Below are positions 1 to 64,000 of a DNA stretch of 64,000 bases, piece after piece. The stretch is from NCBI GenBank assembly GCA_043228905.1, contig JBHGNT010000005.1, positions 22,134,001 through 22,198,000 of the forward strand, read 5' to 3'. The DNA comes from Azolla caroliniana. Taxonomy: Eukaryota > Plantae > Polypodiophyta. The position numbers were made by a program, and so were the translations under genes. The notes below the pieces were generated by a model. It was given only the letters and a program-made list of their open reading frames with translations, ran no database searches and was not told the origin of the DNA. Position 1 is the stretch's first letter; every line of letters begins with the position of its first letter.

Positions 1-309
1 GAGTGCGTAACAGTGTATAGAGAGAGAGAGAGGAAGAGGTCATTGCCTCTGTTGTAACCGCCGCCTATGGCGAAGATCGTGAGCACGAGGTCATTGCCTC
101 CATGAGCTCACTGTTGTAATCATTGTGATATAGTGATAGTTTGGAGTCTGTGGACTCCCGTGGTTTTTCCCTCTCAGGGTTTTCCACGTTAAACATCCTG
201 TGTACTCTTCTCTCCTTTTGTGTCGTGCATTCATTCCCCGTTTTTCTGTGTTTTGATTCTAAGCTCGGGGTTGGCCGAGCGTTGTTCATTGGAGCGTGTG
301 TTCCTGTCA
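1..309 (+). repeat. 3' part of a Copia LTR, inserted into another Copia RT
   Basis: Ends TGTCA. The motif ATAGTGATAGT..GGAGTC..ACTCCCGTGGTTTTTCC..AGGGTTTTCCACGTTAAAC matches the reverse complement of the C1 LTR (about 24505-24570). It abuts the RT motif HLDCAKRVL directly. Confidence 0.75.
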
Positions 310-890
310 CTCACTTGGATTGCGCTAAGCGAGTTCTATGATACGTGAGCAACATAATGGATTGCGGCATCCTCTACAAGACCGCGATGCCAATACGACT
401 CGAGGGGTACACAGACGCCGATTGGGCCAGCTACAAATCGGATAAAAGATCAACTTCCGGATTTGTTTTCTCCCTCGGCAGCGGAGCAATATCCTGGAGT
501 AGCAAGAAGCAGCCTACTGTTGCTCTTTCGAGTATGAAGGCAGAATACAGGGGCGCAACCGTAGCTGTCTGTGAAGCCGTATGGCTCAAGAGGATTTTGA
601 ACGATCTGGGCGTACCCATCAAGGATCCGACTTCCCTTTACTGCGACAACATGAGCAATATCTATCTGGCTCGGAACTCGGTGTTCCACGCGCGGACAAA
701 GCACATTGAAGTGCACTATCACTTCATCTGAGAGCGCGTTCTGGCTGGCGATGTCGACCTACAACACATTAGCACCAATCTTCAAACGGCCAACATCTTC
801 ACCAAAGCCTTAGGAGCCGACAAGCTATGGCAATTCATGACTGATCTCAGATTGACGATCCCTGACCTGCCAAGCTTGAGGGGGAGTACT
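310..890 (+). pseudogene. Ty1/Copia RT C-terminus and RNase H, with in-frame stops
   Basis: ORF 345-731 contains GYTDADWA, RSTSGFVF, ISWSSKKQPTVALSS, LYCDN and [14 protein letters not shown]; stops lie on both sides. Confidence 0.95.
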
Positions 891-1171
891 GAAGACACTA
901 CGCAATAACGCGTGGATTCCACAACCACGCAACGAAGCAGAGAAGAGCCGATCTACCGTGCAAAGCCTCGAAGAAGCCGAAGTACAGACTTCGCAACTAT
1001 GCACGCAAGCCGAAGCACAGACTTCGTAACTACGCACAACGCAAGTTGGAGCACGGATTCCGCAACTCTGCATAAAGTGAGCCGACGTGAGTCGACGCGG
1101 ACTCTGGAACGCGAGTTGAAGTGGATTTCGGATACCGTTTGAAACCGACCCGACTTGAGTTTGAGGGGGCA

Positions 1172-1558
1172 TGTTGAAAATCAAGCTCAACTTGGTCTAG
1201 TGTGTGAATTCACCTTGAGAGTGAAGAGACACTCCAATGGTCAAGAGTCACCATTATGTCACCACTTTGTATTCTAGCATTTAGTATGAGTCATACAATC
1301 ATATTCTATGACACATAACTTATGAGCTTTCACATTCCCCATGCTCCATGAGGCTTGTAGTTAATGAAGAGAGAGGGTGACTACATAAAGCACCCTCCTC
1401 CCACCTTGTATAGTGTTGAGTCTTTCTCCTTGGTCAATATACTTTTACCTTGCGTATTCTCTGTGTTTCACTCACTCTCTCTCTCTCTCTCTCTCTTACA
1501 CACACACATAACTCACATCTCTTCTGCTTCACAAGAATCCATCTCTTGATTCTTTAAA
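1172..1558 (+). repeat. Copia 3' LTR, same family as the E8 LTRs
   Basis: PPT TTGAGGGGGC at 1161-1170, start TGTTGAAAATCAAGCTC, collinear with 57830-58209 and 61748-62171. Confidence 0.9.
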
Positions 1559-1569
1559 GTATTACATCT

Positions 1570-3081
1570 AGGATCCCTTTGCTCATGTTCCTCTTCTTTG
1601 GGAACGGTTGTCGGTGTTGTTTACCGAATTGGTAGGCTTCGCATACACCTGTAACCTCCTTCTCAGTAAAGGCTGGGAGTCCAATGATGACTCCTTTTGA
1701 CTACATTCCTTGGAGCTTCTGGAGATTAATGTGGCCGATTCTTCTGTGCCATAGCTCTATGTTGGCGTTGGCTTTATGGACCTTGGCAAACATTGTCGAT
1801 TTTATCTCGTGAGAGTCGAGGATGAAAAATCGGCCTTTTCTTCTTCCTCAAGCGATAATTCAGCCTTCTGTTTCGATGAAGCATCCTCGGTTGTTGAACC
1901 GAACTTGCATGCCTTGTTGCACAATCTGGCCTACCAAGTCCAGATTCTTCGTTATTGTTGGAACATGCAAGATGTTCTTGATGTAAGTTTGGTTGCCCTC
2001 TTCTCCGTATGGCACATTACCGACATGTTGAATGGGGTGACTTCTGTCTGTCATCCCCTATTTCCACATAGTCAGGTTATTTGGGCTTTCGTAGTTCTCG
2101 AAACCAATATTTATGAGACGTCATGTGATTGGATGCACCTGAATTGACAAACCATACATCTTCTGAGTTGGAGGTGTTGGTTCGGTTGGAGGTTGACATT
2201 GAGTTCGCTTTGTTCCTCATTACAAAAATTCCACCATGATCATCGTAGTCAAAGTTGGAGGTGAAGTTGGTAAGTTGTCGGTTTGCGAAGGCCAACTCAT
2301 TTTTCTTCTTCCGACACCTTGCCTCATAGTGACCAAATTTTCCACAATATCCGCACTAGACGGAGTTGTTTTGTCCGCTAGGTTTGGCATGATTGCTCCC
2401 CCTTCTACCAGATGCTCCGCCTCGTGCGTTTGAAACATCTTGCTAGTAGTAGAAGTTGTATTCTCGGGGTTGTTCTTGGTTGTGTCGGCCTTGGCGAAAT
2501 CGGCCTCTTCTTCCACGACCTTGCCCCCTTCCTCCATCCAAGTTCGAATAGAGCATGTGTCCTTGCACATTGTTCCTCGTTCAGTCGTGATTTTCTTCGA
2601 CCAATAGCATAAACTAGAGATCGAAGGAGGAAGGAGGATTCTCCCTTGCAAGGATGACCGACCTTATTGCACCGAACCAGGGTGCTAGGCTGCCGAGGCA
2701 TATCTGCACCATTTCATCATCCTCAATGTTGACATTGATCAACCCAAGGGAGTCACACAACTCCTTGATCTTGAAGAGAGAACATGATGACAGTATACAT
2801 AAAACAAGAAAAATTGTATTCACATGGAGCAAGAATGAACCAACTATTACAAAGAGAAGGAGAAGGTGCTTATGTAGTCACCTTCTCTCTAAGTTCTCTC
2901 ACTAGAACCACCTCTTGGAAAAGAGGTGGAGCCTTAACTATTTATGAAATATGAAATATGTTTCATAGGACTTAAAGTTTTATGACACACTAGTTACTAT
3001 AAACTAGGAGGTGGGGTTTTCACACACTTGAGATACTAAGATGTATTCCCACACTAGGGAAGTTGAGTTTGATTCTCAACA
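1570..3081 (-). mobile_element. Degenerate Copia fragment (partial 5' LTR, gag, protease, GAG-pre-integrase)
   Basis: Minus strand starts TGTTGAGAATCAAACTCAAC at 3081, like 56189. Broken ORFs give KIKELCDSLG, VWFVNSGASNHMT and LHVPTITKNL. A deletion joins the LTR to gag near 2780. Confidence 0.85.
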
Positions 3082-3252
3082 ATTTTCTATCTTGGAACTA
3101 CACGGTTTGACCTTTGTTAATGTGGAGGTACAAGGTTCGAATCTTGTCCTGTGCAGATAACATATGTTTCAACATTTTCTTCTATTTCTTCATACTTATT
3201 TATTTGGGTATTCCATATGTTTTCCATGGTGTGTACGAAGTACACTACGACA
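3082..3252 (-). repeat. E0 3' LTR, cut off by the Copia insertion at 3081
   Basis: Follows PPT GAGGGGGTGAG on the minus strand and aligns to about 47603-47773. Confidence 0.85.
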
Positions 3253-3299
3253 CTCACCCCCTCCGAACCTGCACATCCTCTGGTATGTGCCGAAGTTGT

Positions 3300-4765
3300 G
3301 GGAACTTCGTTATTCTCATTCATCCGTAGTGCCATCTGCTTCTCCCATTAAGTTGATCATTAATTCCAGCCCTCTTTCTTCATTTTCCCCATTTCCGTGA
3401 TCTATGCTCGTGTGTTCCTCTATGTCAGTGTTGTCTAAAGTTACGTAGGGTTTGACGCCACTTCGCTTCTTGAAAATCTTCACCTGTGTCCCCACTATAC
3501 GCACCGACAGTACTATTTCATCTGGCTCACTTAGTCGGTAAGTTCTGTTGTTGAATACTTTTCAAACCTCATATGGTCCAACCCACCTTCGAGTGAATTT
3601 CTGTATCAAGCTATGTTGATGATCCAAGCTGTTGTCGTAGACTATCACCTAATCCCCTTCTTCGATCTTCCGTGGTCATAGTCGATGTTTTTTGTCAAAT
3701 CGATGTTTAGTGCGGAATCAAGCTTCCCGCTATCATCGTACCACTTCCGCAATGTCTTCTGGTCTTCCTTTTAGCTATCGTATCCAGGCCGCTAGTAGTT
3801 CTTCCTGACTCATCTCTTCCTTCCATGGTAACACCGTCCAATGCATGTTGCAATTGCAGTTTTCGTAGGCATTACCGGAGTTTTCCTATTCATAAGTTTT
3901 GTTGGCATGTAACCGATCACGGAACTGTGTTGTGCGATCCGCCCATAGTGCATACGGAAGCATCTGCGGCCAAAGCTTCACCCTTCCGTCACATCCTTTT
4001 GCCAATGCTTTTACGATTGGACTATGTCCTAGCTCGATCTTCCCATTGGCTTCTGGATTGTATGTCGTGGGTAGTGTCAACAGTACTCCGTGTTTGGCGA
4101 AGAGTTCCTTACCTTCATCAAAGTTAAGTTCACCCTGATCCGCAATCACCTAACCTACGCATCCGTACTTTCATAACACTTCTTCCAAGAGAAATTGGCA
4201 TACTGCAGAACTTGTTTTCTCCGTAGCGCCCGACCTTCTACTTGGTTCATCATATTCTCCCGAGCTAGCACCAAGAAATTCTTTTGTCTGATCCCAGTGG
4301 GCATTGCCATGATATTGACCATCCATTTGAAGTTGATTGTCGGTGATAATGTCGGATATAGTTCTTCCCGGTGTTGAACTCCGGAGTTGATTTGACATTT
4401 CCTGCAGCTTTCTGTGAACTCCGCTACGTCCTTGTACATATTCTTCCACCAATATTTTAACTTGATCTTTGCAAATGTCGTCCACGTACCCCGATGTTCA
4501 GCCCAATCGGATTCATGAAATTTGGATATTATCTGTTTCAGATGTTGTTCCTTTGTGCCAACTACCCGTAGTGGTATACCATTTGGTCTTTTTGGCTCCC
4601 TCTAGATTAATCCATTGTTTAGGAAAAACTTCTGGACTTGTCACTTCTTCTTCTGAATCGTGGCTCTCTTTTATTTATTATTCGATGATTCCTCAATCTC
4701 TTGTAGTGTTCTCCTGATCAACAAGATTTCTCCTTCATATTCATCTTCCTAAAATTCATCTCCTT
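3300..4765 (-). pseudogene. E0 Gypsy integrase (degenerate)
   Basis: Fragments YNPEANGKIELGHSPIVKAL, LPYALWADRTT and MMNQVEGRAL, with many frameshifts and stops. Confidence 0.9.
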
Positions 4766-5399
4766 CATACAATGAGGTGTGAGTAAAGGTTTTTGAGCCT
4801 TACACCTCCAAGATAGGAAGCAATAGACATACCATTAGACTACGTTGTTTCATTTGAAACTTAATTTTGTTCATTGTACATTTCACACAAAATTGTTTGT
4901 AGATGAGAGCTTAGATAAGGTACATGGTCATCATGCATCACATGTGATGCATGAGCGCCAAATGGCGATCATGCATCGCATGCATCTCATGCATTGTATG
5001 TATGTACTACACCCTCACATGCACATATGCATGGGGGCATTTATATAAGAAGGAGAGAAAGAGAAAGAAATGGGGGGAATGTATGCAATCAATAATAATT
5101 AATAAGTTCTAGTTATCTCATTTGCAAAGTGTCTTCTATCTCAATTTCGAAGTCAAAGGTTCAAACTGGGAATAGGAATTCCCACCTGTATCTATCTATC
5201 AATTTATCTTTAATACTTCTCGCTTGCGCTAGTCCTTCCGCCGTTTCGTTGCTTGCACTAGTCCTTCCGCGGTTCCGTGATCTTGAACGATCCCATCATC
5301 AATCCTCCATAACCACTAGCAGATAGAGGCCCAGTGCTTGTCCGCACTTGTGACGCGCACATCCCGACGTTTGACACGTGTGTCCCGCGCCACACGACA
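4766..5399 (+). repeat. E1 5' LTR (truncated)
   Basis: Near-identical to about 44427-45031; ends CGACA. Confidence 0.9.
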
Positions 5400-5405
5400 T
5401 CTATT

Positions 5406-5422
5406 TGGTGAACCCGATGTGA
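5406..5422 (+). promoter_or_regulatory. Primer-binding site, tRNA-Trp
   Basis: TGGTGAACCCGAYGTGA is complementary to the plant tRNA-Trp 3' end (..TCACGTCGGGTTCACCA). The same PBS occurs at 11840-11856, 14323-14339, 19788-19804(-) and 31903-31919(-). Confidence 0.85.
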
Positions 5423-6699
5423 CAAACACAAGGTGGTAATAGAGGCATCACGAATGATGGATGCAGTCTTGGATGCTTATGACTTAGAAGAGTCTATAAG
5501 AAGAGAAGGTGGGCCGAGACTGATAATGCTTCCATTTATAAGGAAGGCCATTGAAACGATGTTGTAGGATGATAAGGATAGAGCGATGGATTATCTCAAG
5601 TTGGCAAGGCAAGTTGAAAGATTATATCTAGAAGTTCCAGATTGGTATGGCGCAGTTATGAAATCCAGATTCGGACCTCAACCTTTTCGTGGGCTTCTCA
5701 ACAATGATGAAGATGAAGATGATCGAGATATTCGTGATTACTGTCATGAAGAGACATTCAACAAAGAATGTGGGCTTGTAAGAAAAGATCAAGATATTCA
5801 AGGATGCGGTTGTGAAGAGAGACGCTATCGTGAAGAAAACCGGCCATAGGTGGAATCGAAGAAAAAGGCGCATGAACCGGCTCTTACACGGGTGGACGCG
5901 AGGATTGATATATTGTACATAATTCGTAATTAGGGCGACTGGTGTAAATACTAGATAGTGCACATTTATTAGGGGATTTTGTGCGTATCTCTATCGACAG
6001 GGACAAGGAATAAAGCAGTTGGCTAAGGAAAAGGGGGCATCCCTTTTGGGGAACTATTTAAGGAGGGAGAGAAGGAAGGAAAGATATCGCGCGTTAAGGT
6101 GGACGAAGTGCTGTAGGACCAAGAGCCGAACTGTCTCTCCTCCTCCGACCGTCATTATCTGTGGGTGTCAGGAGTTCGCTGCCTCTACTTCATGGACAGC
6201 CTGTGTGCTTCCAGCAGAGGCTCTCCCTTCTACGTTTTCGGGGTCTAGTGTGTTCCGTCTGTGTGTGTGAGTAGGGTCCCTGTGGCGGGTCCATCGCCGG
6301 CTCGCCGGGTGTAACCGTCAGAGTTTGTAATCTCTTGATATTGTAATCGACTGTTATTGTAATTAAGGGTTCCGTCCGTTCTCATCCTCTCGCTTCCGTG
6401 TATATGCAAATCTGTGTGTGTGTGTGTGTGTGCTTGCATCTCTCTCTCTCTCGCTCCTTGGTTCAAGGCCCCCGTGGTCCCGCCTCTTTCTCCACGCACG
6501 CGCGTAACAATGCGACAACGTGACGAAGAACATGGGCTTGACAAGAGACATGGATATGTTCACAGTGATCGTGAAGAGGCATTCAATGAAGAAGAAGGTT
6601 TCGAAGAGAGAGATCGAGATTGACATGCCTATGGTCGTTACGAGGATCATTGAAAACTCGACAAAGGAGAAACATGTGACAAAGAACGCGATCTTGAAG

Positions 6700-8532
6700 T
6701 ACGGGTTTGACGACTCGCTTCGGCTGTCGAGGCGGGACTTCATGGCGTGGGTGGAAAGCCCCAGAAAGGGGAGGAACACATCGGCGCTCCTCTAGGAGTT
6801 CGAAAAATGGTTCGCGCAGCTGTCGACGCTGGACCGGACCGTGCTCGAAACGAGTCGAGTACTACTGTTTGTCAAGTCGGTGGATGCGCTCGACAGGGGA
6901 AAGGTAGGTCCCCTATTGGAGATGGACGAAGGGCTCACGACAAACTAGGCTATGGTAAAACGGGTCTGCAGCCGTTTCGATAAACAGTGCGATTGGAGCG
7001 ACGGAAGCTCGTCGGGGTCAGGGTCGGTCCCGGGGAGGAGGCCCGAGGAGCCAGTATCGGTGCCGGCCGGAAGGAAGGAAGAGACCAGAATATGGCCAGA
7101 GTCGAGGTCGGCATGGAACGACGTGGTCAGAGGCCCATCCGGAGGAGCTGACACAGATGGTGCGCGACCTGCAGATCGCACATGCCCGGAGAGACAGTGG
7201 TGAACAACCTCGTGACCGGAGGCCGCCGGCTGGGCAGCGGTGCATGTGGTGTGACGTGATCGGTCACATTCGGAAGGATTGCGTGGATTTTGCCGACGAT
7301 TGCGTGGATTTTGCCGACGCACTCAGGACCAACGTGGTGTACCTCTAGAACGGGTGGGTGCACGCAAGCGAGATTGGGAGAGTCCTAGAACTGAATACGG
7401 GGCGTGGCGGAATGAAGAGGTTGATGGAAGAGGCCGTGGCACGACACGTCGAAGCCGTTAACTACTTAGTGTCGGCGGGAATTCGGGTCGGGGGTGATGA
7501 GACCCGGAAGGCGAAGGACTCTGGATTCTGGTCGCTAGTGCTAGAAGGCCTCTCCGGAGTTCGGTGAAGAAGGAAGAGGCGGACCATGCGGAACAATGGG
7601 TCCAAGAGGTCACCGGTTGGGACGATCCTGTCGAAGAGAAAACGGGCTTCGTAGAAGCCGCTTGCCAGAACTACGAGGTTCTGGTGGAGGACAAACGGGT
7701 AGGAAAGGCCGGAGGGGTCGGTCCCCCGCAGAGGTATGAGACCCGGTTCAGACCGAAATCGACCGGTGCCGACAACCCAGGCATGCTGGACGGAAAGAAG
7801 CAAGCGGGGTTTCGGTTGAGCACCGAAATCGAAAGGACCATAGACCTACGAAAGGTCCTGGAGGAACGTATCCTTGACAACAAAGTGGAGTTATCATTGC
7901 GGGAGGTGCTGGGAATCGCCAAGAGGGAGTTCCACGACTCTATCGTAGACTTGGTGAAGCGGAAGAGGCTCTCGACGGAGCCGGAACCGGAGAAGCCGGT
8001 GGAGGTGCGGACCACGCACTTGGAAGACGAAGCCCTAGAAGACGAGTTGGTGGGAAGCCACTACACAAAGCCGCATTGGGCCAAGGCAACTACGGAAACC
8101 CCTCTACGGATCGGCAACGTTCTGGAACTGGTGGTGGCGTTGGTAGACCATGGATCCGAAATCAACCTGATGTCCATGGATTTCTACAAGAAGGGTAAAG
8201 GGCCGATCAACACCAAGCACATCTGGAAGATACGGGCAGTGACGCGCGCCACGGAAGAACTACATGGGGCCTGTCTGAACGTACGGGTGAAAATCGGCGA
8301 TGTCGAGATTGACCAGCACTTCTTCATGCAGGAGACATCCTCGCATCTGGTTATACTAGGAGAGCCATATATCACGGCGGCACGGATGGAGACCAAGGTG
8401 CTGGACAACGGTTTAGCCTATGCAAGAGTCAAGAGCCAGGACGGGCGTCACTCGGTCCAGTTCCTAACGGTGCAACCAAACCACGAGCTTAACCGCGAGG
8501 CCCTCGGCGGCGAAACCCGAGGGGATTTTTAG
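6700..8532 (+). pseudogene. E2 gag-protease (5'-truncated, broken)
   Basis: Zn-knuckle CMWCDVIGHIRKDC; ORF 7564-8532 has the protease motif ALVDHGSEINLM. Confidence 0.9.
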
Positions 8533-9142
8533 AGAGGGCTATCAAGGCGTGGGGCCGCGATAGTATAGACACCCGGGAAGAACCCCACAAATGTACAGTA
8601 CGGAAGAAGACTTGTACCATAGGTAGGAAATTTTGGATCTCCGAAAACGGAGGTTGTACTATAACCGGCGTCAGCGGCCGGGAGAGGAAGCGAGCGGAGG
8701 AGCGGCTCAGGGGATGCGGAGTCCTCTTCCCCGACGAAGACATCAGCGGTGCCGTGGAGGCGGTCTCTTTTGACGAGACCTTGGGCGAACTTCGAAAGGT
8801 GATCGGTGAAGACCTTAGAGAAGACCGGACCGTTCCAGTAGGGTCAATGGGAATGTACGAAGTCATCGCGGACTTCGGGGAAAGGATCGGGTCGGATCGG
8901 ACGACCTGCGTGGATACAAAGTACAAGACTGTGGATCGGAAGGTGAGGCCAGTCGCGGCACCCTTGCCGGAGGGCAGCGAGGAGCGGATAAAAGGGGTCG
9001 CATCGAACCCAAGTTTACGGAATCCGGCTGGCATAGGGCACCGGTTCACCGACATAACGCTACGGGAGCTCAAGGTCGGTGGGGGCGGCTTTCTACTGCC
9101 GGCGGAGGAGGACCGGTTTCGGAGAATGCTCGGGAGGCACGG
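8523..9142 (+). pseudogene. E2 pol N-terminal part, interrupted by E3
   Basis: TKYKTVDRKVRPVA..RMLGRHG continues as KAFAF after 32865. Confidence 0.9.
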
Positions 9143-9805
9143 TGTCGCGTAGTTAAGCGCGCGCGTGGAGAAACGAGGCGGGACCACCGGGGTCTTGAAC
9201 CGAAGAGCAGGTGATAGGGGGGGAAAGAGAAGGAGAGAGACGACCGGTTACGTATGAGCAAAGAAACACAGGGACACGGCCCGTCAACGCAGAAAACACG
9301 AATGGACACAGAGACAGAGAGACACGAATGTTTGTATATTAACAGATGACACCAAAAACAACAGAGCACGCGAGCGGTTACAACCGCACAGGCCGGCGAA
9401 CAGATGCCGATGCCTGTTCGTTTGCGCACAAAAGGGGATAGGATGGAGGTGCTGCCGGAAGCAAATGGGCGTTCCTCGAAGCAGCGCGAGCCTCCTGAAA
9501 ACCTGCAGAGAAGAGCAATAGAGAACAAACAGAGGAGAAGCGTTCGGTTACGGTCCGACAGCAGTTCATCCTCCTCAATGCGCGATCCCCTTTCTCCCCG
9601 CGTCTCTTTCTCTTTTATAGCTTCAAGAAGGGAGCCGTTTTTCTCATTAACTTCCTACCGACCGAATCTAACTACCTGCGATCTACCTTTGTACCCAATC
9701 CTCTATTATATACATTAAAGGGTGTACACGCGTGAAGAGCCGGTTCATGCGCGCCATACACCGATTGTGCCAAGGGACGGTTTTCTTCACGACATCTGCC
9801 CCCAC

Positions 9806-11065
9806 CTAACCGCGCATCCACCGGTATGCGCCAAAATTGGGTTCGAGTTCCGGTCCGAGTTCCGGTACTTCGTCCATCGGTTCGTCCATCAGTTCGTCCT
9901 CTGTCTCAGACTGTTCGTCGTCGTTGTCCAAGCCTCTTAGATCCGGCTCGCCGTCGTGGCGCTTCTTGAACGCTTTGATCCGCTTCCCCGCCACCGGTAT
10001 CGCCATCCTCGTACCGTCGAGTTCCGCCAGGTGATACGTCCCGTTATCGTTGGCGCTCGTTACCACGTAAGGCCCGAACCACCGCTTTGCAAACTTCCGT
10101 GTTGCCCAGTGCTGGTTGTCGAGGCTGCTGTTGTAGACTAGCACCCAGTCGCCTTCCTCGATTTTCTTTGGTCGGAGCCGGTGCGTTCGATCGAACCGGG
10201 CTTTGTTCCTCATCCTCGCCGTCCAAAGTCTCTCTACCGCTCGTTCCACGTCCTCTGGCCTCCGCTCGAACTGCCGTATACGTGCCACTAGCAGTTCTTC
10301 CCGGCTCATCTCGTCTCTCCAGTCCACTGTCGCCCAAGAGGAGATCGTCCGTTCCATCGGCATGATTGGCTTCTGTCCAAACATGAGCTCTAACGGCATG
10401 AACCCGGTTACCGAACTGTGTGTTGTCCTGTCCGCCCACAAGGCATAAGGTAACAGTCGTGGCCAGTTCCCGACCTGGCCTCCGCACGCCCGAACTAACG
10501 CTTTGATGATCGGTCCGTGTCCGTGCTCCACCTTCCCGTTCGCCTCCAGATTGTACGCTGTGGTGAGCGAGAGCTTGACCCCTAACCGGTCGAACAACTC
10601 CTCGGCCTCTTCGGCGTCCAACTCCCCGCGGTCAGCCACGATCTTCCCGACGCACCTGTACCGGCATATCACGACCTCGATCAGGAACCGACACACGGCC
10701 GCGGTCGTTTTGTTCTACAGGGCTCGGCCTTCCACCTGGTTCGTCAGGTCCTCCCGGGCCAGCACTAGATATCGCATCTGCCCTACGCCCATCGGCATCG
10801 TCACCAAATTTACCATCCATTTGAAGAGGATGGCCGGAGGGTATGTAGGGTGAAGCTCGTCCCGATGTCGGACTATGGAGTGTATCTGACAGCTCTCACA
10901 AGTCGTCACGAACCGATGCACGTCCCGGTACAGTCCTGGCCACCAGTACTTCCCCTTTAGTTTCTCGAACGTGGCCCACGTTCCATGGTGTCCAGCCCAA
11001 GGGCTGTCGTGGTAGGCCTTCAGTAACTCCTCCTGTTCCTCCTTCAGCGCCACTACTCGGAGCGG
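9806..11065 (-). pseudogene. E3 integrase
   Basis: HHCC region (HDSPWAGH..CESCQ), KIVADRGE, GKVEHGHGPI and GPY module; one internal stop. Confidence 0.93.
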
Positions 11066-11875
11066 TGTCGTAGTGTATTTCGTACACTACGTGAAAAAGT
11101 AAAAATAATATAACCGATTTAATTACATATAAATAAATAAAATAAGAATATCAAGATATTTATCACGTGCACAAGGCAAGATTCGAACCTTGTACCTCCA
11201 CATAGCCAAATCTCAACTTTACCATTATGCTACCTTATCTTTAGTGTTTTATAAATAGATTTAATAACTATAAGTGCTTTATTTGCGCCTACCTTTATTA
11301 AAAGGTAAATCATGCATTTTTAGAGTGCGTGAATATTTTATATAGAAAAACGCAAGCAACTAAAAAGTGACTCATGCACATCTAGCGTGCATGAGCACTA
11401 TATTTAGCAAATAAAAGCAAGGATTAGAAAAGCATCACATGCATATTTAGTGTGCATGAACATATTAGAAAAAAAAAAGCATGTAGTTACGCTTAGTCTC
11501 TCCCATCACTACATAAGGATGGGGAGCACAATGTAATAGGTGTGAAAAATATTTGGAAACTGGATATGTTTCTAAAAAACACCAATTAATAAACTATACT
11601 CGTGGGATTCACGAGGATTCTATATCATTCTCTTTCAACCCAAATTTATATTCTTATATTCATATTGATTAATCAAATACAATACACTCGTGGGATTCAC
11701 GAGTTTGCTATAACTCTTTCTTACAACATATTTATATTCTTACTAGCCTTATTTGTATTTTTCTTTCTCCTAGTCCAAAACCCCGGTGGTTCCCACCCGA
11801 CTCACGCAAACGATCCGGAGCCGAAAGGCACGACACAGTTGGTGAACCCGACGTGAAAAGGCGGGTGGCAAGGAG

Positions 11876-13669
11876 ATGGAGAATCAACAAGAGGCGATGA
11901 ACATGATGATGATGATGTTCGAGAGAATGCTACAAGAACAACGCGAGATGTCGGAGATCACGACAGTAGTACAACGGCTCGTGCAACAGAACGGGCAATT
12001 CGATGGAAAGGACGTGTCACGCTATCTACGTGACTACAAAATGGAGATGTTGCGATATGGTATCTCAGAAAGATTGCAAGTGTTATCTTTCAACCGGGTG
12101 GCTACGGATGAGCTTCAAGAGAGAATCCACGAGATACGGCAACAAAGCCCGATGTGGGAGTCCTTTGAAGAAGCTATACGAGACACATATGACTATCTAA
12201 GACCGAAGCGGACGAGGACATGGTCCACGAACGGCGGTCAACAGTGGGTGAAAAGCGGCCACCGACTACCACCGAAGGAGAGCTTGATGTGGAAGGGTTC
12301 GGAGATGCATGAAAAGTCACAAGTCGACATTGAAGGGGAGCTTAAAACCGAACCAAAGTCGAGGCCAACAAAGGACGAGGAGGAGGAAGATCGAGGACGA
12401 AAGGGTATCCCCACACCGGTTCCAGAGACTTCGGCGGTTGTGCCCGTGCACCAACGTGAGACCGGAGAGACGGAATGTGTCAGCGGAAAAGTGGAGGACC
12501 GGAAGGGCAACGAGGAAGACAAAGTAAATGAGCACGAACGAAGGGATTCCTTCACCATTGTTTCGGAGACTTCGGTACTGGAGCCCGGGTGTCGACATAA
12601 CACCGAAGATAAGGAAAGTGGCGGCAACGAAACGAAGGTCGAAGCCGATGCATACGAAGGAGAGATAGCCAAGGAGAACATGGCTATGGGTGAAACAATG
12701 GAGGATGATAATACCGAGGATTCCTGCCCACTAATCCTAGAGACTTCGGCGGTTGTGTCCGAGAACCAACGTGAGACCGGAGAGACAGGAGGTGGTGGCA
12801 AGAAAGGTAAAGTCGGAAGCCGGTTCGGATGGAAGGTGATCCGGACGGGATTCCGATCCGAAAGAAAGCCGAACCGGGTAAAAGACGATTCGGCCAAAAG
12901 ACGAACCGAAAGAAAGCCGAACCGGGTGAAAGGGGATTCAACCGAAAGACGACCCGAAAGAAAGCCGAACCGGGTGAAAGGGGATTCAACTGAAAGACGA
13001 CCCGAAAGAAAGCCGAACCGGGCGAATGAGGATTCGGCCGAAAGACGACCCAAAAGAAAGCCGACCCGAAAAGGGGTTGACTCGGTCAAAACCGATCGAC
13101 TGAGTCTGACTTGGCCGAACACGAATATGGATGGAAGCCGACCTAGCCGAAAGCCGATCGGACGAGACCGATCCGGAAAGAAGCTAATCCGACTCAATCG
13201 GAGGTTGGACTGGTCGAGGCTGGTGAAAACGAGGAAAAGAAAGCCAACCGAAACCAAAACCGATAGATCGAAACCGGGCCGGAAGGAGACCGACTCAATC
13301 GAAACCGAACAACCGATTCCGATTCGGCCGAATACGAATCCGATCGGAAGCCGATCAAACCGAAAGTCGATCGGACGAGAGCGATCCGGAAAAAAGTCAA
13401 GGTTGATGAAGACAAGAAAGAGGCCAGTAAAAGACACTACCACGAATGAACAAAGAATATGGTGGATCGGATGGCGACAATGGTTCGGGTGGAAAGAATG
13501 GGTCTACTCAAAATGGAGAGACAAAGTTGACATAGCGGGACAAACAGAGGATGAAGGGGAGACAACGAGCATCGGCAACTTCGGCACATACCGGAGGATG
13601 TGCGGGTTCGGAGGGGGCGAGTGTCGTAGTGTATTTCGTACACTACGTGAAAAAGTAAAAATAATATAA
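11876..13669 (+). CDS. Gag-derived N-terminus fused to acidic and basic repeat-rich regions (597 aa)
   Basis: Open ORF just after the PBS. GQFDGKDVSRYL resembles GRFSGKDATKYL in E4 Gag. An E/D-rich block is followed by 16-aa basic repeats, and the ORF runs through the PPT into LTR2. Confidence 0.7.
   Translation: MENQQEAMNMMMMMFERMLQEQREMSEITTVVQRLVQQNGQFDGKDVSRYLRDYKMEMLRYGISERLQVLSFNRVATDELQERIHEIRQQSPMWESFEEAIRDTYDYLRPKRTRTWSTNGGQQWVKSGHRLPPKESLMWKGSEMHEKSQVDIEGELKTEPKSRPTKDEEEEDRGRKGIPTPVPETSAVVPVHQRETGETECVSGKVEDRKGNEEDKVNEHERRDSFTIVSETSVLEPGCRHNTEDKESGGNETKVEADAYEGEIAKENMAMGETMEDDNTEDSCPLILETSAVVSENQRETGETGGGGKKGKVGSRFGWKVIRTGFRSERKPNRVKDDSAKRRTERKPNRVKGDSTERRPERKPNRVKGDSTERRPERKPNRANEDSAERRPKRKPTRKGVDSVKTDRLSLTWPNTNMDGSRPSRKPIGRDRSGKKLIRLNRRLDWSRLVKTRKRKPTETKTDRSKPGRKETDSIETEQPIPIRPNTNPIGSRSNRKSIGRERSGKKSRLMKTRKRPVKDTTTNEQRIWWIGWRQWFGWKEWVYSKWRDKVDIAGQTEDEGETTSIGNFGTYRRMCGFGGGECRSVFRTLREKVKII
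12860..13075 (+). repeat. 48-bp coding tandem repeat, about 4.5 copies
   Basis: Units like GAAAGAAAGCCGAACCGGGTGAAAGGGGATTCAACCGAAAGACGACCC, translating as ERKPNRVKGDSTERRP. Confidence 0.9.
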
Positions 13670-15440
13670 CCGATTTAATTACATATAAATATATAAAATA
13701 ATATATCAAGATATTTATCACGTGCATAGGGCAGGATTCGAACCCTGTACCTCCACATAGCCAAACCTCAACTTTACCATTATGCTACCTTATCTTTAGT
13801 GTTCTATAAATAGATTTAATAACTATAACTGCTTTATTTGCGCCTACCTTTATTAAAAGGTAAATCATGTATTTTTAGAGTGCGTGAATATTTTATAGAA
13901 AAACGCAAGCAACTAAAAAGTGACTCATGCACATCTAGCGTGCATGAGCACTATATTTAGCAAATAAAAGCAAGGATTAAAAAAGCATGTAGTTATGCTT
14001 AGTCTCTCCCATCACTACATAAGGATGGGGAGCACAATGTAATAGGTGTGTGAAATATTTGGAAATTGGATATATTTCCGAAAACACCAACCAATTAATA
14101 TAATCGTGGGATTCACGAATGTTGCCATCAAAAATTACTCTTATAATCTAAATATTGACTAAATATACTAAACTCGTGGGATTCACGAGATTCTTATCTT
14201 ATAACTCTTTATACCTATCCATTACTAGCCTCATCTCATATTCTTCTTTCTCCTAGTCCAAAACCCCAGTGGTTCCCACCCGACTCACGCAAACGATCCG
14301 GAGCCGAAAGGCACGACACAGTTGGTGAACCCGACGTGAAGGCGGGTGGCAAGGAGATGGAGAATCAACAAGAGGCAATGAGCATAACGATGATGATGAT
14401 GTTCGAGCGGATGCTACAAGAACAACGAGTGATGTCGGAGATCACGGGGGCAGTAAAGGGGCTCGTACAACGAAACGGACAATTCAACGGAAACGATGTG
14501 TCACGCTATCTACGTGACTACAAGGCGGAGATGATACGATGTGGGATACCGGAAGGATTGCAAGTGACATCCTTCAATCGGGTGGCCACGGATGAGCTAC
14601 AAGAGAGAATCCACAAGATATCGGCAACTTCGGCACATACCGGAGGATGTGCGGGTTCGGAGGGGGCGAGTGTCGTAGTGTATTTCGTACACTACGTGAA
14701 AAAGTAAAAATAATATAACCGATTTAATTACATATAAATAAATAAAATAAGAATATCAAGATATTTATCACGTGCACAAGGCAAGATTCGAACCTTGTAC
14801 CTCCACATAGCCAAATCTCAACTTTACCATTATGCTACCTTATCTTTAGTGTTTTATAAATAGATTTAATAACTATAAGTGCTTTATTTGCGCCTACCTT
14901 TATTAAAAGGTAAATCATGCATTTTTAGAGTGCGTGAATATTTTATATAGAAAAACGCAAGCAACTAAAAAGTGACTCATGCACATCTAGCGTGCATGAG
15001 CACTATATTTAGCAAATAAAAGCAAGGATTAGAAAAGCATCACATGCATATTTAGTGTGCATGAACATATTAGAAAAAAAAAAGCATGTAGTTATGCTTA
15101 GTCTCTCCCATCACTACATAAGGATGGGGAGCACAATGTAATAGGTGTGAAAAATATTTGGAAACTGGATATGTTTCTAAAAAACACCAATTAATAAACT
15201 ATACTCGTGGGATTCACGAGGATTCTATATCATTCTCTTTCAACCCAAATTTATATTCTTATATTCATATTGATTAATCAAATACAATACACTCGTGGGA
15301 TTCACGAGTTTGCTATAACTCTTTCTTACAACATATTTATATTCTTACTAGCCTTATTTGTATTTTTCTTTCTCCTAGTCCAAAACCCCGGTGGTTCCCA
15401 CCCGACTCACGCAAACGATCCGGAGCCGAAAGGCACGACA

Positions 15441-17673
15441 GCGGGATGTCGTTTCTCTTCTTCGGGTGCTTCCACAAGTATCCGTCCCGGAGAAAGAATC
15501 GGTACGCTTTCTTCCGGATCCGGTTGGCCTCGTCCTTTGTCCATGACGCGTCCGGCGTCATCGTCCTTAAGAATCCTCCAATCTGCAGCCACTCCCCATC
15601 GTACTTGCTTTCGTTAAAATCGTTAAGCACCGGAGTGCTCCCCCCCTCGGTTGTTACGTAAGCCGCCTCGAAGAAGTCCACGCCGGCTTCCTCGTCCTCC
15701 GAAACCATGCAGCCCTCGTCGTCGAATCGCGCCCTCGAAAGCATGTCGGCCATGGCATTGTCTTTCCCAGAAATGTGTCATATTTCGGATCCAGGGACTT
15801 GATGTACGCTATCCACCTGAGCATTGCCAGGTCCGGGGTTGTGCATCCGGAAACCATGTCGAGAATCGGCAGGCAGTTCGTCTCGATAATCACCTCTGTC
15901 CCGATCAGATAGTCTTTATCGGCCTTCACCGCCGAAACGATACCCCAGAGTTTGCGTTTAACCTGGGCGTATCCTCGTTGTCGCTCGCTGAGGACCTTCG
16001 CACCGAACCAGATTGGGAACCGAATGCCATCCTCATCTTCTTGGTTGACAACCCATCCGATCCCGGTCGGACTCGTATCTACCGTTATGTACACGGGAGT
16101 GCCTTTCTCGTAGACAGCCTTCCGGAGTGCCGGAGCTGCAGCAAGAGCCTCCTTCATCTTTCGGACCGACTCAGTATGCTCGTCTCGCCACTCGAATTTT
16201 CGCCCCTTTTTCAGCAACCCGTATAGCGGCTCGACAACGTGGGCGTAATGCGGGATCCATATGTGGTAGAACGCGCATGCTCCCAAGAACCTCCGTACCT
16301 CCGTGACCGAGTTACAGTCGGGCTTCATTGCGGAGATGGCTTCCACCTCAGCCGGAGACGGTTTCCGGCCATACGGTCCGCATAGATGTCCGACGACCAT
16401 GATCTCTGATTGCCCGAAGGCCGATTTCTCCCCGGAGAAGGTGAGCCTCGTGTCCTCTAGCCTCTGCAGCACCCTCTCGCAGTCGTCAATGTGTGTCGCC
16501 ATGAATTTCCGGCATCCGTCCGGTCCGATCGTTTCGTCCTTTTCCTCCACCGGACATCCCTTGATCGGGATGTCGTCCAAGAATGACATGGTGATGTCCG
16601 GGATACAATCCCTCAGCACCTTGTTCATCGCATTCACCATGTGTGCCACCGAGTTCGTCCCTCCTTGTGGCAGGGTACACATCCGCACTAGGCCGAGAGG
16701 AGTCTGCATCGTCGTAATGTCTCTGCTCTCTACGGCTAGTTGGAACTGATCGTACCCCGAGTACGGATCACCGACCGAGTAGATCGACCTTCCGGCAAAG
16801 GCCTCTGCTAACTCGTCTATCGTTGGTCCGATTCCTGCATTCCGAATGGTCACTCTGTTGACCGGTTGCAGGTCTTGAATGAAGCGCAACGTCCCGTTCT
16901 TCTTCGGTACAGTAAACCACCGGTTCGAGTACAGGGCACTTGACGGTTCGAGGATGCCCATATCGACTTTCTCCCTTAACAACTCCATCAGCTCCGGGAT
17001 GTGAGCTCTTGGTACCGGAATTGGTTTGAGATTCCACGGCACATGCGGTACCGTGAATATCACCATCGGCTTCACGACCGTCGGGTCTACGCACCCGATC
17101 TCTCCCGGGCCTTTCGAGCATTCTCCGAAACTGGTCTTCTTCCGCCGGCAGTAGGAACCCGCCCCCACCGATTTTGAGCTCCCGTAGCATTCTGTCGGTG
17201 AAGGCATGTCCTATGCAAGCCGGATCTCGTAAACTGGGGTCCGACGCGACCCCCTTGATTCGCAACTCGCTGCCCTCCGGTAAGGGTGCCATAGTCTTGT
17301 ACTTCGTGTTAACCCGGGCCGTCCGATCCGACTCGAGCCCTCGACTGAAGTCCGCGATGACTTCATACATCTCTTCTGAACAAACCGGTATCGTCTGGTC
17401 CTCTTTAAGGCCCTCTCCGACCACCTCTCGCAGTATTCCCAAGGTATCGTCGAAGGAGACCGCCTCCACGGCTCCGTTGATTTCCTCGCTGGGCTCGAGA
17501 ACTCCACACGCCCGAAGTCGCTCTTCCGCCCTTGTCTTTTCTCGGCCTATGACGCTGACTATCGTACACCCTCCGTTGTCGGAGAAACAAAACTTCCTAC
17601 TTATGGTACAAGGTTTTCCCGGAGTGTCCGGACTATCGCGGCCCCACGCCTTGACAGCCCTCTCTAAAAATCC
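15441..17673 (-). pseudogene. E3 RT-RNase H (frameshifted, small deletions)
   Basis: ORF 15654-17207 has LRFIQDLQPVN, LPQGGTNS, FLDD, VDTSPTGIG and GYAQVKR. Confidence 0.93.
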
Positions 17674-19787
17674 TCTCGGTTCTCGCCACCGAGGGACTCG
17701 CGGTTTCGCTCGTGGTTCGGTTGCACCGTCAGGAACTGGACCGAATGACGCCTGTCCTGACTCTTGACCCTCAGGTAAGCCGACCCGTTGTCCAGCACCT
17801 TGGTCTCCATTCGCACTACCGTAATGTACGGTTCTCCCAGTATGACCGGGTGCGAGGACGTCTCCTGCACAAAGAAGTGTTGGTCTATCTCGACGTCGCC
17901 GATCTTGACTCGCACGTTTGGGCAGGCCCCGTGTAGTTCCTCGGTGGCGCGCGTCGCCGCTCGTATCTTCCATCCGTGCTTGGTGTTGATTGGCCATTTC
18001 CCCTTCTTGTAGAAGTCCATGGACATCAGGTTTATTTCCGAACCGTGGTCCACCAGCGCCACCACCGGTTCCTAAACATCTCCGATCTTCACCGGGGTTT
18101 CCGTGGTCGCTCGGGCCCAGTGTGGCCTCGAATAGTGGCTCTCCGCCCACTCGTCTTCCAGCGCCATGTCCTCTATGTGCGTCGTCCGCACCTCCACCGG
18201 CCTTTCCGGTTCTGCCTCCGTCGACAGCCTCTTCCTCTTCACCAAGTCTACGATGGAGTCGTGGAACTCCTTCTTGGCGATTCCAAGCACCTCCCGCAAC
18301 GACAATTCCACCTTGCTGTCGAGGATTCGTTCTTCCAGGACCTTTCGTAGGTCCATGGTCCTTTCGATCTCCGTGCCCAAACGGTATCCGCCCTTCTTGT
18401 GGTTATCCCGGGCACTGGACTCACCGGCCTCGTTCCGTTTCGGCCCGAATCGGGTTTCGTATCTTTGTGAGGGTCCGGCCCCTCCGGTTTTACCTACCCG
18501 TTTGTCTTCAACAAGGGCCTCGTAGTTCTGGCAAGCTGCTTCGACGAAACCCGTCTTTTCTTCGACCGGGTCACTCCACCCGGTTACCCCCTGGACCCGC
18601 TTCTCCGCGCGGTCCGCCTCGTCTTTCTTTAGTCGGGCACCGGCGAGGCCTTCCAACACCGTCGGCCAGAACCTGGCTTTGCTCTCCTTCCGGGCCTCGC
18701 TGCCTCCGACCCGAATACCGGCTGACGCTGAGTACTGGATGGTCTCCGCGTGCTGAGTCCCCGCCTCTTCCATCAGCCTTTTCATTCCTCCTCGCCCGTC
18801 GTTCCGGTTCAGGGCCCTCCGGGTATCGGTGGCGTGCACCTGACCTTCTCAAAGCCTCCGTAAAGTCCCCGCAGTCTTTCCGGATGTGGTCGACCTCGTC
18901 GCACCACATGCACCTATTTCCTGCCGGAGGCCGTCGGTCACGAGCCTGATCGCCGCCGTCCCTCCGAGCCTGGGCGATCTGGAGATCCTTTACCGCCCAT
19001 GTCAACTCCTCCAAAGTTGTCCCCCCGGATGAGCCTCTGACCACGCCGGTCGAAGCCGAACCGGTTTCGAACCACTTCCGGGTCTCTTCTCGTCGCGCCT
19101 GCGGTATCGGTTCGAGATTCCTTGCTGCGACAAGACCTGCCCCGGTCGCCCCTGTATCAGCCCACTCCCACCGTTTGTCAAAACGACCGCAGACTCTTTT
19201 TACCGTGGCCCAGTCGGTCGTCAGCCCGTCTTCGGTTTCCAGTAAGGAGCCCACTTGCTCCCGATCTCGTGCGTCAACCGATTTGACAAACAGTAGGACA
19301 CGACTTGTGTCCAGAACGGTCTAATCGAGCGCCAAAAGGTGCGCAAAGCGATCCTAAAACTCCCAGAGGAGTGCCGACGCATTTCTTCCTTTGTCGAGGG
19401 ACTCCACCCACTCCATGAAGCCCCGCTTCAAAAGTCAAAGCGCGTCATCCAGCCCTTATTTCTCCAAGAGCCGTCCTTCGAACTCCCAGGTCCGGCTCTC
19501 CGCCCGGACCACGAGCACCTCCGCATGGATGCCCGGCATCGCCACTCGAGGGAATCCGGCAAGACGCCTCTCTTCTGGAATATCCCTCATCAATATCTCC
19601 GCCCGGTAGGACGCCAAATAACTCGTGGCATCCTTTCCACTGAACCGGCCGATCATATCGACAATCGCCTCAATAGCCCTGTCAAGGGTGCCGGTGCCCT
19701 CGCGCGCGCTCACTATCTGGTCCACGGCCGAAGCCATGGCCTCTGCAAGATCCGACCCCTTCATCTTCTGCTCCTCTGCCGCCTGTT
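17664..19787 (-). pseudogene. E3 gag-protease (broken)
   Basis: ORFs 19456-19791, 18571-19254, 18072-18839 and 17664-18065, with a CCHC knuckle and DHGSE. Confidence 0.92.
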
Positions 19788-20873
19788 TCACGTCGGGTTC
19801 ACCAAATATGTCGCGTAGTTACGCGCGCGCGTGGAGAAACGAGGCGGGACCACCGGGGTCTTGAACCAAAGAGCAGGTGATAGGGGGGGAAAGAGAAGGA
19901 GAGAGACGACCGGTTACGTATGAGCAAAGAAACACAGGGACACGGACCGTCAACGCAGAAAACACGAATGGACACAGAGACAGAGAGACACGAATGTTTG
20001 TATATTAACAGATGACACCAAAAACAACAGAGCACGCGAGCGGTTACAACCGCACAGGCCGACGAACAGATGCCGATGCCTGTTCTTCTGCGCACGAAAG
20101 GGGATAGGATGGAGGTGTTGCCGGAAGCACGCGGTGTCGAGGTATCCCTCACGGATGCGTGGAATGAGGCGGGACCTCGGGGGTCCTGTACCGAAGAGCA
20201 AGAGAGAAAAGGAGAGGGGAAGAGACCCACAAGATGCGAGCGTAGATTCACAGGGACACGGCCCTTCGACACAGAGACGCGAGTGCGACAACGACACAGA
20301 GAGACACGAATGTATGTAGAAATATATATAAACAAGATAGACAACAAGCACGAAGTCGGTTACAACCGAACAGGCCAGCAAACTGATGCCGATACTTGTT
20401 CGTAAACGCTCAGAAAGGAAGGAGTAGGTTGGAGGTGCTACCGGAAGCACTCGGGCATTCCTCAGAGCAGCGCGAGCCTCCCGAAACCTGCACAGATGGA
20501 AGCTATGGAGTCTGTGAACCAGAGAGAGAGAGAGAGAAGCCTTCGCACCCAATCCGACAGCACCTCGTCCTCGACTCCCCGCGATCCTTTTATAGGCAAG
20601 GAAGGAGCCGTTTCCCCTTTACTCCCTACCTACCGAATCTACCTAGGATCTCCTACGTACAACTTAAGGCGCACGTGCACGAAGAGTCGGTTTCTACGCT
20701 CCGGTGCACGGATTCCGCTCGTGGACGGTTTTCTTCACGACACCCGCCCCCACCTAACCGCGCATCCACCGGCATGCGCCAAATTGTGTTGGGACGGAGA
20801 AAACCGGTCCAACCTTCATTCTTCGCCCGTCGGTTCTTCCTCAGTTTCGGATCGCTCGTCGTCGCGGTCCAAG

Positions 20874-23800
20874 TCAACCGGATCCGGTTCGTCGTCGTGA
20901 CGCTTCTTGAACGCTTTGATCCGCTTTGATCCGCTTCTTGAACGCTACCGGTATCGCCATTCTCATACTGTCGAGTTCCGCCAGATGGTACGTCCCGTTG
21001 TCGTTGGCGCTTTGTACCACGTAAGGCCCGAACCACCTTCTTGCGAACTTCCGTGTCGCTCTGTGCTGGTTGTCAAGGCTGCTGTCGTAGACTAGCACCC
21101 AGTCGCCTTCCTCGATCTTCTTCGGTCGGAGCCGGTGCGTTCGGTCGAACCGGGCTTTGTTCCTCATCCTTGCTTCCCGAAGCTTTTCCGCAACCCGCTC
21201 CACGTCCTCCGGTCTTCGCTCGAGCTGTCGTATATGCGCCGCCAGCAGTTCCTCCCGGCTCATCTCGTCTCTCCAGTCCACGGTTGCCCACGAGGAGATC
21301 GTACGTTCCATCGGCATGACCGGCTTCTGCCCAATCATGAGTTCTGCCGGCATGAACCCGGTTACCGAACTGTGCGTAGTTCGGTCCGCCCACAACGCGT
21401 AAGGCAGCAGCCGCAGCCAGTTCTCGACTTGACCTCCGCATGCCCGAACTAACGCCTTGACGATCGGTCTGTGTCTGCGCTCCACCTTTCCATTCGCCTC
21501 CGGATTGTACGCAGTGGTAAGCGAGAGCTTGACTCCTAGCCGGTCGAACAGCTCCTCGGCCTCTTCGGCGTGCAACTCCCCGCGATCAGCCACTATCTTC
21601 TCGACGCACCCGTACCGGCATATCATGTCCTCGATCAGGAACTAACACACGGCCGCGGTCGATTTGTTCTGAAGGGCTCGGCCTTCTACCTGGTTCGTCA
21701 GATCTTCACGAGCTAGGACCAGATACCACATCTGTCCTACTCCCATCGGCATCGTCACCAGATCTACCATCCATTTGAAGTGGATGGTCGGAGGGTACGT
21801 AGGGTGAAGCTCGTCCCGATGTCGGACTATGGAGTGCATCTGACAGCTCTTGCAAGTTGTCACGAACCGATGCACGTCCCGGTACAGTCCCGGCCACCAG
21901 TACTTCCCCTTTATCTTCTCGAACGTGGCCCACGTTCCACGGTGTCCAGCCCAAGGGCTGTCGTGGTAGGCCGTCAGCAGCTCCTCTTGTTCTTCCTTCA
22001 TCGCCACCACCCGGAGCGGGACGCCGTTCCTCTTCTTCGGGTGCTTCCATAAGTATCCGTCCCGGAGAAAGAATCGGTATGCTTTCTTCCGGATCCGGTT
22101 GGCCTCGTCCTTCGTCCATGACGCATCCGGCGTCATTGTCCTCAAAAATCCACCGATCTGGAGCCACTCGCCATCGTACTTGCTCTCGTCGAAGTCGTTA
22201 AGTGCCGGAGTGCTCGTCCCATTGGTCGTTAGGTATGCCGCCTCGAAGAAGTCCACGCCGACTTCTTCGTCCTCCGAAACCATGCCGCCCTCGTCATCAA
22301 ACCTCGCCCCCGAAAGCATGTCGGCCATGGCGTTGTCCTTTCCGGAAATGTGCCGTATTTCCGGGTCCAGGGACTTGATGTACGCTATCCACCTAAGCAT
22401 CGCCAGGTCCGGTGTCGCGCATCCGGAAACCATGGCGAGAATCGGCAGGCAATCCGTCTCGATAACCACTTCTGTCCCGATCAGGTAGTCTTTGTCGGCA
22501 TTTACTGCCGAAACGATACCCCAGAGTTCGCGTTTAACCTGGGCGTACCCTCGCTGTCGTTCACTGAGGACCTTCGCGCCGAATCGGATTGGGAACCGAA
22601 TGCCGTCCCCGTCTTCTTGGTTGACGACCCATCCGATCCCGGTCGGACTCGTATCCACCGTTATGTATACCGGGGTACCCTTCTCGTAGATAGCCTTCCG
22701 AAGCGCCGGTGCTGCCGCAAGAGCTTCCTTCAGCTTCCGGACCGACTCCATGTGCTCGTCTCGCCACTCGAATTTTCGCCCTTTCTTCAACAACCCGTAT
22801 AGCGGCTCCGCAATGTGGGCGTAATGCGGAATCCATATGTGGTAGAACGTGCATGCCCCCAGGAACCTCCGAACTTCCGTAACCGAGCTACAATCGGTCT
22901 TCATCGCGGAGATGGCTTCTACCTTTGCCGGAGACGGCTTCCGGCCATAAGGTCCACATAGGTGTCCGACCACCAGGATTTCCGATTGCCCGAAGGCCGA
23001 TTTCTCCCCGGAGAAGGTTAGCCTCGCATCCTCTAGCCTTTGTAGCACCTTCTCGCAGTCGTCGATGTGTGTTGCCACGAATCGCCGACATCCGTCCGGC
23101 CCGACTGTCTCGTCCTTCTCTTCCACCGGGCATCCCTTAATCGGGATGTCGTCCAGAAATGGCATGGTGATGTCCGGGATGCAATCCCTCAGTACCTTGT
23201 TCATTGCATTCACCATGTGGGCCACCAAGTTAGTCCCTCCTTGTGGCAGGGTACACATTCGCACTAGGCCGAAGGGAGTTCGCATCGTCGTAATGTCTCT
23301 GCTCTCCACGGCTAGCTGGAACTGGTCGTACCCTGAGTACAGATCACCGACCGAGTAAATCGACCTTCCGGTGAAGGCCTCCGCGAACTCGTCTATGGTC
23401 GGTCCGATTCCTGCGTTCCGAATGGTCACTCTGTTGACCGGCTGCAGGTCTTGAATGAAGCGCAATGTTCCGTTTTTCTTCGGTACGGTAAACCATCGGT
23501 TCGAGTATGGGGCACTCGACGGTTCAAGAATGCCCATATCTACTTTCTGCTTCAATAGCTCCATCAACTTCGGGATGTGAGCTCTCGGTACCGGAGTCGG
23601 CTTGAGATTCCACGGCACATGAGGTACCGTCAATATCACCATCTGCTCCACGATCGTCGGGTCTACGCACCCGATCTCTTCCGGTGAGAATGCGAAGGCT
23701 TTCTCGTGCCTTCCGAGCATCCTCCGAAACCGGTCTTCCTCCGCCGGCAGTAGGAACCCGCCCCCACCGATTTTGAGCTCCCGGAGCGTCCCATCGGTGA

Positions 23801-24302
23801 AGGTGTGTCCTATGCAGGCAGGATCTCGTAAACTGGGGTCCGACGCAACCCCTCTGATCCGGGACTCGCTGCCCTCCGGTAAGGGTGCCGCGACTGGCCT
23901 TACCTTCCGGTCCACAGCCTTGTACTTTGTGCTAACTCGGGGCGTTCGATCCGACCCGAGCCCCCGACTGAAGTTCGCGACGACTTCGTACATCTCTTCG
24001 GAACATACCAGTATCGTCCGGTCTTCGTTAAGGTCTTCTCCGGCTACCTTCCTCAGCATCCGCAAGGTGTCGTCGAAGGAGACCGCCTCCACGGCTCCGC
24101 TGATTTCCTCGTCCAGGCCGAGAACTCCGCACGCTCAAAGTCGCTCTTCCGCCCTTGTCTTTTCTCGGCCAACGATGCTGACTATCATACACCCTCCGTT
24201 GTCGGAGAAGCAAAATCTCCTACCTATCGTTCAATCGTGGGGTCTTTCCCGAGTGTCCGGACTGTCTCGGCCCCACGCCTTGGCAGCCCTCTCTAAAAAT
24301 CC
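20874..24302 (-). pseudogene. E4 pol (RT-RNase H-integrase), near intact
   Basis: ORFs 21642-24092 (816 aa) and 20874-21626 are in frame, separated by one stop; a 10-bp duplication lies near the C-terminus. Confidence 0.95.
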
Positions 24303-24394
24303 TCCCGGTTCTCGCCACCGAGGGATTCGCGGTTTCTCTCGTGGTTCGGCCGCACCGTCAGAAATTGGACCGAATGGCGCCCGTCCTGGCTTTT

Positions 24395-27300
24395 TGTTAG
24401 AAATTGACGCTCTCAAAACCTTCGTCTCTCGGCCACAACCGAGGAAACACGAATCAATGCAGCAGTAAATCGAAAACACAGAGAGAGAGACTCGAATGCA
24501 CAGGGTTTAACGTGGAAAACCCTAGACGGGAAAAAACCACGGGAGTGCAAGACTCCAACTATCACTATACGCAGGGAATGTACAATGGCGAGCTGCAAGG
24601 CGACGACCTTGAGCTCGCTGTCCTCGCCACAGGCGGCGGTATTACACAGAGGCGTCGACCTCTTCCTTTCTCTCTCTCTCTCACTCTCTCTAAGTGGAAA
24701 ACAAAAAAGAGCATCAACCACAAAACTGTTTGCCCTAAGTCATATTTATACACATATGACTTTCGGGCTATTTACAAATATAGCCTCAAGGGCCCTTGGC
24801 AAACATATTCACAAACATGTCCCCGCATCCGGATCTCTCTCCGGGTACATTCGTCGTCCGGCTCTGTAGCCGGGGTCTTCATCATCCGGCTCCGATACCG
24901 GGTACTCCTCATTCGGGTCTTCATTCCCGATTCCCGGACATCCGACCATCCCATCCGGAGGGACCGTAATCCCAACAAACTCCCACTTCACTTCGGCATG
25001 GGATGTCTTTCCAGTCCGACCCTCTTCCGGCACGCTTCCAGCTTGTCGGGTGTGAGCACTTTGGTCAGCATATCTGACCCGTTCTCGTCCGTGTGGATCT
25101 TCGTCAGCACGAACACCTGGTCTTCTATCCTTTCCCAGATCCAGTGATATCTTCGCTGGATGTGCTTCGTCCGGGAGTGGTAGGCCGCGTTCTTCGCAAG
25201 GTGGATGGCATTCTGACTGTCGCAGTAGAGTCGGTACTCCTCCTGCCGGATACCGAGCTCTCTAATGAAGTCCTTCATCCATATCATTTCCTTGCCGGCT
25301 TCAACAGCCGCCATGTACTCCGCCTCCGTGGTTGATAGCGCAACCGTCTTCTGCAGCCTCGACTGCCACGAAACAGCTCCCCCTGCATACGTCATCACAT
25401 ACCCTGATGTGGACCGGCTGGTATCTGCATCAGCCGACATATCCGAATCGGCAAAGCCGTCGAGTTCGGGCTTACCGGAGCCGAATCGGAGGCACACGTT
25501 TGCCGTGCCCTTCAGGTATCGGAGTATCCACTTGGCCGCGTTCCAGTGCTCTTTGCCGGGATTGCTCATGTACCGGCTCACCACTCCGACTGCATATCCT
25601 ATGTCCGGTCTTGTACACACCATTGCGTACATCAAGCTTCCGACGGCAGAGGCATATGGTACTTTCATCATGTCCTCCTTCTCAGCCTTTGTCTTGGGGC
25701 TTTGTTTGCTGGACAACTTGCAGTTTGCCGGGAGGGTTGACCCGACCGGTCTTGCTTCCGACATGTTGAACCGATGAAGCACCTTTGTCACGTACTTCTC
25801 CTGTGACAGCCACAACTGCTTCTTCTTCCGGTCCCGGATGATGTGCATCCCTAGTATTTGCCTCGCCGGACCCATGTCCTTCATTGAGAAGGTTCGGTGA
25901 AGCGCTTTCTTCAGCATCCGTATCTTGACCTGGTCCCGTCCGACGATCAACATGTCGTCCACGTACAGGAGGAGTATTAGAAAGTCTCCTCCTTCGAACT
26001 TCTTCACAAACACGCAATGATCGGACTGCGTTTTGTGGTACCCTTCGTCGGTCATGAAAGAGTCGAACTTCCGGTACCATTGCCGGGGAGCCTGCTTCAG
26101 TCCGTAAAGGCTCTTCTTCAACCGGCATACCAAGTGCTCCTTCCCTTTCTTCTCGAATCCTTCCGGTTGCTGCATGTAGATCTCTTCTTCGAGTTCACCG
26201 TGAAGGAATGCCGTCTTCACGTCCATCTGTTCTACCTCGAGGTCCATGCTTGCCGCTATGCTCAGCACCGTCCGGATGGAGGTCATCTTCACTACCGGGG
26301 CAAATATCTCGTCGAAGTCGACGCCCTTCTTCTGCTGGAACCCCTTCACCACGATCCTGGCTTTGTATCTCGGGGGGTTTCCGGCATCTCCCGGTTTCAG
26401 CTTGAACACCCACTTGTTTCGAAGTGCCCGCTTTCCTTTCGGCAACTCCACAAGTTCATATGTGTGGTTCTCATGCAGGGAATCCATCTCCTCCTGCATG
26501 GCACTTAACCACCTGCGGCTATGGCTGTCAAGCTTTGCTTCTTCAAAACTCTCCGGCTCCCCTTCCTCGGTTAGCAGCACGTGCTCTGGTTCCGGAAATC
26601 TCCGGGGGGCCCTTCTCTCTCTTAGAGGATATCTCCGTTCCGGAGCTTCGGTAACCGGCTCCTCCGTTTCCTCTTCATCCGAATCCATTTCGGGATCGGG
26701 GCCGGTTCCGGTATCAGTTTCATCTTCCTCGGCCGGTTCTGTTTCTTCACCGTCTTCGGCCGGATCCTCGAGTGCTAACCGGTCCCTTTCCGGTCGGGAC
26801 TGCTCCTCGTAGAGTTGATCCTCACTGGTCGACTTGGAGCTCTTCATCTTCTTCTCCGACTCCCAGTCGGCGAGTGTCTTGTCCTCCATGAAGATGATAT
26901 CACGACTCCGGAATATCCTTTTGTCGACCGGGTCCCATACACGGTAGCTGAACTCGTCATCGCCGTAACCGAGGAATATGCATGGCCGGGTCTTTGGATC
27001 TAGCTTTCCTCTCCGGTCCTTTGCCACATGCACATATGCGAGACACCCGAACACCTTCAGATGCCGGTAGGATACTTCCCTACCGGTCCACACTCTCTGC
27101 GGCGTGTCTCCGTCCAAAGGTATTGAGGGTGATCTGTTTATCACGTATATCGCCGTCGACATTGCCTCAGCCCAAAACCCCTTGGGTAATTTCGCATGCG
27201 CCAGCATACTCCGGACCCTCTCCATTATGGTCCGGTTCATCCTCTCGGCCAGCCCGTTCAGATTCGGCGTCTTCGGCACAGTAAACTCGAGCCGGATTCC

Positions 27301-29884
27301 CTTCGAGCGACAATACTCCTCGAACTACCCTCGGGCATGCGCCAGCATACTCCGGACCCTCTCCATTATGGTCCGGTTCATCCTCTCGGCCAGCCCGTTC
27401 AGATTCGGCGTCTTCGACACAGTAAACTCGAGCCGGATTCCCTTCGATCGACAATACTCCTCGAACTGCCCTTGGTATTCCCCTCCGTTATCCGCTCGTA
27501 TCGCTTTCAGCTTCTTGCCGGATTCCCTTTCCACTCTTGCGTGGAGTTCTTTGAAGACGCACAACACTTGGTCCTTTGTCTTCAACAGTGCCGTCCACAG
27601 CTTCCGGCTGTGGTCATCAATGAATGTCACGAAGTACTGGGCTCCGCCATGTGACTTTGTTTCTACTTGACACACGTCAGTGTGCACCAACTCCAATGGT
27701 GCGCTACGTCTCGTCGGTGGCCTTGAGTGGAAGGAGGTTCGGTTTTGCTTACCGGCCAGGCAATCGGTGCACTTCTCCAGGTGCACATGCTTCACTGGAA
27801 TAAGGTTGTCTTCTGCAAGCCTCTTCATCCCCTTCTCACTCATGTGGCACAGTCTCTTGTGCCACAGCTCACCGGCAGTGTCGGCTGCCACGTTCAACTC
27901 CTCCGGACACAACCAGGCATTCATAAGGTACAGTGTGTTGACTTTCCGGGCCCGAGCCACTATCAGGCTCCCCTTGCTGAACTTCATTACGCCGTTCCGG
28001 ATGCTACCTGTGTAGCCTTCATCGTCTAGCCTCCCGGCCGAAATCAGGTTCAATCGAACCTCCGGAACGTGTCGGACATCCTTCAGCAACATTTTGCATC
28101 CAGTCGAGGTTGTCAACCACACGTCTCCTATGCCGGCAATCCGGCACGTACCTTCATTTCCCATCCGAACACAGCCATGATCACCGACTGTGTAGGATGA
28201 GAAGTATCTTCTTTTCGGGGTCAGGTGGAACGACGCTCCGGAATTGACCACCCAGGTAGTCTCATCGCCGGCAATGTTTAGTTCACCTTCTTCGGTGATG
28301 AGCATGATCTCCTCTTCACTTGCCGCGAGTGCCGTCGTTCCTTTCCGGTCCTGCTCTCGCCGATCCGAACCATTCCGGTCCGTGGCTCCCCGGTAAGCAC
28401 CGTTCCGTTCCGAAGACTTCTTCGAATCGGTGTCGTCGGCTCCGTTGTCTTTTCGGTAATGCCGACAATTCTTTCGGAAGTGCCCCGGCTTCCCACAGTG
28501 GAAGCATGTGGGCCTTCCTCTTGACTGCGACCGGGTCCCCGACTTCTCCCGTCTTTGCGGACTCCGGTTCCGTTGTCTTCCCCGATCCGATTCAGTAAGC
28601 AGCATCTTCGGATCGGAGGCCGGTTCTTTATCTCTCCGACGCGCTTCTTCGTTCAAAATGCTTGTCTTTACCGTTTGTAGAGACAAGTTATCTTCGGTGC
28701 TGAGAGTCACCACCAAGTTCTCCCAGCTTGCCGGCAATGTACACATCAGGATGATGGCTTGCATTGCATCCTCCAACGGGAACTTGATCGCCGCAAGCTG
28801 GTTCACGAATCCCATGAACGTGTTCCACCATACTCTCGCCGTCCCGGTACTTGAGGTTCACTATCTTCCTCATCAGGGAGGTCCGGTTCAACGCATTCTT
28901 CCTCTCGTAGTTCTCCCGACGCGCTTCTTCGTTCAAAATGCTTGTCTTTACCGTTTGTAGAGACAAGTTATCTTCGGTGCTGAGAGTCACCACCAAGTTC
29001 TCCCAGCTTCTACCACATCTCATATGCGTTGGTGTCGTTCGCCACATGTTGTAGAACGCTCACGTCGACGTATTGCCGAATGGTTGCAACGGCTTTCCGG
29101 TTCAGAAGCCTCCATTCCGTCTCAAGTACCCCCTTGGGTATTTCCGACCTGTCGATCGGTTCATACAGGTCCCGAACAATGAGCAGATCCTCCATCTTTA
29201 TCTTCCAGTCGGCGTAGTTCTGCGCATTCAGCACTATCATCCCCGGCTGCCCGCTGCTGCCGCCTTCCATTTTCTGCACTGCAGTCGCTCTGATACCAGA
29301 TTGTTAGAAATTGACGCTCTCAAAACCTTCTTCTCTCGGCCACAACCGAGGAAACACGAATTAATGCAGCAGTAAATCGAAAACACAGAGAGAGAGACTC
29401 GAATGCACAGGGTTTAACGTGGAAAACCCTAGACGGGAAAAAACCACGGGAGTGCAAGACTCCAACTATCACTATACGCAGGGAATGTACAATGGCGAGC
29501 TGCAAGGCGACGACCTTGAGCTCGCTGTCCTCGCCAAAGGCGGCGGTATTACACAGAGGCATCGACCTCTTCCTTTCTCTCTCTCTCTCACTCTCTCTAA
29601 GTGGAAAACAAAAAAGAGCATCAACCACAAAACTGTTTGCCCTAAGTCATATTTATACACATATGACTTTCGGGCTATTTACAAATATAGCCTCAAGGGC
29701 CCTTGGCAAACATATTCACAAACATGTCCCTGCATCCGGATCTCTCTCCGGGTACATTCGTCGTCCGGCTCCGTAGCCGGGGTCTTCATCATCCGGCTCC
29801 GATACCGGGTACTCCTCATTCGGGTCTTCATTCCCAATTCCCGGACATCCGACCATCCCATCCGGAGGGACCGTAATCCCAACA
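24395..29884 (-). mobile_element. C1: full-length Copia (Tnt1/Tork-like) inserted into the E4 protease
   Basis: 583-bp LTRs at 24395-24977 and 29302-29884 (about 7 differences by eye), tRNA-iMet PBS 29287-29298, PPT next to 24978, TSD CTTTT. Confidence 0.96.
24988..29279 (-). pseudogene. C1 Gag-Pol polyprotein (gag-PR-IN-RT-RH) broken by duplications and stops
   Basis: ORFs 29010-29279, 27325-28815 and 24988-27279 contain CFHCGKPGHFRKNC, IRADNGGEY, QMDVKTAFLHG, LYVDDM and AVSWQSRLQKTVALSTTEAEY. Confidence 0.95.
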
Positions 29885-31900
29885 CTTTTGACCCTCGCGT
29901 AGGCCGACCCGTTGTCTAGCACTTTGGTCTCCATCCGCGCCGCCGTGATGTATGGTTCACCTAATATGACCGGGTGCGAGGACGTCGCCGATCTTGACTC
30001 GCACGTTCGGGCAGGCCCCATGCAGTTCCTCGGTGGCGCGCGTCGACGCCCGTATCTTCCACCCGTGCTTGGTGTTGATCGGCCACTTCCCCTTCTTATA
30101 GAAGTCCATGGACATCAGGTTTATTTCCGAACCGTGGTCCACCAACGCCACCACCGGTTCCTAAACATCTCCGATCTTTACCGGGGTCTCCGTGGTCGCT
30201 CGGGCCCAGTGTGGCCTCAAATAGTGGCTCTCCGCCCACTCATCTGCCAGCGCCGAGTCGTCGATGTGCGTCGTCCGCACCTCTACCGGTCTTTCCGGAT
30301 CCGTCTCCGTCGACAGCCTCTTCCGTTTCACCAAGTCTACAATGGAGTCATGGAACTCCTTCTTGGCGATCCCTAACACCTCTCGCAATGACAGCTCCAC
30401 TTTGCTGTCGAGGATCCGTTCTTCTAGGACCTTTCGTAGGTCCGTAGTCCTTTCTATCTCCGTCCCCAGTCGGTATCCGCCCTTCCTGGGGTTGTCTTGC
30501 GAGCTCGACCCACCGGCATCGTTCCGTCGTTGCCCGAATCGGGTCTCGTACCGTTGTGAGGGCCCGGCCGCTCCGGCTTTCCCCACTCGCTTGTCTTCTA
30601 CCAGAGCCTCGTAGTTCCGGCAGGCGGCTTCTACGAAGCCCGTCTTTTCCTCGACCAGATCGCTCCACCCGGTTATTTCCCGGACCCGTCTCTCAGCACG
30701 GTCCGTTTCGTCTTTCCTTGGCCGTGCACCGGCAAGACCTTCCAGCATTGCCGACCAGAATCCGTCTTTGCCCTCCTTTCGGGCCTCGCTGCCCCCGACC
30801 CGAATGCCGGCCGACGCCGAGTAGTGGATGGCCTCCACGTGTCGGGCCGTTGCCTCTTCCATCAGTCTCTTCATACCTCCTCGTCCGTCGTTTCGGTTTA
30901 GGGCCCTTCTGGTGTCGCTGGCGTGCACCCGGCCTTCCCACAGGTACACCACCCGGCTCCTCAACGCTTCTGCGAAATCGTCGCAGTCCTTCCGGATGTG
31001 GTCGACCTCGTCGCACCACATGCACCTGTTCCCTACTGTCGGCCGTCGGTCACGAGCCGGTTCTCCGCCTTCCCTTCGAGTCTGGGTGATCTGGAGATCC
31101 TTTATCGCCCGCGTCAACTCCTCCAGCGCTGCTCCTCCAGACGAGCTATTGACCATGCCGGTCGAAGCTGAACCGATTTCGAGCCATTCCCGGGTTTCTT
31201 CCCTTCGTACTTGCGGCGCCGGTTCAAGCCTCCTTGTCGTAACAGAGCCCGCACCGGCCGCCCCGTTGTCAGCCCATTCTCGCCGTTTGTCGAAACGGCC
31301 ACAAACTCTCTTAACCGCAGCCCAGTCGGTTGTCAACCCGTCTTCGGTTTCCAGCAAGGAGCCGACTTGATCCCGGTCCCGCTCGTCCACCGACTTGACG
31401 AACAGCAGGACCCGGCTCGTATCCAGGATAGTTCGGTCAAGCGCCGAAAGGCGCGCAAAGCGTTCTTCGAACTCCCGGAGGAGTGCAGACGCGTTTCTTC
31501 CTTTGCCGGAGGACTCCACCCATTCCATGAAGTCCCATTTCGAAAGCCGGAGCGCATCGTCTAGCCCATATTTCTCTAGGAGTCGGCCTTCGAACTCCTC
31601 CCAGGTACGGCTCTCCGCCCGTACCTCGAGCACCTCCGCATGGATGCTCGGCATCGCCACTCGAGGGAACCCGGCAAGACGCCTCTCTTCCGGAATGTCC
31701 CGCATCAGCATTTCCGCCCCGTAGGACGCCAAATACTTCGTAGCATCCTTTCCGCTGAAACGGCCGATCGTACCAACAACCGCCTCAATGGCTCTGTCGA
31801 GGGCGCCGGTGCCCTCGCGTGTGCTCAATATCCGATCCACGGCCGAGGCCATGGCCTCCACAAGATCCGACCCCCTCATCTTCTGCTCTTCTGCCGCCTC
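29885..31900 (-). pseudogene. E4 gag-protease
   Basis: Gag is open down to the stop at 30161-30163 (CMWCDEVDHIRKDC); the protease ORF 29957-30154 carries a deletion. Confidence 0.92.
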
Positions 31901-32861
31901 TTTCACGTCGGGTTCACCAAAGATGTCGAGGTATCCCTCGCGGATGCGTGGAATGAGGCGGGACCTCGAGGGTCCTGTACCGAAGAGCAAGAGAGAAAAG
32001 GAGAGGGGAAGAGACCCACAAGGTGCGAGCGTAGATTCACAGGGACACGGCCCTTCGACACAGAGACGCGAGTGCGACAACGACACAGAGAGACACGAAT
32101 GTATGTAGAAATATATATAAACAAGATAGACAACAAGCACGAAGTCGGTTACAACCGAACAGGCCGGCGAACTGATGCCGATACCTGTTCGTAAATGCTC
32201 AGAAAGGAAGGAGTAGGTTGGAGGTGCTGCCGGAAGCACTCGGGCATTCCTCAGAGCAGCGCGAGCCTCCCGAAACCTGCACAGATGGAAGCTATGGAGT
32301 ATGCGAACCAGAGAGAGGGAGAGAGAAGCCTTCGCACCCAATCCGACAGCACCTCGTCCTCGACTCCCCGCGATCCTTTTATAGGCAAGGAAGGAGCCGT
32401 TTCCCCTTTACTCCCTACCTACCGAATCTACCTAGGATCTCCTATGTACAACTTAAGGCGCATGTGCACGAAGAGTCGGTTTCTACGCTCCGGTGCACGG
32501 ATTCCGCTCGTGGACGGTTTTCTTCACGACAACGGGCATTCCTCGAAGCAGCGCGAGCCTCCCCAAAACTTGCAGAGAAGAGCAATAGAGAACAAACAGA
32601 GGAGAAGAGTTCGGTTACGGTCCGACAGCAGTTCGTCCTCCTCAATGCGCGATCCCCTTTCTCCCCGCGTCTCCCTCTCTTTTATAGCTTCAAGAAGGGA
32701 GCCGTTTTTCTCATTAACTTCCTACTTACCGAATCTAACTACCTGCGATGTACCTTTGTACCCAATCCTCTATTATATACATTAAAGGGCGCACACGCGT
32801 GAAGAGCCGGTTCGCGCACGCCATACACCGATTGCGCGAAGGGACGGTTTTCTTCACGACA

Positions 32862-35741
32862 ACGGGAAGGCTTTCGCATTCTCACCGCAGGAGATTGGGT
32901 GCGCAGACCCGACAGTTGTCGAACCGATGGTGATCTTCACGGTACCGCATGTACCGTGGAATCTCAAGCCGATTCCGGTTCCGAGAGCTCACATCCCGAA
33001 GTTGATGGAGCTCCTGAAGCAAAAGGTGGAGATGAGCATCCTCGAACCGTCGAGTGCCCCGTATTCGAATCGGTGGTTTACGGTGTCGAAGAAGAACGGC
33101 ACGTTGCGCTTCATTCAAGACCTGCAGCCGGTCAACAAGGTGACCATCCGTAATGCAGGAATTGGACCGACCATAGATGAGTTCTCGGAGGCCTTCGCTG
33201 GAAGGTCGATCTATTCTGTCGGTGATTTGTACTCGGGGTACGATCAGTTCCAACTAGCCGTGGAGAGCAGAGACATTACGACGATGCGGACTCCTCCCGT
33301 CCTAGTGCGGATGTGTACCCTGCTACAAGGACGGACGAACTCAGTGGCTCACATGGTGAACGCGATGAACAAAGTGCTCAGGGATTGTATCCCGGACATC
33401 ACCATGCCATTCTTAGACGATATCCCGATCAGGGGATGCCCGGTGGAGAAAAAGGACGAGGCAATCGGGCCGGACGGATGTCGGAATTTCGTGGCATCCC
33501 ACATCAATGACTGCGAGAAGGTGCTGTAGAGACTAGAAGGCGCAAGGCTCACGTTCTCCGGGGAAAAGTCGGCCTTCGGGCAATCAGAGATCATAGTCGT
33601 TGGGCACCTATGCAGACCATACGGTCGGAAACTGTCTCCAGCCAAGGTGGAAGCCATCTCCGCGATGAAGCATGACTGCGATTCGGTCACGGAGGTTCGC
33701 AGATTTTTGGGAGCATGCGCGTTCTGCCACATCTGGATCCCGCATTACGCACATGTCGCAGAACCCCTCTACGGACTATTGAAAAAGGGGCGTAGCTTTG
33801 ACTGGAGGACGGAGCACACGGAGTCGGTACAGAGACTAAAGGAGGCGCTTACGGTAGCGTCGACTCTCCGTAAAGCAGTTTATGGCAAGGATGTTCCCAT
33901 CTGCATGACGGTGGACACCAGCCCGACCGGGATCGGGTGGGTAATCAGTCAGGAGGACAATGACGGCGTACGATTCCCGATCCGGTTCGCGGCAAAGGTA
34001 TTGAGCGAGCGGTAGCGAGGATACACCCAAGTTAAGCGCGAGCTTTGGGGTGTCGTTTCGGCAATCAAGGCCGACAAGGATTATTTGATCGGGACGGAAG
34101 TGATCATCGAGACGGACTACCTGCCGATACTCGGCATGGTTTCCGGATGCGCGACGCCGGACCTAGCAATGCGCCGGTGGATAGCGTACATTAAGTCCTT
34201 GAACCCAGAGATACAACACATCTCCGGAAAGGACAACACCATGTCCGACATGCTTTCGAGGGCAAGGTTCAACGACGAAGACGGCATGGTTTCGGATGAC
34301 GAAGAAGTCGGTGAGGACTTCTTCGGGTCGGCTAACGTAACGACGAGGAAAAGGAACACTCCGGCGCTTAATGAATTTTGATGAAAGCAGGTACGACGGG
34401 GAGTGGCTCCAAATCGGGAGGTTCCTACGGATGATGACGCCGGACGCAGCATGGGCGAGAGAGGAGGCAAGCCGGGTACAGAAGAAGGCGTACCGATTCT
34501 TCCTGCGGGACAGGTGCATATGGAGGCATCCAAAGAAGAGAAGCGGCATCCCACTCCGAGTAGTGGCAAAGAAAGAAGAACAGGGGAAACTACTGGCGGC
34601 ATTTCACGAGAGCCCCTAGGCCGGACACCGCGGAACGTGGGCCACGTTCGAGAAGTTGAAGGAGAAGTACTGGTGGCCGGGGTTGTACCAGGACGTGCAT
34701 TGGTTCGTAACGACTTGTGAAAGCTGTCAGATGCACTCCGTAGTCTGACACCGGGACGAGCTACACCCGACCTACCTGCCTGCGGTCCATTTCAAGTGGA
34801 TGGCGGACTTGGTGACGATGCCGATGGGGGTAGGACAGATGCGATACCTGGTGCTTGCACGGGAAGACTTAACGAACCAGGTGGAAGGCCGTGCACTGCA
34901 AAGCAAGACAACCGCGGCGGTATGCCGGTTCTTGATCGAAGAAGTAGTGTGTCGGTACGGGTGCGTCGGGAGGATTTGTGGCAGAACGGGGAGAGTTGGA
35001 TGCGGGGGAGGCTAAGGAGCTGTTCGACCAGCTAGGTGTCAAACTCTCCCACACTACGGCGTACAATCCGGAGGCGAACGGAAAGGTGGAACGTGGGCAC
35101 GGGCCGATCGTAAAGGCGTTGGTGCATGCATGTGGAGGGCAGGTCGGGAATTGGCCGCGACTCCTTCCTTACGCGCTATGGGCGGACCGAATTACGCACA
35201 GTTCGGTGACAGGTTTATGTCGGCAGAGCTGATGTATGGACAGAAGCCGATCATGCCGGTGGAATGGACGGTTTCTTCATGGGCGGCGGTAGATTGGAAG
35301 GACGAAATGAGCCGGGAGGAGTTGTTGGCGGCGCGGATTTGGCAACTCGAGTGGAGGCCGGAGGACGTGATACAGGCGAAGGAAAAGCTGCAAGCGGCAA
35401 GGGAGCGGAACAAGACCAGGTTCAACCGGACGCACCGGTTGCGACCAAAGAAGATCGAGGAAGGCGACTGGGTCTTGGGATACGACAACAGCCTCGACAA
35501 TCAGCACAAGGCGGTGCGAAAGTTCACTAGGAGATGGTTCGGGCCCTACACGGTGACGAGCGCGAACGACAACGGCGCGTACCACCTCGCGAAACTCAAC
35601 GGTACACGGTTAGCGGTGCCGGTGGCCGGGAAGCGGATCAAAGAGTTCCAAAAGCGGTTCGAAGACGAGCTGGAGCTGGCGAGCGAGAGTAACGACGACG
35701 ATCAGTTCGGGTCCGGCGGAGAATCAGAGAACGACAAGTGA
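32862..35741 (+). pseudogene. E2 RT-RNase H-integrase (stops and frameshifts)
   Basis: ORF fragments 32927-33529, 33647-34015, 34085-34381, 34978-35232 and 35130-35741 are collinear with E4 pol. Confidence 0.93.
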
Positions 35742-35810
35742 AGCCGGTTTTCTTCGGTGTCTACCTGTCTCTGGCGCATGCCGGTGGATGCGCGGTTTGG
35801 TGGGGGTGGA

Positions 35811-36506
35811 TGTCGTGAAGAAAACCGGCCATAGGCGGAATCGAAGAAAAAGGCGCATGAACCGGCTCTTACACGGGTGGACGCGAGGATTGATATATTG
35901 TACATAATTCGTAATTAGGGCGACTGGTGTAAATACTAGATAGTGCACATTTATTAGGGGATTTTATGCGTATCTCTATCTACAGGGACAGGGAATAAAG
36001 CAGTTGGCTAAGGAAAAGGGGGCACCACTTTTGGGGAACTATTTAAGGAGGGAGAGAAGGAAGGAAAGATATTGCGCGTTAAGGAGGACGAAGTGCTGCA
36101 GGACCGAGAGCCGAACTCTCTCTCCTCCTCCGACCGTCATTATCTGTGGGTGTCGGGAGTTCGCTGCCTCTACTTCGTGGACAGCCTGTGTGCTTCCAAC
36201 AGAGGCTCTCCCTTCTACGTTTTCGGGGTCTAGTGTGTTCCGTCTGTGTGTGTGAGTAGCGTCCCTGTGTCGGGTCCATCGCCGGCTCGCCAGGTGTAAC
36301 CGTCAGAGTTTGTAATCTCTTGATATTGTAATCGACTATTATTGTAATTAAGGGTTCCGTCCGTTCTCATCCTCTCGCTTCCGCGTATATGCAAATCTGT
36401 GTGTGTGTGTGTGTGTGTGTGCTTGCATCTCTCTCTCTCTCGCTCCTTGGTTCAAGGCCCCCGTGGTCCCGCCTCTTTCTCCACGCACGCGCGTAACAAC
36501 ACGACA
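35811..36506 (+). repeat. E2 3' LTR
   Basis: TGTCGTGAAG...ACGACA; matches 5826-6517. Confidence 0.95.
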
Positions 36507-36770
36507 ACGCGACGAAGAACATGGGCTTGACAAGAGACATGGATATGTTCACAGTGATCGTGAAGAGGCATTCAATGAAGAAGAAGGTTTTGAAGAGAGA
36601 GATCGAGATCGACATGCCTATGGTCGTTACGAGGATCATTGAAAACTCGACAAAGGAGAAACATGTGACAAAGAACGCGATCTTGAAGGGAGAGATTATT
36701 ATTGTCATCATGAAGATCATTGCAAACGCAAGAGAAGAGAGATATGCACTGAAGAAGGATGTGATCACGA

Positions 36771-36960
36771 AGAGACATGGAACGAAGAACATACATTCGA
36801 GGGGAAAGACCAAGATACTCAAGGATGCAGTCGTGAAGAGACATGTGATGAAGAACGTGGGCTCAAGGGGAAAGACCAAGATACCCAGGGATGCAATCGT
36901 GAAGAGACATCAAACAAAGAACGTGGGCTTGAAGAGAAAGATCAAGATCTACACGATTAT
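36771..36960 (+). repeat. 66-bp degenerate tandem repeat in the E1 interior
   Basis: AGAGACAT..GAAC..GAAAGAYCAAGAT units start at 36771, 36837 and 36903; a related unit lies at 5750-5820. Confidence 0.75.
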
Positions 36961-37393
36961 GACAAAGACAAAGATCATTACAAACTCACAAAGAGTGCTC
37001 AAGATATACAAAGTTATGATCGTGACAAAGATTACTATAAACACAAGAGGAGAAATCAATGTCGAGCTCTTCATGGTTGTGCTAATGAAAAAGCACTCGA
37101 TGGTGTCATAACTAGACTCGAACCCATAACCTTTTGTTACACAGGTCGAGACTTTACCATTAGGTTATGAATTGTAATTTGAAGGATATTATTTTCATTT
37201 AGGTTTTATTGGGAAATTGATGTATATTCCAGATTTCTCTGGAACATTCTAGAAACTTCAGGAGTATTCCTGAAGACACTATAAAAGGAGGCGCAAGGCA
37301 TTAGTTCGAACCAAATCGGTTCAACGCCAGTCTTAAGCCTTCTAACCACTGTTGTATATCTTCCTTCATATAATACATATATCTTTCGCATCA

Positions 37394-37433
<40 letters not shown>

Positions 37434-37667
37434 ACTCATTCCTTCTCTCAAAGTTCGACACCTCTCATAGTACTAATCCTTCTCTGTCTTAGTACTATTC
37501 CCCGACAATAGTACTAATCCTTCTTTTAGTACTAATTCCTTCTCTGCCTTAATAGAGTTCCTGACAGTTTGAACCGATTTCCCGGTGCCTGTCTGGTCTT
37601 TTCTCTCCCTCTTCCTTCTGTCTCCCTCCTTTCCTATTAGTCTCTTATTTCCCTTTTCCTTCATCCC

Positions 37668-38837
37668 ATGGCCACCGTTAGCGCTGAAGAGTATCAATCC
37701 GTTTTCTCGGAATTTCAATGCTTGAAAGAGAAGTTTCATGCTTTGGAACAAGAAAATCAACGCTTGTTGGGGGATCTTCAGCAAATTTCCTTAGAAAAGC
37801 AGCAAACGCAACAACAGCATGGGGAACTTGCGTTACGCGTGCAACAACTCGAAGCAACCATCGTAGCAATGCAACAACAAGGGCACGGAGCACAAGGGAT
37901 TCATAAAGAACCCAAGATTGGCCTTCCCACGAAGTTCGATGGAACGCGATCGCAGTTTAGAGGGTTTCTTAACCAGGTACGGTTAGTTATTCAAATGCAT
38001 CCGTCCCGATATCCCACCGATGCATCACGAGTGGGTTTAGTAGGCACGTTGTTAAATGGCTCAGCATTAGCATGGTTCGCTCCGCTACTAGAAAAGGAAT
38101 CTCCAGTACTAAATAATTTTGAAGAATTCATAAGTGAGTTTAAAGCATGTTTTGGAGATACTGACAGCATAAGGACTGCAATCAACAAAATCCGGCGATT
38201 ACGCCAAGGTGACCGTCCAGCCTCCGCATATGCTGCAGATTTCCGCCTACTCGCCGCCGATATCCCCTGGGATGATCAAGCATTGATGGAGCAGTTCCGC
38301 TATGGTCTACGCAACGATGTCAAGGATTTACTCTTGACTTTCCCTGAAGAGCCAAAATCATTAACAGAAGCAATCAGTCGAGCGGTCAGATGTGACAACC
38401 GCCTCTTCGAGCGACGTTCGGAACGACAATTTCAGATGCCGAGGGCAAGATCCGAGCCTACCTATGCCTCAGTGGTAGCGAAACCTTTTCAAAGGGAGTC
38501 ACATAATGCGCCTCCAGTAAGTACTCCAACTCCAATGGAAATTGACACTACACGTCGTCGTGGGCCGCTATCGGAGGAGGAAAAGCAACGACGCCGAACA
38601 AACCGATTATGCCTTTATTGCGGTGGACCAGGGCATATCGCGATAAACTGTCCCCATAGACCAAGAAGGCAGGTAAACCAAGTCGTTGTTAGTTCTGACT
38701 ATACTAAACCCGAGTCTATTTCAGTAGGAATCTCTGATAGTCCTCATAGTCATAATAGTCCTAATAGTACTAATAGTCTGAATCTCGCAAACAAATTTGA
38801 TGTCCTTAGCCAATTAGAAGAAGAGTTAAACGACTAA
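37668..38837 (+). CDS. gag: Chromovirus Gag
   Basis: N-terminal coiled coil, LPTKFDGTR, LRQG, FRYGL, TPMEID and the knuckle CLYCGGPGHIAINC. Confidence 0.95.
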   Translation: MATVSAEEYQSVFSEFQCLKEKFHALEQENQRLLGDLQQISLEKQQTQQQHGELALRVQQLEATIVAMQQQGHGAQGIHKEPKIGLPTKFDGTRSQFRGFLNQVRLVIQMHPSRYPTDASRVGLVGTLLNGSALAWFAPLLEKESPVLNNFEEFISEFKACFGDTDSIRTAINKIRRLRQGDRPASAYAADFRLLAADIPWDDQALMEQFRYGLRNDVKDLLLTFPEEPKSLTEAISRAVRCDNRLFERRSERQFQMPRARSEPTYASVVAKPFQRESHNAPPVSTPTPMEIDTTRRRGPLSEEEKQRRRTNRLCLYCGGPGHIAINCPHRPRRQVNQVVVSSDYTKPESISVGISDSPHSHNSPNSTNSLNLANKFDVLSQLEEELND

Positions 38838-41800
38838 GTCCAGCCAAAATAGGAGCCGTTTGGTTGGACAGCCCTAGATCTGTGCAGCCCATTAGTGGTT
38901 CCATTCCCTCTAAGCAAGTTAGTGATGTGTTCGTAGCCCAAGTAACAGTTAGTACTAAAAGTACCCCTCCAGTACATACCTTAGCCCTTCTAGATTCCGG
39001 AGCTAATTCTTGCTTCATGGATAGGAATTTTGCCCGAGCTCATCAGATATCTCTCAGAAAGCTCCCATGTCCAGCCTCAGTAGTAGTCATTGATGGTCGT
39101 CCCATTGCTTCTGGTAATATCATAGAAGAGTCGGAACCCGTTAATATTGTCCTAGATAACTTAACATGTGTAGTATCATTTAATATTATTAGTATTCCAG
39201 AACATCCCATAGTTTTAGGATTACCATGGTTCGAGTTACATAACCCAGACATAGATTGGAGGACAAGGGAAATCCGGTTGCGACAAACCCAAGGATCTAC
39301 CCAGAAGGTTGCAACCATTTCGCTACGTCAGTTGCGTGAGGAAGGGCGCAAGGAGGAAATGTTTCTCTTCGCAATATCAGTACAACCCTCCAGCACCACC
39401 AAAGAGGAGTCCACCGTTCAACTTCCCGAGAAGTATCATCAGTATGCTGATGTGTTCGATAAAGTACAAGCCAACACACTTCCTCATCATCGGCCGTACG
39501 ATTGCGCCATCGACTTACAACCGGGAAAAGAGCCGCCATGGGGGCCGATCTACAATTTGTCACCAACCGAGCTAGAAGTCCTTCGAGCCTATATAGAGGA
39601 GAATTTGGAGAACGGTTTCATTCGGCATTCGAAATCTCCAGCCGGCGCACCCATTTTCTTCGTCAAGAAAAAAGATGGCTCGCTTCGACTCGTTGTAGAT
39701 TACCGTGGCTTGAATAAGGTCACAGTAAGAAATAGGTATGCTCTTCCCCTTATCTCAAGTCTTTTAGAACGGATCAACGGTGCCAGGTTCTTCACGAAGA
39801 TCGACTTACGAGGAGCCTATAACCTCGTACGGATCCGACCAGGAGATGAATGGAAGACCGCGTTTCGCACCAGATATGGGCACTTCGAGTATACGGTCAT
39901 GCCGTTCGGACTCACTAATGCGCCGGCAGTCTTCCAGCACATGGCGAATGATATATTTCGAGATCTCTTGGATGATTTTTTGATCATCTATTTGGATGAT
40001 CTACTGGTTTATTCAAAGACCCAAGAAGAACATGATTCTCATGTACTATTAGTACTAAAACGACTTCGAGAACATGGTCTGTATGCAAAGTTAGAGAAAT
40101 GTAGTTTCGGGTGCAACCAAGTGGAGTTTCTCGGCTATGTCATCTCCTCAAAAGGCATATCTATGGACCCAGCCAAGGTCAAAACGGTGATAGAATGGCA
40201 CACTCCGCGTTCGGTGCGGGATGTGCAATGCTTCCTAGGCTTTGCAAATTTTTACCGGAAGTTCATACAAAATTACTCAAAAATTGTGTTGCCTCTCACA
40301 CAGCTCACCAGGAAGGGACAATCATTCATTTGGTCTAAAGAGACGGACATGGCTTTCGAGAGTCTTAAGAAGGCGTTTACATCAGCTCCAATTTTAGGTC
40401 ATGTGGATCCGGAAAAACCATTCATTATCGAAGCTGACGCATCGGATTTCGCATTGGGGAGCATTCTGTCACAACAAGGTAACGACGAGAAGCTACATCC
40501 TGTGGCTTTCCACTCCCGTAAGTTTGACGCCGCCGAAATCAACTACGAAATTCATGATAAAGAGCTATTAGCAATAGTTGATTCTTTTATGCAATGGAGG
40601 CATTTCCTGGAGGGATCTCCTCATCAGGTCACTGTATTCAGTGACCACAAGAACCTTGCCTACTTTCAAGATGCTCGTGTACTGAATCGACGTCAAGCTC
40701 GGTGGGCCCACTTCCTCACACGCTTCGACTTCAAAATTACATATCGTCCGGGGAAGCACCAAGGGAAGGCAGATGCATTATCACGGCGTTCGTATCTAAC
40801 ACCATGTCCCGGTGAGCCAGCTTTCGATAACCAGAAGCAAGTAATCTTGGGTCCAGCACGACTGCAAGCAGCACAGGTCTTTGACATGCCCGTGGATTCC
40901 GACATTACCAATACTATACGTGAGGACTTGAAGACTGACGCTTTCGCCCAAGCTATACTAGCACAAATTGACCCCTCTCGAGCGTCATGTTCACAATCAC
41001 AATCACCAGGTACGGATTATCGGCAATTCAAATACTGTGATGGATTACTCTTCTTTAAAGAACTTTTGTATGTTCCTAATGGTTCTTGCCGCCTTCGAGT
41101 AGTACAAAACTGCCATGACACATATACAGCAGGACATTTTGGTAGTACTAAAACATTAGATTTAGTACAACGATCATTCTGGTGGCCCCGTATGCGACAA
41201 TTTGTCGAAGATTTTGTTCGGACTTGCGATACATGCTGCAGAGCGAAAATGCCAAGACATCATCCATATGGTTTATTAGAACCATTACCAATTCCAAGCA
41301 AGCCATGGCAATCCATTGCTCTTGACTTCATTACAGATCTTCCAGTCTCTAAGGGATTCAGTGCGATTCTCACAGTGGTGGATCGATATACGAAGATGGC
41401 TCATTTCTTACCATGTACTAAAGAAATATCTAGTGAAGACACCGCCGAAATTGTCATGCGGGAAGTATGTCGGCATCATGGACTCCCTGATAATATCATC
41501 AGCGATCGTGGACCCCAGTTTGTGTCAAAATTCTGGAAGCACCTTTTTAAAATGCTGAAGGTCACTTGTAACCTCTCCTCCGGCTACCACCCACAAACCG
41601 ACGGTCAAGCCGAACGAACAAATCAAACACTGGAGCAGTATCTGCGGTGCTTTCTCAACTATCATCAGAATGACTGGGCAGATATTCTTCAGTTCGCCGA
41701 ATTTGCCTATAATAACGCTATCCACGCATCGACTAAAGTCACGCCATTCTACGCTTATACAGGATATCATCCCCGGTGGTGTGTCCTTGAAACCCCAGAA

Positions 41801-42421
41801 GTGTCCACAAATCCTTGCGCGGAGGATCGTTTGGAGCGGTTACGCAAGATACAAGCGGATTTATCTACTCAACTCCAGCAAGCTCAACAATCACACAAGG
41901 ACTACGCAGATCGTCATCGACTTCCATCCAGTTTTAACATTGGAGATCGGGTGTGGCTGCTACGACGACACATCAAGACTACTCGCCCATGTGAGAAGTT
42001 GGATTATCGGCGATTAGGTCCTTTCCGTATTATCGGGAAGATTAATGATGTCGCTTTTCGTCTCGAGCTACCTCCGCAACTTCGGATACATCCGGTGTTT
42101 CATAGTTCTCTCCTCGAACCCTATCACGAGAGCACTATCCCAGGACGTACTATACAACCACCACCTCCTATCGAGCTCGAAGATGGACCTGAGTATGAGG
42201 TCGCTGCCATCCTCGATTCCAAGATTGTTCGCAACAAGCTCTACTATCTAGTCGATTGGCTAGGATATAATCCCAGCGAGCGTACTTGGGAACCGATCGA
42301 GAATGTGACCAATGCTCGTGCTCTTCTAGAAGACTTCCATCGACGATATCCCGAGAAACCGGGTCCTCAATCCAAAACGACTCGTGGAACTCGTCGTTTT
42401 AAAGGGGGGATAGTGTCATAA
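38831..42421 (+). CDS. pol: Chromovirus Pol (PR-RT-RH-IN-chromodomain), -1 frame relative to gag
   Basis: LLDSGA, YLDD, ADASD, ISDRGPQF, HPQTDGQAE, HPVFH, and chromodomain YEVAAILDSK..YLVDWLGY..TWEP. The frame is open from 38810; the start given here is the inferred frameshift point. Confidence 0.95.
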   Translation, partial: RLSPAKIGAVWLDSPRSVQPISGSIPSKQVSDVFVAQVTVSTKSTPPVHTLALLDSGANSCFMDRNFARAHQISLRKLPCPASVVVIDGRPIASGNIIEESEPVNIVLDNLTCVVSFNIISIPEHPIVLGLPWFELHNPDIDWRTREIRLRQTQGSTQKVATISLRQLREEGRKEEMFLFAISVQPSSTTKEESTVQLPEKYHQYADVFDKVQANTLPHHRPYDCAIDLQPGKEPPWGPIYNLSPTELEVLRAYIEENLENGFIRHSKSPAGAPIFFVKKKDGSLRLVVDYRGLNKVTVRNRYALPLISSLLERINGARFFTKIDLRGAYNLVRIRPGDEWKTAFRTRYGHFEYTVMPFGLTNAPAVFQHMANDIFRDLLDDFLIIYLDDLLVYSKTQEEHDSHVLLVLKRLREHGLYAKLEKCSFGCNQVEFLGYVISSKGISMDPAKVKTVIEWHTPRSVRDVQCFLGFANFYRKFIQNYSKIVLPLTQLTRKGQSFIWSKETDMAFESLKKAFTSAPILGHVDPEKPFIIEADASDFALGSILSQQGNDEKLHPVAFHSRKFDAAEINYEIHDKELLAIVDSFMQWRHFLEGSPHQVTVFSDHKNLAYFQDARVLNRRQARWAHFLTRFDFKITYRPGKHQGKADALSRRSYLTPCPGEPAFDNQKQVILGPARLQAAQVFDMPVDSDITNTIREDLKTDAFAQAILAQIDPSRASCSQSQSPGTDYRQFKYCDGLLFFKELLYVPNGSCRLRVVQNCHDTYTAGHFGSTKTLDLVQRSFWWPRMRQFVEDFVRTCDTCCRAKMPRHHPYGLLEPLPIPSKPWQSIALDFITDLPVSKGFSAILTVVDRYTKMAHFLPCTKEISSEDTAEIVMREVCRHHGLPDNIISDRGPQFVSKFWKHLFKMLKVTCNLSSGYHPQTDGQAERTNQTLEQYLRCFLNYHQNDWADILQFAEFAYNNAIHASTKVTPFYAYTGYHPRWCVLETPEVSTNPCAEDRLERLRKIQADLSTQLQQAQQSHKDYADRHRLPSSFNIGDRVWLLRRHIKTTRPCEKLDYRRLGPFRIIGKINDVAFRLELPPQLRIHPVFHSSLLEPYHESTIPGRTIQPPPPIELEDGPEYEVAAILDSKIVRNKLYYLVDWLGYNPSERTWEPIENVTNARALLEDFHRRYPEKPGPQSKTTRGTRRFKGGIVS

Positions 42422-42703
42422 CTAGACTCGAACCCATAACCTTTTGTTACACGGGTCGAGACTTTACCATTAGGTTATGAATTGTAATTTGAAGGATATT
42501 ATTTTCATTTAGGTTTTATTGGGAAATTGATGTATATTCCAGATTTCTCTGGAACATTCTAGAAACTTCAGGAGTATTCCTGAAGACACTATAAAAGGAG
42601 GCGCAAGGCATTAGTTCGAACCAAATCGGTTCAACGCCAGTCTTAAGCCTTCTAACCACTGTTGTATATCTTCCTTCATATAATACATATATCTTTCGCA
42701 TCA

Positions 42704-42739
<36 letters not shown>

Positions 42740-42974
42740 ACTCATTCCTTCTCTCAAAGTTCGACACCTCTCATAGTACTAATCCTTCTCTGTCTTAGTA
42801 CTATTCCCCGACAATAGTACTAATCCTTCTTTTAGTACTAATTCCTTCTCTGCCTTAATAGAGTTCCTGACAGATGGAAGCCATGATGGTGAGAAAGGTT
42901 GGAATCGAAACTCTCATGGTTTAAATTTTGATGACAAGTATGATAGGTTTAATAAGAGCCACAAACAAGAGAAG

Positions 42975-43910
42975 GTGTTAGAAAAAGACGAAAACTTTAC
43001 ATTTAAATGTGATGACAGTGATGATAGAAATAAAACACACGATTTAGGGCTTGATGATAGTAAGGGAGAATGCATTATTGATGGTGAGAGTGAGTGCCAT
43101 GAGAAGAATGAGGGTTATGATGATAGAAAGCTGTGCACTTTTTGTGGATATGGTTATGATGGGGGTAATGGTGAGGGTGAGAGTGACGAAGAGAAATCAT
43201 GTGTTTTAGGTTGCCTTGGTTTTCTTCGTGATAGATTTTATAAGAGTTTCACTAGATCAAATGGTGACATTCATGAGGATATCCATTATGAAAATAGAAT
43301 AGGTACTTGTGATGATGAGGATGTTCTGCAAAAATATGTCCATGTGGATGTGGGGTTACATAATGATCACACGAGTATAAGCAAGGAAAATCTAGGAAAT
43401 GTTATTTGGGATGTGTATAATGATGATGTTGATGTTGTGAGCATGTGTGGGAAGGATGGGATTAAGGTTGATAATATTGAGGATAATCTAGAAAATGCTA
43501 TGATGGTTTGGGATATGTATAACGATAATGTTGGTGTTGTGAGTGTGTTTGGGAAGGATAATTTTAGGGTAGATGATATTGAATATGATGCTTATCTTGT
43601 AAAAAAAGATTCGGTGATCAAAGATGTCGTTAACTCAAAGGATTATTATAATGATGATGTAAGTATAATTAACATTGAGGTTGTTATCGAAGAAGATGTG
43701 GTTGTGGTAAAATGGATGGTTATTACTTGTAAAGAAGAAAGGAAAGAAGTGATTATAAAGACAACACACATGAAGGAAGGAAAAGATGCATCAAGATGGT
43801 GGGATGTTCAACTAAACAGAGGAGGTTATATTGCCAACATTTCTATCTCCCATCTCAAAGAAAAGGATTGGCTAATTAGAAGAAGCACCCGGTTTTTAGA
43901 TTCGTTTTGA
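42975..43910 (+). pseudogene. Acidic low-complexity ORF remnant of E1
   Basis: 311-aa D/E-rich ORF with an internal repeat (WDxYNDxVxVVSxxGKD twice) and no recognisable domain. Confidence 0.45.
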
Positions 43911-44270
43911 GAAGACACATCGTCAACACCCCAAGAAGATCGAAGAAGAAGGTTGGATATTGGTCTGCAACAATAGCTTTGACAACCAACATAAGATGAC
44001 AAGAAAGTTTGCAAGAAGGTGGTTCGGATCATATGTGGAGCTAGACGGATCAAGGCTGGCCATAAAGATTGTGGGAAAAAGACTAAAGATCTTCAAGAAA
44101 AGACAAGGTGAGGGTCCCGAACTCGATGATCTCAACAATGAAGATAGTAAGGCAAAACCCACAAACGTGAGCGAGGTCAACGAAGACGTGGAGGAATCTC
44201 ACACCATAGCCGAAATCTCACATTCTCTTCTTGGCACGTATTGGAGGACGTGCAGTTTGGTGGGGGTGGA

Positions 44271-45031
44271 TGTCGTGAAGATTTTCGGCAACGGTGTGAA
44301 AATCACGTGGAACGAGGAAAATCGAGAAGGTGCAATATGCACATGTATGGAAGGGGTGATGGTTAATGTGCACATGTGATGTGTGTTTAGGTGATCATTA
44401 CACATATATATATAATAAGCCTAACGCATACAATGAGGTGTGAGTAAAGGTTTTTAAACCTTACACCTCCAAGATAGGAGGCAATAGACATACCATTAGA
44501 CTACGTTGTTTCATTTGAAAGTTAATTTTGTTCATTGTATATTTCACACAAAATTGTTTGTACATGAGAGCTTAGATAAGGTACATGGTCATCATGCATC
44601 ACATGTGATGCATGAGCGCCAAATGGCGATCATGCATCGCATGCATCTCATGCATTGTATGTATGTACTACACCCTCACATGCACATATGCATGGGGGCA
44701 TCTATATAAGAAAGAGAGAAAGAGAAAGAAAGGGGGGGAATGTATGCAATCAATAATAATTAATAAGTTCTAGTTATCTCATTGGCAAAGTGTCTTCTAG
44801 CTCAATTTCGAAGTCAAAGGTTCAAACCGGGAATAAGAATTCCCACCTGTATCTATCTATCAATTTATCTTTAATACTTCTCGCTTGTGCTAGTCCTTCT
44901 GCGGTTCCGTGATCTTGAACGATCCCATCATCAATCCTCCATAACCACTAGCGGATAGAGGCCCGGTGCTTGTCCGCGTTTGTGACGCACACATCCCGAC
45001 ATTTGGCACGTGTGTCACGCGCCACGCGACA
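44271..45031 (+). repeat. E1 3' LTR
   Basis: TGTCGTGAAG...GCGACA, directly after the PPT. Confidence 0.92.
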
Positions 45032-47155
45032 ACGTGCTCCGTGAAACCTGCGTATTTCGGATTGTGACTCACATATTTCTTCCATGGCTTGAATCACATC
45101 GATCTTGACTGGTGAGAGTCATCGGCCGTAGGTCCCACATAGATGTCCGACTACCTGTATCTCTTCTTGTCCAAATGTTGATTTTTCTCCAGAGAGTGTT
45201 AGGTGCACATCTTCTAACTTCTGTAGCACTTTCTTGCAAATATGGTCAACTATGAATTTTCGGCATCCCCGATCATCCATACTCTCATCCTTCTCTTCCA
45301 CCACACATACTTTCATCGGAATGTCATCTACGAATGACATCATTATCACCGGAATGTAGTCCCGGGGCACCTTGTTCATTGCATTCATCATATGTGTGAC
45401 CGAGTTCATGGCTCCTTGTGGTAGCGTACACATTTGGAATAATCCTATCGATGTTTGCATTGTAGGGATATCCACAACTAATTGGAATTGGTCATACCCG
45501 AAGTATAGGTCTTTGATCGAGTATATTGCTCAACCGGCAAATGCCTCTAAAATTCATCGGCTATTGGTCCTAGCCCAACATTCCAAATTGTGACCTTGTT
45601 CACCGGTTGCAAGTCCTAGATGAACCGTAGCGACCAGTTCTTCATTGGAACTCTAAACCACTGATTTGAGTACGGAGCATTTGATGGCTCTAGAATCCCC
45701 ATCGCCACCTTCTCCTTGAGCAATTCAATGATTTTTGGAATATGTGCTTGCGGCACCAGAATCAGCTTTAGGTTCCATGGCACATGTTTAATAATGAAGA
45801 TCACAATCGACCCCACTATCTTCGGATCAATGCACCCTATCTCCTTTGATGTGAATGCAAATGCTTTTCCATGTTGTTCTAGCATTTCTCGAAATTGTTC
45901 TTCTTCTTTTGGTAAGAGGAACCCAACTCTACCAATCCATAGATTCCCCCCGGTCTCATCCGTAAATGTATGAGAAATATCCATGGACTTCCGAAGTGTT
46001 GGATCTCTCAAGATTTCTTTCCTCTTCTGTTCACTATTGGCGGGTATGGTCCCGCAGACAGTTTCACCTTCTTTTCCACGGTCTTATATTTCGTACAAAG
46101 CATTGCCTCTTCTTTGTTGACCGCATACGGCCCCATTTCCACAATGATTTCATACATCTCGACCGATTCCACCGGAACTACCCGGTCTCCCTGGTTATTC
46201 TCTTCAACAAGTTCTTCCAGCCGTTTTACCATGCACCCATAGAACACTTCTTCGACTACTCCCGTGATTTCTTCATCTTCTTTTATGATTGATGTAGACC
46301 TGCATCTTCCGAAATTCTTTCTTCATTACTCCGGTCACAACCATGTACGTAGATGTCCCATCCGGACTTATTCGCACTTGTGTTGCTTCGAGAGGCTTTC
46401 TCCTACATGGGGTATCAGAGCTCTTCAGACTATCACTCCCCCACTCTACAACAGTTCGGTTCAAAAATCCATTTTTTTTTTGGAACAAGATCTCTCTCTT
46501 GTTCCTTTCATGATTCATTAGCACGGTAAAAAAATTTACAAATTTTTCTCCGCTTTGGCTCTGAATCCATGCAACAACCACTCCTGTATCACGCACCTTT
46601 GTTTCCATCCACGAAGCCATAGTAAAGGGTCGTCTGAGCACCTTCATCGTCACATCCGGAAAAGCCGCAAATAGTTCTTCCGTGGATTTTCTGGCTGCTT
46701 GGATCTTCCATCCATGTCCGGTGTTTATAGACCACTTCCCCTTCCAGTAGAACTCCATGGACATCAAATTTATCTCTGATCTATGATCAATCCACGCAAC
46801 TACAAGCTCTTTAATACTTCCAAACCGGACTGGAGTCTCCATAGTTGCTCATGCCCAATGTGGCTTTGTGTAATGGGAGTTCTGAGTTTCATCCTCCGCT
46901 TCCGTGTTGGTCATTAGGATGCTACTTGCATTTACCTTCGGAGCATTTGACTCTTCCGTAACTTGCCTCTTTCTTTTTACGAGATCCACGTGGAGATCGT
47001 GGAACTCCTTCGTGATTCCAAGCAATTCTCAGAGGGAAAAGTCCACTCGGCTCTCAAGGATTCTCTCCTTGAACACCTTCATTAGGTATGTCCGTTGTTC
47101 GATGTCGATTGTTGTTGGCCTCTTGTCGATTCTCCATCTCCTTGCCACCCAAATG
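45032..47155 (-). pseudogene. E0 gag remnant, protease and RT (degenerate)
   Basis: IDHRSEINLM, HVPWNLK, LPQGAMNS and FVDD; the PBS and most of gag are deleted. Confidence 0.9.
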
Positions 47156-47773
47156 TGTCGCGAAGATTCACGTGTGTGTGCTATTGGAGTGGGACCATTG
47201 GGGTCTTAGACCAAGGAGGACATCCGGCAAATTATTGAAAAGACGATGATGTGAACGTAGAGTTGAGGAAAATAGAGCCCTACTTGAAAAGAACAAAAAA
47301 TTGTACACTTGCGAAGATAAATGAGAGTAAGAATAAGAAGAATGTTGAATTTATGATAATGATGATCATATCACATATTTAGCCCCCGTTATACAAGCCC
47401 TAGTAGGATTTTTATAGGTCTCTCCATGCACAAAACTATGGCCTTAGGACCATGGTTTTTGAGCACACGGTTAGCGTGTGACATGTACAAAACCATGGAT
47501 TTGTGTACACGGTATGGTTGTTTGCTATTGATTTTTGAATATGACAAAGAAAATATACAAAATTTAAACCATTTAATAGTAGCTCTAGTGGTAAGCCAAT
47601 TGTTTCCTATTGTGCAGTTGGAAGGTTCGGCCTTTGTTAATGTGGAAGTACAAGGTTCGAATCTTGTCTTGTGCATATAACCATATGTTTCAATATTTTC
47701 TTCTATTTCTTCATACTTATTCATTTGGGTACTCCGTACGTTTTCCATGGTGTGTACAAAGTACACTACGACA
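47156..47773 (-). repeat. E0 5' LTR
   Basis: TG..CA termini, followed on the minus strand by the same gag start (MENRQEA) as E5. Confidence 0.85.
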
Positions 47774-48934
47774 ACACAACATTGGATTTTGCTATTTTCG
47801 ATGAGAATTCGATGCAGTGCATCAGATTCTCGTTGAAAGTGTTATTATTTATTTTTGAAAAAAAAAGTTTTAGTTATCAACGAGAATCTGATGCAGTGAG
47901 TCGGATTTCTATTGAAAATCCATCGGATTCTAGTTGAAAGTCAATGAATTTTAACTCATTTCCACTAGTTTTCTAGGTAGTTACACCTCCATTTTGTGTA
48001 GTTTTCACCACGTTTTTTGCTAAGAAATACTCATTTATGGATTTTAGTGAGCCTGGTGAAAAAATACGGATCTTTAAGCTGAAGATCCCCACTCCAACGA
48101 AGAGAAGTCTCGTTGATCCTTGTTTGAATCAGTTGGTGATGGAACATTGAAGTCATCTGTAGGCAACACAAAAGGGAAACTAATTATGGTCCTTGAATTC
48201 GTTAGAGCATAGACACACAAATTATAGTAAGTAGAATGGAGTCTAGTTTATGTGGAGGAGGATGGAGTATTGCTCCTAATATTCGCAACGACATAGGGTA
48301 AAGGGAAGTTGCAGTTAGGTAAAACTTTCAACTAGTTTGACGTTTCTACTTGGAGTAAACTATCATTTTTTCTATGATTGGAAAGTTATTTTTACAAACT
48401 TCAGCACACGACCAAAAGAATATGACTTTTGGAAGCAGCGCTGAATGCGATATTTTCATTGAGTAGCACCACGATGGAGGAGGTGTTGTTTTTTGTAGGT
48501 GAAGCTATTTGTTTTATATGGGGTGGTCTTGATTAGGCCAAAATCTTGAGCCCAATATTGTTGAGACTCTCAGAGTTGCACGAGTGTTCAATAGCTTTCT
48601 AGTTAATTATGTTGCATTTTCTTTGTAATACTGGACTTTTTTTGTATATTGCCTTTGGCCACTTTATGTTAATACCAATGGAGGATATTTTTTAAGGAAA
48701 AAAAAGAAAAAGAAAAGAAGTTATTGTACTTTGGTTTCCATCCATGGATAAGATGTCATGTGTTAATGGTTACAAGGTTATTCACAATTTCTTAAAACAT
48801 TCCAGTTTTCTAAAGTTAAGGTAGTTTGCATTGTTATTTAAATTTCTTCTCTCGAAACATTAGTAATTCAAGAATATGACAATTATTCTAGTTACTCCTA
48901 TAACATTAGACAACCATTAAAGAATTTTACAATT

Positions 48935-49066
48935 AACCCATTTCACATGTATCTATTAAGAGCCTTTAAAGAATATGGGAATTATTAAATCTTTCCATGT
49001 AACCCGTTCCACATGTAACTATTAAGAGCCTTTAAAGAATATTGGAGTTATTAAATCTTTCCATCT
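48935..49066. repeat. Two-copy tandem repeat of about 66 bp
   Basis: AACCC..CACATGTA.CTATTAAGAGCCTTTAAAGAATAT..TTATTAAATCTTTCCAT occurs twice. Confidence 0.75.
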
Positions 49067-52000
49067 AACTGCAACTCCACACATAATTTAAAAATGCATC
49101 CATGTGGATTACCAATGTGGACAGCTAATGGTCCCCTCTTCCACGATAATGCATCATAGTCTGAAACAAAGATACAATAGGCTATTTTGAAATCAAGTTC
49201 TAAAGTTAACAACAAGTTGAGAACCACGGTCTACATTTTGAGACAAATCAATAATAGAATGGATTGCATTTAATACTTAGAGACATATTCTATGTAAATA
49301 AACATATATTTAGCATTGTAAAATTTGTTCAATGGGGTACCATTTTTCATATTGTGCAAAATCGGGATTAATACAATTAACCTTGCATGGAATTTCATTC
49401 CTTATCTCAAAATTCGATAAAAAACATGACGGATGGAATATGAAACTGTTGATTTTCTTGTCATGAAAATAATTAGTTGAAAATTTTGGTATGTTTTAAG
49501 AAACCATGTACGCATACGCCATACCATCGTGAAATTGTGCTAAAATAAGCCATTTTTTAACATTTCCCCAATAAGTAAAAAAAAGAACACGACATATTAC
49601 CTATTTCAAATGTCCCAGTGTTGGAGTTGTATAGAGATAACAAGACCAAGTTAGAGGAGATATTAGAAAATTTGATGATGGAAGGGGAGAAGACTAAAAA
49701 AGAAGTGGAAGAAAGATTGATGAAAGGGCCAAGGAAGGGGATGATGAAAATGAGGCCAAACGAGGAGGTCCAAAAGAATAGAGACAATGAAAAGTTTGAC
49801 AAAAAGGAAGACACAAACGCAAAGGGGGTTTGGTCCAAGCAAGAAAATTTGGCCCCATCAAGAGAACAAACCTTGGTAAAGGAAGGGAGGAAAAACATGT
49901 TGAATAGCAATGGGAAGGGAAATGAAAATCACAAAAAGGATTTACAAACACACCAATGGTAAAACATGACATGGTCATTCAAAGGGTTCGATAAGAATGA
50001 GACTATCAGAACATCCATAAAAAGGTGGTCGAATCTTAAATAGATTGGATGGACACGGTGGATATGTTGGGTTGTGACAGTTTGGTGGTTCAAGTAGAGA
50101 AGTGATAATTGGGAGCTGAAAAAGGAATGTCTTGCCAAGACACATGTTGGAGGATATGCAGGGTTTAATGGAGACAAATGTTGTGTTTTTCATTTCCTTT
50201 CCCTATTGCTATTCAACATGCGGAAATGAAAACCACAACTTACTTACATATTTCATAAGAAATTAATCTAAAGGGATTGAGGCACCTACTTTGTAATCAA
50301 GGAGGTAAAGTACTAATTTTCACCGTCCAGTAATTCACTTAGAATCCTCATATTTTCTTAAACAAAGAAATCCTAAGCAATATCTTTGTTGTCCTAAATC
50401 TATATATATTATGAGTGTTTGTTGTTTGCACACACCATAACTCTTCATTTACCTTGCATGTGCTCCTAGTTCAAAACCTTTGTGGTTCAAACATGTCTCC
50501 ACAATTTCGCGAAAACATTCTAGTGGGGTTGGATATTGTGTTGTAGTTGGGTTACAAGGAGAAAATAGACAAAGTCATAAGGTTCTAATAGGTAACAAAA
50601 GGTAGTACATCTCCATGCTTCGAACCCAAGTGGAAAATTAGTCATAGAGAGAAGGATGAAAAAAGTGGAAATGGGAAGAAGAGCACTAATTGGACTAGTC
50701 GAGACAAAGGAATAATAGAAATTGACTTATTGACATCTTGCTTGTGGGATTCATATAAGGATTCTTTTTCTTCTCCCATAGGGACTTATGTCTCTTAACT
50801 ACTAAAGAATTTACATCTTATTTGCATATTGTTTGAGGGTATCAGGGACCTCCTTTGCTAATCGAGTGTAAGTGTTGATTTTTCCACTTTCTTGTGATTC
50901 CCCTTGGGATTTCTAAGGTGAAATTCTTTCCTACTTCAAATTTTCTTTGTAAGAAGGACATTATAAATATGTTTTTTTCTAATAATCAAAGTTTTAGTCG
51001 CAATAATACTTACTTAATATGTGCTTTTGTTGATATTCTTATCATTCCAATGCAATTTTAGTGCAAGGTGACTTACATCCATACTCTTACTAATCCTATT
51101 AGTGAAGGGAGGCTTGCATTCATACTCTTACTAATCATATAATATCTAATACAAATTGGGATATGGTGAAGATTAAATTATGTGTAGCAAGTGGACCCAC
51201 AACAAAGATTAATAATCAAAATGAATGTCACTACGATGAGTTTCAACAAATCACTGAAACTCAAAGTAGCAAGCCTTCTACAATTCTTGAGAGAGGATCC
51301 CATAATAGAATTTACTCACTGGAACATTTTACTTGGTTCAAAACCCTTATGGTTCCACCTAACTTTCACACACACTTGCACATTGTGACAATGGTGGGTT
51401 AGCATTTGGTTTGTACATTTGAATGTGTTAAGTAAATTGGGTATGTTGAAGATTCTACATGCATATTATGGATATTTTTACTTTTGTTTTTGCATATATA
51501 GTGTTCACAAAATTGAAAGCTTAGAAAAAAGATAAAGTAAAAGAATATCCAGAACTAGACATCACTTCATATATAGACATATGGGTTAATCATGAATGCC
51601 CTTTTGTAATTATAATCAACTACCTAGTTGCAAAAAATAGCGATGTTGTTTCATATGTATAGAGCATATACACTAAACGGATTCCATAAGCATTTTGAAG
51701 GTTCGGTCTCAAACACCATCTTATATCTATTGATTTCGGATTGGCCCATTGATATCAAGCTCTTTATCAATTCATTGATGTGGAAAATTGCTTCGAGTGT
51801 AAACTACCTCCCATCCATCATCGCAACATGATGGACATAATACCGGTCATCACATATTGGTGAGAATAGCAGAACCAAAAAAATTTCAAATAGAGGGATT
51901 CCTTAAATATGATTGAGTCTATGTATGGCATGAAATGACAAACTTGAATCAAGAAACGATGTGTGTAATACCGCATTTGCCATGAGGATGTATGATTTAT

Positions 52001-52199
52001 TAGTTTGGCTTTATTGATAGGACATTGATCTCATTGATCTTGTCCTATACCTTCATGAATCCTACCTTCTACTTTTGTTTAAAATACACTCAAATTTCTT
52101 GCCCCATGAGTCTTGCACATTGTTTGCCTCTCCGTCTTGTGTACCCACCCTAGATTTTCAATAGATCTCCTCATTGAATAGCATGCCACATCCATAAGT

Positions 52200-52950
52200 T
52201 TAACAAAGTTCACATTAGGTGCACTTATACAAAGTATCATTCAAAAGGATATCCCATGAGCAAGGGAATGTGCACATAACCATAACTATCTACATATATG
52301 GATCCAACATCATTTCCAAAACCTTCGATTGTGGAATGTTTGCATCAAATTTGTTTATGTGGCTGGCATGGAACTCATATTCCTTCATTGAGAACTCTAC
52401 ATCATCCTCATTAGCTAGACTTTGTTGGAGGAGATCTTTTTCTCATATGTGTCATCCAACTTCTATAGTGTTGTGTTTTTGCTTCTTTGCCTTGAGGAAG
52501 GTAACTCCCTTGGATTTGCCTAACTGTAAAAAAAAATTGTTGAAGTGTAGGACATCCTTGATAATAATAAGGCGATCCCTAATTATGTAGCATGCCCAAA
52601 TGTAACAAAGTCAATCTGCCATGCTCTGTGGGACTGCCAGAGACCATCGAATATGGTGGGGGGTTGGCCGCCTATTGCAATTATGCCAGGGGCAAGGCAC
52701 AATCAAGTGGGGGAATGTATGTTGATTATCATGTAGGCCCCAATTGACAAGTACGAACATCAAGAGGAGGGGATAACGTTGGTGATAAAGGCACAAGGGA
52801 TTTTGTTCTCCACCATCAACAATATCCACTCAACTCCTATTAATGCCAAAGCTCAAGTTGTGTTGGAATTGGTCGGCCCAATAACTCTTTCGATTCTTTA
52901 GAAACAACAGTGTAGAGGGGTCTTTTACAATCAAACCGTGCATCAAGTAG
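52200..52950 (+). mobile_element. Possible decayed L1-type LINE ORF2 C-terminus
   Basis: The plus-strand peptide CPNVTKSICHALWDC near 52590-52630 resembles the zf-RVT ExxxHxLWxC motif; the rest is heavily degraded. Confidence 0.35.
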
Positions 52951-53489
52951 TGTTATTGCAGGAGAAATTGAGTGAAGTTGTAGCCACTCTAAAGAGCCAA
53001 TACAATGGCCTCTGATGGAATTGAAAGACAATGATCAGCCTTCATCCAACAATGGTCGTCCTCTCCCGTTCTTGAGTCAGTGGACCTCCATATAAGATGG
53101 AACTATCACATCCCTACTAGGATTTGTATATAACATTCTCATCTGTAAAATTTGATAACTAATGGAACGAGTTTTTTTGGGAAAAAAGAGGATATTAAGG
53201 TGATATGTGTTGAAACAAAATTTATCTCAACGACACTTAATTATTATAAGGACTACTTTTTAAGTAATGGTTTACACCCTTTTATATTTAGAGTTGAAGG
53301 GTTCACATTCAATTGGTTAGGCCAACTAGCCTTTCCACCCTATGTGCATATATTACAACACTCATGGATACAAACCATTACATAGTCTATAGCTTAATAT
53401 GATACCATTGTTGAAATTGTTAAGTACTATATTCCTTCAACCACCAAGTAATTGCAAATTGTTTACGCATTATGTGTATGTGTATGCGT

Positions 53490-54338
53490 TGTCGTAGTGT
53501 ATTTCGTACACTACGTGAAAAACTTATAAAGTACCGATTTAATAAATATGAATAAATAATAGAAAATATTAAAATATATATAAAATGCATAGGGCAAGAT
53601 TCAAACCTTGCACGTCCATGTTAATAATGTAATGTCTTACCATTGCACTAGCATTTCATTAGTGTTAAAATGTAGATGTTCCACATAGAAAATTTAGTTC
53701 ACCTAGGATAAACTTTAGTTAAAAGAAAACGCATGCTAAAAGAAAAAAGCTACGCATGGACATCTAGCGTGCATGAACGCTATAGTTGATAAAAAAACGC
53801 ACAAGTTAGAAAAAGCATGATCACTTTAAATAAAGCATATAGTCTATCTATAGGAAAAGCATGGAGTCTATAGTTAGAGAAAAAAAAGCATGGATTCCTA
53901 AGACTCCCTCATCACTACATAAGGATGGGGAGCACAATGTAATAGGTGTGTAAAATATTTGGGAAATTGGATATATTTCCTAAAACACCAATAATAAAAT
54001 AGAATCGTGGGATTCACGAAGTTTTATATAATCTATCTCTTTCAATCTAAATTCATATTCTTACATAAATATTGATTAATGTAATACTTGTGGGATTCAC
54101 AAGGTTTGATCTCTTTTCTCAATCTACTTTAATCTATTCTAAACTATTTCAATTTATTACTACGATTAAGATAAACTAAAACAATTATACTTGTGGGATT
54201 CACAAGTTTCTATATCTCTTTCTTATAATCTATTCATATTCATAACTAGATTAGCCTCAAATTCTTCCTCCTCCTAGTCCAAAACCCCGGTGGTTCCCAC
54301 TTGACTCACACAACGATCCGGAGCCGAAAGGCACAATA
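53490..54338 (+). repeat. Solo LTR of the E5/E0 family
   Basis: Starts TGTCGTAGTGTATTTCGTACACTAC, ends GCCGAAAGGCACAATA (mutated GCACGACA), TSD GCGT on both sides. Confidence 0.92.
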
Positions 54339-54899
54339 GCGTATGCGTATGGAAAGTTAGGAATAGAGAAAGATGAAACGAAAACATTGAAAGCATGTGA
54401 AGGTGCATGCAGCCATTGGAGATCTTCTTCTTCATGGATCATTATATTGATGACGTGTAGTATGAAGCCTAGTTCCAAGTCAAAATTAATTGCCCTTTTC
54501 CTAAACATAAAATGCTCAAGTCCAAACCTAAAATCCTTCCTTTCTTTTTCATTGGTTGGGGGTAACTTAGATATCAAGAAACCCTACATGTGCATCCACA
54601 TTCCTTAACAATATGCCTTTGGTACAACTACTTGTTATCACTTCTTCAACTTAACCTAAAATGATCAACATTCTTTTGCCTTTTTCATTTTCTCTATAAA
54701 ATCATCCGGTCACATTTATGATGCAAAAAAATAAAAATAAGAGACAAGCAAAGGAGAACCCTAAACTTTATGCCTGTAGAGATTCATTCTTGAAATTATC
54801 TTCTTTCTTGTTGTGGAAGTGTCTCTTGGGTAGGCGACATGATATCGAAGGGATGGTAGAAGGTTTTATCTATGCTCCTTCACTTGTGTTCATATCTTA

Positions 54900-56180
54900 C
54901 ATTCGATGTGGAAATTGCATCCCCTTGGAAGATCACTATTGTGTGAGATAGATGAGGTTGGACAAATCTAAGCTATTGTCAGGGACATGGATAGTCATGG
55001 TGGAGGACAAAACACACAAGCACAAACATATGTCACCATTAACCTCCTTGTTCCCCTTATTGTCCAAAAGGCTTCCAATCATGAGCTTGTAATTCTTGTT
55101 TTTCAAAAAGCCAACATGTATGTATTACTCATTCATTTAAATGTTGAGAACCGATTATGCTTCAACAATTAGTGCTTTCTTAGTAGTGATGTTTGAAATT
55201 GTTTAATTGGAGATCCCCTAAGTGCAGAAAATATAGTAATTCTTTGGCAACAAAGGTGTTGGCAACATCAAGGATATTACATTGGAATGGAAAAGAAAGT
55301 CTAAACTCACAATTCAATCTAATGGCAAGGTTGGGTTTGGTAATTGTGGAAGATTTCATCTTAGAGTAAGGTACAAAAATGATGGTCTTTCATATAGTCA
55401 GAAATAAATTTCATATACCCCTCAAATATGGGTATATTTGGCAATCAATATTGGCAATGCCTAGTCTAGTTTTTACGACTCTAGAGATGGTGGTCGCAGA
55501 ACCATGGAAAGATTGGTCATTTGGTATTGGAAAATAGATATTTGTGGTGCACACTAATGATGTATACCATAAGTTGGTTGATGATAGAGCTTAGTGACCA
55601 AATAAGGTTTTGGATACATTGTACATTACTCGACATGTAAAGTGGTGGTGTCGAGTTTTAGATGTAGGATGGTAACCTCATCTTCCATTTTGTGCAAAGG
55701 TGTTTCTTTGTCGTGCAATGGTCGATGGGTTTCCTTTGGCGATGACTTTAAAACGAGACATATTTCAATGGGACATGTTTTTTTTGTATAGTGGTTGACA
55801 AAGATGCCAAACATAGGTTCATTACATGCCTAGTTGCTAAAGCCATTTGGATGGTTATATCACAAAGTTGGGCATCAATAATAACAAGTATTTTGTCACC
55901 TTTTAAGCAGGTTCTCATTGGTATCATGTCATTTTTTTCTACCTTAGGTATTGGGGGATGTAGTTTAATTGAACCATGAGAAATGGGTCCTTGTTTGATG
56001 GACTTAGTGGGGTAACACAACAACTCCATAGGATGAAAGGGAAGTTGATTTAACAATTTTCGCAACTATGTTTTATGGGGGCATTGTCCCAATATGAGGT
56101 AGAGTTATGTCCTCTTGTATTACAACACTTGAGAGAGTTTACCTTGTCATATCGCTACTAATGAAGTAGTAGAGATAACA
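54900..56180 (+). mobile_element. Possible decayed LINE RT region
   Basis: Only weak Trp-rich fragments (for example LVAKAIW) reminiscent of L1 ORF2; no intact motif. Confidence 0.2.
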
Positions 56181-56188
56181 TGGGATGT

Positions 56189-56462
56189 TGTTGAGAATCA
56201 AACTCAACTTCCCGTGTGTGGGAACACACCCTAGGATACTCAAGCGTGTGACCACCCCACCTCCTCGTATAGTGTCATAGAAGTTAATATCCTATGACAC
56301 ATATTCTTTAAGTATTTAAGACTCAACCTCTTTCCCAAGATGCGCCTCAAGTGAGAGAATCTTAAGAGAAGGTGACTACATAAGCACATGCTCCTTCTCT
56401 TTGTAATTGTTGGTCATTCTTGCTTCCTTGTAATACAATTTTCTATTTTCTATAATCTTGAG

Positions 56463-56554
<92 letters not shown>

Positions 56555-57149
56555 ACACACACACACACACACAGTTCTTCCGTTGCACAGAATCATCACT
56601 GATTCTTTACATGGTATCAGAGCGCGTGGTAGCTTGATCCAAGCTCATCGCCTTTATGTGTGTTATGCCCAAGCCCACGTTCGGAAAGAACCAGCTAATC
56701 GTTGTAGGAGCATTCTGCATAGTTCGTATCAAAGAGAAGAAGAAGAAGAAGTTCGACAATGAACACTCATATGGGAAACGCTCTTCCTACCTAGAAGCTC
56801 GAAAGAATCAACTTTACATCTTGGGAGTACAAGATGCACCAATACCTTGTTGGCCAAGGTTATTGGAGCTATGTCGAGGGAGCACACGAAAATCAACCCA
56901 ACCTAGCACATGCCGACTACCCAGTTTGGGAGCAAGCGGCGAGTCATGTGTTGTATGGCCTTGCATCATGTGCCCATGAGCACATGCTCACCTACATCCG
57001 AGAGGCCAAAACGCCGAAGGAGGCGTGGGGGAACCTCAAGAAGATCTTCGTGGCTAACACGGCCGCAAGAAAGCTTCAACTCCTTCTCTTTGTAATTGTT
57101 GGTCATTCTTGCTTCCTTGTAATACAATTTTCTATTTTCTATAATCTTG

Positions 57150-57187
<38 letters not shown>

Positions 57188-58115
57188 ACACACACACACA
57201 CACACAGTTCTTCCGCTGCACAGAATCATCACTGATTCTTTACATGGTATCAGAGCGCGTGGTAGCTTGATCCAAGCTCATCGCCTTTATGTGTGTTATG
57301 CCCAAGCCCACGTTCGGAAAGAACCAGCTAATCGTTGTAGGAGCATTCTGCATAGTTCGTATCAAAGAGAAGAAGAAGAAGAAGTTCGACAATGAACACT
57401 CATATGGGAAACGCTCTTCCTACCTAGAAGCTCGAAAGAATCAACTTTGCATCTTGGGAGTACAAGATGCACCAATACCTTGTTGGCCAAGGTTATTGGA
57501 GCTATGTCGAGGGAGCACACGAAAATCAACCCAACCTAGCACATGCCGACTACCCAGTTTGGGAGCAAGCGGCGAGTCATGTGTTGTATGGCCTTGCATC
57601 ATGTGCCCATGAGCACATGCTCACCTACATCCGAGAGGCCAAAACGTCGAAGGAGGCATGGGGGAACCTCAAGAAGATCTTCGTGGCTAACACGGCCACA
57701 AGAAAGCTTCAACTCCGTCAAGAGTTGAATGGTATACAACAAAGGGACATGTCAATCGACATCTACACCTTGAAGATCAAGGAATTGTTTGATGCCCTCA
57801 AGTGGATCAATGTTAGCATTGACGACAATTGTTGAGAATCAAGCTCAACTTGGTCTAGTGTGTGAACTCACCTTGAGAATGAATAGACACTCCAACAGTC
57901 AAGAGTCACCATTAAGTCACCACTTTGTATTCTAGCATTTAGTATGAGTCATAGAATCATATTCTATGACACATAACTTATGAGCTTTCACATTCCCCAT
58001 GCTCCATGAGTCTTGTAGTTAATGATGAGAGAGGGTGACTATATAAAGCACCCTCCTCCCACCTTGTATGATGTTGAGTCTTTCTCCTTTGTTAATACAA
58101 TCTACCTTGCGTATA

Positions 58116-58151
<36 letters not shown>

Positions 58152-61100
58152 TACGCACATAACACACATCTATTCCGCTTCACAAGAATCCATCTCTTGA
58201 TTCTTTATATGGTATCAGAGCGATTTGGTAGCTCGATCTAGCTCATTCGCCTCATCATGATCGTGTGTTGTGCTCTACGCCGACGACCAAGAACCGGCTC
58301 ATCGCTATCGTAGCTTTGCTACATAGCTCGCATTCGAAGAGAGAAGAAGAAGAAGAAGAAGAATCGACATAATGAATTCTCAAATGGGGAGCGCTCTCCC
58401 TACCGAGAAGTTGGATCGAAACAACTTTGCATCTTGGGAGTACAAGATGCACCAATATCTTGTCAGACAAGGCTATTGGAGCTACATCAAAGGAGCGCAT
58501 GAAGACTGACCCGCCGAAGCGCCTCCCGGATACGCGACATGGGAGCAAGCCGTAAGCCGGGTGATGTATTGCTTGGAGACATGTGTTCACGATCACATGC
58601 TTGGCTACATTCGCGAAGCCAAGACGCCGAAGGAGGCATGGGAAAATCTACGAAAGATTTTCGCGGCGAACACAACCGCAAGAAGGCTTCAACTCCGCCA
58701 AGAGTTGAACAACATTCAACAAAGGGACGTGTCCATTACGACATACCCCTCGAAGATCAAGGAGCTTTGCGATTCGCTCGGCTCAATAAGCGTAAATATC
58801 GATGATGATGAGATATCATAGCTCTATGTCGGAGTCGGCTTTCGTGCTTTTCGCGAACATGGCGGATTTTATCTCGTGTGAATCGAGAATGAACATCCAA
58901 CCCTCTCTTCTTCCGCGTGCGATGATTCGGCCTTCTTTTTCGATGAAGCACCCTTCTTGGTCGAATTGTACTTGCATCCCTTGCTCAACCATTTGGCCGA
59001 CCGAGACCAAATTCTTCGTGATGGTGGGAACATGCAAGACATTTTTAATGTATGTTTGCTTACCTCTTTCGCCAAACGGAACATTGCCGATGTGCCGGAT
59101 CAGGTGCGTAGTGTCATCTCCGGTTTCAACATAACCGGGTCGCTCCGGCTCTCGAAGTTCGAGAAACCATTCTTTATGGGATGTCATATGGTTTGAGGCT
59201 CCGGAGTCAACAAACCATACGTCCTCCGGATTGAGGGCACTAGTTGAGGTAGAGGTCGACATAGAGTTTGCTCTACGTTTTATCATGAACATACCGCCAC
59301 GGTCGGAGTTGCATGCATACATTCCGCCACAATCTTCCTTGTCGGAGTTGTTCCCGTACATTCCGCTATACTCTTCGTAGTCGGAATTGTGCGCGTAATT
59401 CATGAGTTGTCGGCTTGTGGAAGCCGATTCACGCATCTTCTTTCGACACTCTTCTTCGTAGTGGTTGAGCTTTCGGCAATATCCGCATTCGGTTGCGTTT
59501 TGACGGCTTGGGCCGGAGTGGAAGCTCCCCCTTCTTGCGAAGGTTCCTCATTGGCTTTCGTTTTGCGGCCGAAATTGGGAGTTGTTGTCGTAGGTCAGAC
59601 CTCGTCCGCCTTGTCCTTGGCCGAATCGGCCTCTCGATCATCCGCGTCCTCTTCCTCCGTTCGAGTGCGTGTAGAGCATGTGGCCTTCCGACTCATTGCT
59701 CCTTGTACGCACGTGGTTTTCTTCGACCAATAGCATTGATTGGAGCTCGAAGAAGGAGGGAGATTTCTCTCGTGCTAGAACGGCGGTTCGCATCGTGCCG
59801 AACCGTGGTGCGAGGCCGCCGAGGCATATTTGATCGGCCACATCAATCTCAACAAACTCAAAGCAATGAAATCAAAAGGAGTCGCCATCAGACTCCCGAC
59901 ATTCAAAGAGAAGGAGATTGAAGGTGTATGCGAACCGTGCCAATTCGGCAAGCAACACCGACACCCATTCCCGAAAGAGCGGAATGTGAGCAAAGGTCTA
60001 CTCGACGTAGTCCATTCGACATATGGGGACCGGCATAGACGACTACATTCCGCGGATGCCGATACTACGTGCTCTTCATCGACGACTTCTCTAGGCACAC
60101 TTGGATCTATCCGATGCGGCAAAAGGGCGAAGTGTTTGGACACTTCCAAAAATTCAAGAATAAAGTCGAGAAAGCCACGGGCCGACATGTACGATGTCTC
60201 CGATCGGATGGCGGCAAGGAGTACTTCTCGGACGATTTCACGGCGTATCTCCGAAAGGAAGGAATTCGGCGAGAATTCACTTGCCGACACACTCCGCAAC
60301 AAAACGGGTAGCCGACCGCAAAAATCGGCACATCCTCGAAGTAGCGCGGGCCATGATGAACGAGAAGCATATACCCAAGTTATATTGGGCCGAAGCTGCA
60401 AATACGGTCGTCTACCTAATGAACCGGTGCACAACATCCGGCGTGCACGAGGTCACTCCGCACGAAAAATACTTCGGAAAGAAGCTGGACTTATCGCACA
60501 TCCGCATATTTGGCGCAATAGCGTATGTGCACATCCCCGACGAGAAGCGTCAAAAGCTTGACCCGAAGTCAGAGAAATGTATCCTCGTAGGATACTCACT
60601 GGACCAAAAGGGGTACAAGTGCTACAACCCCTCAACTCGAAAATCTCGAGTAAGTCGAGACGTCGTTTTTGACGAGTCCGCATCCTGGTACGCACCAGAG
60701 ACAACTTCGACTCCGACTCCGCTGGACCCGGAATCCACCGAACAAGAGATAGAGGATGAAGATTGCCTTACGTGCATGTTCGAAGAAAGTCTGATCACGA
60801 CCCGACTGAGCGGACCACAAGAGCCTTTGAGCAATCAAAGCACATCACGGCCTAGCCCGAAGATGGACAAAGGCAAGGCGAAAATGGCGGAATACGCAGA
60901 CGATCACTTCGACGACAATGAGTCGACTCACTCACTCGACAGTGAGTTCGGTAGTTTCGAGGTACCAATCGGAGCTAAGAAAGCCCTCATCTCTGCAAAT
61001 GAAAAGCTTCGCCGATCCGACCTCCCTTTACTGCGACAACATGAGCAGTATCTATCTGGCTCGAAACCCGGTGTTCCACGCGCGGACAAAGCACATCGAA

Positions 61101-62030
61101 GTGCACTGTCACTTTATCTGAGAGCACGTTCTAGCTGGCGATGTCGACCTACAACACATTAGCACAAATCTTCAAACGGCCGACATATTCACTAAAGCCT
61201 TAGGAGCCGACAAGATGTGGCAATTCATGATCAATCTTTGATTAACGATCCTTGACCTGCCAAGCTTGAGGGGGAGTACTGAAGATATTATGCAATAACG
61301 TGTGGATTCCGCAAACCGCGCACATTACGCAATAACATGTGGATTATGCAACCACGCAACGAAGCCGCGAAGAGTCGATCTACCGCGCAAATCCACGAAG
61401 AAAGACGCAAGCCGAAGCACAGCCTTCGCAACTACGCACAACGCAAGCTAGAGATCTCGGATTGTCGATCCCTGACCTGCCAAGCTTGAGGGGGAGTACT
61501 GAAGATATTATGCAATAATGCGTGGATTCCGCAAACTGCGCACATTACGCAATAACATGTGGATTACGCAACCACGCAACGAAGCCACGAAGAGTCGATC
61601 TACCGCGCAAAGCCGCGAAGAAAGACGCAAGCCAAAGCACAACCTTCGCAACTACGCACAACGCGAGTCGATGCGGACTTCGGAACGTGAGTCGAAGCGG
61701 ATTTCGGATACCGTTTGAAATCGACCCGACTTGAGCTTGAGGGGGCGTGTTGAGAATCAAGCTCAACTTGGTCTAGTGTGTGAACTCACCTTGAGAATGA
61801 ATAGACACTCCAACAGTCAAGAGTCACCATTAAGTCACCACTTTGTATTCTAGCATTTAGTATGAGTCATAGAATCATATTCTATGACACATAACTTATG
61901 AGCTTTCACATTTCCCATGCTCCATGAGTCTTGTAGTTAATGATGAGAGAGGGTGACTATATAAAGCACCCTCCTCCCACCTTGTATGATGTTGAGTCTT
62001 TCTCCTTTGTTAATACAATCTACCTTGCGT

Positions 62031-62113
<83 letters not shown>

Positions 62114-63332
62114 TACGCACATAACACACATCTATTCCGCTTCACAAGAATCCATCTCTTGATTCTTTACAACAATAAAATGGTACAGATTTGCCTCGGA
62201 GGCTTAACACCTAAGTTCGGAGTCATTCGGTCAACAATCCTCGCAAGGGAAAATCCTCCCTCCTTCGATTTCTAGTCGATGTTTCTGGTCGAGGAGAATC
62301 ATGTTTGAACAAAAAGCAATGTGCAAGAAGGACAAATACTCTATTTGAACTTCGATGGAGGAAGAGGACAAGGTCATGGAAGAAGAGGTTGATTCAGCCA
62401 AAGCCAACACAACCAAGAGCAACCCCGAGAACATAATTTGTACTACCGACCAGACGTTTCGAACGCGCGAGGCGGAGCGTTTGGAAGAAGGGGGAGCAAT
62501 CATGTTGGACCCATCCGACAAAACAATCCTGCCCAATGAAGACACTGTGGTAAATTCAGCCACTATGCAGCAAAGTGTCGGAAAAAGAAGAGTGAGTCAG
62601 CCTCCACAAGCCAACAACTCACAAACTACACTTCCAACTCCAACTACGACAATCGCGGCGGAATGTTTGTGATGAGGCATAGCGCGAACTCGATGACAAC
62701 CTCCAACCCGACCAACACCTCCAAACCAAAAGATGTATGGTTTGTCGACTCAAGCGCATCCAACCACATGACGTCTCATGAGGATTGGTTCCGAGATCTA
62801 CAAAAGCCCAAATGGCCCAGCTATGTGGAAACTGGGAATGACACAATCCACCCCATTTAGCATGTTGGCAATGTCCCATTTGGGGAAGAAGGCAACCAAG
62901 CCTACATTAAGAATGGTCTACATGCTCCTACAATAACAAAGAACTTGGTCTCACTTGGCCAGATAGTCAAACAAGGCATGCAAGTCTGCGTCAACGATGG
63001 AGGATGCTTCATCAAAAAAGAAGGTTGACTTATCGTTCACGGTCAGAGAGAAGGTCAGATGTTCATCCTCGACTCTCACGAGATGAAATCGGAAATGTAT
63101 GCCAAGGGCCAGAAAGCCAACGCCGACATAGAGTTGTGGCACAAGAGGATAGGCCACATCAACCTCCAAAAGCTCAAAGGAATGCAGTTGAAAGGAAGCG
63201 TCGTCGGACTCCCGACTTTCACCAAAAAGGGATTGTATGCGTGTGCAAAGCTTGTTAATTCGCAAATAGCACTGACAACCATTCCCAAAGGAGAGGAACG
63301 TTGTCATGAAAAATCCGTCATTATGTGTGGAT
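56189..63332 (+). mobile_element. E7: Copia element (5' part), with an internal duplication and interrupted by E8
   Basis: LTR 56189-56611, iMet PBS at 56612 and again at 57245, gag MHQYLVGQGYW. It resumes at 62177 (MVQICLG, WFVDSSASNHMT, LWHKRIGHIN). Confidence 0.9.
57830..62171 (+). mobile_element. E8: RT-deleted Copia with an internal inversion
   Basis: LTRs 57830-58209 and 61748-62171, PBS TGGTATCAGAGC at 58210-58221, TSD ACAAT (57825-57829 and 62172-62176), integrase LRSDGGKEY at about 60190-60225. Confidence 0.95.
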
Positions 63333-63884
63333 TGTGAGGCGGAACTGCAGGGGTCTGTCCTAGACCTGAAGGATTCGAAGTTTGTACTAGCTTTAGTGAG
63401 AAAGTATTTAAGATAGATTGAGGGAGATTGATATGGAGAGAGAGAGATTGAGATAAAGATTGAACACTTGCCTTTAGATTTGAGAGACAAGATACATCAC
63501 CATTAGGATAACTTGATTTATTCTTATTATTTGTACTAATTTCTTCCCAATTTTTTCATTAGCCCCATCTTGCTTGACCTCCATTCTTTTATAGATCCCC
63601 CCATGCATATGATGCATGGGAGGGTGCAAGACATGCACGTAATGCATGAAATGCATGCGATGCATGTTTGCCATGTCACTCATCCAAGCTCTCATGTATG
63701 AGATTTTACATATGAAAAGTACAATGATAAAAGTATGACTCTAAAGTCATGACTTAGCTTAGTGGTAAGTCATGTGGCTCTTATGTAGGAGGTGCAAGTT
63801 TCAAATTCTTACTTACACCCCCGTAAACACAAAATTTTACAAGGCTTTAGTCTTGTATTTACAAATGTTTAACTGCATATTACA
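63333..63884 (-). repeat. Probable LTR related to the E1 LTR
   Basis: Contains the reverse complement of the CATGCATCGCATGCAT..CATATGCATGGGG block of the E1 LTR. Boundaries are guessed from TG..CA ends. Confidence 0.55.
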
Positions 63885-64000
63885 CCTTCAGTAGACCTCC
63901 AATGAACTGATGGAACCGTTAGACAATTTTGTTCGTTTCACACCGAAAAATCTTCAAGACACCGTGCGTCGCGATCAACCTATTCGACCGATCCGTCTGT

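Follow-up and report, generated by a model that had tools for sequence, protein, structure and literature searches.

The closest described counterparts of the locus reported here are Helenus and TRIMp3, miniature non-autonomous elements that carry tRNA-like units in their long terminal repeats (LTRs) (Kojima 2024, PMC10886601). According to the available part of that account, a plant case exists in Selaginella, and the units are proposed to have arisen through capture of a SINE or a tRNA. Helenus elements are 311-1263 nt long and non-coding, and their autonomous partners are expected to use Pol II and not to share the LTR stretches; the same source notes tRNA-like parts in 'not a few' further LTRs of Repbase, which it leaves unanalysed. 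Cassandra elements, the only Pol III case named in the available part of a 2025 plant review, have a 5S type 1 promoter in sense orientation that drives the RNA of a miniature element (PMC7215508, PMC12786077, as far as these sources were accessible). In the accessible part of PMC3993851, the miRNA cassettes of foamy-virus LTRs are Pol III units with conserved hairpin products established by experiment. Beyond retroelements, yeast tDNA barriers and the ETC and COC B-box sites are host loci with measured occupancy (PMC2040200, PMC3395662, in the parts available).

The window, meaning the whole 64,000-nt stretch of Azolla caroliniana DNA analysed here, is filled by a nested pile of LTR retrotransposons (self-comparison, Pfam), several of which carry a tRNA-shaped Pol III-type promoter module in U3. 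As in Helenus and TRIMp3, it is a tRNA-like stretch in LTRs, conserved around boxes A and B and mostly not a working tRNA, but the modules here occur in the E5 element (4.4 kb) and a chromovirus (5.8 kb, gag and pol). The Helenus unit, as described in the same part of PMC10886601, is in sense in four LTR entries and is thought to make template RNA, whereas the present unit is antisense and, unlike that of Helenus, lies in the U3 of 460-850-nt LTRs with a TATA box, coding elements included. Cassandra is alike in placing a Pol III promoter in plant LTRs and in forming tandem LTR-internal-LTR arrays resembling E5, and the foamy-virus cassettes are alike in being A/B-box Pol III units in the LTRs of autonomous retroelements, although they are not tRNA-shaped relics. 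The yeast sites have A and B boxes that act on chromatin irrespective of orientation, the mode of action proposed for the module, yet the present site belongs to a mobile element. In Ty3, the bipartite primer-binding site (PBS) likewise places sequence complementary to the D and T arms of a tRNA in the U3 of Gypsy RNA, but the Ty3 segments match the primer, whereas here there is a full 18-nt PBS or self-priming, and only a weak match to the primer end (PMC5371799, accessible part).

The first-pass annotation knew of no description of such LTRs for these lineages, and they are less novel than it supposed, as Helenus and the foamy-virus LTR Pol III units precede them. What is new is the antisense orientation, in the U3 of long LTRs with their own TATA box, within coding elements of two lineages. 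A literature search mostly confined to open-access journals found no antisense tRNA-type unit in the U3 of bryophyte Gypsy LTRs; the remainder of the Helenus supplement and of the Repbase LTRs could include antisense cases. The features of E5 are as follows.

11066..11835, plus strand: LTR1 of E5, TG...CA, 770 nt
11139..11142, minus strand: first T4 run past the module, a possible Pol III terminator (presumed role; most relatives have one at +11)
11168..11239, minus strand: tRNA-shaped module in U3 of LTR1, tRNA positions 1-73 (Rfam tRNA model)
11180..11189, minus strand: B-box of LTR1, tRNA positions 52-61
11190..11221, minus strand: 32-nt spacer of LTR1; the anticodon-arm part varies, AGGT at 44-47 is conserved
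11222..11232, minus strand: A-box of LTR1, tRNA positions 8-19
11509..11516, plus strand: TATA-like box of the presumed LTR Pol II promoter, about 270 nt further into the LTR than the module
11840..11857, plus strand: E5 PBS, the full 18 nt complementary to a tRNA 3' end
11846..13669, plus strand: E5 open frame that begins gag-like and contains repeats, without a Pfam hit and without pol
13610..13621, plus strand: E5 polypurine tract (PPT), which sets the polarity of the element
13723..13794, minus strand: module in the internal LTR2 (13622-14318), from the box scan
14773..14844, minus strand: module in LTR3 (14671-15440), from the box scan

E5 is a three-LTR tandem, in the order LTR, gag-like ORF, LTR, short internal part, LTR (11066-15440). 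It is flanked on both sides by the 4-bp duplication GCGG and sits within another Gypsy integrase. Its primer is one that we take to be tRNA-Trp, and its 607-codon frame lacks pol, hence it is non-autonomous. LTR1 and LTR3 are identical at 769 of 770 positions, while the inner LTR2 has diverged; E5 therefore moved recently as a single unit, and its outer LTRs count as one data point. Repeated CTCGTGGGATTCACGAG near-palindromes occupy the R/U5 of the E5 family (11588-11742 and copies), and the U3 between module and TATA box holds many CATGCA/TGCATG motifs (five in LTR1, seven in the LTR of family x, six in the 63 kb LTR, at 11310-11470, 44590-44700 and 63600-63700 respectively, and none in the LTRs of families q, y and z, of the copia elements or of the chromovirus). 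We presume these to be RY-type motifs, possibly sites for B3 factors.

The A-box, 32-nt and B-box arrangement proposed for the minus strand of LTR1 was recovered at 11232-11222 and 11189-11180, and the same layout in LTR2 (13787/13744) and LTR3 (14837/14794). Nowhere else in the window does an A-(20-70)-B pattern match without a mismatch. The module spans LTR positions 103-174, and is antisense relative to PBS, ORF and PPT, a polarity common to all carriers. None of 1500 dinucleotide shuffles of LTR1, a control that the first-pass annotation had named, gave a module with at most one mismatch on either strand, and six such modules occur in the window versus one in 12 block-shuffled windows. Chance origin of the module is excluded.

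The tRNA ancestry that had been proposed for the module is likewise supported, by an alignment of full tRNA length: positions 1-71 of the Rfam tRNA model align to 11169-11239 with a one-base deletion in the T-arm, at 14.7 bits against a cut-off of 29 bits. ARAGORN reported no tRNA genes in the whole window, as did the whole-window Rfam search, and the module appeared among 39 mostly spurious ARAGORN hits with lowered thresholds (ps80); the Rfam model gave no match for the chromovirus copy. The cloverleaf of a functional tRNA gene is missing, given the sub-threshold Rfam score, the lack of ARAGORN genes and a broken anticodon stem. Across the 42 related LTRs introduced below, consistent pairing is missing from the anticodon and acceptor arms. 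The first-pass annotation had also read CAAG..CTTG in LTR1 and CAGG..CCTG in LTR2 as a compensatory change; the difference exists, but across the same 42 LTRs positions 51 and 62 vary independently (AT 16, GT 10, AC 8, GC 4, other 4; Fisher p=1) and do not covary, and the B-box hairpin is shifted by one base relative to a tRNA T-arm. A shared RNA fold was rejected, none being common to six copies.

A mismatch scan combined with a family profile located further carriers, all antisense and in U3, in the elements listed here.

3104..3252, minus strand: 3' LTR remnant of E0; B-box at 3134-3143 on the plus strand, A-box side replaced by a copia LTR (junction about 3101-3104)
4790..4842, minus strand: degenerate module in the truncated 5' LTR of family x (4766-5399), from mismatch scan/profile
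37115..37167, minus strand: module at the start of the chromovirus 5' LTR (37104-37566); A-box with one mismatch, 32 nt, exact B-box
37641-38837, plus strand: chromovirus gag, open frame
38810-42421, plus strand: chromovirus pol with chromodomain, open frame
42425..42477, minus strand: same module in the chromovirus 3' LTR (42414-42872), from the mismatch scan
44451..44503, minus strand: degenerate module in a family x LTR (44271-45031), from mismatch scan/profile
47604..47675, plus strand: module in the 5' LTR of E0, a minus-strand element with gag-pol remnants (LTR about 47156-47773)
53586..53657, minus strand: module in a solo LTR (53490-54338), B-box with C56T
63755..63807, plus strand: degenerate module in an old x-related LTR on the minus strand, from mismatch scan/profile

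The modules at 3104-3155, 4790-4842, 37115-37167, 42425-42477, 44451-44503 and 63755-63807 are additions to the first-pass annotation. Two that it did list are present in altered form: the solo LTR has the module, but its B-box is not intact (C56T), and that of E0 has a poor A-box, with two mismatches in the best 11-nt register and, by eye, one in a 12-nt register. E0 and E5 can be aligned only over their outer 140 nt, which include the module. The two-mismatch score of x-type modules was reached in 8/800 and 3/800 shuffles; at non-universal positions the x and 63755 modules match the E5 profile with z of 3.5-4.1. A further A-33-B unit, degenerate and in sense orientation, may lie past the TATA box of family x (44775-44828, plus strand, and the corresponding stretch of the 63 kb LTR), with two and three mismatches. 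No module was found in families q, y and z, which are GC-rich, younger sisters, or in four copia-type LTRs, the best matches having 4-6 mismatches. An integrase tree (about 110 residues, midpoint root) groups x with q, y and z (support 93) and leaves E0 outside, which tentatively suggests loss of the module in q, y and z.

The non-chromoviral pol in the window is about 50-65% identical to liverwort proteins and up to 79% to sequences in other assemblies. The chromovirus pol has best relatives at up to 81%, with algal and fungal relatives as well, and the two pol types are 22-39% identical to each other over matched stretches. Sequencing runs containing LTR1 include leaf and plant metagenomes. 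We infer the labels 'Phygy-like' for the non-chromoviral lineage and 'Tcn1-like' for the chromovirus, rather than deriving them from placement with reference elements; clade ranges and Tcn1 traits follow the available part of PMC6317226. Taken with the relatives above, these clade ranges pointed to a bryophyte-like host. Both traits of the Tcn1 chromovirus clade, a chromodomain integrase (Pfam Chromo) and self-priming, are present in the 37-42 kb element, whose LTRs differ by one substitution and four gap positions and whose self-priming site follows the 5' LTR.

The chromovirus module falls within the first 72 bases of both LTRs, and none of 1500 shuffles of its LTR gave a module with at most one mismatch. 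Beyond the universal tRNA positions, its resemblance to the E5 profile (z of 0.9-3.2 in four copies) is not clearly above that of seven tRNA-like controls (1.4-2.6), and so homology of the chromovirus and E5 modules is not supported. Two extra LTRs of the chromovirus family have exact boxes at 33 nt (L034) and A-like and B-like boxes at 32 nt with a decayed B-box (L016). The coincidence of tRNA position 72 with the first base of the chromovirus LTR, kept in neither of these, was dismissed as meaningless. Six genome-contig loci contain a more distant chromovirus pol (38-56%), of which five were scanned and two had a readable LTR start (L083, L085); neither has a module. The chromovirus LTR 17-mer had zero matches in genome contigs, and its 16 viral matches, of 17-21 nt each, were attributed to chance. 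No relatives were found in viral contigs searched with both integrases.

Conservation of the module was assessed in LTRs fetched by a terminal motif; since this anchor lies 80 nt from the module, the sample was not chosen by the module. It comprised 65 loci; the assemblies behind 64 of these have neighbouring accession numbers, and thus perhaps represent one campaign and few host species. Sixteen were too short (<215 nt), at least two of which (L062, L065) lack the A-box side by eye, two had no homology beyond the anchor and two were duplicates. Seven more (L003, L007, L010, L013, L024, L026, L061) were dropped for a homology break in or beside the module, which favours the spacing count. The final set of 42 consists of 38 loci and four window LTRs, with a mean flank identity of 0.67.

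The spacer is 32 nt long in 39/42, while 32-column flanks have their modal length in 22, 16, 28 and 23 of the 42. Consensus-exact A-boxes occur in 29/42, B-boxes in 15/42 and both in 12/42. Changes were mapped onto a tree built from flank columns only, with those on internal branches standing for lineages that kept amplifying. These affect one of 12 invariant box positions (C56) versus 26 of the 51 remaining positions in the module (Fisher p=0.0065), a contrast seen at both G/C sites (1/7 versus 11/20) and A/T sites (0/5 versus 15/31), and in 25/25 resampled trees (p 0.003-0.009). A tree-free version gave p=0.15, 0.022 and 0.049 at allele counts of at least 4, 6 and 8. All 11 internal A-box changes are at positions 11-13, which are free or Y in the consensus. 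The conserved block exceeds the boxes, extending to 41-50 and 63-73, and AGGT at 44-47 is present in 34/42 LTRs and in all other carriers.

Depth-weighted contigs gave a fainter signal. These came from runs X3, X5, X15 and X19 (three organism labels besides A), cover only contigs at least 80% alike, and report depth, which is not equivalent to copy number. Variable sites numbered 5/21 in boxes versus 11/32 in the spacer, and no indels in the module were listed at 2% depth in the four runs. This depth-weighted contrast is small. Between x and its old relative the module (identity about 0.65) falls below the CATG-repeat/TATA region (0.8-0.9). Sequence constraint on the boxes and their spacing is supported by the internal-branch and spacing results. 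Its pattern, with invariant box bases, 44-47 and spacing but a free anticodon arm, is one that the needs of a type 2 promoter would predict: in the available part of PMC11724288, TFIIIC contacts positions 44-47, where mutations affect binding, and 32 bp is the commonest A-B spacing in yeast.

The exception is C56, a base that TFIIIC reads through contacts on the T-loop C (PMC11724288, same part). Among the 42 LTRs it is C in 21, T in 20 and G in one, with six internal-branch changes, while by depth T56 amounts to 8-22% and A57 to 7-18% over the four runs. In the E5-like clade (n=14) the site is TG in ten, CG in three, CA in none and otherwise in one, and of other CpGs several are largely intact (12, 13 and 14 of 14), two being less so (4 and 8 of 14). 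T56 therefore looks inherited rather than a product of symmetric CpG decay, and may be carried by an active lineage. G10T reaches 41% of depth in X15, 6-10% in X3 and X5, and less than 1% in X19.

Our tentative preference, held with considerable doubt, is that the module has been retained as a TFIIIC/Pol III site with a cis effect at the edge of the LTR, where it would protect or prime the LTR promoter. The antisense A-box, 32-nt spacer and B-box would bind TFIIIC, and possibly Pol III; bound TFIIIC would then form a barrier or an open-chromatin seed for the LTR's own Pol II promoter further in, with TFIIIB occupying AT-rich sequence deeper in the LTR, between unit and TATA box. Transcription of an antisense RNA of about 85-100 nt, terminated by a T run within the LTR, would be optional and limited to the E5/E0 family, and the element would benefit inside nested, methylated repeat piles. 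The unit cannot make template RNA, because its orientation is wrong. In the chromovirus, Pol III would run out of the LTR, therefore DNA binding rather than a product would be the common denominator. The same polarity and U3 position in a distant, self-priming chromovirus favour such a site in cis; the frequent C56T, the module-less families q, y and z, and the fact that both boxes are exact in only 12/42 LTRs count against it. According to the parts of the respective sources that were available, barrier activity of tDNAs in fission yeast depends on TFIIIC and Pol III but not on orientation (PMC2040200), and a B-box site can by itself be a boundary (PMC3395662). The broader proposition, that in bryophytes two distant coding Gypsy lineages carry an outward tDNA-type insulator at the LTR edge, stay transcribable in nested heterochromatin by recruiting TFIIIC/Pol III and so scatter thousands of TFIIIC sites over the host genome, is somewhat unlikely.

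The same frequent and apparently inherited C56T, together with G10T in one organism, would be expected if the module were instead a neutral relic, in which a tRNA or the head of a tRNA-derived SINE in an ancestral LTR has been hitch-hiking, any constraint being due to chance or to a site for a Pol II factor that overlaps it. The decayed boxes in x and the module-less q, y and z agree with this, the integrase tree makes the module seem dispensable, and the host DNA commonly contains tRNA genes and degenerate copies of tRNAs. We nonetheless consider neutrality unlikely: internal-branch changes avoid the invariant box sites, the spacing is fixed, the E0-E5 alignment is limited to the outer 140 nt with the module, and a distant lineage has the same polarity in the same place. 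Selection might alternatively act on genomic RNA, in which U3 is complementary to a tRNA: by annealing to the D and T arms of a packaged tRNA, the primer or another one, U3 would join the RNA ends for initiation or strand transfer. Such pairing, for which the U3-R of HIV-1 has a similar tRNA-like stretch, would account for the antisense polarity, the U3 position and the D-loop and T-arm conservation without invoking Pol III. It has a precedent in the Ty3 bipartite PBS, where U3 anneals to the primer's T-arm and D-arm (PMC5371799, accessible part). However, the chromovirus has the module despite self-priming from its own LTR, A-box positions 11-13 are free to change between sub-families, as a promoter allows, and module positions 59-73 match the primer end deduced from the window's PBS (primer 3' end only) at 7/15 in most copies, with 6/12 (p=0.07) for positions 62-73 of LTR1; a search for the primer tRNA gene at 31 loci found no tRNAs. 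We therefore rate pairing with a tRNA as quite unlikely.

It is very unlikely that the product itself matters, as a short antisense Pol III RNA acting as decoy or small-RNA precursor, in the manner of the foamy-virus LTR miRNA units with A and B boxes (PMC3993851, accessible part). A T4 run within 15 nt of the module end occurs in 36/42 LTRs, but is equally frequent in T-rich neighbouring windows, six copies have no common fold, and the chromovirus unit has no terminator within its LTR. An upstream TATA-like stretch is present in 24/42 LTRs, in AT-rich DNA. Finally, the single copia junction within the E0 3' LTR module might indicate a landing pad or decoy for elements that target Pol III start sites; this is highly improbable, as the junction lies inside the unit (at about position 21) rather than upstream, and no insertion stack occurs upstream of any module in the window.

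Were TFIIIC to bind, as the preferred cis-acting site supposes, autonomous retrotransposons of plants would employ a Pol III promoter to shape chromatin around their Pol II promoter rather than to copy themselves, giving them a self-insulation route against silencing and making them a large mobile source of TFIIIC sites. If instead tRNA pairing held, the bipartite primer site of Ty3 would extend to plant Gypsy elements. Either way, such LTRs would inflate the counts of tRNA pseudogenes and B-boxes in these genomes.

Several observations concern the surroundings of these LTRs. Just outside the E0 5' LTR (47806-47898) lies a short inverted repeat with an AT-rich loop, with weak hits only to miRNA families. 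By raw count, a minimum of six of the 65 loci (L051, L008, L029, L005, L023, L017) have tRNA genes or degenerate tRNA copies, partly as tandem arrays, no more than 1.5 kb from the LTRs; at L051 the LTR begins about five bases past a tRNA 3' end. The four bases 5' of the LTR (L001-L065; window 11062-11065 and 53486-53489) have a central CG in 36 of 46 distinct non-PPT flanks, ACGT (13) and ACGG (6) among the target tetramers, while the CG frequency in flanks is only 0.04. Such a strong target preference suggests that this lineage inserts at CpG and duplicates 4 bp there.
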